64,000 nt of DNA, from NCBI RefSeq assembly GCF_030028105.1, contig NC_092377.1:68540569-68604568 (forward strand), written 5' to 3'. Under the pieces are notes generated by a model. The model worked only from the letters and a program-made list of their open reading frames with translations. It did no database searches and had not been told where the DNA came from. The position numbers and the translations under genes are program-made. This DNA comes from Mobula birostris (Eukaryota). Position 1 is the stretch's first letter; each line of letters starts with the position of its first letter. Of the stretch, positions 1-64,000 are shown piece by piece.

Positions 1-334
1 ACATTCCAAATCAGATCAGGTTTTGCAAGAAAAAAACCTCCTCTTTTGAAAAATATTTTAAATCTGTGTTTTCTAGATACTACTTTGTCCATCATAGTCT
101 GTCCTTTTCTCACTCAAAATTCAAAAACTCCTTCAAATAAAATCCTGCCTTAGTATGAGAATAAATAATCTTAGTGGTCTGATCCAAAGACTAAAGTGCA
201 TTTCCATGACAAACAAGCTGTTAGATTTCTAGAAAGGTGAACAAAAATGAGGAATAAGGACTTTTCTGTTTGCATCTCTCCTGAGTCATGCTGCCTCCCT
301 ACACCTAGAGATAAAAGAAAACACAGTACTTTAC

Positions 335-469
335 CTGTGTGGCATCAGCTAGTGAATCCTGAGTTACTCCAGACAGCTTGCGAATGTATCGTCCATAAAA
401 CACCGCTAACACAGCGACAGGGGGTACGATGCCCAGGACAAACATGGCCAACTGAGATGAGACCCAAAA
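335..469 (-). CDS. ABCB10: ABCB10 coding exon 4 (not in ORF track); gene continues beyond window start
   Basis: Manual translation [45 protein letters not shown]. Acceptor gtgaatag, donor CAG|GTAAAG. 135 nt, phase 0. Confidence 0.95.
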
Positions 470-1506
470 CTATTCACAAGGAACAATGAATAATTAATTA
501 GCAACAAGCACCAATGCTCACTGAATGGCATTCCTAAATTTTAAAATTAATTTTTTATCACATCAGGTTAAAACAATAACACATTAACTATGGCTAAGAT
601 GCAAGTCCAGTGAAACAAAGATAAAGGTTCTGTTCATTTTCAGTAGTTTAATATTCCACTGTATTCCTCAGTGTTTTTGAAGACTTTTGTCACTTGCAAT
701 ATGAGTCACAATTTTTACTGATCTAACCAATCTCACAAATCAGCAAACAAGAGACTTGTCTACAGATCAATTTCATGAAGTTACAACTATATTTAGATTT
801 CAGCTTGCTGTAATTGATAGTATCTTGATGCTTTTCAGAAATAAAACTGGAAATACTTATGAGTGTTAATGGATAGATTTAATGGGCTGCCATCAGAAAC
901 AGGATGTTTCTCGCTTTTATTTCAGAATTCTAGCATCTGCAGTATTTTGCTCAAGAACCTTAATACGCATCATATATAGTGCAAAATCTTCATTTCACCC
1001 ACTTGAACACACATTATGCCCAACTTTAAAAACACATAATTAACAAGCAAGCAGTTGGGAGGGTTTGTGTCAAGGCAGGCTCTTCTGCAATGGCTTGCAC
1101 AGGAGGAAAGCCGACCACAAGTCACAGTCCTGAAAATGGCTGTTGGATTTTATGACTGTAACTGGGACAAACTAATGGCTTTAGATGAGAAGGCTTACGG
1201 GTAGGAAGGGTGGTCATGGGGCCTTGCAGAGCTGAAAAGGCACTTAGATTTACCACAAATGATGCATACTAACAAATGCAACCATTGAACACTTTGTCTC
1301 AGACAGCTGTTGAGAAATAGATATTGCAGAACCAATGGCTTTAAACTCACATTTCAGAACATAAATAATGTAGAATGCAAACTTCTTCAAATCAAAATTT
1401 CACAAAATAAAATTACTGAACATACTCCTGGAATGGATGGATAGATATAAGCAACACAAAAAAATAACAAGGTATGTTTGTTGGGCCTATTCCCACCTTC
1501 ACGCAC

Positions 1507-1709
1507 CATCATGCCAACACCAGCTGATGCCTGCCCTACAGCTCTTAGCCCATCAGACAAGTTCTCAGTGACTGAGTGTCCAAGCACGACAGCATCAGAT
1601 GAAAGTCGGTTTATCAGCTCTCCTGTGCTGGACTTATCGAAAAATGCAACCTCCTGACAAAGAATCGAAGAAAATAATCTTCCTCTCAAGCGCTGGACAA
1701 TATGCTGCC
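1507..1709 (-). CDS. ABCB10: ABCB10 coding exon 3
   Basis: [39 protein letters not shown]...VGMM (ABC transmembrane domain). Acceptor ttattacag, donor ATG|GTGCGT. 203 nt. Confidence 0.97.
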
Positions 1710-2441
1710 CTGTAATAAATACACAAATGAGGGAAATCAACTAACTTGTGTAAAACAGCATAAGAAGTGACAGGCATTGGAATGAATGCTGCAGTTCAGA
1801 CACATTAAGGGAAATTTCATCTCATCCTTTCATGCATTAGTGTAATACTTTTGCTATTTCTAAGCTGACAAGCAACAATATTTTTTATTTTATCTACTTT
1901 ACTGGGAATAGCTGTCAAACTGCTTTCTCAAGGAACTACATAATTTATTCATCCTTTTTATTCGGCTCAGTGTTTAGCCAAAACAGTCAGTGAGTGTATG
2001 TATGTGTGTGTATATAAATAAATAAAAGACACAGACACACACACACTGTACTGGTGTATGGTAAAGCTGTCTCAAACCACAGTGGTAACCAGAATTCTTA
2101 CTTAACTCTAATTTCTCAGCCCCCTTTCCCACCATCTGCATTTAACTTTTTCTTTAATCCAAAAACAAAATAAACATTGTGACCTCACTTATTGAGCATT
2201 ACTAATTTTAAAAATGTGGGAAATGGAGGAACAATTGTGGGAAATGGATTAAAAACACATAAGCAAAGCAAAATGAGTTCATGAAAATCAAAACCCCAAA
2301 TTAAACCAAATACAGTATTTTTGTGGCTAAGTTCCATGTACTGTTATATTTGTGGGAGGACATTTTATGTATTCATTTCTGTGTCCCTACACACGTATTT
2401 CTTGTATAGTCTACAGGTTACGCAGTCCTATCTTTATTCAC

Positions 2442-2645
2442 CTGAGACCTGCATGAGGTAGACACGGGCACCATTGGCAGCAGCTCCACAAAGAAAGACA
2501 CCACTTAGTACAGCACAGAGTGAAGTCAAGCTTGCAGTAACATCTCCTCCTGCAGGATTTGTATAAATGGTATCGATAACCTTTCCAAGAAAGAATGGCG
2601 CAGACATGGTCACCATGCTGGACACACCTAAAAAGCTCACTGCAG
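2442..2645 (-). CDS. ABCB10: ABCB10 coding exon 2
   Basis: [31 protein letters not shown]...[15 protein letters not shown]. Acceptor ttctttctccag, donor G|GTGAAT. 204 nt, phase 1 to 1. Confidence 0.96.
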
Positions 2646-4749
2646 CTGGAGAAAGAACATAGTGCATGGCTTTAGATATCAGAGTTTGACTGGACTGCTA
2701 AGATAATGGAAGAGACTAACTGACATATTACAGAAAGCAAGTTTCAAAAGTAGACTAGGAGAAAACTCCAAATTCAACACATGTTCCTTAACCAATTCAG
2801 TAAAAAGTAATAAAATGAAAGAGAAAAACTTACCCCCCTCCCTCCGAGAGATAACTCTGGTGTGAATAGCCAATAGGTATCAGTTCTTTATACAAAGCTT
2901 AATCCAAGCTTCAAACTTTCCTCCAAAAAGCCATTAAGGTTTGAAGTGGAGAGGGCTCTTGGAGAAGGAACGTTAGTTTATTCTTTTCAAGTGAAAGTAT
3001 TAAAGTAGTTAGAAACCTGAAACAAATATATCATGATTCAATTTGTAGATCCAAATGGACTGCTCTTAGTTCCTAATACTCCCGTGGCACAAAGTTGTCA
3101 ATAAAACTAAGTTTCAAGGCAAACTGGTTATAGTTTGTCCTGAAACTTAATCAAGACTATGACAAATAAGAAAAAAAAAATCAGAAAACTCAAATAAAAT
3201 TTACTATGAGACATATAAAAACTGTGCTATTTTGTGTTCTCATTTCCATATTAAGAACTGAGTATTGTTTGAAAACTGAAAAGATTTACTGTCCTCAGAA
3301 AGTGGTAGCCAGAGCTTCTGTTACATATTCTACCAAATGCTCTCTCAAGCTGCAGTTGGAGATAAATAGCATGTTAGGGAAAGATATGAAGGGGTTTCAA
3401 GCCCTCTTATCACACTGCCACATGACATTTTCAAATTAACTGCAGCTCATGCACATGACTGGAAATTAGTATCAGTATTTGCTGAAAGTAGTGTGAGTTT
3501 TTCAAATCTTATATTCAATGTGCCTTAATGTGCTGTTTAGAAAAGAGCAGGGTTTTTAATGATTTATATCAAAAATGCTGCAAGTATATGGTAAAGCATG
3601 CATTGTCTATGAAGAAAAACAATTTCAAAGTTGCAATTAACCTGTTATCAAAAAAATTCAATAATTCTGTATTTTTTTCCTCAAGTTCACAATCAACATT
3701 TAAATTAATGGGATTATATTTTAATCTACATTTAAAATATCAATCAATACTCTAGTTCTTCTCAACCTGTTTCTATTAAACATAGTCACTGAAATTGGCT
3801 GAACTGAAGAAAAGCAGTAATTCAAAACAGGTGAATTCTGGTTTCTTCACCATTGCTCTCCAACAGCATCAAAGATCTTTTTAACCACTTATTTCCTTCT
3901 TTGTCTCAGAGAATTGTATATGGAAAAAACAAGTCGTCAACAGTTTACACAGCATAATAAACTTAAGGAAATGCTATCCCTAGACTGTCTTTGATGTCAA
4001 AAACAAACCACAAGGCTGAATTTCAAGGAGTTACAATCAGAACAAAACTAATCATAAACCAAAGGATTTCAAAGAGTAACTAAATGGGATCAGGCTACAT
4101 TGATAAAAGGGGTTTCGAAATAAATTACAGAAATAGTAATGAAAAACTGTTGACATGATTGCCAGTGAAGAGGCAGACCATGATTTAACCCAGACAGCAC
4201 AGTTGAAGACAGAACTCTTAAAGCTGGAGGAGGTGATTGGCAGATAGAGAGTTTAACAGACATCATAGTATTAACTAATTTGGACAAATATAACTCTGAA
4301 TTTGTAAATAGGATATTACAAAAATCATCAACCTGAGATATCGGAAGAGGTTATGAGCTTTGTAGACAGGTGTAGACCTTTGAAGAACCGATTGTGATAG
4401 TGAGAACAGATGCCACGGAGTCAGACTCGAGAGGAGGACCATTGCTGGATATTCTTAGGGTACAAATAAGTAAACTGAAGTACCCGGAAAAAGTTATTGC
4501 GAAGAATCCTATACTGGGGCTTTTGTTATACTGGGGGAAGGGAAAACCGAATTACAGACAAGACAGTTTTAGAGAAAGTGGATTTGAGGCGTGGAAATGA
4601 GGTATGGCTTGTCGATCAAAGTTGTTACGATTGGAATGAGAATGTCCTGGGTATGGGTATCGGCGACTTTGGGGAAAAATGTTAAATTTACCGATTCCTG
4701 ATCAGCACCACCCACTCCAAATCACCTGCAACTCAGGACTGTAATCCAA

Positions 4750-5480
4750 CTGTGCGGAGCCAGTGGGCAGTGTTTCGGCGGCTAGGAGCCATCGCAGCCT
4801 CCCACATTCATTCCTTACCCACCATCCGGAGGAACCAGTACCAGGGCCCAACCGCTCGGTCCTCCTCCGACCATTCCACCCTTTCCCCGGGCCAGGGCAC
4901 TCTTACCTGCAAGCGGCCACCGCTGCGGGTAGGCCAGAGCCAACAGCCTCCTAACATCCGCGGTTGCCGGTCCAGCGCTGGCCCGGCGTCGCTCGATATC
5001 CCGACCTGCGCCCTGTTGCCGGTCGGGCACCGTCTCTGTACTGCTTACCGGCGGGTGCCGACGCTCGACTGCTGACAACCGGGACCCGGCGCTGAAGCTG
5101 CGGCGAAGCACGGAGAGGTCGCGGTTACCATGGTCACGGCCGCTGGGCTCAGGCCAGAATCCCCGGGCCCTGCGCTCCGCACACCAGCAGCACCGAGTCA
5201 GCAAAGCGGTGGTAGCCGCTTGCAAGCCGCGCCTGTTGAGCGCGGTCCAGCGCTGCAGATGCAGAATCTGGCACGCCATTCAGTGGAATTATCAATAACC
5301 TAAAGTTAATCTCGGTGTCAGAGTGAAGAGACACCGTTCTTCAGTAAAACCCACGCCCCCAACATGATCCCACGACGCCAGGAACTCCAACAGTTCCTAT
5401 TCGATGACCGTGAAAGTCTTGATGGCTTCTTGTCACCGCTTTTATTGCATCGGATAGAATTTGCACCGCCCCCAACAGGT
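4750..5480. promoter_or_regulatory. CpG-island-like region over ABCB10 exon 1 and promoter
   Basis: Visibly high GC and CpG density against an AT-rich, CpG-depleted background. GC-box-like ccacgcccc and accgcccc upstream of the ATG. Confidence 0.7.
4907..5279 (-). CDS. ABCB10: ABCB10 mitochondrial ABC transporter, coding exon 1 (Arg-rich presequence region)
   Basis: ORF MACQ...DVRRLLALAYPQRWPLA resembles ABCB10 'RKLLGLAYPERRRLA'. Donor GCAG|GTAAGA at 4906. 373 nt, phase 1, GC/CpG-rich. The start codon is the least certain part. Confidence 0.88.
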
Positions 5481-5998
5481 TTAGCGGGGTTCAAACCCTC
5501 AGCAGGCACACACTGCATGATGCTTTAAGTTATAACTCGTAAACTGTGAATTATAGATTAAAAAGATTAATACAATGGAACAATTCTAGACCAGTTGTTC
5601 GCTTTACACTATGATGAATATATTATTTTATTTCAGTTTGAAATGTGGCAAAAACTAAAAAGAGAAATACAAGTTTGCTTGCTGGTAAAGCGACTGCCTT
5701 CTTCACAGCTCTGTACACTGGCTGCAAAGATTGATTTCTGACGAAGGAGTAAAGGTTGTGTTGATGATGGGCACTGTTCATATTTGTCAGAACTTTTATA
5801 CGGTGAAAATCCTTTCTGTGATGCCTCCAGGTGGATGGAATTCAGCGTTTCAGGAAAAGGCATTTCAGTTAAGAATCCCGTCAGGCATTTCCCTCTGGCA
5901 GAGAGATGAAAACGTCGTTGTAGTTACCACTCAAAAAAAATGTCTCTTCTTGAAGATAGCCGCTGCGAGTCTTTCTCTTCACAAATGCGGCAAATTAT

Positions 5999-6960
5999 AA
6001 ACTCAAGCAACACACATAAAAGTTGCTGCTGAATGCAGCAGGCCAGGCAGCATCTCTAGGAAGAGGTGCAGTCAACGTTTCGGGCCGAGACCCTTCGTCA
6101 GGACTAACTGAAGGAAGAGTGAGTAAGGGATTTGAAAGTTGGAGGGGGAGGGGGAGATCCAAAATGATAGGAGAAGACAGGAGGGGGAGGGATGGAGCCA
6201 AGAGCTGGGCAGGTGATTGGCAAAGGGGATACGAGAGGATCATGGGACAGGAGGTCCAGGAAGAAAGACAAGGGGGGGGGGACCCAGAGGATGGGCAAGG
6301 GGTATAGTCAGAGGGACAGAGGGAGAAAAAGGAGAGTGAGAGAAAGAATGTGTGTATAAAAATAAGTAACAGATGGGGTACGAGGGGGAGGTGGGGCATG
6401 AGCGGAAGTTAGAGAAGTCGATGTTCATGCCATCAGGTTGGAGGCTACCCAGACGGAATATAAGGTGTTGTTCCTCCAACCTGAGTGTGGCTTCATCTTT
6501 ACAGTAGAGGAGGCCGTGGATAGACATGTCAGAATGGGAATGGGATGTGGAATTAAAATGTGTGGCCACTGGGAGATCCTGCTTTCTCTGGCGGACAGAG
6601 CGTAGGTGTTCAGCAAAGCGGTCTCCCAGTCTGCGTCAGGTCTCGCCAATATATAAAAGGCCACATCGGGAGCACCGGACGCAGTATATCACCCCAGCCG
6701 ACTCACAGGTGAAATGTCGCCTCACCTGGAAGGACTGTCTGGAGCCCTGAATGGTGGTAAGGGAGGAAGTGTAAGGGCATGTGTAGCACTTGTTCCGCTT
6801 ACAAGGATAAGTGCCAGGAGGGAGATCAGTGGGGAGGGATGGAGGGACGGATGGACAAGGGAGTCGCGTAGGGAGCGATCCCTGCGGAAAGCAGAGGGGG
6901 GAGGGAAAGATGTGCCTAGTGGTGGGATCCCGTTGGAGGTGGCAGAAGTTATGGAGAATA
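5999..6960 (-). mobile_element. Penelope-like retroelement, 3' portion (GIY-YIG endonuclease end plus terminal repeat), relatively young
   Basis: Minus-strand reading ..GVIYCVRCSRCGLLYIGET..ATHFNSTSHSHSDMSIHGLLYC..RLEEQHLIFRLGSLQPDGMNIDFS (GIY-YIG-type). Very similar to 61585-62200. aaactcaag repeated at 5999-6007 and 6968-6976. Confidence 0.88.
6069..6106 (-). ncRNA. Minimal type I hammerhead ribozyme motif in PLE terminus
   Basis: Minus strand: tagtc CTGACGA a gggt ctcg gccc GAAA c GTT gactg. Stem I, conserved core, stem II, palindromic ACGT stem III, NUH = GUU. Confidence 0.8.
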
Positions 6961-6969
6961 ATAATAAAA

Positions 6970-7740
6970 ACTCAAGAGATTCTGTATATGCTGGAAATCC
7001 AGAGCAACACACACAAAATGCTAGAAGAATTCACGTCAGGCAGCATCAATGGAAATGACTAAAGGGTTTCCGTTTCGAGCCGTAAACCTCCTTCTGGACT
7101 GGAAAGGAAGAGGGAAGACGCCAGGATGAAAAGGTCAGGGGAAGGGAGGGTGAACATGTCAAGAAGGTGATAGGTGATGCTAGGTGGGTGGAAAAGGTAA
7201 ATTGCTGGAGAAGAAAGAATTTGATACGGGAGGAGAGTAGACTATGGGAGAAAGAGAAGAAGGCGGGGTACCGGGGGAAGTGATAGGTGGGCGGAAAAGG
7301 TAAAGTGCTGGAGAAGAAAAAATCTAATACACGAGGAGAGTGGACAATGGGAGAAAGGGAAGGGAGGGGGATACCAGGGGGAGGTGATAGGCAAGTGAGA
7401 AGATGTAAGAGATAAGTGGGGAATAGAAGAGGGAAGGGGAGGGGGAGAAATATTACCAGGAGAAATCGATATTTGTGCCATCAGATTGGAGCCTGCGTGG
7501 ATGGAATATGAGGTGTTCCTCCTCCAAATGAGAGTGGCATCATTGTGGCAAAAGAGCCCATGGACTGACAGGTTGGAACAGAAATGGGGATAGCAGTTAA
7601 AATGATTGGACAGAAGGAAATTCTGCTTTTGACAGAAAGAGCGGAAATGCTTGACAAGTGGTCCCCAATTTAATTGAGTCTCATCAATGTAGTGGAGGCT
7701 GCATGGGGAGCACTGGATACAACAGATGACCCCAACAGAT
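6970..7740 (-). mobile_element. Penelope-like element, older degenerate copy
   Basis: Same layout as 5999-6960 (terminal repeat, purine-rich UTR, endonuclease end). Decayed hammerhead at about 7064-7102. Confidence 0.78.
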
Positions 7741-7773
7741 TAATCTCCCCACTAACCTCCCTCCTGGTACATA

Positions 7774-9297
7774 CTGTGACTAGAAAAAGTATTCAAACAC
7801 CTTGGAAATTTACATGTTTTATTATTTTACAACTTTGAATCACAGTGGTTCTAATTTGGCCTTTTTTAAAAAAAACACTGATCAAGAGAAGACTCTTTCA
7901 TGTCAAGGTGAAAACAGATCTCTACAAAGTAATTTAAATTAATTACAAATATAAAACACAAAATAATTGATTGCATAAGTATTCACCCCCACCTTTAATG
8001 TGACACACCAAATCATCACTGGTGCAGCCATTTGGTTTCAGAAGTCACATAATTAGTTAAATGGAGATCTGTTTTGGGAGACCTGTGTGCAGTCAAGGTG
8101 CTTCAATTGATTGTAGTAAAAATACACCTGTATCTGGAAGTTCCAACTGCTGGCGAGTTAGTACCCTGGCAAAGACTACCTCATGAAGACAAAAGAACAC
8201 TCCAAGCAACTCTGCGAAAAGGTTATTGAAAAGCACAAGTCAGGAGATGGATACAAAAAACATTTTCAAATCACCAAATATCCCTTGGAGTACAGTTAAG
8301 TCAATCATCAAGAAATGGAAAGAATATGGAACAGCTGTGAATCTGCCTGGAGCAGACCATCCTCAAAAACGGAGTGACCATGCAAGAGGAGGACTAGCAA
8401 GGGAGGCCACCAAGAGATCTAAGACAACTCTGGCAGAGTTACAAGCTTCAGTGACTGAGATGGGAGAGACTATGCATACAACAACTGTTGCCTGGGTGCT
8501 TCACTAGTCCCAGCTTTATGGGAGAGTGGCAAAGAAAAACACACTGTTGAAAAATACTCACATGAAATCTCTGCTAGAGTTTTCCAGAAGGCATGTAGGA
8601 GACTCTAAAGCCAGCTGGAAGAAGGTTCTGTTGTCTGATGAAACCAAAATTGAGCCTTTTGGCCATCAGATTAAATGCTACGTTTGGCGTAAGCCAAAGA
8701 CCACACATCATCAAAAACACACCATCCCCGCCGTGAAGTGTGGTGTGGCTGCATCCTGCTGTGGGGATGATTCCATGCAGCAGCCCCTGGAAGGCTTGTG
8801 AAGGTAGAGAGTAAAATGAATGCAGCAAAATACAGAGATATCCTGGACCTGATGCAGTGCAGTCTGCAAGAGAACTGTGACTTGGGAGAAGATTTGTTTT
8901 CCAGCAAGACGAGGACCCCAAGAATAAAACCAAAGCTACATAGGATGGCGTAAAACAACAAAGTTAATGTCCTGGAGTGGCCAAGTCAGGGTCCAGACCT
9001 CAATCCATTTGAGAATTCGTGGCACCAACTCCACACAGATTCAAGGCTGTAATTACTGCCAACGATGCATCGACTAAATACTGACTTGAATGGGGCAAAA
9101 ACTTATGTAATCAATTATTTTGCATTTTATGTTTGTAATTAATTTAGATCACTTTGTAGAGATCTGTTTTCACTTTGACATGGAAGTCTTTTTCTATTGA
9201 TCAGTGTCATAGTATCCACTATGAATCAATATTGTAAAACAATAAAACATGAAAACTTCCAAGAGAGGTGAATACTTTTCTTAAAAAATAAGCACTG
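7774..9297 (+). mobile_element. Tc1/mariner DNA transposon (family A), near full length, disrupted transposase
   Basis: TA|ctgtg...cactg|TA ends with about 200-bp imperfect inverted repeats. ORF fragments with HTH (IPWSTVKSIIKKWKEYG), WKKVLLSDETKIE, and a [12 protein letters not shown]-type motif. Confidence 0.93.
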
Positions 9298-9299
9298 TA

Positions 9300-10005
9300 T
9301 TTCTGCAAGCAACAGAAATGCTTCATCTGCACATTCACCTCCTCCCTTTCCTCAATTCAGTGACCCAAATAGTCCTTGCAGTTGAGGCAAGACTTCACTG
9401 GTGAATCTGAGGGTGTCGTCTATTGTATCCACTGTGGCCTCCTCTATACTTCTGAGACCCAACGTAAACTGGGGGACTATTTTGTTGAGCGCTTCCGCTT
9501 CATTTGTCAACAGTGGAATATCCCACTGGCTAACCATTTTCATTCCTATCCCCATTACAACACATCAGTCCATGGCGTCCTCTTTTGTCACAATGAGGCC
9601 ACTCGGGGTGGAGGAGCAACAAAGTAGCTTCCAACATGATGGCACGAACATTGATTTCTCCTTCAAGTAATATTTTCTCTCCTCCTTTCCTCTTCTTCTA
9701 TTCCCTAATCTGATCTCTAAATTCTTCTCCTCACCTGGCTATCACCAGCTCCTAGTGTCCCTTCTTTTTCCCTACCTCTTATGGTCCATTCTCCTCTCAG
9801 ATTACTTCTTTTCCAGCCTTTTACCAATCATCTAACTTCACCTATCACCCTCTAGCTCGTCCTCCCCACCCCTTTTTTTATTCTGGCATCTTCCCCATCT
9901 TTTCCAGTACTGAAGAAAGGTCTCAGCTCAAAACCTCAAATGTTTATTCATTTCCATAGATCCTGACCTGCTCAGTTCCTCTAGCATTTTGTGTGTGTTA
10001 CTCCA
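9300..10005 (+). mobile_element. Penelope-like element, + strand (its 5' stub 7742-7771 lies left of the Tc1)
   Basis: ORF 9376-9627 FTGESEGVVYCIHCGLLYTSETQRKLGDYFVE..ANHF (degenerate GIY-YIG). Terminal repeat with decayed hammerhead at 9905-9942. Confidence 0.8.
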
Positions 10006-10229
10006 AATGCAGCATAATTGTATTTCTGAGATTCCGAATTCCCTTCTAACTTTCAGCTTTCAGATTTTTGCTTTTCATCTGACATGATATTTCTAATTCA
10101 TTGATCTTGGGCAAAGCGCAAAATCAAATATCATTGTAATGATTGTACGTTCAAGTATCAATTGCTTGGCGACAATAAAGTAAAGTAAATAAAGATCCAA
10201 ATAATTTACTGTGGAACACAAACAGTATT

Positions 10230-10505
10230 TAATATTTTTTGAGATACAGCAAAGAATTGGCCCTTCCAGCGTTTTGAGCCACGCCATCCAATATTCCCCA
10301 AATTTAATCCAAGCCTAGTTACAGGACAATTTACAATGACCTATCAACCTACCAATCAGTAGGTCTTTGGACTGTGGGAGGAAACCAGAGCACCCAGAGG
10401 AAACCCACATGGTCACAGGGAGAACGTATAAACTCCTTACAAGAAGCAGCAGGAACTGAACCAGTCACCTGCACTGTAAAGTGTTGTGCTAACCACTACG
10501 CTACC
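10230..10505 (-). mobile_element. tRNA-derived V-SINE-like element
   Basis: Core tgtgggaggaaaccagagcacc..gaaacccac..gtcacagggagaacgt..aaactcc. Related copies at about 23215-23470, 12340-12600 and 62878-62990. Confidence 0.7.
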
Positions 10506-10964
10506 ATACATTAGTATCAAATAATTCTTTGAACTCCTCCTTCCAGGGTTATACCTCATTATCAGTAAGTATCCCTCCATTGTTAGCTTTCAAGAAGGCA
10601 AGACCTATTCCTATAGGTGGTCCAGTGCTGGAGAATCCAAGCATGTCGTTTTTATGGACAGTTTGCTGCATCCTCTGTATTTTTCTAACTGGCAATCTGC
10701 TCACTTGGTCAGTTTTTTTTTTGTTTGCTATAAGCCTTCAGTTTCTTTCCCTTGAGCCATATAGTTAATAAAATTCTGAATTTGCTGTTTAAAGATAAAG
10801 ATTAGCTTTATTTGATACACGTTCTTCAAAACATAGTGAAATGCCCCATTTGTGTCAATTCAAATCAGCAAAGATGGTGCTGGGCTACCTGCAAGTGTTG
10901 CCATACTTCTGGCACCAACATCACATGCCCACAATTCACTAACCTGAACTGTACATGACAAATA

Positions 10965-11330
10965 AACTGTTCATGCTTCCAGCCAGGTATAGGTATCAAT
11001 TTTAACCAACATCTTGATGATAAACTCTGCCATCATCTTCAGGGATGATGCCTGGGCACATCTAATCTGGTGGTATTTATACCCGTCGTCCCACCTTGTT
11101 TACAATCAAACTCCAGTTCTTTCTTAACGTGAGCCTTTGTTTTTGTTAAAATACTTCCCCTCTAGTTTTATTTCAATGGCTTTCTTCACCAGGCCGTTCC
11201 AAAAGCCATTGGCATGGCACAGTAGTTGCTGAAGTCAAACCTATGGCCATTGCCAATACTGTGTTCTGTTACCACTTATTTCCCTGGATAACCCAAACGG
11301 ATACATCTCTTGTGGTCCTTGATGTGTGTC
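10965..11330 (-). mobile_element. Second Penelope-like family, 3' fragment
   Basis: Minus-strand reading VVTEHSIGNGHRFDF..CHANGFWNGLVKKAIEIKLEGKYFNKNKG matches the GIY-YIG C-terminal pattern AEH..GH..KEAIEI..FN. Decayed hammerhead at 11006-11044. Confidence 0.7.
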
Positions 11331-13864
11331 AAAGATGACCTGGGACTCAGGACAGCTGGCGTTTATAGGATTCGCTGTGAATACAGAGCAGCATACATCA
11401 GCCAGATGGGACACACTGTTGATTAGTGATTGCTGGTGCTGTAACAGCATTATACCTGAGGAAATAAGTTTTCATCACCCAGATCTCAAACCAATCACAA
11501 AGCTTAATATGAACATCACAGCTATAATGCCTATTCTCCTGTGCACTTGAGACATGGTTAATCCCAAATCAGGCAACACTTAAATGAAAGACTCCAAATT
11601 CACCGGCAGGATAAACAAACCAGAATAAATGTTCCCAGCACAATACTCTAATTATGCAGCTGGTTAGTTTGTTTACATACCCAGTTTATGACTCCTATGA
11701 CAGGCAATCAACTCTAATTACCAGATTAAGAATAATTCTAGGATGTTCCTTTGAAAAAAATTCAACAATCCAACCGATGCATGGGAATCCCTTATTCACA
11801 ACTGTTCATCAGCGCCAGAGTCCCACTTCATGTACATCCAGTGTGGGACAATATATGAGCTAATCTTGTGCATCTTTGGCCACACCAGTTACTTGTACAC
11901 TGTGTTTATAAGATTTAAAAAATATTTTAATTTTTTGTGCTTTTATGCTGCATCGGATTAAGAGTAACAATCATTTTGCTTTTCTTTGCACTTGTGTACT
12001 GACAATATGAATCATGAGTCTTGATTCACGAATTTTAGGAACTTGCTGAAGCTTAGTTAAAACAGAAATACACCTCCAGTACAACTTACCCATCTGTGAA
12101 GTACCACATCTGACAATATGCCAATTTCACATCGGCCTTTTCAGTTACCAGGTGACTCAGGGAATTGGAATTAATACCCCAGGGACTGCCCAAGAAAGAT
12201 GAGAACAAGCACTGGTTGCTGTGCTAACACTTTAGGTCTCAAGTTTTACTGTTTAGATAACTTGCACTTTCATGTCTGTATTCTGTTGTGCTTCTCACAC
12301 AATTTAAATGAACGAGGAATACTGGGGAACAAATCATTCAAATTCTTTCATCATACAGCATGGAACCAGGCTCTTCGGTCCATCAAGTCTGCACTAATCC
12401 AGCACCAATTAATATTAATTCAATTATCACCTAAACACTGGGAATTTACATTAATTAGCCAAACAACAAAGGAATGGGAAAGAACCAAGTGTACCAAAGA
12501 ATTTGGAGAACATGCAAACTCCACACAGACAACACCAGGTGTCAAGATTGAGCACAAGCCACCACAGGCGAGGAAGCAGCTACATTAGCTGCATCACCCT
12601 GTTACCATTCCCAATAAGAAACAGGCCTAATAAAAAATTTCAAAGACATGGGAAATTTTTCTTGAAACAAGCAAGGAACCTGTCATTTTGAACTCTCCTG
12701 CAAACATTTTAATTATTTATATATATATATATATATTTTTTTTAAGTACCAAGCCCAAGAATCAGAAAGGACAATAATAGGCCTTCAGTATTATCACAAG
12801 CAAAGCGAGACACCATATGCACAACCCATTGTTCAGCAAATAACACCCAGCTGTAACTTTACAATTCTCTCAGCCAGTTTTGTTTGATTTACCACAGAAG
12901 CCAATTTATCTGCCATTTTTGATCCCACTCTGTTCTCCATTGACCTCCAGTACCATTGTATTTGTTGGGACTTTCAGTGCAGATAGGGACTGTCAACCAT
13001 ATTGACATTAACTTCCATTCCCTTCAACCTTCAGATTTCAGGTGCTTTACTAAGACTCTTATAAAAATCCTTATATAAGCATCTGTCACTTCAAATTTAA
13101 CTCCCCCATCACCACCCCCCTCCCAATTTCACTTCCATTATTCAAACCAAAGCAATTCAAATCCTGTCATTTCTGACTGTGGGGCTAAGCACAGGTCCAA
13201 CGCCATATTTAAGTTTGCTGATACCACCACTGTTGTTGGGTGAATCAAACGTGGCTCATGAATCAGCATATAGGAGGGAGTCTGAAAATCTGGCTAAGTG
13301 GTGTCCTAACAACCTCTTACTCAATGTCAGCAAGACCAAGGAGCCGATTTAAGACTTAAGTGGAGACTGTCAGAAGCTTGTTTTTGAAAAATGGCTGGTG
13401 AACAAAATTACCATTACTGAATAATACATCCACAGTACTAAACACTAGCTAAAAATATATCCACCTTGAGTTGAAATTGAAAGATACCTGATTTAAAGGA
13501 AATGCGTGGAATTCCACCACCATATGTGAAATGCTTTAAGCAACATGCTGCTAAGTCAAGAGCGCTGCACTAAAGTTAAATCTGAGGAGTACCAGGTTGC
13601 CTAGTAGTCATCATTTTACTTAATTTGGCTGTAAATGAAAAGTTAACGTGCACATTTCATGTCAAACATTAACATTTAAAAGACTATCAACCTACCAATT
13701 TGCAACAAAGCCTCTGATTACATTTTCAATATCCAGTCAGTTGTTAAAAAATGGAACTGTGTCATGCTTAACTATACCTCAAAACTATGAAACAAGAACA
13801 AAATCTATGAACCCAAACAAAAATAAATTTGAAACTCCCAACATCTTATTAAGTTATAGCAGTC

Positions 13865-13870
13865 TTTAAT
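13865..13870 (-). terminator. Candidate CCT4 polyadenylation signal ATTAAA
   Basis: About 130 nt after the stop codon, followed on the minus strand by a U/GU-rich tract (tttatttttgtttgggtt). Confidence 0.5.
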
Positions 13871-14001
13871 TGGAGAAAAACAGATGTGGCAAATCTACAC
13901 AAACAAGTCAATGAGAACAGATGGCTTGTCTCAAGGTTCATTGACAAAGCTGTTGAAACCACAGGGAATTCGAAATCTTTCACATGTTGAACACATTGGA
14001 T

Positions 14002-14016
14002 TTATCGTGCATTCAC
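14002..14016 (-). CDS. CCT4: CCT4 exon 14 (VNAR-stop)
   Basis: Acceptor ttttcttacag|GTG AAT GCA CGA TAA, matching the vertebrate CCT4 C-terminus VNTR. Confidence 0.93.
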   Translation of the reverse strand: MNAR

Positions 14017-14288
14017 CTGTAAGAAAAAAAAAGTAGCCCTATTTAGTTAACTGCATTTGTTAAATACATTGAGCTTTTCTTGTTTTGTGTTTTTTTGGTC
14101 TTCAAACTCAATGGAAATCCAAGTTTAGAGCAGTAAGATGAGCATAATCATGTAACATCAACAGAAAGTCCAACAGAAATAATTGTTCTGCTCACATTGT
14201 GTTTACAAAAACTAACTCTTTGGAACATTGTAAAATATTTTAAAAATCCTCCCCCATTTCTCCAATTAAATTTACAAATGAAAATTAC

Positions 14289-14402
14289 CACATCATCAAT
14301 CTTTAGGATACTGCGAACAGTTTCTGTTGCCAAGGTCAAGGCACTGAGGGAGACCAGCAGAGGCTGAACAACCAGCTCCTCCAGAATGTTAGAAATACCA
14401 CC
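14289..14402 (-). CDS. CCT4: CCT4 exon 13
   Basis: [38 protein letters not shown]; 114 nt, AG/GT boundaries. Confidence 0.97.
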
Positions 14403-14504
14403 CTGAAGAAACAAATTGCTGAATGAGAAGCAATTCTGATATATTAATGCAAAACATTTTTCTTCATTACATTACAAAGACTGATTAAGTAATGAAAATT
14501 TCAC

Positions 14505-14739
14505 CTTTCGCACATTAATTCCTGCAGTCTTTTCCCCTTGTGCATGTCTATTTCTCAGCTCCGTCACAGTAGAAATAGGATTAAGACCTGCATTTTCAGC
14601 CAAAGTCGAAGGGATAATTTCCAGGGCATCGGCATATGCCCGTACACAATATGCCTCCATACCACTAAGCGTTCGAGAGTACTCGGTCAAACGCAGTGCT
14701 AACTCAATCTCAGGAGCTCCACCTCCAGCAATTAAAGCC
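14505..14739 (-). CDS. CCT4: CCT4 exon 12
   Basis: [31 protein letters not shown]...GINVRK; 235 nt. Confidence 0.97.
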
Positions 14740-15325
14740 CTGTTTAGAAGAAAAGTTACATTTTCTGAACTTTGTAATCATTTCCCTTTTATACTCTGTT
14801 TATCCAAACAATGAATTTACCCAGACCAGTAAGATGTTTGATTCTGCCTACAGTACTACAGTTTCTTCCTTTACATTATATCAGACAGAATTTTAAGTGG
14901 TCTTACTTTTAATATCAAGTTTATTAAGCAAATAGTTTCACTGGGCAGGCCAACTTTTTTCTCTCAAGCCAGTGTCTTTCAACATCACCTAGCATCAACT
15001 GAGAATTCTGAGAAATTCATTTCAGAACTTCCACAACCAAGGACATTTAAAAACATCAAAGCAAATACATTCTATAATTGTTTATCATCAGTTCACTTTG
15101 AAAGGTGCTACCAGATGAGAGGAAGAAGTAACCAGAGATCAACTTTTGAAGTAATATCAATTTCTGAACCAGCATTGTGAACAGTGGCATCCAGAAAGCA
15201 GCTTTTTTCTGAAATCTGACCCTGAATTTTAAGTAGCTCAATTATGAATATTCAATGGAAGTCCTCCTTTTGTTGAACAACTCCCAGTTAATGCTCATCA
15301 TAATAAAAGGTGGAGGGAAAATTAC

Positions 15326-15456
15326 CTTTTCTTTACCAAGCAGCGAATAACACATAAAGCATCATGAATGGAACGCTCAGCCTCTTCCATAACCAATTTA
15401 TTGGACCCTCGAACCACAATGGATACTGTTTTTCCTGGATTGGCACAACCAGTAAT
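15326..15456 (-). CDS. CCT4: CCT4 exon 11
   Basis: [43 protein letters not shown]; 131 nt. Confidence 0.97.
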
Positions 15457-15484
15457 CTAAAGGACAAAGTATTCAATTTAAGGA

Positions 15485-18150
15485 TTAGACCATGAAACAT
15501 ATGAGCAGAATTCGACCACTCGGCACATCGAGTCAACTCCACCATTACACTATGGCTGATGTACTATCTCTCTCAACACCATTCTCCTGGCTTCTCCACG
15601 TAACCTTTGACACCCTGACTAACCAAGAACCTATCAAGCTCCACTTTAAATGTACTCAATGACTTGGCCTCTACAGACGTCTTCGGCAATGAATTCCACA
15701 GATTCACCACCCCCGGCTGAAGAAGGTCCTTCATATTTGTTTTAAATGGATGTCCCTCTGTTCTGAGGCCGTGTCCTCTGGTCCTAGACTCACCCACATC
15801 CACTCTATCTAGGTCTTAAAATATTTGACAGATTTCAATGAGGTTCCCGCCTCGCCGTTTTTCAAAACTCCAATGAGTACACGCCCAGAACCATCAAACA
15901 CACCTCACACGTTAACCCTTTTATTTCCAGAATTATTCTTGTGAACTTCCACAATGCCAGTGTATCTGTTCTTATCTGGGCCCAAAACTGCTCACAATAC
16001 TCCAAGTGCAATCTGAGCATTGCCTTGTGAAGCCTCATATCACATGCTTGCTTTTATATTCTAGTCCTCTTGCTAACATTGCATTTGCCATCCTCACCAC
16101 TGACTCAACCCTTTGCACCTCTGATTTTCGAATTTTCTCCATTTAGAAAATAATCTATAGCTATATTCCTTCTGCCACTACCTTGCTCATTCTCCCAATC
16201 TGTGCAAGTCATTCTACAGCAGGGATTCCATCCTTTTTTTATGTCATTTACCCCTACCATTAACCGTGGGTTCCGCGAACCCACACTGGGAACCCTTGTT
16301 GTACCGACTCTCTGCTTCCTCACCACCTACTTCGTATTATCTGCAAACATGGCTACAAAGCCATCAATTCTGTCATCTAAATTAACATATACTGCCAAAA
16401 GATGCAGTCCTACTACCAACCACTATGGAGCACCACTTGTCACCAACAGCCAATCAGAATTATCATTACATGCTGTGTCGTATGACATAGGCAATCATGG
16501 TTTCACGACTATGATTATTCTTGGCAAATTCTACAGAAGTGGTTTGCCAATAATGCCTGTTGGGCAATGTCTTTACAAGATGGGTGACCCCAGACATTGT
16601 CGACATTCTTCAGAGATTGCCTGGCGTCAGTGGTCGCATATGCCAAACACAAAAAGTCCTTTTTATTCTGACTCTTGGAGGCGATCAGCCAATCTTCTAT
16701 CCATGCTAGTATTTTTCTTGTAATACCCTGGACCTTTCTCGTTAAGCAGCTGCATGTGCGACACCTCAGCAAAGACTTTTTGAAAACCCAAGTAAACAGC
16801 ATACACCGTTATAACACAGCCTGGTATTTCCTCAAAGAATTCAAACAGATTTGTCAGGCAAGATTTCTCCTTAAGAAACCATCATGCTGACTTTGGTCTA
16901 CTTTGTCATGAGCTTCCGAATATCCTGAAAAATGGACTCCAACATCTTCCCAATCACTGAAGTCAGGCTAACTGGCCTATAATTTCTTTTCTTCTGTCTC
17001 CCTCTCTTCTTAACCATGGAGTACATTTGCAATTTTGCAGTCCCAAGGAACCATTCCAGAACCTAATGATTCATGCCTCCACAATCTCTTCAGCTACCTG
17101 CTTCAGAATCCTGTGGTGTAGTCCAGATGGTCCAAGTGACCTATTCATCTTCAGACCTTTCAGCTTCTCAAGCACCTTCTCCTTAATATTAACAAATACA
17201 CTCACTTCTGCCCCCTAGACCCCTCGAATTTCTGGAATACTGCCAGTGTCTCCCACAGTGAACACTGATGCAAAACACTTAAGCTTGTTTGCTTTTATGC
17301 TGTCTTTGACTTCCCTTGTCAGCCACGGTTGCCTCATCCTTTTCATCTTTGGGATGCATCAATCCTATGCTTTCCAAATAACTTAAGCCATTGCTGTTCT
17401 GCCATCATCCCTGCTAGTGTTCCCCTCCAATCAACTTTGGCCAGTTCCTCTCTTATGCCTCTATAAGTACCTTTATTCCACTATAATACTGATACATCTG
17501 ACTTTATCTTCTTCCTCTCAAAATGGAGGTTGAATTCTATATCATGATCTGTCTCCCAGGGGTTCCTTCACATTAAACTCCCTAATCAAATCTGGTTTGT
17601 TACACAACACCCAATCAAGAATTGCCTTTCCCCTAGTGGGCTGAATAACAAACTGCTCTAATAAAACCATTGCTTAGGCATTCTGCAAATTCCGTCTTGG
17701 GATCCAGCACCAATCTGATTTTACCAATGTACCTGCACATTGAAATACCCCATGTCTATCCTAACATACACTTATTACATGCCTTTTCTTTTTCCCGTTG
17801 AAATTGATATCCCTCATCCTGGCTATTGTTTCGGGACTGCATCTAATTCCCAATCAGGGTCTTTTTAACCTTGCAGTTTTTTAAATCTACAATGACTCTA
17901 TATTTTCCAACCCTATGTCACTTCTTTATAAGGATTTCAATTATTTTTTTTTTACCAACAGAGCCACCCCACCCCCTCTGCCCACTTGCCTGTCCTTTCG
18001 ATACAAGGTGTATTCTTCGATGATAAACTCCCCACTATGATCTTCTTTCAGCCACAATCTCAGTGATGACCACGTCATACCTACCAATCTCTAATTGCAC
18101 CACAAGCTCATCTACCTTATTCTGTATACTGCGTGCATTCAAATTCAACA
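15485..18150 (-). mobile_element. CR1-type LINE, degenerate, in CCT4 intron 10, with nested MITE and SINE-like inserts
   Basis: CR1 ORF2 remnants (ILAWIEDWL, VVNLWNSLP, SRTRGH) with many frameshifts. Confidence 0.88.
16220..16298. mobile_element. About 75-bp hAT-like MITE, copy 1
   Basis: cagggattcc...gggaacccttg termini. Flanks ttctacag / ttgtaccg are a decayed 8-bp target duplication. Confidence 0.6.
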
Positions 18151-18394
18151 CCTCAAGTCTTGTTACTCAACGCCAGTTACTATTAGCCCAAGCAATCTTC
18201 CACTCCGCAGGCAGGAGTGGAAGATTGCTTTTTAGAAATGGCACATGAAGTCCAAACTGAATCATCTCCAACTCACTTTACAATCTCCTGTTCCGCAGAC
18301 TATTACAACAAATATAATTACATCTGATGTTAAAGCTTTAGCACAGCTTATTTGAAAATTAGATAGATCTGCTGTTATCTTTTTTCATTATTAC

Positions 18395-18505
18395 CTTGAC
18401 TAATTTGCCAGATCCATTCAAAGTGACTTCTTCTGCCAACTCTGCAGAGCCCAACATGTCTGGTGTGAACTGCTCAAAATGAGCAACTGGCTTTATGCCT
18501 AAAGT
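18395..18505 (-). CDS. CCT4: CCT4 exon 10
   Basis: [37 protein letters not shown]; 111 nt. Confidence 0.96.
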
Positions 18506-18641
18506 CTGCAAAGAAATATACTTAATGTTTTTTTTCAAATCAAAAGAAACAAATAAACAAATTTAAAACTGACAAGATATTAATATGGAAATTAAATCTA
18601 AGCAGCTGTACTTTCAGAAAGATTTAATTATTCTCTTATAC

Positions 18642-18738
18642 CTTACAGATGAACTCAATGTCTTCTCGCTCAATATCCTTAATCACCATAATCTTCATCT
18701 TGTTGAGGAAATGGAGGGCCAGGTCGCTTAATGCATCC
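18642..18738 (-). CDS. CCT4: CCT4 exon 9
   Basis: [32 protein letters not shown]; 97 nt. Confidence 0.97.
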
Positions 18739-18849
18739 CTGTTTTAAAAAAACATTAATATTAATCCCATCAAACATAAACTGGTCCAAAAGGAACAGAA
18801 GATTCAGAAGCACAGGTTACTTGATAAAAATACTTCCTCCTTTAGCAAA

Positions 18850-20185
18850 TGATGTTTGGAGTGTTGTGTTCAGTCTTGGTTGCCCTGCTATAGGAAAGAT
18901 ATTATTAAACTGGAAAGAGTGCAGAAAAGATTTACAAGATGCTGCCAGTCCCTGAGGGACTGAATTCGAGGGAGAGGTTGGACAGGCTTGGACTTTACGC
19001 CTTTGAACAGGGGTTCCCAATCTTTTTTATGGCACGGAGCCTTACGATTAACCCTGGGGCCCAGGGATAGGAATCCCTGCCTTAGAGCTCAGGAGACTTA
19101 GAGGTGATCTTTATGGAAGCGAAAAAAGTTGTGTGCAGCAAAGATAGAGTGAATACACTTATTCTTTTTCTTTCAGAGTTGGAGAATTAAGAACTGGAGG
19201 GCATAGGTTAAAGATGAGAGGAGAAATATGTAGTAAGAATAAGGAAACTTTTAATACAAAAAAAGGGTAGTATCTATGTGGAATCAACTGTCAGCAGAAG
19301 TGGCTGAGTTAGGTATAACAGGTATTAAAAGATGATTGGACAGGTTGAAGGATTGGAAAGGTTTCTAAGTTAATGGAACCAGTTTGGAAATGCATGTTGT
19401 TCAATATGGTCCAATTGGGCTGAACAGCCTGTTTCCACACTGTGTAATGCTATGACTCAAAGTGAAAGGTATTGCGCTTTTTCATGTTAAACCAGGGCAG
19501 CAGTAAACATTAGTGCCCTGGATAGTTTTGTACAACAGAGAAACCTTGGGCAAAGTAACATAGTTCCCTGAAAGCAGAGACACAGGTTGATACGACAATG
19601 AAGGTTGCATTTGCAATGCTCACCTTTATTAGCCAATGCACTGAATACAACAGCTGTGATGTAAATGCATCAGTACAAGTCACTGAGACCACTCTTGGTG
19701 TATTGGTCATGCAAAGCAAGTTATTAGTCTGGAAAGAGTACAGAAAAAAATTACGAGGATGTTACCAGCACTGGGGAGCTTCAGTGAAAAGGAAAGGTTG
19801 GGCAGACTGGGACTACTTTTCTTGGAGTTTAAGAAGCTGAGAGGTATAGAAAATCTTGAGGCAAGGAAGATGATAGATAAGGTGGATGATCACGGTCTTT
19901 TTCCTGGGGCAGTGGAGTCAAAAATGGGAGAATTAAGTCAAGAGGGCAAAGATTCGGAGAAACTCCAAGGGAATTTCTTTCCCCCACTTAGAGGGTGGTG
20001 GATATATGGAACAAGTAGATAGAGGAAACTGTGGCAGCAGATAAAATTACAATATATAAAAAGCATTTCGACAAACGGAAAGAAAAGGTAGGGATAGCCA
20101 AACACGCAAATTAGGCAAACTCAGAAACGCATCTTGGTCAGCAAGAACAAGTTAGGCTGAAGAGCCTGTTTCTGTATTGTATAAC
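18850..20185 (+). mobile_element. Two old CR1 3'-end fragments in tandem
   Basis: Remnants of the [17 protein letters not shown] and ERLGRLGLLFLE motifs, occurring twice (about 18850-19460 and 19560-20185). Confidence 0.7.
19008..19079. mobile_element. About 75-bp hAT-like MITE, copy 2
   Basis: caggggttcccaa...ggaatccctg with flanks cctttgaa / ccttagag. Confidence 0.62.
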
Positions 20186-20593
20186 TGTCCCATCCAGGGT
20201 TTTAATTAATTTTTAGCTTGATAAAGTGACTTCCTAATTTCCAATAATTACCTCCAAACAGGTGTCTATGAAAATATTTTACTATTAATCCAAAGTAAAA
20301 TTTCTACAAGTTAACTAAACAGGTTTACTCAAATTAAGCTGAACATATTTTTACATCGTGATGAAATCACTAATGAGAAATATCCACTCATAAAACAGGG
20401 AGCTTGTATTTTAACATACCCTCAACAATTTCAAATGACTTAGTACATTATAAACAAACTTCAGTGTTACCAGAAATTTATCCACTACAGTAGATAATAA
20501 CATAAGTAAGTCCAAAACCTAGTATTTTGTTCCATCAGCAAATCCTCCAAGAATCTCTTCTATAACTAGGTATCTATAGGTTAAAAACATTAC

Positions 20594-20733
20594 CTCAAAA
20601 TTGATTTTTGTATCAGCAGGACATTGCATCCAGCTTTTTTAATCTGCTTCACTAAGTTCAAAATGTAGGTTCTTTCTTCACGTAAAACTCGGTCCATCTG
20701 AGTATAGTCAGACACTACGATCTGATTTTCCAT
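20594..20733 (-). CDS. CCT4: CCT4 exon 8
   Basis: [46 protein letters not shown]; 140 nt. Confidence 0.97.
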
Positions 20734-21724
20734 CTACAGAATAAAATGAAGAATTCAGAAATGCTGTGACAAGAAAATTTTGTAAACAATAACAAAGAGG
20801 ACACCGATAATTATGGATTGATGCATTTTGCAATACCACCCCAATCAGAAGTGCCATAGCTTGAACGTCAATCCCTGATCTTTTTTGATATGGCCAAACA
20901 AAGATAGGGCAATATAATAGAAAGAAAATATCTAATGACCTTTGACAAGTGCATTAGCTGGCCATTAATTAAACACACATACTGGGTATCGTGAAAGATT
21001 TGTCTTGCGTGGTGTTCAAACAACTCACATCATATAGTAATAGTGTACTGAGGAAATACAAGGTAAAACAGTAACAGAATGCTGAATAAAAGTGTTATAG
21101 TTACAGAGAAAGTGTAATGCAAATGGACAAACAGATACAACGTCATAATAAGTTAGACTGTGAAGTCAATAATTCATCTTATTGTACTATGGAATGACTC
21201 AATAATCTTTTAACAGCGTGACAGAAGTTTCCCTTGAGTTAGGGCATATATGCTTTCAGGCTTTTATATCTTCTCTTTGATGGGAAAAGGGATAAGAGAG
21301 AATGTCTGGGGTGGTTCGGGTCATTGATTATGCTGGCTGCTAAACTGAGGCAGCTGAGAAGTACAGGCAGTCCATGGAGGGCGGGTTGGTTTCCATGAAG
21401 TGCTGAGCTGTGTCCACAACTCTGATGTTTTCTGCGGTCACGCACCAGCATGCAATTCATTGTGTCGGAGGATAATGAGTACAAGACAAAATCACCAACT
21501 GCTGCCTAAAAGGAGAGAGTAAGATATGGATCTATGAAACTTCTGGATATACAATACATCTAATGGGAAATCTGAAACATTTATGCCCCGTACATCTGAA
21601 CACATTGATTTGGACAAGGTATAGGCACTTAGGTCATTTCCTTCATTTATAGAGATCATAACTAATCGATCCATTGTGACCACAACATTGTATTTCCATC
21701 TGCCTGTACATAGATGCACCAGAA

Positions 21725-22640
21725 GGATGTGTGCTCAGCCCCTAGCTCTACTTGTCTTACACCCATGAATGAGTGGCTAAGCACAGCACCAAAGCCATTT
21801 TCAAGCTTGCTGACTACCCGACTACCATACGCCGAATCAAAGGTGGTGACGAATCAGCATATAGGAGGGAGATTGAAAATCTGGCTCGGTGGTGCCAAAA
21901 CAACAACCTCTTACTTAGTATCAGCAAGACCAAGGAGCTGATTATTGACCAGGAGGAAACAAGAGGTTCATGAGGATGTCCTCATCGGGAGATCAAAGTT
22001 TGAGAGGGTCAGCAACTTAAAATTCCTTAGCGTTATCATTTCAGAGGACCCATCCTGGGCTCAGCACAAAGAAAGCACAGCAGCACCTCTACTTCTTTAG
22101 GAGTTCGCTAAGATTCAGCATGACATCTAAAACTTTGACAAACTTCTATACTTGTGTGGTGGAGAGTATACTGACTGGTTGCATCACAGCTTGGTATGGA
22201 AACACCAATACCCTTGAAAGGAAAACCTTACAAAAAGTAGTGGATATGGCCCAGTCCATCACAAGTAAAGCCCTCCTCACCATTGAGCACATTCTACGAC
22301 AGAGCATTGTCGCAAAAAAGCAGCATCCATCATCAGGACCCCCACCCCCCAGGTCATGCACTCTTCTCACTGCTGCCATCAGGGAGGTGGTACAGGAGCC
22401 TTGGGACTCACCACCAGGTTCAGGAACAATTATTACCTCTCAAACATATGGCTCATGAACCAAAGGGACCATCACTGCCCCATATTCCCACAACGTATGG
22501 ACTCATTTTCCAGGACTCTTCTTCTCATGCTTTCAATATTTATTGCTTGCTTGCTTATTTTATTTTATTTATTTCTTTTTGTATTTGCACAATTTGTTGT
22601 CTTTTGCACACTGGTACAACACCCAGTCGGCGCGGTCTTT
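21725..22640 (+). mobile_element. Rex1/Babar-type non-LTR retrotransposon, 3' part
   Basis: GDESAYRREIENLARWCQNNNLLLSISKTKEL and TNFYTCVVESILTGCITAWYG motifs. Related scrap at 13170-13350. Confidence 0.82.
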
Positions 22641-24289
22641 CACAGCTGAAAACAGCTATTTTCAAAGATCAACGTCAGTTGTAGCTGACAACACACTGCA
22701 TGGGAATCTTCAAAAGCCAAGTTGTACTAAAGCAAGAGACTTCCAACTATTTATGGCAAAAGTATTGAATGCTACTTGCTACTTAACTCAAGTAAAATAA
22801 CAAAAACTCTTGTAAAAATTGTTATATTATGCTTATACTAGAGCAGCACTTTGCATTTTACAAGGTCAACATGTGAAATGATGCACATAACCTTAACTAG
22901 AAAGCAGACCAAACTTATGGATAAGTAAATTCAAACTGAAGTCCATTCAGGCATGTAGTACACAGTTTGCCTTAACTGCCAACATTTTTTTTGTGAAAAG
23001 AGAGATGTATCGCATTTGTGTTACCTTCATACATCTTTAACAACTCTTTTACTGCTTCTCCCAATTTCATAAAGAAAATAGCCAAACATTGTTAACACGT
23101 TTGATTTCGTATGACCTGGGTACTCCGAGGATGAAGTTGGCCATGGTTTTGAATGGCTTACTCATTCAATAAGTAGCTTGTTGCACTGAAATGGGTATGC
23201 TAACATTTATTTAATTTAGAGATACAGCAAGGTAACAGGCCCTTCCAGCTCAATAAACCCATGCCACGCAATTACACCCATTTGACCCACTTAACCTACT
23301 AACCCACACGTCTCAGAATGTGGGAGTAGGGGTTGGGGAGAACCAGAGCACCTCAGGAAACCCACGTGGCCACAGGGAGAACATACAAACTTCTTACAGA
23401 CACCAGAGGGGACTGAACCTGGGCACTGGTGCTCTAAGTGTTACATTAACTGCTATGCTATCATGTTACCGCAAGAAGAAATGTCCAGTAAATTACCAAT
23501 TCGAAAAACAATGTTTGAGGTTTGGTTTCTGTTTGTAATTCTTAATGAAAACCAAGTATGACATTACCTCAGTGCTATTATGATCTTATTAATATCAGAA
23601 ATACAATACACAATCTACATCATTAATATTACTTATCAGTAAAACCATTATACATAGCCCTCAGACCTTTTAAGCACACGGTCACATTTTTATTCCAAAG
23701 AAGAAAAAATGTGACTATGTGTTTCAGATTAAACTCAAGAAAAATTGAATCATGTATTGCCCTTTCCATTGAGATTAGAATGGAATAGAGTGATTACTGC
23801 ATTCATATATGAACTTTGATTAAAAAAACACCACATAATTTTCACCAGATATACTATCAAGGTTGCAGTGCCTCACAGAAGCCTTCTTCCCTCAATTATA
23901 TTCAGATGTTTTAACACAAATGAAAAAACATCCTAAGTTTGGCAACGTGAAAGCCTTAAGCTATTCTAAAGTAGTTCAAGATAAAGAGGATGGAAAACCT
24001 GACACACAACAGAACTCATCAAATTTCAAGTCCAATACCAGAAACAGCATTAATTTTTTTTTTGCATACATGGTACTGGATTTAAAATCCACTCTGCTAT
24101 AATTTCTTACAAATTCTTTCTCTGTACTTTAAAGTTTACATACAAGGTTAGATCAACAGTTACCAATAGATTTTTCAGAATTCCAAAAAAACCCCCTACT
24201 GTGTGATGAAATTTTCTGAGCAATTGAAGGAATTAATGGCTGCTCATGGTTTATTATTTCAAGCAATCTACAAGTATAAAAGGACTTAC

Positions 24290-24422
24290 ATCTGTTTTTG
24301 GAGCAGACAAGCAGAACTGGATGAGTCCAATTTTAGCCTTTTCTACACGACTTATACCCGTATTGACAACTCTCTGAGTCAGAACCAGTCCATTCACCAA
24401 TTCACAGTCATCAATTGTTCCT
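24290..24422 (-). CDS. CCT4: CCT4 exon 7
   Basis: [44 protein letters not shown]; 133 nt. Confidence 0.97.
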
Positions 24423-25110
24423 CTGCAAAGCAAATTTTAATTACCCATTAACGTGCATTTCATCTTACAGGGAAAGCCAAGGCTTCTAAATGAAGCAGTA
24501 ATATATTTTGTATACTATGGTATAAAGATCCTCAGCAAATCAAATCACACCACAGAAGCAATGGAATTGAAAGTAATAATTTGGATCAAAAAATCTAAAT
24601 AATGGCCATCATTCAACAATTTCTTAAAATCCTTTTAATTCATTGATGCCTTTTGGGGAAGAAACTGACTATCTTAAACTGGCTTAAATGCAACTCATGA
24701 AGCACAGCAAGGCCATTTGCTACTACTATCTCCTGAAATGACTGAACAAGGCACTCAGTTGTACCATAACCACCTTATTTTAAGAATAAAATAATAAAGT
24801 AAGAGCACTTAGTACTGAATGCAGCTTTCAACATTGTTGGTTCTAATTCCCTATCCACAGGATCTTGGCTTCCCTGCAGAAAAGCAGCAGTTTAAGGTGG
24901 CAGTTCACTAACACCTTCTCAATGCTGTGAAAACCGCATCTCAAACTAAAGACTTCGAAAATTAGTTTGGCCTTTGCTCTGTCAAGTGCCCCAAATATTA
25001 GTGATCAAGATTTCGTGAAGCTTTTTTTCCCCCCGCTCATACAAAATCATCTCAGGAATTTGAAATTCAAAACATCAACCATAAACAGATTGACTAATAT
25101 TTCTTCTTAC

Positions 25111-25232
25111 CCCAGTTTCCTGATAATTTTGATATCTCTGAGATCCACACTAGTTGCAGTTGCAGGATCAATTACGCTCATTACCGCACCAACACTCATT
25201 GGAGCAAGAAGGCTAGCATATTGAGAAACCAC
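25111..25232 (-). CDS. CCT4: CCT4 exon 6
   Basis: [40 protein letters not shown]; 122 nt. Confidence 0.97.
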
Positions 25233-26681
25233 CTGTAAAACCAAGAGAGCTCTTTACTTTAATTGAGCATGTCCATGATTGCTCTGTTTACCAGTAAACG
25301 TCATCTGACTTTTCCCCACCTGCCCTGCAGTCCTACAAATTACTTCCTTTCAAGAATTATCCACTTCTACTTTGAACACCATGATCCTACCTTCACTATT
25401 TATCTAGCACTACTTTGTAGATCTTAACTAATCAGTGGATTTCATAAAAATCCTCATGGTTTACTTTTGGTTCTTTCCCAACTTCCGGTTACACCAAAAT
25501 ACAGTGAAAAATCATGATGAGAATTTGAATCACCAATCCAATTAACCTCAAATCTTAACTAATATCCAGACACTGGAACACAAATGTTTAAAATATGCTT
25601 TTCTTAGACTGATCAAATAACTGATACTTAAAAAAAATGTCATCTATCACAATTCCCAGTTTCCCCATCATCAACCTTAGGAGTAATCTAGCCCAAAGGT
25701 AGGGCAGCAATGGGTCAGGTTGGAGCTGAAGGAACTTGACATTTATTTCAGAATCCTTCATATTATCCAACTTGAGATCATGCCATAAGGAAAACCATCA
25801 CCACCAACTGCAGATAAGTCAATAACTATCCACATTGAAGATCAACTGGAAAAAGTTTGCTGGAAGTAGAATACACCCTACGGAAAGACAATGTTTTATT
25901 AGGAGTGATGGTTCAGGAGTACATCATTTGTGATTGTACTTGATTGCACTTCATAACCTAAGACCTTTCATTCATCTATCAAACAGTTCTCATTAAAGGT
26001 AAAAATTTTAATTCCTTCTTCCTGGGCATAGCAAATCAATGGTGCAATATGATGGATAATAGCAAATAAAGTAACCAAAAGCATGAGCAGCAAAATGGCA
26101 CAGTAAGACAATTTATCATTTGCTGATCACTGTTACTCCATGGGCAATGCCAGCCACACCTGGATTGATGTACTAATACAATGAAACTGAAGTACAGTGT
26201 GCTTAAAAACCAATACCATGAAGCATTCAATGGATCAGGCCAAAAATGTCAGCTTAAAATAAAATTGGGTGAGGTAATCAGTGCACAACTGGATTACAGA
26301 AAATTTGACACACTGAGCCATATGCGAACCCACATCTAGTTGAAACACCTTAAGCATCTTCAGCCAAAATTGGCAGATGAACAATGCTACTCCTGCCTCC
26401 AAGGTTTCCACATTCTTAATCCAAGTATTCAGCCATTTTAGTTCACGGGCATCTTGAGCGTTACACACACAGAAAAGCAATTACCCCATGTTTCTCTTTC
26501 CAAATGAGATGGCTTGACAATCTTCAACTAAATTAGTGACAATGATGGAATTGCTAAATTTATACAGTGAATATACAAAATAGGCTGCTTAACAGATTTC
26601 ATGTGTTGAAATCGCACATAATAACCAAAACTAACTTCTTAGACCAAGTACTAAATATTATCAAATGATAGGTGTCTTTAC

Positions 26682-26824
26682 TTTGGAGTTCAAAGCAGTA
26701 GTTGCACTGTTCAGGAGGGATTCTCGGTCACTTAGTTCTACGGGCTGTGCAATGCCATTCAAAATTTCAACTCCCTTTTCCACAGCCTTTTGGAAAGATT
26801 CAGATATGATTGTAGGATGAATTC
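26682..26824 (-). CDS. CCT4: CCT4 exon 5
   Basis: [47 protein letters not shown]; 143 nt. Confidence 0.97.
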
Positions 26825-27345
26825 CTAAAATAAAAAAATAGTTCATTTGTTAGTTTTGTACAACAAAAGTCAAACAAGAAAATTCAGAACAAAACAAAAT
26901 ATAGCAAACATGGAAAAAAGAGGCAACCTTGAAGAAGAAATGGAAGTCTTTGATTATGATGAAATGAAAAACACACAAAAATTTGGAAAGAGGACTGATA
27001 CAGTGTATGGTCTAGGGAGGGATGGTGGCAGATTGCCACCATTAACTGCTTGCTAAGCAGCGAAGTGCCTTTTAGCCAGATATATTCCATCTGCTGGAGG
27101 TGCTGCAGTCAACAAGTTTGATAATCATGTCACAGCAGAAACAAACAGCAAAAAGGATATGGAGGTTAAATGATCTTGAGGAACTGAGATTTTTAAGGCT
27201 ATCGATGGCTGTGTGTGATCTAAGAAAACATTAAGAGGAAGCAAGGTAACAGAAGGTCAGATTTACAACTTAGAGTTGGGTGGGCAACCTGTTACCAAAA
27301 AAGCTTTGTGGCCATTGATAAATTTAAAATTTGGACCAAACCATA

Positions 27346-28679
27346 CAATGCTGATAAAAGGTATTCATCCCTCCTTGGAAGTTTTCATATTTTGTTTTAT
27401 AACATTAAATCACAGTGGATTTAATTTGGCTTTTTTGGACACTGATCAACAGAAAAAAAGACTCTTTCGTGTTAATGTGAAAACAGATCTCTACAAAGTG
27501 ATCTAAATTAGTTAAAAATATAAAACACAAAATAATTGATTGCATAAGTATTCACCCCCTTAATATGACACACCAAATCATCACTGATGCAGCAAATTAG
27601 TTTTAGAATTCACTTACTTAATTAAATGGAGATCACCTATGTGTAGTCATGATGTTTCAATTGATTGTAGTATGTGTGTCCTAGGGTTTCTATTGACTTT
27701 TCCAAAATAACAACAGACAACTATCTATATACTACTAAAACTCTCATGCTTTGTCTGTTTATGACCTCCAATTAGCGCAAATGGTGCATTACAGCGGCAC
27801 TTCTTTTGGCTAAATCAAATTAAAATGTGCTAATTTACAGAATGCAGGCAAAGTTCAGGGTTATATATTCGTATAAAATTGCTCATTCACCAAAAATCAA
27901 CAGGCTGGCTTTCACCCGAGACCCAATGGGCCATCATGGAAATCAGGACACGACAGCCCAACGCAAGTGCACGGCCAGCCTCAGCAGCGACACCTACCGG
28001 AGCAAAAGGGCAAGGCAGCTCTATTTCGAGGGGTCACACTTTGCTAATCACCATCAGCATGTGCAGGATTGGGACAGATCAAGAGATAATTAAATCTTAT
28101 TGTAATGACGTACTTCGGGACACCCATAAAACCCTCTGCTGCAGTCAAAGGCCCAGCTCAGATTCCAGTTTCCTACGAACGTGCTTCCTTGTAGGATCTT
28201 GCAGGAGTATAACTCCACCAGATAGCATGAAAGATTCAAGTTTCGTGACCAAAGAAGTGACTTGTACAATCATCTTGTTGGGTATGATATCAGTTCTGAT
28301 ATACACAGAAAGCTACCACTGCTGCAATGCTATCACATTTTCTCACACTAGGGGTATATACCTTGCCAAAAATCACTATAAGAATTACTCCCCCCAGATG
28401 GTACCGGTGGCCCAAATTTGGGGTCCTGGCTCACAAACCAAAAGGTACATCTACTAAATACTGAAGGCAGTGAGTAATTATGCAATTAATTTTTTTCATA
28501 ATTGTAATAAATTGAGACCAATCTGTAGAAATTTGTTTTCACTTTGACATGAAAGTCTTTTTCTGTTGATCAGTGTCAGAAGAGCCAAACTAAATCCACT
28601 ATGATTCAATGTTGTAAAACAACAGAATGCAAAAACTTCTGGGGGTGGGGGAGGATTTGAATACGTTTTATAGGCACTG
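27346..28679 (+). mobile_element. Tc1 family A non-autonomous derivative: both ends kept, transposase replaced by unrelated DNA
   Basis: TA|caatg..cactg|TA. 27346-27670 and about 28450-28679 match the two ends of 7774-9297. Confidence 0.85.
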
Positions 28680-28915
28680 TATCTTTCACTGAATTCAGAC
28701 CACTCTGGGACAGGCAATTAAAAGAAGGGATGCTAAAATCAATTGGAAAGTAAAGTTTCATCCAAACCAAAAGACAGTTAAAACAGGTATGTATTACCTT
28801 TAAGCATCCAAGTAACCAGCTTTCCACAATAAGAAATACATTAATATAGAAAATCATTCCAGCATTCCCAAAATTTAATGACTTAAGGCATGCCCAAACA
28901 GTAAATGCAACATAC

Positions 28916-29024
28916 CTTTTTGAAGTAGTTTAGCACAATAATCGAGCAAGGCTCCTGTGATTACTACAACAGAAGTGGTCCCGTCACCAGCTTCAATATC
29001 CTGGGCTTTTGACAATTCTACCAG
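28916..29024 (-). CDS. CCT4: CCT4 exon 4
   Basis: [36 protein letters not shown] (chaperonin GDGTT ATP-binding motif); 109 nt. Confidence 0.97.
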
Positions 29025-29274
29025 CTGAGTTATATATTAAAAAAAATTCTCTTGTTAATTTACAAGCATTCAAGTATTGTGTGCATGCATTAACAGTTAT
29101 TCATTAGGAAAATTAATTTGTAGTGTTTGATGAATTATTCTCATTTAAGATCAGACAGCAAAAACATGCTACATAAAGACTGCTTAAAACTGATAACTTG
29201 ATCTTCATTGCACCAGAGAACCAGATGCTTATTTGATCTAAAATGTTTTGCACAGATTTTCTTTCAACCCTTAC

Positions 29275-29364
29275 CATTTTCGCTGCTGGATGCAACACCT
29301 GCATTTGCTTTAATATAGTTGCTCCATCATTGGTAATGGTTACATCACCTTTTCCATCTTGAAT
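29275..29364 (-). CDS. CCT4: CCT4 exon 3
   Basis: [30 protein letters not shown]; 90 nt. Confidence 0.97.
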
Positions 29365-29834
29365 CTATGGCATGGGTAGAGCAATTAAGAGAGATGAATT
29401 TAATCAAAATGTGAACTGAAAAGGCACAGTGCAAGAAAACAAACCCTAAAGGCGGCAAATGGATGTACAATCTTAAAAATGAAATGTTTCCCACTTCTTG
29501 GCTGAGTTGAGCCAGAGATAATTCACAGTTTTCAATCTGAAAGAACTCCATTGCTGTATCCCATACCAATCAGTTCTCAAAGCACCAAATTCGGCAGGCA
29601 GTGAATGCAACAAGTGATTAAGGATTGCACAAAGCTTGTGGTTAAACCTTTAGGACATTGGTTATCAACATACTTAAGTACATCAGCAGACCATCCTTAA
29701 GTTATTCAAAATACAAGACAAGATGGAAACAAATAATTGTTTGGATCTAATGACATCTCTTCAGCTGTCAATTAATGAATAATTCCATTTCAATAACTTC
29801 CTCAGTAACAAAGAAATTGATAACAGAAACAGAT

Positions 29835-31300
29835 TATCAGGATTAGGTTAAATATCACTGGCATATGCCATGAAATTTGTTGACTTTGCAGCAGCAGTAC
29901 AACACATAATATAGGAAAAACCTGAATGCAATATCTACATACAGTGTATGTTAATATACACACATATGTACACATACAAAGTAGTTAAATAAGCAGTACA
30001 AAAATAAAAAGTATGGAGGTTATGTTCATGGGTTCAATGTCCATTCAGAAATCAGATAGTAGAGAGGAAGAAGCTATTTCTGAATTGCTGAGTGTGTGCC
30101 TTCAGGCTTCTGTACCTCCTTCCTGATGGCAGCAATGAGAACAAGGCATAACCTGGGCGATGGGGGTTCTTAATGATGGACACTGCCTTTTTGAGGCATC
30201 AATCCTCAAAGATGTCCTGGATGTCACGGATGTAAGTGCTCATGATGGAGCTAACTAAGTTTACAACTGCAGCTTATATCGATTTGTGCAGTAACACCCC
30301 ACCTTCCCTCATACCAGATAGATACTTTATTGATCCCAAAGGAAATTAGTGTCACAGTAGCATTACAAGTGCACAGATACAAAGAGTAGAAGTAGAAAGA
30401 ATAAAAAATATGTTACCACAAACAGCCTAACAGGAGGGGGTCATCACTTCCCCGGTTATAGGTTATGCAATCAGGTAGAATGCATTAAACATCTATAAAA
30501 ATTTGCGACATATCAGATCTCATGAAGTAGAGCCACTGTCGTACCTTATTTGTAGCTGCATCGATATGTTGGATCCAGGTTAGATCCTCAAAGATATTGA
30601 CACCCAGGAACTTAAATTTGCTCACTCTGCTCCCTCTATGAGGACTGGTATGTGTTCCCTCATCTTATCTTTTTCGAAGGCCACATTCAGTTCTTTGGTC
30701 TCACTGACATTGAGTGTAAGGTTGTTGCTGTGACTCCATTCAACTAGCTGATACCTCACTCTTGTTACATCTGAAATTATGCCAACAATTCTGACAAGCC
30801 ACACGGTGATGTGTGAAGGGAAAGTACAGCAGTGAGCTAAGAACACATTCCTGAGGTGTACAAGTGTTCATTGTCAGCGAGGTGGAGATGTTACTTCTGA
30901 TCTGCACCTATTGTGGTCCTCCAGTTAGGAAGTCAAGGATCCATTTGCAGAGGGAGGTACAGAGGCCCAGGTTCTAGAGCTTTTCCATCAGATGTGCATG
31001 AATGATTGTGTTAAATGCTGAGCAGTAGTCAATAAACAGTATCCTGATTATGGTATTTGTATTGTCCAGGGAATCCAAGCCCACATGAAGAACCAAGAAG
31101 ATCGCATCTGCCATAGACCTATTGTGGTGGTAGGCAAAATGCAGTGGGTCCAGGACTTTGGGGAGACAGGAGTTAATTCTAGCCATAACCAACATCTCAA
31201 AGCAGTTCATCACTGCAGGCGCGGGTGCCACTGGATGACAGTCGTTAAGGTAGCTCACCCTGCTCTTCTTGGGCACTGGTATAATTGTTGACCTCTTTTT
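29835..31300 (-). mobile_element. Rex1/Babar-type LINE (RT region to 3' tail), with a small nested insert at about 30315-30460
   Basis: ORF 30974-31381 TIIPVPKK..LND..DPLHFAYHHNRSMADAI..LFIDYCSAFNTII, and LTLNVSETKEL. Confidence 0.85.
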
Positions 31301-31355
31301 AATGAAAAGAATTAAAGAAAGATTATGTTTAATTCTAAATATAGTAATTCCGTAC

Positions 31356-31408
31356 CATCTTATCCATGCCCTTTGGACCAAGACTTGTCCTTATAGCATC
31401 CGCAACAG
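31356..31408 (-). CDS. CCT4: CCT4 exon 2
   Basis: AVADAIRTSLGPKGMDKM; 53 nt; acceptor ttctttcttctag. Confidence 0.97.
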
Positions 31409-32460
31409 CTAGAAGAAAGAAAAAGACATTTTATAACTTAATCTTGCTTCATTAAAATCCTACTTTCGTTAGACATAAAGTATACCACCTAATCTATTCT
31501 GTGTTTCAAATCCATTGCTCAAATTGTCACTCAATGAACTGGATGATTTACAGAAGACTGGCAGTTAATAAGAAATCCTCAACCCGTAGTTCCAGACAAG
31601 AAATCCCAAAATATTGCCTCTTAAACCACCAAGAGCAGTATGCCAGCTCCAAGACCAAAGTTTAGCCTTCCACAATCTCTGATACTCCCAACTGTTACCC
31701 AATAACCCTCCAATTAATTTGTAACTCCTTGTATCACCCCTCAACCACTTATTCCCACCAACTCCTTGATCCTTCCCTCCATTACCCTGTTTACACCCTA
31801 AAAATCATCTCCCCTCCTTCACCTCTTGTCCATCCCAATATCTTCACTGATGAACCCTTCCATTCTCATCCTGTCTCTATGTCATTTAAATCCCAAGACT
31901 CTGCTGCCTTTCTCTACTGCAAACATCTCACCATCTCCTTGTCCCCACTGCATCATGAATCTCAACCTCACCTTACCATCATCACCACCTCCTCAGTTTT
32001 CCTCCCTCACTCCCCACCCTCCCACTATCTACCCCTCACACCCACCCACTACCCCATTTGCCCCTCAGTCCTTCCTCATTCTCCTTGTACCCTTCCCATT
32101 CACCCCACCACCCCTCTCCGTCTCCCATCCTTTTGCCCCTCCACACCCCCATCCTCTCACTGCCACTCCCCTCACCCTCCAACTCCCAACCTCTCCCCAT
32201 CCTCCACACTCCCCACCCTTCACCCATCCTCCCCCCCCGTTCTCCCCCGACCCTCCCGCCCCCCCATTCTCCCCCTGGTCCTCCCATCCACCCTCCCATT
32301 CTCCCCCAGTCCTCCCCCCCATTCTCCCCGGTCCTCCCGTCCTTCCCCCCCATTCTCCCTGGTTATCCCCAATTCTCCCCGGGTCCTCCTCCTCCCCCCA
32401 TTCTCCCCCGGTCACCTCTCCCCTCCCCCCATTCTCCCCCGGTCCCCTCTCCCCTCCCCG

Positions 32461-32654
32461 TCCATTCTCCCCCGGTCCCCCTCCCCTCCCCGTCCATTCT
32501 CCCCCGGTCCCCCTCCCCTCCCCGTCCATTCTCCCCCGGTCCCCCTCCCCTCCCCGTCCATTCTCCCCCGGTCCCCCTCCCCTCCCCGTCCATTCTCCCC
32601 CGGTCCCCCTCCCCTCCCCGTCCATTCTCCCCCGGTCCCCCTCCCCTCCCCGTC
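32461..32654. repeat. 32-bp minisatellite (tccattctcccccggtccccctcccctccccg), 6 perfect units, inside a C-rich tract of about 31950-32950
   Basis: Units start at 32461, 32493, 32525, 32557, 32589 and 32621. Degenerate units flank them, and the array runs into the N gap. Confidence 0.95.
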
Positions 32655-32823
32655 NNNNNNNNNNNNNNNNNNNNNNNNNNNNNNNNNNNNNNNNNNNNNN
32701 NNNNNNNNNNNNNNNNNNNNNNNNNNNNNNNNNNNNNNNNNNNNNNNNNNNNNNNNNNNNNNNNNNNNNNNNNNNNNNNNNNNNNNNNNNNNNNNNNNNN
32801 NNNNNNNNNNNNNNNNNNNNNNN
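32655..32823. other. Assembly gap (169 N)
   Basis: Run of n characters. Confidence 1.
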
Positions 32824-32955
32824 TCCCCTGCCAATTCTCTCACCCAGTCCTCCCGTCCATCCCCCTCCCATTCTCCCCCGGTCCTCCCGATCCCCGTCCT
32901 CCCCTTCCTTCCTTTATCCTCCCGCGCTCCCCACCCATTACCCCATCCTCCCTAC

Positions 32956-33064
32956 CTTTGGCGGCCGAGATGTTACTAAAACGGATCTGAGCAGGTTTGT
33001 CACGGTCCTGATAAACGCCCTTCGACACGTTATTGGCGGATTTGCCGGCATTTTTCTCAGGCAT
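32956..33064 (-). CDS. CCT4: CCT4 (TCP-1 delta chaperonin subunit) coding exon 1
   Basis: [36 protein letters not shown] with donor G|GTAGGG. The 14 exons sum to 1602 nt (533 aa plus stop) with consistent phases. Confidence 0.97.
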
Positions 33065-33163
33065 TTCGCAAAAGAATTTCGCTGAGCTACAGCTTCAGTC
33101 GCCGAGCACAAGGAAGATGGCTGCAGATTGAGAGCGTGGATCGCCGGCAGCAGACTGCGGTGG

Positions 33164-33178
33164 AGAAGCTTCCAGAAA
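33164..33178. promoter_or_regulatory. Heat-shock element at CCT4 promoter
   Basis: aGAAgcTTCcaGAAa is a perfect three-unit nGAAnnTTCnnGAAn, 100 nt upstream of the ATG. YY1-like AAGATGGC at about 33114-33121. Confidence 0.75.
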
Positions 33179-33734
33179 TGGTCAGGACCTCAGCCTGGCG
33201 CAGGCAATGACATCAGCGGGCGTTCAACCCGGTGCCGGGCGTAAATTCCCGAACAATAATACTGAAATGTTTCAAATACGACACAAAGTGATCGTGCTGA
33301 AGCGATTAAATAACAATTCTATTGCACATGTTTTCGTCGCAAAACTAAAAGGCATAACTCAATAATATGAACAAAGCCTGGTAAACATCACCAAGTTTGG
33401 AAAGATACTGGAGTGGAGGTTATTTTTCTTGAATGGTTCAATTTATTATTGATAAGATTATTAAATACAGAATAAAAGGTCAATTGATAGGCAAGAATTA
33501 TCTTCCTAATATTTTTTCTGAATGAAAGTTCGTTGTCTATCTACAGATGCTGCCTGACCCGCTAAGTGTTTTCATTATATTATTTTCCAGTATCTGCAGG
33601 TTTTGGTTTTTTTTTGTTTAAGTTATTATAAATTTGTTCACTGGCAAACACTTTGGGAATAGATCATTTTGTCTACCAATTGCAACAATTGTTGGGAGTT
33701 GGGAATTTAGACTGAGAATGATTGCAGCGACCTA

Positions 33735-35890
33735 TCAAAGTTCAAAATAAATTTCTTATCAAAGTACATATATATCACCATATATAAACCTGAAATCTGT
33801 TTTCTTGCGGGTATTCACAGAATCAGAATGAGGCTTAATATCATTGGCATGTGTTGTAAGATTTACTGACTTTGGGGCAACAGTACAATGCAATACATAA
33901 TAATGGTGAAAAAGTATGAAAATATATCACCTAAGTATATACACAATGTTAAAATCAGTACGTACTGCACAAAATAGAAATAAAAGAAATAGTGAGGTAG
34001 TGTTCATGGGTTCAATGTCCATTCAGACATTGATGGCAGAGGGAAAGAAGCTGTTTTTGAATTGTTGAGTGTGTTCCTTCAGGCTTCTGTGCCTCCTTCC
34101 TGATGGGAGCTATGAGAACAGGACGTGACATAGGAAGATAAGAAATAGGAGCAGGAGTAGGCCATCCGGCCCATTGAACCTGCCCCATGGCCGATCTGTC
34201 CATAAATTCAGCTTCATCTACCTGCCTTTTCCCCATAACCTTAATTCCCTTACTATGTAAAAACCTATCTAACTTGTTGTGTATGTGGCCTGGTTACACA
34301 ACTATGTCATTAATAAAAATGCTGGAGATGGGAACGAAGTTTCATGGTTCCTTACTGGTAGAGTCTGAACTTGACACACCCGTATAGATCAATATGTGCC
34401 TTATAGCACATGCAATGACGTGCTACTAAAACATAAAGTAGTCCCTTATTGTAATGTAGGCTATATGGTACATAACTGTTTCTGAAACATATTTAGTGAA
34501 AAACCCTCAACTGCTTCCCTGGGCAGAGAATTCCACAGATTCACCAGTCTCTGGGAAAAACAGTTTCTCCTCATCTCCGTCCTGAATCTTGAGGCAATAT
34601 CCCCGAGTTCTAGTTTCACCTACCAATGGAAACAACTTTCCTACTTTTATTTTATCTATCCCTTTCAAAATTTTGCATGGTTCTATAAGATCCCCTCTCA
34701 TTCTTCTGAACTCCAGAGAGTATAGTCCCAGGCGACTCAATCTCTCCTCATCCCTGGAATCAACCTGGTGAACCTCCTCTGCACTGCCTCCAAAGCCAGT
34801 ATATCCTTCCTCAAGTATGGAGACCAGAACTGCACACAGTACTTCAGGTGCGGCCTTTTAAAATGTTTCGCTATTTCTTCCTTAGTGACAGCTTCAAGTA
34901 TTTTTCCGACTACAGATGTTAAGCTAACTGGCCTATAGTTACCCGTCTTTTGCCTACATCCTTTTTTAAAAAGTGGTGTGACATTTTCTGTTTTCCAATC
35001 CACTGGGACATGCCCAGAGTCTAGGGAGTCTTGATAAATGATTACCATCGCATCTACTATAACCACTGCCAATTCCTTCAGCACCCTGGGATGCGTCCCA
35101 TCAGGACCAGGGGACTTATCTACCCTCAGACCCTCTAGTTTACTCATCACTATCTCTTTAGTGACAGTGATTTTATCGAGGTCCTCACCTCCCATTTTGT
35201 CCATAACATCCTCCTTTGGCATATTAGATGTGTCCTCCATCGTCTGACCCGGGTGATGGGGACCTTAATGATGGACATTGCCTTTTTGAGGCACCACTCC
35301 TTGAAGATGTCCTGGATACTATGGAGGCCAGTGCCCAAGATGGAGCTGACTAAGTTTACAACTCTCTGCATCTTACTTTGATCCTGTACAGTAGTCCCCC
35401 ACCCCCCACACTGGACGGTGATACAGCCAGTTAGCATGCTCACCGTGGTTCGTCCGTAGAAATCCAAGAAATTCAATAAAATCATGAAAGGCTGGACTCA
35501 AAAGATGGACAAACAACCAATATACAAAAAAAACTGTGTGGATACAAAAGAAAATAATAACAATAATAAATAAACAATTAAATAGAGAGGACAAGAGATG
35601 AAGAGACCTTAGAATGCATAGGTTGTGGGAACAGTTCAGTGATGGGGTGAGTGACGTCATCCCCTCTGGTTCAAGAACTTGATGGTTTAGTGGTAATAAC
35701 TGTTCCTGAACCTGGTGGTGTGAGTCGTGAGAATCCTGTCCATTTTTCCCTAATGGCAGCAGTGAAAAGAGAGCATGGCCTTTGTGGTGGGGCCTCGATG
35801 ATGGATGCTGCTTTTCTGTGAGAGTGCTCTGTGTGGATGTGCTTAATGGTGGGGAGGGCCTTACTCACGATGGACTGGGCTGCATCCACT
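33735..35890 (-). mobile_element. Nested Rex1-type 3' fragments interrupted by a CR1
   Basis: Rex1-like sequence breaks at about 34130 (..ggacgtgac) and resumes at about 35245 (tgacccgggtgatgggg). A further Rex1 tail occupies 35460-35890. Confidence 0.72.
34131..35243 (-). mobile_element. CR1 LINE, internally deleted
   Basis: ORF 34737-35240 [34 protein letters not shown] joined directly to [18 protein letters not shown], so the RT core is missing. Confidence 0.88.
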
Positions 35891-37060
35891 ACAACTTTGC
35901 TTTATCTGCCAAAAGCAGAACTTCTCAGTGGCCAAACATTTTAATTCCAATTCACATTCCCACTCTGACATTTTGGACCATAGCCTCCTCTTGTGCCAAG
36001 ATGGAGGGGCAACACCTTATATTCTGTCCGGGTAACCTCCAACCTGATGGCATGAATAGATAGATAGATATACTTTATTAATCCCAAGGGAAATTGGGTT
36101 TTGTTACAGCCACACCAACCAAGAATAGAGCATAAATATAGCAATACAAAAACCACAAACAATCAAACAACAAAATGCAAACTATGCCAGATGGAAAATA
36201 AGTCCAGGACCAGTCTATTGGCTCAGGGTGTCTGACCCTCCACGGGAGGAGCTGCAAGTCCGATGGCCACAGGCAGGAACGACCTCCCATGCCATCCAGT
36301 GTTGTATCTCAGTGGAATATGGCCGAAGTCCAACAGTAAAAAGTTCAATATCCGGTCTACAAACACGTTCCTGGATCGTAATATGATCCGGATTGCACCA
36401 TCCGTTGTTAACCAGAACAGTAAGCACCCACCTCCTTTACGCTTACTGCTCTCAGTGCACTTCCGGTCAGCTGGAACAGTCTGGAAGCCGTCCATGGAAA
36501 AGTTTTGATCAGGTATGTCCTCGTGCAGCCCCGTTCCAGTGAAACACATAACACTCCACTCCCGAAATGTTCTCTGACGCCTGGCTAACGCTGTGAACTC
36601 GTCCATTTTATTACCCACCAAATTCCTCTTCTCCAAAAGTCTCTGTTGTCTCGACCCGGTCCTCTTTCTTCGACTTTGTGATCCCCCTCTGCATCCTCTG
36701 TGTGTTTTCCTCCAGTATCGATTTCTCCTTCTGGTAAAATAAAATTTCCCCCACCCTCCCTCTATTTCCCACTCTGGCCCTTTACCTCTTTTCACCTGCC
36801 TATTACTTACCCCTGGCTCTGCTCCTACTTCCTTTTCTCCTATGATCCACTCTCCTCTCCTATAAGATTCCTTCTTCTCCAGCCCTTTATCTTTTCCACT
36901 CACTTGGCTTCACCTATCACCTTCCAGCTAGTCTTCCCCCTTCCTTTTCAGAACTTAAGAATGGTCTTGGCCAGAAACGTAGATGCTGCCTGACATGAAT
37001 TCCTCTAGCATTTTACGTGTGTTGCTTTGGACTTCCAGCGTCTGCAGACTTTTTCCTGTT
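35890..37060 (+). mobile_element. Penelope-like 3' fragment split by a minus-strand Rex1-type insert (about 36058-36715)
   Basis: ..NLQPDGMN | IDFS.. resumes after the insert. The insert has an (AGAT)n tail and endonuclease-like NKMDEF..CFTGTGL motifs. Confidence 0.75.
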
Positions 37061-37639
37061 TATGATCCACTACATTTTGTTGGTTTTTTATAGTTGGATA
37101 CAAAAACCTAAAAATATGTGTGACCAGGATCAAGGACAGCTTCCACCCTGCTGTCATAAGATTATGGAATGCCTCACTAGGTCGATAAGGTGGACTCTTG
37201 ACCTTACAATCTCTGTCATTATGATGTTGCACCTTATCGTTTACCTGAACTGCACTTTCTCCGTAGCTTTTACACTTTATTCTGCATTCTGTTATTGTCT
37301 CACCTTGACTACTTCAATGCACGATGTAATGGATTGATCAGTTTGCAAACCTTGGTACATGTGACAACAAAAAAACCAGTACCCATCTTCTTGCCTTTCA
37401 ATGGTGGTTGACAGATCAATATTAAGTGAATGACCATTGCCAAGTGAGTGTGGAGGGAAGAGACAGGAGGTCTACCTTCTAAATTCCTCCCCTCCCAAAA
37501 AAAATCAAAAGGTCTAATGCTTTTCATTAGATCGAATACACATTCAAGCACATTACGATGGCGGTAATATAAATTTTTCATGTTAAATTCTGTCTGCACC
37601 AAGCTCTGAATTTAACAATGGGACTCTTCAAATTTGCTG

Positions 37640-37778
37640 GGTGCAGTACCGCCTGACTGGCTCTTGGCGGAGCCGCTGAGCCAATGATCGCAGCGTGTTA
37701 GAGGAGGCGGCGCAACAAGAGCGAAGAGACTGGCGCCTTCTGAAAGGTCAACGCAGGTCAACACGACGTCAGTAGATC
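37640..37778 (+). promoter_or_regulatory. COMMD1 proximal promoter/5' UTR with CCAAT, DR4 and CRE-like motifs
   Basis: CCAAT at 37681-37685, AGGTCAacgcAGGTCA at 37745-37760, cGACGTCA at about 37764-37771, local CpG enrichment. Confidence 0.6.
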
Positions 37779-37949
37779 ATGGCTGATGTGGCCAGTAAGT
37801 CTTTGAGCGGCCTGCTGTTTGGCCTGGTTCAGATCACCTTTTACCGTAACCCTGCCGTTACCGAGCAGATGCTCAAGGATGAACTCTACCCCGAGCTATC
37901 AGAGCAAGATTTCCAAGTTCTGGTGGAGAAAATGAACGGTATCCTACGG
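37779..37949 (+). CDS. COMMD1: COMMD1 coding exon 1; later exons outside window
   Basis: MADVASKSLSGLLFGLVQITFY..EQMLKDELYPELSEQDFQVLVEKMNGILR resembles human KPLSGLLNALAQ..LYPEV..KMRGILK. Donor CGG|GTAGGT, phase 0. Divergent from CCT4 as in other vertebrates. Confidence 0.93.
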
Positions 37950-38289
37950 GTAGGTGAAGAAGGGAGCGCGACCCCATCAACCGCCAACTGCTCTCCAGAG
38001 AACAGCACGCTCCTTTACATCAGCTTTCTCTAATCCGAGAAGTGTGTTTGCTGACTTGTCGTTTGATGTAGTAATGCATTGTGTAATGCATTTGTTGTAC
38101 AGCTTTACTGATATAGTTTGATTGGTGTTCGTTAATTGAATCCTCCAAGACCAGTCATTACCGAGCCAGTAATGTCCTTCAGGAGACCTGTTCAATACCA
38201 GTGTCCCAATCTTTCAGAGCCCTCTGCAATCAGTTCATTCACGAATACTTCTATGTATCTATCAATAATTAAAACAAGAGACTACATTT

Positions 38290-39830
38290 GCCGGAAATCT
38301 GAAAGAAGGAAATTATTGGAAGCACTCGGCAGGTTAGGTCGTGTGTGACAAGAAAGAAATAGATCGAGTGTTGCAGGTCAATGATCTTTGACGAGAGTGG
38401 GAAAATAGGAAACCACATGCATTTTATGTTTTGGAGAGGTCTTGGAGTGGAGAGAGTGAACAAAATGTCTTTGGTGTGCTGTGGAGGGGTGGAATTAAGG
38501 GTCTCTTGCTATTTAATAAATGTGTGCAGTTAGCCATTGAAATACGACAAAATATACTTAATGGAAGTGTTGAAAGTGTTATACATTCAGTAGTTTAGTA
38601 TTTTGTTCTGATCAGGCAGTTCCTGTTGGGGGTTGGGTAGGGGGGTAGTAATCAATACCTCACATTGATGACTGGAACAATTGTACTTAAAATTGCTACT
38701 GAGTTCTCTGGGCTGCTTTATGTCCAGTAGGAAGATGAGTGCCTTATTTTGAGTGTATATTGGACTTTGTTGTGTCAGTATGGAGGCAGAGTCAGAGGTT
38801 AGAGTTGGATGCAGAATTATATTGACAGGAGAGTGGATTTGCAGAGTCAGCTTTGCAGACTGAACAGAGGTGTTTCGCAAAGTGGTCATCCAACCTGCGT
38901 TGGTTTCCTCAGTGTAGCGGAGAGCGCATCCTGAATACAGGATGTGATGCACTAAATCTGTAGAGTGCAGGCGGAAGAACTATTCGAGTCTCAGGAGACT
39001 GAGAAGAGTACTAGAAAAGGTTTCACTTGCTGCTGTGTCATTATGTTAGCAACTACCTCAAGGAAGGGATGGTTGGTAGAGTTGGAAGTGTAAGCCAGGA
39101 AATTGCAAATAGTCCTCTCTCTTCAGAGTGTTAAATGTAAAAAGAAGATGAATCTGGCTGTGGAATCCTGTTGAAGATTGCAGCAATAACTGAGAATGAT
39201 CCTTGGAATGTGAAAGCTAGTGGGATGGAAGATGAGAGCAACAAGAACCCTATTCTGGTTCTCGCTGGGCAGAAAGGGCATGTGGAGGTAGGTGGCTTGT
39301 ATACTCTGGTAGAGGGGAGGCCACGGTTGAGATATTTTGGAGGGACTGTAGTGGTAATCAGAACAAATAACAGATGGAGAAGCTATCCTCAAGATTTTCT
39401 CATCCATATCAGTGTATCCGAGATGTCTTCTCAATGTCTTTAACTGTGGCTTCTCATTGATCAGAAGGCTCTCGTTTCCCACATTTCATCCCTTACCACC
39501 CGTAATCCAAATCAGAACAACTGTTTGTTTGTTCTCCTCGCCTTCCATCCCTTCAGCGTTCATTCAATGAATTATTTGACATAATTATTGCACCCGAACA
39601 TGATATAACCACTAGATACATCTTCTCCCTTCCCTTTCAAAACTCCAAGAGAATTATTACACACACAGTTTCTTCGTTTGCACTGCTAAATGCATTAATC
39701 ATTCCCTTCTTCTGGTCTGTTCCTATGCAGCTGCAAGTGATGTTATCAATTTCCCATTTATTTATGTCCTGGGGGTGAAACAGTGTTTCTGTGGTGAAGC
39801 AATTTCACTGCAGTGCAATCACATCTGAAT
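38290..39830. mobile_element. Highly decayed Penelope-like fragments in both orientations
   Basis: ORF 38587-38952 (-) YSGCALRYTEET..LQIHSPV is a degenerate GIY-YIG. LVALIFHPTS..ILSYCCNLQQD-like pieces also present. Confidence 0.5.
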
Positions 39831-39878
39831 GTTAGAGTAGTGAAAAAAATTGACATTGCAGCTCTGATCCAATTAATA

Positions 39879-41271
39879 CAGTTGCAAGAAAAAGTTCGTG
39901 AACCCTTTGCAATTACTTGGTTTTCTGCTTTAATTACTCATAAAATGTGACCTGATCTTCATCTAAGCCACAATAATAGACAAACACGATCTGTCTAAAC
40001 TAATAACACACTGACAATTGCGCTTTTCCTTTCTTTATTGAACATGTTGTTTAATCGTTCACAGTCCAAGCATGGACAGCCTTCTTCAGGTAATGCCACA
40101 GCATCTCAATTGGGTTAAGGTTTGGACTGTGACTTGGCCATTCCAAAACACAAATTATTGTCATTTTAAACCATAATGTTGTTGATTTACCCTTGTATTT
40201 CAGATCATTGTCTTCTTGTTTCATCCAACTTCTATTAAGCTTCAGGTGACAGTCCACTACCCTGACATTCCCCTGTAAAACGTCTTGATACAATTTGGAA
40301 TTCATTGTTCCCTCCACGGTTGCAAGCTGTCCAGGCCCTGAGGCAGCAAAGCAGCTCCAAACCATGATGCTCCTTCCACCATGCTTCACAGTTGGGGTGA
40401 GGTTTTGTTGTTGGTGTGCAGTGCCCTTTTCCTTCCAAATATAGCGGTATGCATTTCTGCCAAAAAGTTCAACTTTTGTCTCATCAGTCAACAGAACATT
40501 TTCCCAGAGGTGTTGTGGAACATCCAGGTGGTCTTTTACAAACTTGAGAGGTGCAGATTTTTTTTTGGGTTATCAATTGTTTCCTCCATGGTGTCCTTCC
40601 ATGAACTCCATTCCTGATCAGTGTTTTTCTTATAGTGAAAGTTTTGCAGCTCTTTTGCTGTTACCCTTGGGTTCTTTTTCATCTCTCTCAGCATTGTACT
40701 TTGTGCTCTTTGTGTGATCTTCACAGGATGCACATTTTTTGCAAGAGTAGCAATTATTGAATTTCCTCCATTCGTAGATAGTTTCTCATGAACTGATGAT
40801 CACTCAGGTCTTTAGAAATGCTTTTGTAGCCTTTCCCAGCTTCATGCATCTTTACAATTCTTCTAAGGTTGTCTGAAGTTTCTTTTGATCGAGGCACAGT
40901 GCACATAAACAGATCTTTCTTGAGAAGAGCAGGCTCTGTCAGTAACCTGACTTTGTGTGTCTTTTTATAGGGCAGGGCATCTCTACAACCCACACCTCCA
41001 ATCTTATCTGATTGACTGGAACACCTGACTCCAGATAGCTTTTGCAGAAGGCATTACTCCAGAGGTTCACGTACCTTTTTGCCCCTAGACTGTGAATGTT
41101 TAAATGGTGTACTCAGTATTGATGAGAAGAAGGACATTGTTTGTGTGTTATTAGTTTAGTCAGATTGTGTTTGTCTATTATTGTGATTTGGATGAAGATC
41201 AGACTACATTTTCTGAGTAATGCAGAAAACCAGGTAATTGCAAAGGGTTCAGAAACTTTTACTTGCAACTA
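39879..41271 (-). mobile_element. Tc1 DNA transposon (family B), near full length, disrupted
   Basis: TA|cagttgcaagaaaaagt ... acttttacttgcaacta|TA with long inverted repeats. DDE region TDETKVELFG..KHGGRSIMVW..EDNDLKY..WPSHSPNLNPIEMLW. Stray terminal-repeat fragment at about 41302-41340. Confidence 0.93.
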
Positions 41272-42294
41272 TATTTGATATAATTGGTATAACTCCATAA
41301 AATACAGGTGGAAGAAAAAGTTTGTGTACCCTTTGCAGAATTTTCTACTCCCTACAGAATTTTCTACTTCCTCCTTTGACTGTACACCAAAGTTCATGTG
41401 TTCCTCAATATTTCCTTGGTCCTGAACATTCATTTTGTGTGTCAGACTCATATTAGTCATTCTGAAGTGCATTATTCAGGGAGTTTTGTATTTGGATTTA
41501 CAACAGAAAAGAATGATTGAGGGTAATTTTCATGTCAGGATGGCGAATTGCAGGGGAGTAGTCCTGTTGTCAGCTGCTCTTATTATTGATTCTAGAGGTT
41601 GCAGTTTTAGAATGAGTGAATGCACTGTTTTTATAGACCATGTGTACAGACGAGGTGGACAAGGTACACTAGCACAGATAAATCTGTATGTGTAAGTTAT
41701 TAGATTGGATACATGTCAACAAGATTACTTTATCTTGTAAGGGATTGCGCCCCTTAAGAACCTATGGAGCTGCACTCAATCAGGTAAGTGGGCAGCATTC
41801 TGGCTGAAAATCAATTCATCCTTTGTTTGAAAGATTGGATTTGTGGAAACGAGCCCCAGATTTTTCATTGCAAATTTCCAGCCTGTGGCTTGACCTTATC
41901 TTGCAGTAATATTCATGTGCCTGTACCAATTGAGTAGGTCATTGATGTTCCAAGTATGCTTACGGTGATGCTGTGCGAGGAAGTTCAGAGATGATAATGG
42001 TGATGAATGTTAAATCTGTGTGGCTAGATTACACCTGTTGGCACTTTTTGTTGTGAATGTTATTTGCTTGTTATCACCTTGCGCCTGTTACTTGCAATAA
42101 TGGTTTTGGCTGAGAGGTTTGAACTTAGTGTGATCATCAGCTGACAATCAACTTATGACACAATGGAAGGTAGTTCACTGAAGAAACTGGAGGTGAATGG
42201 GCCTTGGGTATAGGTGAATGAATTGTTCAGCACATTGTCTTAGGGCTGAGGTGGCTGATTTCCAAAGAGCACAACCATTTTATTTTGTGTAGGG

Positions 42295-42374
42295 CAGAGG
42301 TTCCTAACCTGGGGCCCACCAATCCCTTGATTTTTAGTATTGGTCCATGGAAAAATAAAGTTGGGGAACCCTTG
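42295..42374. mobile_element. About 75-bp hAT-like MITE, copy 3
   Basis: cagaggttcctaacct...gttggggaacccttg with gtgtaggg repeated on both sides. Confidence 0.65.
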
Positions 42375-43409
42375 TGTAGGGAATGGTTCTAGTTCATTTT
42401 TCACCCTTCATTCTTACTGAGCAGTTTTACCAGACTTGTTGATGCTAAGGGGAAAAGTTCATACCTCCATTGGAATTGAGCTATTTTATTCATATTTTAA
42501 CCAAGATTGGAATGTGTGGCTGCCAGAACCACAGATGCCTTTTCATAAATATCACTTATGACATTATTGCTGATACTTTTATATCATTGAGCTAAAATCT
42601 CCAACTTGTGGTCCCCACTTGGTTCACTGCTTTGATTTTTTTTCTTGGACACCTCGATTATCGTGCCTGGTCAAATGCTTGTTTGGTTTAGGGCAGACAT
42701 TCTCTCCTTTCTTGTGGATTTCAGCTCTTGTTCTTGAGCAAGTCTGTAATGAGACGCGAGTGTGAGTCGTTGAGTAATACAGCAGAGAGATGGGCCCTTT
42801 GGCTGAACTGGTCCATGCCAGTTCTGCTGGTCCCAGTTGCCCACGTTTATCCCATAACCTCTGAGCCCCTCCCCTCATGTACTTATTCAAATGCCTTTTA
42901 GATGTTGCAATTTTCCCTGTCTTGACCATTTTCTTGGGCAGTTCATTCCAAGAACTCACTGTCCTCTGTGTAAACAAGTTACTTGTTGGGTAACACACAC
43001 AATGCAGGAGGAACTCAGCAGGTCAAGCAGTATTCATGGAAAAGAGTAAACAGTTGACGTTTTAGGAAACTGTCAAGGGTTTATTCAAACTAATTCTTGT
43101 ATATGGCAAATACTTTAACATGATCATTGCAATTTACTTAATAACATCCATTAACACATTTTCAAGCATTCAAATTCTGTACATCATACATCTTGAATGT
43201 GGAAATTTTAATTTTATTTCCAATATTAAATATTTCCCTCCTTCCCTTTTTTCCATGAAGAAGCTGAGAGGGTTCATTGACTTGTCATTTCTATCTGTAG
43301 ATTTCAAATGATTCAGACTTGATTTTGGCACTTAGCCTCACTTTTGCCAGTGTTATAAGGACATTGTGATGATGTCCTCTAGTTAGCTATTTAATTGTTC
43401 AACACAACT

Positions 43410-46197
43410 GTCATCGTTATATTTCAATGGATGATCTTGTTGCACTGTTACAGATTGTCAGGTATGATGTTGTGGCCATTGCTGAATCATGGCTGAAGGA
43501 TAATAGTAGTTGGGAGTTGAATGTCCAAGGTTACATGTTGTATCAGAGGAATAGGAAGGTAGGCAGAGGGGGTGGTGTGGTTTTGCTGGTAAAGAATGGC
43601 ATCAAATCAGTAGAAAGATGTGACACAGGATTAGAAGATGTTGAATCCTTGTGGATTGAGTTAAGGAAGTGTAAGGGTAAAAGAGTCTTTTTGGCAGTGA
43701 TATACAGGCCTCCCAATAATAGCTGGAATGTGGACTACAGATTACAATGGGAAGTAGAAAAGGAATTCAAAAGGGAATGTTATGATAGTCATGGGAGATT
43801 TCAAAATGCAGGTTGATTGGGGAAAATCAGGTTAGCAGTGGATCTCGAAGGTGAGTTGTTGAATGCCTACAACTTGGCTTTTTAAAGCAGTTTGTTGTGA
43901 GCCTACTAGGGGATCAGCTATACTGTATTGGGTGTTGTGAAATGAACTGGAGGTGATTAGGGAGCTTAAGGTAAAAGAACCCTTAGGAGGCAGTGATTAC
44001 AATATGATTGAGTTCAACTTGAAATATGATACAGAGAAAGTGAAGTCTGACATAGCAGTATTTCAGTGGAGTGAAGGAAGTTATGGTGGTATGAGAGAGG
44101 AGTTGGCCAAAGTAATTGGAAAGAGATGCTGCCAAGGATGAACGCAGAGCAGCAATGGTGTGAGTTTCTAGGAAAAATGAGGAAGGTGCAGGATAAATGT
44201 ATTCCAAAAATGAAGAAGTTCTCAAATGGCAAAATATTACAACCATGGGAAGTCAAAGCTAATGTAAAAGCAAAAGAGAGGGCATACAAAAAAGCAAAAA
44301 TTAGCAGGAAAATAAAGGATTGGGAAGCTTTTAAAAACCTACAGAGAGCAACTGGAGGAATCATTAGGAGGGAAAAGTTGAAATATGAAAGCAAGCTGGC
44401 AAACAATATCGAAGTGGGTAGTGAAAGCTTTTTTAGTATGTTTAAAAAAAAAAGAGATGAGAGTGGATATAGGACCACCAGAAAATGAGGCCAGAGAAAT
44501 AATAATGGGGACCAAGGAAACGGCAGATGAGTATTTTGGATCAGTCTTCTCTGTGGAAAACACTAGAAGTGTGCCAGATGTTGGAAAGTGTGAGGGAAGA
44601 GAAGTGAGTGCAGTTACTATTACAAGAGAGAAGGTGCTCAAAAAGCTGAAAGACCTCAGGGTACGTAAGTCACCTGGACCAGATGAACTACACCTTAGGC
44701 TTTTGAAAGAGGTAGCGGTTGAGATTGTGGAGGCATGAGTAATGATCTTTCAAAAATCATTGGACTCTGGCATAGTGCCAGAGGACTGGAATATTTCAAA
44801 TGTCATTCCACTCTTTAAGAAAGGAGGGAGGCAGCAGAAAGGAAATTATAGACCAGTGAGTCTGATCTCAGTGGTTGGGAAAATGTTGGAGTGAATTGTG
44901 AAGGATGAAGTGATGGAGTACTTGTTGACACAGGGCAAGATAGGACAAAGTCAGCATGGTTTCCTTAAGGGAAAATCTTGCCTGACGAACCTGTTGGAAT
45001 TCTTTGAAGAGAATACAAGTAGGATAGATAAAGGGGATGCAGTGGATGTTGTATATTTGGACTTTCAGAAGGCCTGTGACAAGGAACCACACATGAGGCT
45101 GCTTACCAAATTTAGAGGCAATGGTATTACTGGAAAGTTACTGGCATGTTTAGAGCATTGGCTGATTGGGAGGAGGCAGCGAGTGGGAATAAAAGGATTG
45201 TTTTCTGGTTGGCTGCCAGTGACTAGTGGTGTTCCGCAGGAGTCGGTGTTGGTACCACTTCTTTTCATGCTGTATATCAATGATTTAGATGATGGAATAG
45301 ATGGCTTTGTTGCCAGTTGTGCAGATTATACAAAGATTGGTGGAGGGGCAGGTAATGTTGGGGAAGCAGGCTGCAGAAGGACAGACAATTTAGGAGAATG
45401 GGCAAGAAAATGGCAATTGAAATACAACGTTGGAAAATGCATGGTTATGCACTTTGGTAGTAGAAATAAATGTGCAAACTATTTTCTAAACAGAGAAAAT
45501 CCAAAAACCTGAGATGCAAACAGAGCACCCTAAAGGTTAACTTGTAGGTAGAGTCAGTGGTGAGGAAGGCAAATGCAATGTTAATATTAATTTCAAGAGG
45601 TCTAGAATACAAAAGCAGGGATGTGATGCTGAAGCTTTATAAAGAATTGGTGAGGCCTCACCTTGAATATTGTGAACATTTTTGGGCTCCTCATCTAAGA
45701 AAAGATGTGCTAACAATGGAGAAGTTTCAGAGAAGGTTCACAAAGATGATTCTAGGAATGAAAGGGTTATCATACGAGGAACATCTGTTAGCTCCGGGTC
45801 TGTACTTGTTAAAATTTAGAATGATGAGTGGAAACTATCAGTGAAAGCTATCAAATGACTTAGACAGAGTAGATGGAGAAAGGATGTTTCCCATGGTGGG
45901 AGAGTCTAGGACAAGAGGGCACAGTGTTAGGGTAGAGGGGTGTCCATTTAAAACAGATGCAGATAAATTTCTTTAGCCTGCAGGTGGTGAATTTCTGGAA
46001 TTTGTTGCCACAGGCAGCTGTGGAGGCCAGATCGTTGGGTGCATTTAAGACCGAGCTTGATAGGTTCTTGATTGGACATGGCATCAAAGGTTATGGGGAG
46101 AAGGTTGAGGAGGGGAAAAAGGATCAACCTTGACTGAATGGCAGAGCAGACTCGATGGGCCAAATGGCCTAATTCTGCTTCTGTGTCTTATGATCTT
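43410..46197 (+). mobile_element. CR1 LINE, most of ORF2 (APE endonuclease plus RT), frameshifted
   Basis: YDVVAIAESWL, GGGVVLLVK, VIYRPP, QHGFLKGKSCLTNLLEFFE, VYLDFQKA, GVPQESVL, and a CR1-type 3' end. Confidence 0.94.
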
Positions 46198-46365
46198 GAT
46201 AGTTGGGCAGGGCAGGTGTATGCAGAGTATCTAATCTTAATTTCAGGAAAATTAATTGCTACAAAACTTAATAGTAAGATTTCTTTTGTTTATATTTCAG
46301 ATTTTTATTTTGCATATTCTTCTAAATAGGAACTGCTATCAGGAGAAATAAAACAAGCAGCTGAT

Positions 46366-49311
46366 TGTTATGGCTTGTCATAACGATCAGCACCTTGTGG
46401 TCAGCTGACTTTCACTGATTCCTCGTTGTTCAGATCAAGAGCTCAATTGTTCTGGGGTAAAGTGTTTAAGTAGTCATACTGGGAAGTGAGAGTTTGGGTT
46501 GAGTTTTGAGTCTGGTGTAGTCTTCCAGAATTAAGGGTTATTTCAATCTCTAGCTTGTTCTATTGTCTGGCTTCAGGTCTCATCAGTAGGTATAGGCGAG
46601 TGAACACACCAAATTGGTAACAAGGTGCTGTATTATATCAACTTGGCAATTTCAGCAAAAGACTTGCACGTAATCCTGTAACAGAAGCAAGCTCAATTGA
46701 GGCTGCTAAGCTGAAGTTAATTAAAATGCTAACCAGCAGGTTGTCAGTGAGTTCAACTACATCAGTGTCAAACACTGAACAGGACTCATTTGAGTCGATT
46801 GTTGTGTACATTTCCAATTTACAGTTCGATGCTGCTTCGGAAGTTGTGTTTGAATTATGGTTTTAGCACTATGAAGATGTATTCTGTGTCCAGTTTGCCA
46901 GTAAAGTCGACTCCTGGAAAACATGCCCTTTGCTCTGAAGTGTTGGGTACTGCTGAACATGAATGCCATTTCAACTTCATTCTATTTAAGAACCTGTGGG
47001 ACTTAGCATTTGATGAAACTGACCAACAGCTAACAAGCATTTTTGGAGAGCAGCCATCTCTCATCAGTATAGGCTACCATTGTCTAAAACTTGATAAACA
47101 AGATGCCATTGACTTTATTACATGCACCAGTATTGTCAATCACAAATGTGAAAAGTTCAAGCTGGGTAACATGACTGAATTACTGTTCAAATGTCTGATT
47201 TTTTTTTTGTTTGTGCACTTAAAACACCTGCTGAGGCAGATATACATAAACTGCTCCTGGCCACACTGGAGCACAGCATTGATAAGATGCTATGAGCTGT
47301 TACTCAAGAATGTCAGCATTTGATCAACCTGAAACTCTATTCCAACAGACTAAGGTCAATGCAGTGTCTAGTTGCCCAGACATCATCACTCACCAGATCT
47401 ACAAGTGGCCAAACACAGCCTATTGGAACCGTGGTGCTTTGTATTATGCAAGAAAATGCAAATACAAGAAACACATTTGCAGTAAATGCCATTGCCATGG
47501 TCACAAAAAAGGCTTTTGCCATCCTTCACTGTGTTCAAGGCCAGTGCAGCAGAGAAGTCTATGGATAAATTGAGATGGAAGCCTTGGAAGTCATCTTTGC
47601 TGTGAAGAAGTTCAACAAGATGCTTAATGACAGACACTTCACCCTCACTGATCTCAAACCTGTGATGTTCATCTTCAGGTCAAAGAAAGCCATGCCAGTG
47701 TGTACAGCCAACTGTTGCAAAGGTGAGCAATGATATTATTTGCCTATGATTTTTAAATCAAATACACAACATTCCAGAAACTTGGTCAGGCAGATGACCT
47801 CTCCAGACTTGGGAACCAGCAGGTTACTGAAATTGAAGATGTTGCTGTGATTTCAATTGATTGAGGTCCTCCAGGTTGTTTCAGATGCTGCTGAAGGTCT
47901 TCCAGTCACAGGCAATAAAATCAGAGCAGAAACAGCTGCAGATCCTCTTCTTCAAAGTATCTCCAGATGCCTCATTAATGGATGGGCAGGCAAGGTTGAG
48001 GATGATGTTGTACCCTTCTGTCGCCGTCATGCATTGCTCTCTACTGTGGACTCTTGCCTAATGTTTGAAGAAAGAATAGCAATTCCACAAATACTTCAGA
48101 GTAAAAAAGTATGAAAACAATTCCACCGTGGTCAGCCAGGCATCAGAAGCTTTGTGTACTGGCCTAGTATAGACAAAGATACTACACCCATATGCAGGCA
48201 GTGTACTCAGTGCTCTGTGGCAGCAAAGAATCCAAGTAGAGCCAATCCACAACCATGGCCAAGGGGTACCAGACCTTGGAGTTGAGTGCATAATGACTTT
48301 GCTGGCCCAATCAACAGGTGTACCTACCCTGTCCCGGTTGAAACCTATTCCAAATGGCCAGAAGTACTATCTATCAAGTCAACAAATGACAGAGGCCACC
48401 ACTCAACAGCTGCTGCAGATCTTCAGCCACTTCGGGATGCTAGAAACAGTTGTTTCTAGCACTGGCACTCAATTTAGTTCACAGCAGTTTGCTGCAGTCT
48501 ACCAGAACACTGAAATTGTCCACATCTGCTCTCTCCCCGCCCCCCCCCCATATCATCCACAGTCTAACGGAGAGGTCTTGTGGTTACCTTCAAACTATTG
48601 CTTTTAAATCAAAGGGAAGGAGCATCGTCTGAGGCTCTCAACCCATTCCTACTGACAAATCAAACAACACCGCATCTGGGCCTTGAGGGGAAGTCTCCAG
48701 CTGAAGTGCTTTTGAGAAGAAGACTGCACAGTGTTGTTGTGGTACTGCTCTATGAAGTTATCATAGACAAATGTCACTGGTGACACCACATCAACCAGTT
48801 GTGGCCGCGTTCTCCCAAAAGCACCACAAGTTTGTTGGGCAGATGTTCAAACACAGAGCTGGACCTTCAACTCCTCCTGGAAGGGGTCAAATTACCCAAA
48901 CCAAACCTATCACCAGCGGTAAGCAATATCACAAGAAAGTGAGAGCCTGTAACTGCTAAGGAGGACTAATTTTCAGCATAAACGGGTCGTTTCATTCCAA
49001 GTCAACCCTTGGCTCAAATCTTACAAGTCATCATCTTCAAGAGGGAGGTGTTATGATGAGCCAAAACAATCATACCTAACAGCCAGCGGAAACCAATCCC
49101 AGGCTGACTTCCACTGGTTGTTGTTCCAGTCAAGGACTCGATTGTCTTGGATAAACCATTTAAATAGTCATTCTGCTGAGTGTGATTTTGGGTTGAGTTT
49201 TGAGACTAGTTTAGTTTTACTGAGCAAAGGGTCATTCATTTTGAATTCTATACATTTCTATTGTCTGTCTTTGAGTCTCATCAGTTGTTTAAGGCAAACG
49301 AACATGTCAAC
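46366..49311 (+). mobile_element. Gypsy LTR retrotransposon with both LTRs, internally deleted and decayed
   Basis: LTRs at about 46366-46612 and 49049-49311 both begin TGTTATG and share ttttgag(t/a)ct, tctattgtctg and gtctcatcagt. PBS-like ttggtaacaagg, PPT aagagggagg. Gag Zn knuckles, RNase H (AVKKFNKML..RHFTL) and integrase (HNDFAGP, PYHPQSNG) remnants. Confidence 0.88.
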
Positions 49312-49726
49312 GATGTAACAGTTTGGTGTTTTAATGACTGTATCATGTCCTGTTGAATTGGTTCTGCTCAAATATGGCATTTTATTTCTTTGCGTCTAGT
49401 TTACAACATGCACTTGACTGATTCAGTTGCACTTGAAGGAACATGAAATCAGAGCTAGTTCTTGTGTTAATGACACAACTAGGTGCAGAAATAAGCACCA
49501 GTTCTTTCAGTAATTTCAGTCCTTACTTGCTGCAACACTATATTGCCACCAGAGGTTCCCCATGTGCTTTGTAACAACGGCTGGAGTATTAATGCATTAT
49601 CTCTCATTGTAATTTACAACCACCCAAATACAGGCGTTTTAGCATTAGAATACTTTTTGTGATTACTTTCCACTTAATTTTAAATTGTACTACCTTGTAT
49701 CAGTGACAAATTGTAAACCGAAATTT

Positions 49727-50045
49727 TTGAAGATGCGGGTGAGGGGTCATTCCCTCCAACAAGCAATCAGGTCCTTGTCAAATGCAGCAGAAGAAAACAG
49801 CAATTGGATTTGGATTAAAAGGAAAGACAACAACTGGGCTGCAAGATGAAGACAGGAGGGTATGGAACTGAGGGGTGTGTATCTGGGAGGCCAGATAGCA
49901 CCTTTGAGCCCTCTGGAGACGTCGCGGGCTTATCAACGAAATGTCAAAGAAGGAGGGTGCCCACCTGATGACCCCGATGACGTACCTACCCTCCCTCCTT
50001 GTCACCACTCCAAGCCCACTGCCAACATCAAGAGTGCCGACTTAC
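49727..50045 (+). mobile_element. 3' end of a HERO-like (restriction-like endonuclease) non-LTR retrotransposon
   Basis: 49733-49849 reads MRVRGHSLQQAIRSLSNAAEENSNWIWIKRKDNNWAAR*, fitting the recalled C-terminal pattern G..L..AI..LS.AAE..S.W.W.KR. Followed by a GC-rich structured UTR. Confidence 0.68.
49908..49980 (+). ncRNA. Candidate permuted (pseudoknotted) hammerhead-like RNA
   Basis: GACG-TC 49918-49923 pairs with GAA-ATGTC 49938-49945. gcgggc 49924-49929 pairs with gcccac 49959-49964, immediately before CTGATGA 49965-49971. Confidence 0.55.
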
Positions 50046-52619
50046 CATAGGGATTGAAACATCAAGTCCTAGTAGCTCTACTACAGTGTCATGGTAGTTG
50101 CCAACTTTCATGGTAGTTTAAAAACTTTTCAAATGGTGCACAGGATTAGGTTAGGTGTGTGTTCATCCTGCACATGAAAACAGTTGTTGGGTAGTACACA
50201 ATTTGTTTTGGGCCTTTTTTTAAAATTGTGATTGGTACTTTTTGAGTTTGATATCACAAGCTCAAGTGAGTTTGCTCTTTGAGCCACATTTATTTGCTTA
50301 TTGATGTTCCTCCTGATATTTCTTTGACCTTCAGTTTTCAAATTTAAATGTTTCATAACCTAGCATTTACTTTGGTGAAGTGTAGAAGAGGTTATTAATT
50401 GCAAAATTGAGAGAACCAAGAGTGGTTTCCTGAGGGAAATATTTTCCCTCAGCCCTCAACACATAAACAAAAGAAAATGCTCAAAGCACAGAGGGTTAGG
50501 TAGCACAAGTGTGGGAGCAGAGTTAGTTTTTCTGGCCAATAATCCTTTGTCAGAACAAAAGAAGTGAACATTTCTGTATTGGAGAAACCTTTTGTGTAAC
50601 ATTTGAATGTTATACCGGAAACCTCTGTTTGGTCTGCAAAGGTAGGTTCAATTTGTGGTTGCTATTCATTTTAAGTCTCTGCCCCACTCTCACTCTGACC
50701 TCTGTTTTTAGCCTCCTATGTTGCTCTCATGATGCCCAATGTAAGCTTCCAGAACAGCATCTCATCACCTGTATAGATATTTTTAAACCTTCATGACTTA
50801 ATAGTGCATTTATCAATTTCAGACATGTGCAATAGGATGCATTTGAGTTTTTAATGGGAGTGACTTCTCAATTGTCTCCTGTTTTAGTAGTGGAATTGGC
50901 AATTAATTGCTCATTTCAGTGACAAAATGTTATTTTTTAAAAAATCTAATAGCATTGTATTTGAAATCCTTTGTACTTGACTTTCAGATTCAAACTATAA
51001 GGTGATTTATTTCAAAAGTGCTTGCAAAGTTACCTGATGGCAGCAATAGCATTACAATTGGAATCAAATGATTGTTAGTACATTATTAATAATTTTGGTG
51101 AATTAAAAATAGAAAATGCAATGTCTATTCAGTAGATCACTTAGCATTTAGTAAAATAACCAGGCATATCACCGATACAATTTGATGCAGGAATAGAACG
51201 AAGAGAGGCACCACAAAATTAACATTTAAGATCAAGATTCAAACTTAAATATCACATGTACATCAAAATATACGGTGAAATGCATAGTTTGCATTAACAG
51301 CAAGAAAATATTATCAATTTGAGGTACAATAAATGTTAGAGAAGTGTTTTGGATTGATGATAAAATGACACAAAATGCTCTCTTATAATAGTAGCCTTGC
51401 TTCTCTGTCCAATGTGTTAAGTATGTCAAGAAATTTCTAAATTGATTAATTTCAAATTGAAAGCATCATCAGTATTTAACTTGGGATTTATTCGTGTAGC
51501 AAAAAATAGCCACAGTACTTTCTGTTGGCATTATTATGAAATATCTTTAAGGATAAAAGCAGTAAATTTCATAATGGTACAAATCCTTAAAATGGCTGTG
51601 TTGTATTTGAGCCAACAAAATGGCTCATAATCTGCCTTTCTTGTATTACTAACTGATAAAATAAAATGCTGACTAACTCCTTTTTTGGCATAAAATATGC
51701 AGAAAACTATTATGTATTACATGAATATGATCTGAGTAATTGTCACAACCCATTTATGTTGCGGGGAGCTGTAATTTCAGTAAAGTTTCTTCTGTAGTTT
51801 CATTGTCCAAATTGTTCAGTCAGTTTGGGGCAGCAAAAATTAAGGGTCAGTGACATTTTTTTTCAAGCAAGGGATCCTGCTGGTCATGTTCCACTGCACT
51901 AGCTACCCTTTTCCTCCTTGGTCAGTTTTAAAAATCTGGCATTAGGTGTGGAATATTAATGAACATTAATTTTTCTGTCAACATTTATCATTAAGACTGC
52001 CAAGTTAAATATGGGACAAATGTGTTTATAGACCACACACCTTGTAATCTGCAACAAATCATATGAATTGAAATCCTATTTGTGTGCTGTAAACTTGTTA
52101 ACCTCCTCACTGTCCTCATGTCCTCAACCCATGATATTTACTATTTGGGCCTGGGGGTTCAAGACCATGATAGTGGGCTCTCTTATGCTCTCCAAATATA
52201 TTCATTTGTTGTTTTATGAATTAATTCATGAGTTCCTGGTCCTCAGTTAATTTATTATTAGTTTTCTGAATTGTTTAATTTTCTGTAGCTCTCCTCTGTT
52301 TAATACATATGAAAGATACTCTGTATATGTTTCATTAATTCACTGCTGACTAAACTGGATTACTGTGTTGATCTCTATTGTTTTGCACTTTGAGTTATGT
52401 AGACTTGATTGCTCGTGGCTTCTTACCTTTTTTAAAAAAAAGTTCTGTTTCGATATTTAATTTCTATCTTGTTACTATTGCAAATGATTGCACTATTATT
52501 ACTTCATTCTTAGGGAATTTTGCTTTTGGTTCATCAGTTCTGAACTCTGCAATGCCATGGGATGATGATGAGTATTCTTAAAAGGTACAGGCAACAAGCG
52601 TTTTTTTTTACAGAAATGG

Positions 52620-53460
52620 CATTTGGAGGCATACAGCATGGAAGTAGACCTTTGGCCCAACTACTCCATGCCAACCAAGGTTCCCATCAAAACTAGTCGC
52701 ACTTACATGTGTTTGGCCCATGTACCCCGTCCAAGTATCTTTTTAAATGTTATTAATGCACCTGCTTCAACAATTTCCTTTGGCAGCTCATATTCTATGC
52801 ACGGACTTCCTTCGGGGTGAAGAAGTTGCCTCTTGGGTTCTGTAAAATATTTTCCTCTGCTATTAAACCTGTGCTCACTACCTCTTGATTCTCCAACCCA
52901 GGGGAAAAAGGTGTGCATATCTATGCCCCTGATGATTTTATACACCTCGATAAGAGTCCCTCTCAGTCTCTACACTGCACTGAAGTCCCATGCTGTCTCC
53001 ATAACTCAGTCCCTTGAATCCTCTGAACTCAGTTGGGCAAAATAGATTCTCTGCATTCTTTTCGGCTTCGTAGATTCTCTACCAGGCTGACCAAAACTGA
53101 ACACTATATTCCAGATGTGGCCTCACCAGTATCTTATGCAAATGCAGTATTACATCCCAATGTGTACTCCGAGCCCAGACTGATGCACGTCAAAGGCCTC
53201 CATGTTTATCTGATACACCACTTTCAGGGAACCATGGACTTGTATTCTTAGGTTGCTCTGTTCAACAACACTCCCTAGATCCTGACCAGTTGTTGTGAAA
53301 GTCTACCCTCATTTTGTCTTTCCAAAATGCAGAGTCTCACACTATCTAAATTAAGTTGTTTTTGTTATTCCTCACCTGCTTATCCAGCTGATAACAATCT
53401 TCTCTGTCAGTGACACCACCTATTTTAGTATCATCTGCAAGCTTACTAACTATCCTTAAT
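52620..53460 (-). mobile_element. Old CR1 3' fragment
   Basis: ORF 52703-52945 MYKIIRGID..ESRGSEHRF..ELPKEIVEAGALITFKK. Confidence 0.72.
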
Positions 53461-54116
53461 AAGTATGCCTTTGATCTCACTTAATAGTTACATTGCTCAA
53501 ACTAAATATAGAATTTTGTGTATTTTTTTCTCTCTAGCTTGGCTCCTGCCCCAAAACATCCAAAAGCTAATTTATTACAAAGGATGGGAAACTAAAAATT
53601 TGTTACAGTTTCACTTTTTTGAGCTCAGTATGTGGAAATAACACTTTAAAACATTGTTTTGAGTCAAAGCTGTGTTAGAATACCTTTTTTGATTTAGTAT
53701 GTTAATGACTTTTCTGTTTGTCTTCATGATCACTTTCATTTCATATTGGGTGGGTTTGCTTTTCACTTGACTGCCAGTTTTAAAGATTGCTGCTTCTGTT
53801 GATAATAAAAATGAGTGATCAAATACAGAAAGTTCATTTTTATGCAGCATATTTGCTTATGAATTAATGACATCGAGTTTTTCTGAGTTGCATTCCCTTT
53901 TAATTTTCCCATTTGTGATTAGCCTTTTGTTGAACCACTTCAACATGTGTGGTCAAGGTTGTAGCATTTTGGTATAATTTGATTGTTAATCAAATCAAGT
54001 TTGCATTTAATTGCCATTAAACCATACATATATCCCCATGAATACAGCCAAACGAAACAGTGTTCCTCCAGGACCAGGGTGCAAAACATGAAACCACAGC
54101 CATATAGCACATATTA

Positions 54117-54700
54117 TGAGGCTCTCTGTTGGTCGAGGTTGACTACGGATGTTGCAACCCAGCTGTCTACTGTTACACATGGTAGGGCAATACGATACAG
54201 AGAGCAAGCTGTTGTGCAGGTAGCAGGCTCCCCCTTTCCACATAGCTGATGATCCAAAGGAACGGCCAAGACCAATACAGTTGAACACCGGCATTGCAGG
54301 AATTGCCAGTTGGTGTTGAACTCCATGAAGGACTGCCGAAGGAACTCCAGCTCTGGATTTTTCCTTGGGGTTTGCTCTTAAAGCTTTCCCCATGGGTGTT
54401 GTAGCTGCAAGGCAGTGGAGGTTTGAGATCAGAGATTTCCTTCTGGATGAGCTGCCAACTATGGCTGATAAGCTGCATCTGCCCAGAGAAACTGGTTTTT
54501 CAGGTGCTTGTCACCCACCTTTGCCCCTTCTCTGGTCTGTAGAAACAGCTCCGCTGGGCTTGGTCGCTAAACCACATGTGAAGACCAGGAGCCGAACTTG
54601 GTTGTCAGAGGTTATTTGCAATGCATGCCATTGGGAGCATTTAATTGATAGTAGGAGCTGATCCCGACTACCACCCCTGGCTATAACAACTTAAGGAACC
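54117..54700 (+). mobile_element. Probable RTE-clade 5' UTR-like interspersed repeat
   Basis: GC-richer block resembling RTE 5' regions from memory. No coding motif confirmed. Confidence 0.35.
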
Positions 54701-54731
54701 GTAGTACATATAAGATATCAATAAACGTATA

Positions 54732-55531
54732 CACTCAGACCCCGCTTAACACTGGGAATGCGTTCCTCAACTGTGGAGCGTATGTTAATCAGTGTTATGC
54801 ATCATTATAACATTATGTAAATAGACATGTGCCTGATTTTTAAAAAAAAACCCGAGGTACATATATTATGCATACACAGTAATTCGTGGAGTAACAACAC
54901 GCAGATAGGCCTGACCAGTACATCGGTGGAGCAGCAACACATCGCAGCGGCGGCGGCGGAGGGAAGTGGGTGGTGGTCACATCCCAGAGGAGGGACCAGG
55001 CTGTGGGTCCTCTAAATTTGACTGCTTCTTCGAGTAGGCATTGATATTTGACTGCCTTTTCTTAAGTTTCAGTCAGGGTCATTCTAATCGTTGATGTAGC
55101 CAATTTCAGAGAGGTGCTAACATCAACCTGACGCTCACCAGCTTCCAAATGCTGTATCATTTGCAGTTTCACAGCCGTTCTAATGCTTTTTCTACACATC
55201 TCAGACATACTACCCTCACTGGAAGTTGCAGGCAATTTTCCAGACTTCATGGGTGAAAAAAAATGGAATAAATTGGTGAGGAAGTAAGAGCATTTATACA
55301 AGTGGGGAGGCAGAGTGTGAACTAATATGTGAATGGCTGTGAGTAGCTCAGAGCATATGTAAAACATTCTCATTGGCTGATTGAATGTTAACTGTAATGG
55401 CGACTGCTTTTGAGAAGTTTTTAAGTATTTACAATGATTTTTGGCCTTTTTAAAAATGTCAATAAAGAATTGAATAACTGCATTGTAATGAATCAGCACA
55501 ATTCAGAGTAGCATTATGCAGGGTCTGCGTG
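54732..55531 (-). mobile_element. Tigger/pogo-type DNA transposon deletion derivative
   Basis: TA|cactcagaccccgcttaa ... ttatgcagggtctgcgtg|TA inverted ends. Minus-strand RKSIRTAVKLQMIQHLEAGERQVDVSTSLKLATSTIRM is a CENP-B/psq-type HTH. Confidence 0.85.
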
Positions 55532-55719
55532 TAGTCAGAAAAATATATATTTTAACCCAAGTCTCTGAGTGTCATATCCTGTAGATTGATGGTGCTTTAA
55601 TATCGTCAGTAAGATCAAACCCACAGCAGTCCACAGAACGCAATCCAGCTTGTCTTCCACTGAGTGAACACTGGGGACAGCACCGATGGGCAGGGCCAGC
55701 TTCCAACCCAACATGATTG

Positions 55720-58700
55720 TGGGCAGGCTTGCTAAAGCTGTTGGCAGTGGTTTAAACTAATATGGCGGGGGATTGGAACCAGTATGATAGAGCTGAGGAT
55801 AAGCCTGCAGATTTGCAAGTAGATGATGGGTGTAAGGAAGGACAAGCCAATAATTGGGTACAAATGCAGACAAAGCAAACAGTTAAGTTGAACCACAGAG
55901 GCAAGATTCAAAAGTGCAAAGAATGCAGGACTGAAGGTGCTGTATTTAAATGCATGTCATATTCAGAATAAGGTGGATGAACTCGTGGTGCAATTAGAGA
56001 TTGGTTGGTATGATGCTGTAGACATCACTGAGTTGTGGCTGAAAGGTCACAGTTGGGAGCTCAATATCAAAGGATATACTTTGTATCGAGGAATAGGAGG
56101 TGGGGTGGCTCTTGGTAAGAGGTGGAATTAAATCTTTAGAAAGAGGTGACATGGGGTCAGATAATGTCAAGTCTTTGTGGGTGGAGTTAAGAAACTGCAA
56201 GGGTTAAAAAAACATTATGGAAATTGTACATACACACCTCCAAATAGTAGCCAAGATGTAGGGTAGAGGTTGCAAAGAGCTGGAAAGGGCATGTAATAGG
56301 GGTTTGGGACAATCAGGTTGGTGTTGGATTGTAAGAGTGGGAATTTGTTGAATGCCTATGAGGTGGCTTTTTAGAGAAGCTTGCGCTTGAGCCTACTTGG
56401 GGAAAGGCTATCTTGGATTGGGTGTTCTGTAATAACCCAGATCTTAGTGTAAAGGAACCCTTAGGAGGCAGTGATCATAATATGATTGAATTCGTACTGC
56501 AGTTTGAGAGAGAGAGAGAAGCACAGGTCACGTTTATCAGTAACACAATGGAAAAAGGAATTACTGAGGCAGGAGTGAGGAGCTTGCTCAGGTAGATTGG
56601 AGGAGGGTACTGGTGGGATGATGGCTGAAGTTGCTGGGAATAGTTCGCAACGCACAGGATACATATTTCCAACAGAAGTAGTAGTTCTCAAATGGCAGGG
56701 GTAGGCAACCGTGGCTGACAAAGGAAGTTAAGGACTGCATAAAAGCCAAGGAAAGGGCATATAACGTAACAAAAGCGAGTGGGAATTTGGATAATGAGGA
56801 AGGTTTTAAAATCCAACAAAAAGGAACTTTAAAAAAAGCCATAAGAAGGGAAAAGATGAAATATGAGGGCAAACTAGCGAATAATATAAAGTGAGATACT
56901 GTAAGTTTTTTCAATTATATAAAGAGTAAAAGGGAGGTGAGGGTGGATATTGGACCACTGGAAAATGATGCTGGTGAGGTAGTGATGGGGGGCAAAGAAA
57001 TGGCAGATGAACTAAATAGTACTTTGCATCAGTCTTCACAGTGGAAAACACTAGCAGTGCCAGAGGTCCGTGAGTGTCAGGGAGCAGGAGTGAGTGCCAT
57101 TGCTATTACAAAGCAGAAAAAGTGCTAGGCTTTAAGGTGAATAAGTCACCTGGACCAGATGGACTACATCCCAAAGTTCTGAAAGGTTGCTAAAGAGACA
57201 GCAGATGCAATAGTTATGATCTTTCAAAACTCACTTGATTTTGGCATGGTACCGGAGGACTAGAAAATTGCAATTGTCACTCCACTCTTTTTAAGATGGG
57301 AGGAAGGCAAAAGAAAGGAAATTATAGGCCAGTTAGCCAAACCTTAGTGGTTGGGAAAGTGGAGTATATTATTAAGGACAAGATTTCGGAGTACTTGGAG
57401 ACTAATGATAACATAAGTCAAAGTCAGCATGGTTTCTGTAAAGGGAATCTGTTAGAGTTCTTCAAGGAAGTGACAAGCAGGATGGACGAAGGAGAGACAG
57501 TAGATGTCAGCTTTTCAGAAGGCATTTATGAGGTACCATACACGAGGCTGCTTAAAAGGATAAAAATCCCATGGCATAATAGGAAAGATACTGGCATGGA
57601 TCGAGGAATAGTTGACAGGCAGGAGGAGGTGAGGGGGAATAAAAAGGGCCTTTTCTGGTTGGCTGCTGGTGACTAGTGGTGTTCCTCGGTCAGTATTCAG
57701 ACTATTACTTTTCACATTGTTTGTCAGTGATTTAGATAACGGAATTGATGGCTTTATGGCAAAGTTTGCAGATTATACAAAAATAGGTGGAGGAGTAGGT
57801 GGTGCTCAGGAAGCAATGCAATTGCAGCAGGATTTGGACAAAGTGGAAGAATGCGCAAAAAAGTGGCAGATGGAATACAGTCACAAACGAGAGAAAATCT
57901 GGAAATACTGGAAATCTGAGCAATAGGGTTTCTGCCTGAAACGTAGATTCATAGATGCTGCCTGGCCTGCTGAGTTCCCACAGTATTTTGTGTGTGTTGT
58001 TAGATGAAATACAGTCTTAGGAAATGTATGATAATACATTTTGGTTGAAGGAACAAAAGTGCAGAATATTATCTAAATGGGGAGAAAATTCAAACATCAG
58101 AGGTGCAAAAGGACTTGGGAGTTCTCCTGCAAGACTCCCAGAAGGTTAATTTACAGGTTGAGTGACTGGTAAAGAAGGCAAGTGCAATGTTGACATTCAT
58201 TTCAAGGGGCAATCGAATATAAAAACAAGGATAAAATGCTGAGGCTTTGTAAGACATGAGTCAGGCCACACTTGGAGTATTGTCAACAGTTTTGGGCCCC
58301 ATATCTCAGAAAGAGTGAGTTGTCATTGGAGAGAGTCCAGAGGAGGTTCATGAGGATACTTCTGGGAATGAAGGGGTTAACACACGAGGAGCATTTGGCA
58401 ACTTTGGACCTGCACTCACTGGAATTTAGAAGAACGTGGGGGAGAGATCTCATTGAAACCTACCAGACGCTGAAAGGACTAGATGGGGTGGATGTGGAGA
58501 GGATGTTTCCCAAGGTAGGACTAGAACTAGAACTGGAACTAGAGGGCACAGGCTCAAAATTGAGGGGTGACCCTTTAGAACAGAGGTAAAGAGTAATTTT
58601 ATTAGCCAGAGAGTTGTGAATCTGTGGAATGCTCGGCCACAGACAGCTGAAGGGGCCAAAACTGTGAGTGTATTTAAAGTGAAAATTGATAGTTCCAGAT

Positions 58701-58835
58701 TGATCAGGGCATCAAAGGTTATTCCAAGAAGGCAGGTGTATGGGGTTGAGTGAGATCTGAGATCAGCCATGATGGTATGGTGGAGCAGACTCAATGGGCT
58801 GAATGGCCTAATTCTGCCCCTATGTCTAAAGGTCA
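55720..58835 (+). mobile_element. CR1 LINE (end of ORF1 through ORF2 and 3' end), frameshifted
   Basis: LYLNACHIQNKVDEL, EPLGGSDHNMIEF, GNYRPVS, KFADYTKIGG, EYCQQFWAPYLRK. Confidence 0.93.
57883..58001. mobile_element. Short PLE-terminus insertion (inverted halves) inside CR1, with 15-bp target duplication
   Basis: agatggaatacagtc (57868-57882) and agatgaaatacagtc (58002-58016) flank the insert. Confidence 0.8.
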
Positions 58836-59344
58836 ACTTCTTGATAATTGACCAAACTGTACTCCAAGGAATATTCAGTAACTTGTATCCATCTCCTGAC
58901 TTGTGCTTTTCAACAACCTTTTTGTGGAGTTGCTTGGTGTGTTCTTTTGTCTTCATGGTGTAGTTTTTGCCAGGATACTGACTCAACAGCAGTTGGATCT
59001 TCCAGATACAGGTGTATTTTTACTCCAATCATTGAAACACCTTGACTGCGTACAGGTGATCTCTATTTTTTACTAATTATGTGACTTCTAAAAATCAATT
59101 GGCTGCACCAGTGATGATTTGGTATGTCATATTAAAGGGCGGGGGCAATACTCATGGAATTAATTATTTTGTTTTTTATAATATGTAATTAATTTAGGTC
59201 ACTTTGTGGAGATTTTTTTTGATTTTTGATACGTCTTTTTCTGTTGATCGGTGTCAAAAAAAAAAAGCCGAACTATGATTCAGTGTTGTAAAACAATAAA
59301 ACAGGAAAACTTCCAAGGGGAGTGAATACTTTCTATAGGCACTG
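58836..59344 (-). mobile_element. Tc1 family A, 5' end fragment
   Basis: MKTKEHTKQLHKKVVEKHKSGDGYK..NIPWSTV, and an inverted repeat ending cactg|TA. Matches 7774-8320. Confidence 0.88.
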
Positions 59345-59899
59345 TATATTACCATGCTAATGCAAGTTTAGGAAAAAAAATGCACTTTAGTTACCTAACT
59401 GAATTGAACATCTTCAGATAGGCTTGCTGTTTGTCTTTGGATCTTCAGTCCACTTCTCTGGATTATGTGTCTGATAACCTTGACAATTTCCCATCAAAGT
59501 ATATGACATAACAAATACAAGGCATATTTTCAAGTATTGAAAATGCAGGTTGAGTTTCAGATCAACATTGAGTTATTTTTTCCAAAATAACCCGTCTGTC
59601 CTAAATATGAGAACTTAATTTTTGCAAAATTGGTTATTGTCTATAACGTATAACCTGACAAAGCCTCAATGTATGAAGGAAAATGTACCAAATACCTTTG
59701 TTAGGACCCAATGCAGCTGCATTGTTACATTCAGGAAGCGAAGGATATGCACTTCTGTGTGTCTCTGTATATCAATACAGAGAGGTAATTACTTTATATG
59801 TCCAACCATAATTTGATCTCCAAAAGTGACTTACCTTTAAATAGTCTGGATTAAACTCAATCTGTCACTGTTGTACCGAGCTTTTCAGCTGACCTTATT

Positions 59900-60480
59900 A
59901 CCTACGGCCTGTTACACCAATGCTGTTTAGGGTAGCAGTAGTTCTCCATCTCTGTTTATGCTTAGCTCTCTTCTCTGTTGTACCCCAGGTGGTTCAGGGT
60001 CATCATTTCTGCCTCTATGGTGTGGCACCAAGCTGTCTTTGGTCTCTCATGTTTCCTTTCCTTCAGGGGTCCAATGAAGTCCTGCCTTGATGGCGGAGTT
60101 GACTCTATTCCTGGTCTTTGCAGCGTTCAAGGCTTCTTTCATCATGCCAGTGGTTTCCTCTTTGTTTTCACTACTGTCAGCCATGGAAATCCCAGGTAGA
60201 GACTCAGGAATACTGTTGCACACAGATTTAGGAAGATTATTCATTGCTCGTTCCTTAAGAATTTTGTTTGACCAGTCAGGGTTGTTAGCCCTGAGCTGAA
60301 CTCTGAACCTGGAAGGCTGGTGGACCACTCTTAGTCTGGCCTCTACCCTTTGACTTGTTTGGCATGGGTGACCCTACCAAGAGCCAAAGCACAAGGCCCT
60401 GACTCCAGCCAACATACCTCTCTGGGTCACTGAGCAACGTAAACCTCCAAACCCAAAGACAAAGTTGTGGTCCTCTTAGA
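59900..60480 (-). mobile_element. RTE-clade LINE 3' fragment
   Basis: AGLHWTPEGK..RPKTAWCHTIEAE C-terminal motif typical of RTE/RTE-X elements. Confidence 0.65.
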
Positions 60481-61584
60481 GGTGTCACCTGATCTGTGTC
60501 GTGCTTTATCCACAAACAGTCGTATCACTTTGTTTTCATCTGCAAGCTTATTAATCAGACAACTTCCATTCTTATCACTGTCAGTTACATACATTACAAA
60601 CAACAAACATTCCAACACTGATGCCTGTGTACACCATTTATTGCAGATTTACAGTCAGAAAACATCTATCCAGCATGCCCATAGCTGTTGCATTGTTTTT
60701 GGGCATGTATCTCCAAGGTGTGGGATAGCCCAGTGGTCTTGAATATTGTCTGAGGTTTCCCTCTTGTCTCCCAGAGCTGATGTGCAATCAGTACTGCAGT
60801 GCTCTCAGTCTCCTGTAGTTGGGTATGATAGGATGACTGCACCCCCTCTCAGTTATATGATGCTTCCCTTGCTTGCTTCATCAACTAGCTATTTGGGCTT
60901 CATTCTTGGATGCAGAGAGATTGTAGATATGAGGTCAGTCTTTTCATATCAGTCTCCTCGTTATTGGAGGCCCATTGTCTCAAGTCTGGTGTTATCTGTG
61001 TCTTTTCTTCTTTACCATCTGTCATTTTTCTTTTTCCTTCCCTGGCTGCCTTCCATTGATTCAGTCACTAGAAGCAGAAGCCATGGTTGATAGTTGGGGA
61101 TTGGGAGTTAGATGAGGTGGGGCTTCTCCTTACTTTCATTCTCCACATGAGTCATGGCAGGAGGCTGTTATTTGCATTCCTTGAGTGAGGGTGGAATTTG
61201 TTGCCAAATCCCCACTTTAGTCCTTGTGCATGAGTACATGTAGTGTTGAGGCAGATTCTGCAGAATTAGCCTGCTTCCCAGTTTGCAGCACTGGTCTCTT
61301 TCTCCTTTGTTTGGAGGCCTTACAGCTTATGCAGTCGTTCTTAAAGGTGCCCAGGTTTTTCCAGTTACAGCACACCTTGGTTATCATTTCTGTACCATGG
61401 ACCCACTATTTCCTTCAAATGCAAACACCAAGGGAGTCTGAATGCTGGCTCCCCTTTTGTCAACCCTCAAAATGGCTTATTCAGATCTCAAAGGAATCTT
61501 TCTGGTTAATTTAGTTCCCTGCTCCCTTGACCAATCCGAACAGGGTAGTTAGCACATGTACAGCAGGAGCCTGCAAGTTGCACT

Positions 61585-62200
61585 ATGTCCGCTAGAGAAA
61601 GCAGGATCTCCCAGTGGCCACACATTTTAATTCCACATCCCATTCCCATTCTGACATGTCTATCCACGGCCTCCTCTACTGTATGAAGCCACACTCAGGT
61701 TGGAGGAACAACACCTTATGTTCCATCTGGGTAGCCTCCAACCTGATGGCATGAACATTGACTTCTCTAACTTCCCCTAATGCCCCACCTCCCCCGGTAC
61801 CCCATCCGTTATTTATTTTTACATACAGATTCTTTCTCTCACTCTCCTTTTTCTCCCTCTGACTATACCCCTTGCCCATCCTCTGGGTCCCCCTCCCCCC
61901 CCCCCCGTCTTTCTGCCCGGGCCTCCTGTCCCATGATCCTCTCATATCCCCTTTGCTGATCACCTGTCCAGCTCTTGGCTCTATCCCTCCCCCTCCTGTC
62001 TTCTCCTATCATTTTGGATCTCCCCCTCCCCCTCCCACTTTCAAATCTCTTACTAACTCTTCAGTCCTGACGAAGGGTCTCGGCCTGAAACGTCGACTGT
62101 ACCTCTTCCTAGAGATGCTGCCTGGCCTGCTGCGTTCACAAGCAACTTTGATGTGTGTTGCTTGAATTTTCAGCATCTGCAGAATTCCTGTTGTTTGTGA
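61585..62200 (+). mobile_element. Penelope-like element 3' portion, young
   Basis: KQDLPVATHFNSTSHSHSDMSIHGLLYC..LEEQHL..LGSLQPDGMNIDFSNF. Near-identical to the reverse complement of 6005-6590. Confidence 0.9.
62062..62099 (+). ncRNA. Minimal type I hammerhead ribozyme motif in PLE terminus
   Basis: cagtc CTGACGA agg gtctcgg cct GAAA c GTC gactg: perfect 5-bp stem I, intact core, GUC cleavage triplet. Confidence 0.85.
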
Positions 62201-63700
62201 CCGTAGGATGTTCCTTCTGCGTAGGTGTAATGAAAGATATTAACAATTCAATTCCATTCCCCTAGAAATCTTACAACAGCTTCTGTCATCCTACAGATTA
62301 ATTGAAGATAACATGAAGACATCTGTTACTGAGGAAATCCTGGCAATAGTAGATGTCTTTGGTCTGAAGTTTGTAGCGTTCTATTTAGACCTTCCTTGCA
62401 AAGAGCTTCCCATCACTGAGGCCCTCAATGGGTTATAGCAGGCTGCTGTTTGGAAAGAGGTGTTAGATTGGTCTTCAATCAGCATATATATAGCCATCTG
62501 TGTCAGCAGGTTAAGCTGATATTCCACAGTCACTCAATGGGAAGAAGATTTCAAAGAATCTTTGTCTTCCTTGCTTTCATTGTTTTCCTTTAGCTTGTAA
62601 TGGGAGTGCACACGTGCATCGGGTTCCATCTCTTCTCGCTCTTGGTCCATGGCCTTGTAAATTATTGCACAAGGAGCACTTGTTGAAGTATGTTTTAAAT
62701 GTGATTGAGTGTTTTTGTTTTCAAAAAATGATTAGCTTTGTCACTTGTACTTTGAAACTTACAGTGAAATGCGCTGTTTGCATCAAATCAAGAGTATTTT
62801 ATTAAGCAGCCTGCAAGTGTCACCAGACTTCTGGCGCCAACATATCATGCCCACAACTTATTAATCTTAACTCGTAATGTGGGAGAAAACCTATGCGGTC
62901 ATGGGGAGAACATACCAACTCCTTACAGACAGCAGCAGGAATCGAACTTCCGACTGTAAAGTGATTGCACCAATCGCTACACCACCCTCGATATTGAAAA
63001 TGTTGAGGAATTTTTCCCTACTCATACCGATTACACTTAAATCTATACCCACTTATCACTGATCTCTATCCAGAGTCTTCTTTTCAGCTTTCCTTTTCCA
63101 AAGAAAACACTCTCAGCCTAGCCAGTCATACCTTGTAACATAAGTTCTCAAGTTGGCATTTGCCTCGATCAACATTCTAGACAAACTTGTGCTTTCACAT
63201 TCTTTTTACACATCAGAAATCTGAACTATATGTGGTATTCTAGCTGCTGAACTTTATCTTGATCTTGCTGTTTTTATATTCCGTGGCTTGATCATTTGAT
63301 AAATGATTTATTTTATTTTAATGCCTTTGAAACCATATTATCTCCCTACCCAATGACATTTGCAGATATGGATGCATATTTAAAGGTATTTGTTTGCTCT
63401 CCCAAAATGCACTTGAATTAAGTTCCATTTGCCACTTTACTAACTCAATCCATTAATGTATACTTTTTCTACTAAATATTTTTGAAGAGTTAACTGATTG
63501 TTTTAATGTACAATTTGCAAATGCCTTTCAGATCAGGCATCAGTAGTTGTAATTTATCAGTCACTAATGTATTTATTTTTAAATTTAATTAGTGTTATGA
63601 ATATAGTGACTTTATGTTGCTACTTATCATTTATATCTGCAAAAGATTCTGGTCCTTTTTGCTTGGAACAGGCCTACCAAATTACAACTCCACAGTAATT

Positions 63701-63818
63701 CTCAGCCTGAAACATCGACTGTACCTCTTCCTAGAGATGCTACCTGGCCTGCTGCGTTCACCAGCAACTTTGATGTGTGTTGCTTGAATTTCCAGCTTCT
63801 GCAGAATTCCTGTTGTTG
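63701..63818 (+). mobile_element. 5'-truncated PLE terminus with perfect 14-bp target-site duplication
   Basis: actccacagtaatt at 63687-63700 and 63819-63832. The insert matches about 62079-62196. Confidence 0.9.
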
Positions 63819-64000
63819 ACTCCACAGTAATTGTTCATTCTTTCAACTTGGGTCTGGATCTTGAATGTTATTTCAGTTCTAAATTCAGTTTTCTGTTTTG
63901 TTTATATTCCTTCTTTAAAAATAGTGCAGGACTTAATTTTAAATGATGCAATTATTTTTGCTTTGTATCTATGCAGATTAGTTTTCTAATTAATTCTGCT

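Follow-up and report, generated by a model that had tools for sequence, protein, structure and literature searches.

What does a hammerhead-like core do in the 3' UTR of a retroelement remnant, and how could its parts work together in an order that no circular permutation of the hammerhead produces? The locus that raises this question lies in a 64,000-nt stretch of the Mobula birostris genome (the window, to which all coordinates refer), where an earlier reading of the letters, here termed the original prediction, had proposed a rearranged, pseudoknotted hammerhead at 49872-49995. The motifs on which it relied are all present letter for letter: GACGTC at 49918-23, GCGGGC at 49924-29, GAAATGTC at 49938-45, GCCCAC at 49959-64 and CTGATGA at 49965-71, together with a perfect hairpin at 49880-97 and a helix of 49908-14 with 49952-58, behind an ORF stop codon at 49847-49. 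Stem III does form five pairs in the window copy, one of them G-U, and stem I five of its six. A closing stem, 49855-75 with 49972-94, is also present, beyond the helices originally listed. The segment 49872-49995 alone folds no better than its shuffles (z -1.02); the wider segment 49850-49998 folds better than shuffles (z -2.94, 0/200), and the outer part of the closing stem, the P1 helix, is present in its computed fold.

The genomic setting is much as had been supposed. The fold belongs to a 5'-truncated copy of a HERO-like non-LTR retrotransposon (R2-group, with reverse transcriptase and restriction-like endonuclease) at 49729..50082 on the plus strand, whose 3' end is fixed at about 50077-50082 without poly(A). 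The final 38 codons of the element ORF and its stop occupy 49733..49849 (plus strand), the same C-terminus being found in longer copies, and the fold sits behind this stop, in the 3' UTR of the remnant. It lies sense within a COMMD1 intron, on the plus strand between two COMMD1_N Pfam matches: the N-terminal coding exon of the host gene at 37791..37949 (plus strand; PF17221, E 2.8e-9), and a second match some 53 kb beyond the first, past the end of the window. Just upstream of the HERO-like copy, at about 48170-49080, are open frames resembling what is presumably the remnant of an LTR-retrotransposon integrase. The sole run of N in the window (32655-32823, 169 letters) is far from the ribozyme-like fold.

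The element is a large dispersed family. A first look at the 4.0-Gb genome gave 1579 candidate copies, and exact matches to element words of 16 and 17 letters numbered 662 and 813, respectively. As in the R2 group, copies share a fixed 3' end and are variably truncated at the 5' end, and long copies of the unit (about 3865 nt) encode in one ORF a reverse transcriptase, then a CCHC zinc knuckle, then a PD..(D/E)xK-type restriction-like nuclease. RVT_1 was detected in element copies and relatives, and the protein alignment holds conserved C, C, H and D, E, K columns, which we take to be the zinc knuckle and the restriction-like nuclease. R2 proteins are the best matches among solved structures (PDB) for a full-length close relative, and named relatives come from teleosts, lamprey, sturgeon, amphioxus and bivalves. 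At most a minority of copies have a target-site duplication, shared flank words of at least 7 letters being found in 6/54 copies against 3% of shuffles. The accessible portions of PMC4640811 and PMC3636483 describe the HERO clade as dispersed elements with no fixed gene target and a single ORF, in which the reverse transcriptase precedes a zinc knuckle and a restriction-like endonuclease; this domain order and the dispersal are common to HERO and the present element. The label HERO-like fits, as a label drawn from domain order and dispersal rather than from comparison with named HERO sequences. The literature searched contained no description of a ribozyme, a terminal repeat or a tandem form in HERO, in contrast to the present element, which has the fold and tandem copies. 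We also note that near-identical copies cluster at about 35-54 Mb of one contig (G000:C12), probably via segmental duplication, and that polymorphic sites within unit positions 2558-3797 of long copies show little linkage, giving a mosaic look, as from frequent template switching.

The order of the blocks in the fold has a precedent. Eckert et al. (2023, PMC10085705) defined six permutations of the hammerhead, assuming that its blocks S, G and C are uninterrupted, so the original prediction was right that non-circular permutations had been reported, and the order found here is that of their type SGC. The order S, G, C is seen, but a stem II strand directly after CUGANGA is not. The original prediction had placed stem II there, pairing ttatc with gatga and naming this helix as its weak point, and this part of it fails: the 10.1-11.1 pair forms in 0/30 aligned sequences and 3/39 motifs of the relatives described below, and the helix as a whole is paired at the level of shuffles (48.0% against 45.9%). 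A plain type-SGC hammerhead with its stem II partner after CUGANGA, as blocks S and G and the CUGANGA letters in SGC order might have led one to expect, is thereby refuted, and we assign it a negligible probability.

Another partner for stem II is at hand. Position 49903 is G in 91/115 genomic copies, and this letter makes 49903-07 a perfect partner of 49933-37, which places the second strand of stem II upstream of the cleavage block. P1 then pairs 49972-75 with 49872-75, and the hairpin 49876-49902 exactly fills the gap that remains. From 5' to 3' the order becomes P1, P2, II, 'I', III, NUH, I, II, GAAA, III, 'I', I, CUGANGA, P1. Instead of A9 being joined directly (or via 1-2 letters) to 10.1, a P1/P2 junction is found between them; the CUGANGA block is thus interrupted after A9, and a four-way junction spans the gap to G10.1.

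Piece by piece, all on the plus strand, the fold opens with the 5' strand of the outer closing stem P1 at 49855..49869 (49855-62 with 49987-94 and 49864-68 with 49982-86, given family alleles, in the computed fold). The GA of a predicted kink-turn follows at 49870..49871, acting together with a 3-nt bulge at 49976-78 and a GA at 49979-80, and then the 5' strand of inner P1 at 49872..49875, whose partner 49972-75 comes directly after A9. The hairpin P2 (49876..49902, including the hairpin 49880-97) would stack on P1 and ends directly before G10.1; its first position, 49876, is mutated in the window copy. The stem II strand with position 10.1, which is T in the window, is at 49903..49907, and 49908..49914 pairs with 49952-58 in a helix that links stems II and I at their far ends and corresponds to the 'I' interaction of type SGC. 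Block S (49918..49929) consists of a stem III strand (49918-22), H17 (C49923, after which the cut is predicted) and a stem I strand (49924-29). Block G (49933..49945) holds a stem II strand (49933-37), G12-A13-A14 (49938-40) and a stem III strand (49941-45). The stretch 49952..49975 carries the second 'I' strand (49952-58), the second stem I strand (49959-64), CUGAUGA (49965-71) and the P1 strand 49972-75, and is followed by the kink-turn bulge and the 3' strand of the outer closing stem (49976..49994). The 3' tail of the element, 49995..50082, runs into the element 5' UTR without added letters in more-than-unit copies.

The pattern closing P1 (49864-49872 with 49972-49986), a predicted kink-turn, recurs in the relatives L040, L042, L044 and L081 with different flanking pairs. 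It is limited to a fish-like subgroup, most other relatives having a plain P1 of 9-12 pairs. A kink-turn could recruit an L7Ae-family protein.

How much of this fold survives in the window copy is best judged against its genomic family. Between 49850 and 50000 the window departs from the commonest letter of 116 distinct copies at six positions: 49876, 49889, 49895, 49903, 49925 and 49942. Family letters restore both stem I and stem III, as had been guessed. The further suggestion that both defects reflect CpG decay is borne out at 49942 (82 C and 30 T among the 116 copies) and not at 49925, a private T-to-C change where T is found in 115/116. More damaging than these stem I and stem III defects are the changes at 49903, which turns G10.1 to U, and at 49876. 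We therefore regard the window copy as a short fossil, probably crippled by its G10.1 to U change, and the COMMD1 pre-mRNA need not be acted on by it. Genomic copies keep the whole core in 71/111 cases and all 31 core-proximal pairs in 21, counts that are inflated, 90 of the sampled loci having been picked by exact match over 49926-41.

Distant relatives carry the case for the fold. A metagenome scan with the C-terminal protein alignment confirmed 356 loci, the best 80 of which, at 34-76% protein identity, were examined. A strict, fixed-length parser, for which stems III and I, the upstream stem II, the 'I' helix, P1, P2 and a gap-free junction were all required, accepted 44 of the best 80 (40 of the 62 having at least 250 nt downstream) and 0/530 shuffles in which the core letters were held fixed. 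Among the 36 without a strict parse, 14 have less than 250 nt downstream. Several of the other 22 (L038, L039, L043, L052, L072, L083 and L093) fit if a bulge, a variant of the core or a more distant position is allowed; no motif was found in L089, L097 or L114, and several more look decayed. Viral contigs gave 20 pattern matches and 0 relatives.

Some parse was obtained for 54 loci; with redundancy removed these gave 45 motifs, which were aligned by sequence alone, blind to structure (mean identity 49%). Against 200 tree simulations, 12 of 6555 column pairs reached E <= 0.01, and 12/12 are pairs of the proposed fold: three in stem I, three in the upstream stem II, one in III, four in P1 and one in the 'I' helix. 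The next five ranked pairs are proposed pairs too, P2 among them, none of them significant. Six helices (P1, P2, II, the I-II helix, III and I) are thus shown to covary, P2 being below significance against the tree null. In a second alignment of 30 sequences (29 of the 45 motifs, selected for similar length, and the window), the named structure has 88.6% of its cells paired, against 61.0% when shuffled and 34.5-43.2% when slid, and 36/40 proposed pairs show both-sided changes. The 'I' helix that brings stems I and II together is 89.5% paired, with both-sided change in 5/6 pairs, and the P1/P2 junction has no unpaired letter in 30 of the 39 motifs with a full upstream stem II. Thermodynamic folding of these 39 finds P1 in 31 and P2 in 32, and finds II, III, 'I' and I only in some, because the method has no pseudoknots. 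Once relatives are used, then, the fold is far above chance, with core letters conserved and compensatory changes found.

Some relatives deserve mention in their own right. In L058, L059, L060, L063 and similar loci the last codons overlap the P1 5' strand and the stop codon lies in P2. After the ORF, L112 and L113 keep P1, GAAA and CUGANGA and have no cleavage block S, the deletion spanning the predicted cut. In L110 an extra CUGANGA word stands about 25 nt past the point where the ORF match ends; a complete motif, its linkers longer, follows downstream.

Is the conserved fold a hammerhead? In the 45 motifs the core positions (C3 U4 G5 A6 N7 G8 A9, G12 A13 A14 and A15.1-U16.1) are matched in 42-45/45 per position, a conservation that is partly built in, as the motifs were chosen by a core-demanding parser with one mismatch allowed. 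H17 is U, C or A, not G, in 54/55 parses by a parser that had no such rule, as expected of a NUH site; N7 varies freely, position 10.1 is G in 39/39, and A15.1-U16.1 is invariant. Stems I, II and III flank this core with covariation, stem II only via its upstream partner. U3 occurs together with A8 in the complete folds of L072 and L093 and in the partly deleted fold of L050, and L043 and L044 have U3 with G8; the U3-A8 swap is natural and active in hammerheads, according to the available part of PMC3088659. Known hammerheads also tolerate an unpaired letter at the 5' end of stem II (PMC4209133, in the portion available), which implies that the A9-G10.1 backbone step tolerates change, and we infer that the A9-G10.1 bond can give way to a four-way junction with no distortion of the site. 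We hold with high confidence that the hammerhead-type fold is real and that its topology is well supported. Judging from its letters, self-cleavage by intact copies is likely: with P1 and P2 stacked end to end, A9 would in good probability be held beside G10.1, giving a normal active site and a cut after H17 (C49923).

The split core is a seventh arrangement, outside the six permutations of PMC10085705. It shares with type SGC the cyclic S-G-C order, the short linker between stems I and II, the helix joining the far ends of these stems, the core letters and the pseudoknot. It differs in that block C is interrupted, with the 10.1 strand upstream and P1 after A9, so that the SGC cycle is opened inside block C, and in that all three inter-block links are closed. 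Type-SGC ribozymes (HRIMA-1 and variants) were obtained from metatranscriptomes only, none from the genomes of known organisms (PMC10085705), and have been shown to cleave, whereas the present form occurs in animal DNA retroelements with its cleavage predicted from sequence. The search pattern of that study, as far as its accessible part describes it, requires stem II directly after CUGAUGA and hence could not find the split-core form. Rfam, likewise, gave no hammerhead match at E 10 in window positions 47000-53000 and none at the gathering score at 9 loci. In the freely accessible literature searched, we found no link between HERO and the hammerhead and no core split at A9/G10.1. The portion of PMC13725137 available mentions hammerhead variants with additional helices without detail, and a term search of the available part of PMC10162972, which it cites, gave no helix-bearing hammerhead variants.

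What the ribozyme would do must be read from the record of inserted copies. Full-length copies (L034:2706-2910 and loci L207-L230) open with a stretch, variable in length, that repeats their own 3' end, an LTR-like repeat in a non-LTR element. In a sample of 30 loci fetched by a 5' UTR query, 25 reach the start of the 5' UTR, and 23 of these 25 continue into the element's own 3' end, for 28 to over 1490 nt (20/22 with four near-identical loci counted once). The flanks of the 23 are unrelated, except in those four. The joint is without added letters in 23/23, with short deletions at or near it in three. Self-insertion was rejected as the cause of the tandems, an element end lying upstream of only 1/54 truncated copies. 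Among metagenome loci with 900 nt downstream, the element N-terminus follows the 3' UTR in 16/35, one of them a short doubtful match, and such tandems may be assembly joins of repeats. On one contig, L053 and L065 are elements 70% alike, head to tail about 3.7 kb apart, either a true mixed tandem or an assembly join. At the 3' ends of L117-L206 the last five element letters often recur, in full or in part, at the junction, and a few copies extend some letters into the sequence of the 5' UTR, which suggests renewed priming on a template extending beyond the start point.

Head-to-tail, more-than-unit copies with a ribozyme in the repeat, here a predicted one, are also the mode of Penelope-like elements and retrozymes. 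The portions of PMC4209133, PMC6765202 and bioRxiv 10.64898/2026.07.22.740005 available describe a hammerhead in the terminal repeat of these elements, such head-to-tail copies, and a circular RNA proposed as template. Their hammerheads, in the same sources, are minimal type I motifs acting as dimers, and the Penelope-like elements have a telomerase-like reverse transcriptase and a GIY-YIG nuclease; unlike them, the present fold is a monomeric six-helix structure in an R2-group element with a restriction-like nuclease. The HDV-like ribozymes of R2, L1Tc and RTE resemble it in being self-cleaving RNAs, here a predicted one, on a non-LTR retrotransposon, and differ in ribozyme class, in their position at the element 5' end and in acting in release from a co-transcript (PMC6765202, in part); the present fold is in the 3' UTR, and inserted copies span its cut site.

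A release function of that kind deserves consideration all the same. In tandem copies the ribozyme stands about 160 nt upstream of the next unit start, so that one in the upstream partial repeat might free the downstream unit from host read-through transcripts as a linear RNA beginning at the cut site, much as the HDV-like ribozyme of R2 does, and release is the usual role of retroelement ribozymes in the accessible part of PMC6765202. If it were so, 5' ends should accumulate at 49924 and none should lie past it, but in the second laps (the four near-identical loci taken as one, plus five further loci) 0/25 ends fall within 10 nt of the cut and 14/25 pass the ribozyme again. We consider this reading very improbable; for insertion templates it is largely refuted, and it could still hold for translated RNA.

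The cut site has left no footprint in the wider genomic sample either. Of 169 distinct segments, 155 span it; the 10-nt bin that holds it contains one 5' end and zero 3' ends, and its indels do not exceed the background level. Smaller sets of 90 and 30 segments likewise gave neither a pile-up of copy ends nor indel scars. Every long copy examined came from RNA that was intact at the predicted cut bond. This absence, and the loss of block S in L112 and L113, would suit a fold that does not cleave at all, a hammerhead descendant or mimic that serves as a 3' UTR handle bound by the element protein to start reverse transcription. R2-group proteins bind their RNA in this region. Against it, the conserved and free positions (H17, N7, A15.1-U16.1 and G10.1) match the hammerhead active site in detail, the U3-A8 swap keeps the active-site pair, and helices seemingly at odds with the ribozyme rebuild it once block C is allowed to split; we regard a handle as decidedly unlikely.

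If the intact ribozyme does cut, the products would still be joined by 16-33 base pairs, as computed from the pairing. The cut would then be a clamped nick, favouring re-ligation or read-through by the reverse transcriptase. We suggest, as the best of the readings considered, though tentatively and a little short of even confidence, that the conserved hammerhead-type fold in HERO-like 3' UTRs cuts and rejoins element RNA in its intact copies. More-than-unit transcripts hold two ribozymes and may be cut to unit length and joined end to end; joining to self would give circles, and joining to another element RNA concatemers; reverse transcription, starting internally at the fixed 3' point and running for more than one lap, would regenerate the tandem form. 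Taken jointly, these three steps have in our judgement a somewhat less than even chance of being right. Cleavage by a hammerhead, circularisation and more-than-unit reverse transcription have been proposed for such a tandem pattern in Penelope-like elements (PMC4209133, in the part available). It counts against this model that a circle could form only if two ribozymes, each tightly clamped, exchanged strands, a step for which we can offer no mechanism.

The tandems themselves constrain the form that such joining may take. At the single strict polymorphic site, the 5' repeat agrees with the 3' end of the same copy in 8/11 cases and differs in 3/11, a comparison of little power, and in L249 the two differ at 5/13 sites. 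At least some tandems hence combine unlike variants of the element. This would require that separate molecules be joined, that the reverse transcriptase jump from one to another, or that mixed tandems be transcribed as linear RNA, and it speaks in part against a strict one-molecule circle.

Jumps between molecules, which unlike tandem halves would fit, are part of a further alternative, in which the ribozyme is active as a switch or checkpoint. Ribosomes at the stop codon, or the new protein bound in cis, would keep it unfolded, and uncaptured RNA would cut itself and be lost; tandems would arise separately, when the reverse transcriptase jumps from the 5' end of an RNA to a 3' end via a shared five-letter overlap at the joint. 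A stop codon inside the 5' strands of P1, P2 or II in 16/39 motifs, and at most 30 nt upstream in 12 more, suits such coupling to translation, as does the origin of all inserted copies from uncut or rejoined RNA suit the switch. The R2 reverse transcriptase reportedly copies across non-continuous templates. The switch nevertheless requires about nine in ten full-length cDNAs to jump, never with added letters, where only 2/25 loci start at or near the joint, and it leaves the 16-33 pairs kept across the cut unexplained. We think it unlikely, if a serious competitor to cutting and rejoining.

Taken together, these observations bear on both the hammerhead and the elements that carry it. A core divided between A9 and G10.1 runs counter to the stated rule that the hammerhead blocks are never interrupted, and accounts for the failure of pattern searches and Rfam to find RNAs of this kind. 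Non-circular permutations, previously from metatranscriptome contigs without assignment, are thereby placed in the genomes of vertebrates and invertebrates; the present genome alone holds hundreds of copies, and dozens of natural variants are ready for testing. With 16-33 pairs to hold its products together, such a ribozyme is a natural candidate for making RNA circular, and if element RNA is cut and rejoined, the head-to-tail run of full-length copies into their own 3' end would have an explanation. In its widest form, which we hold more doubtfully than the cutting and rejoining itself, the proposal is that a seventh hammerhead topology may be a standing part of an animal LINE clade, making RNA circles or concatemers, in an autonomous R2-group element that would replicate by rolling, more-than-unit reverse transcription. 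For HERO-like elements, which are candidate genome-writing tools, this would mean an RNA component not recognised before and an explanation, open to test, of the head-to-tail form of their copies.
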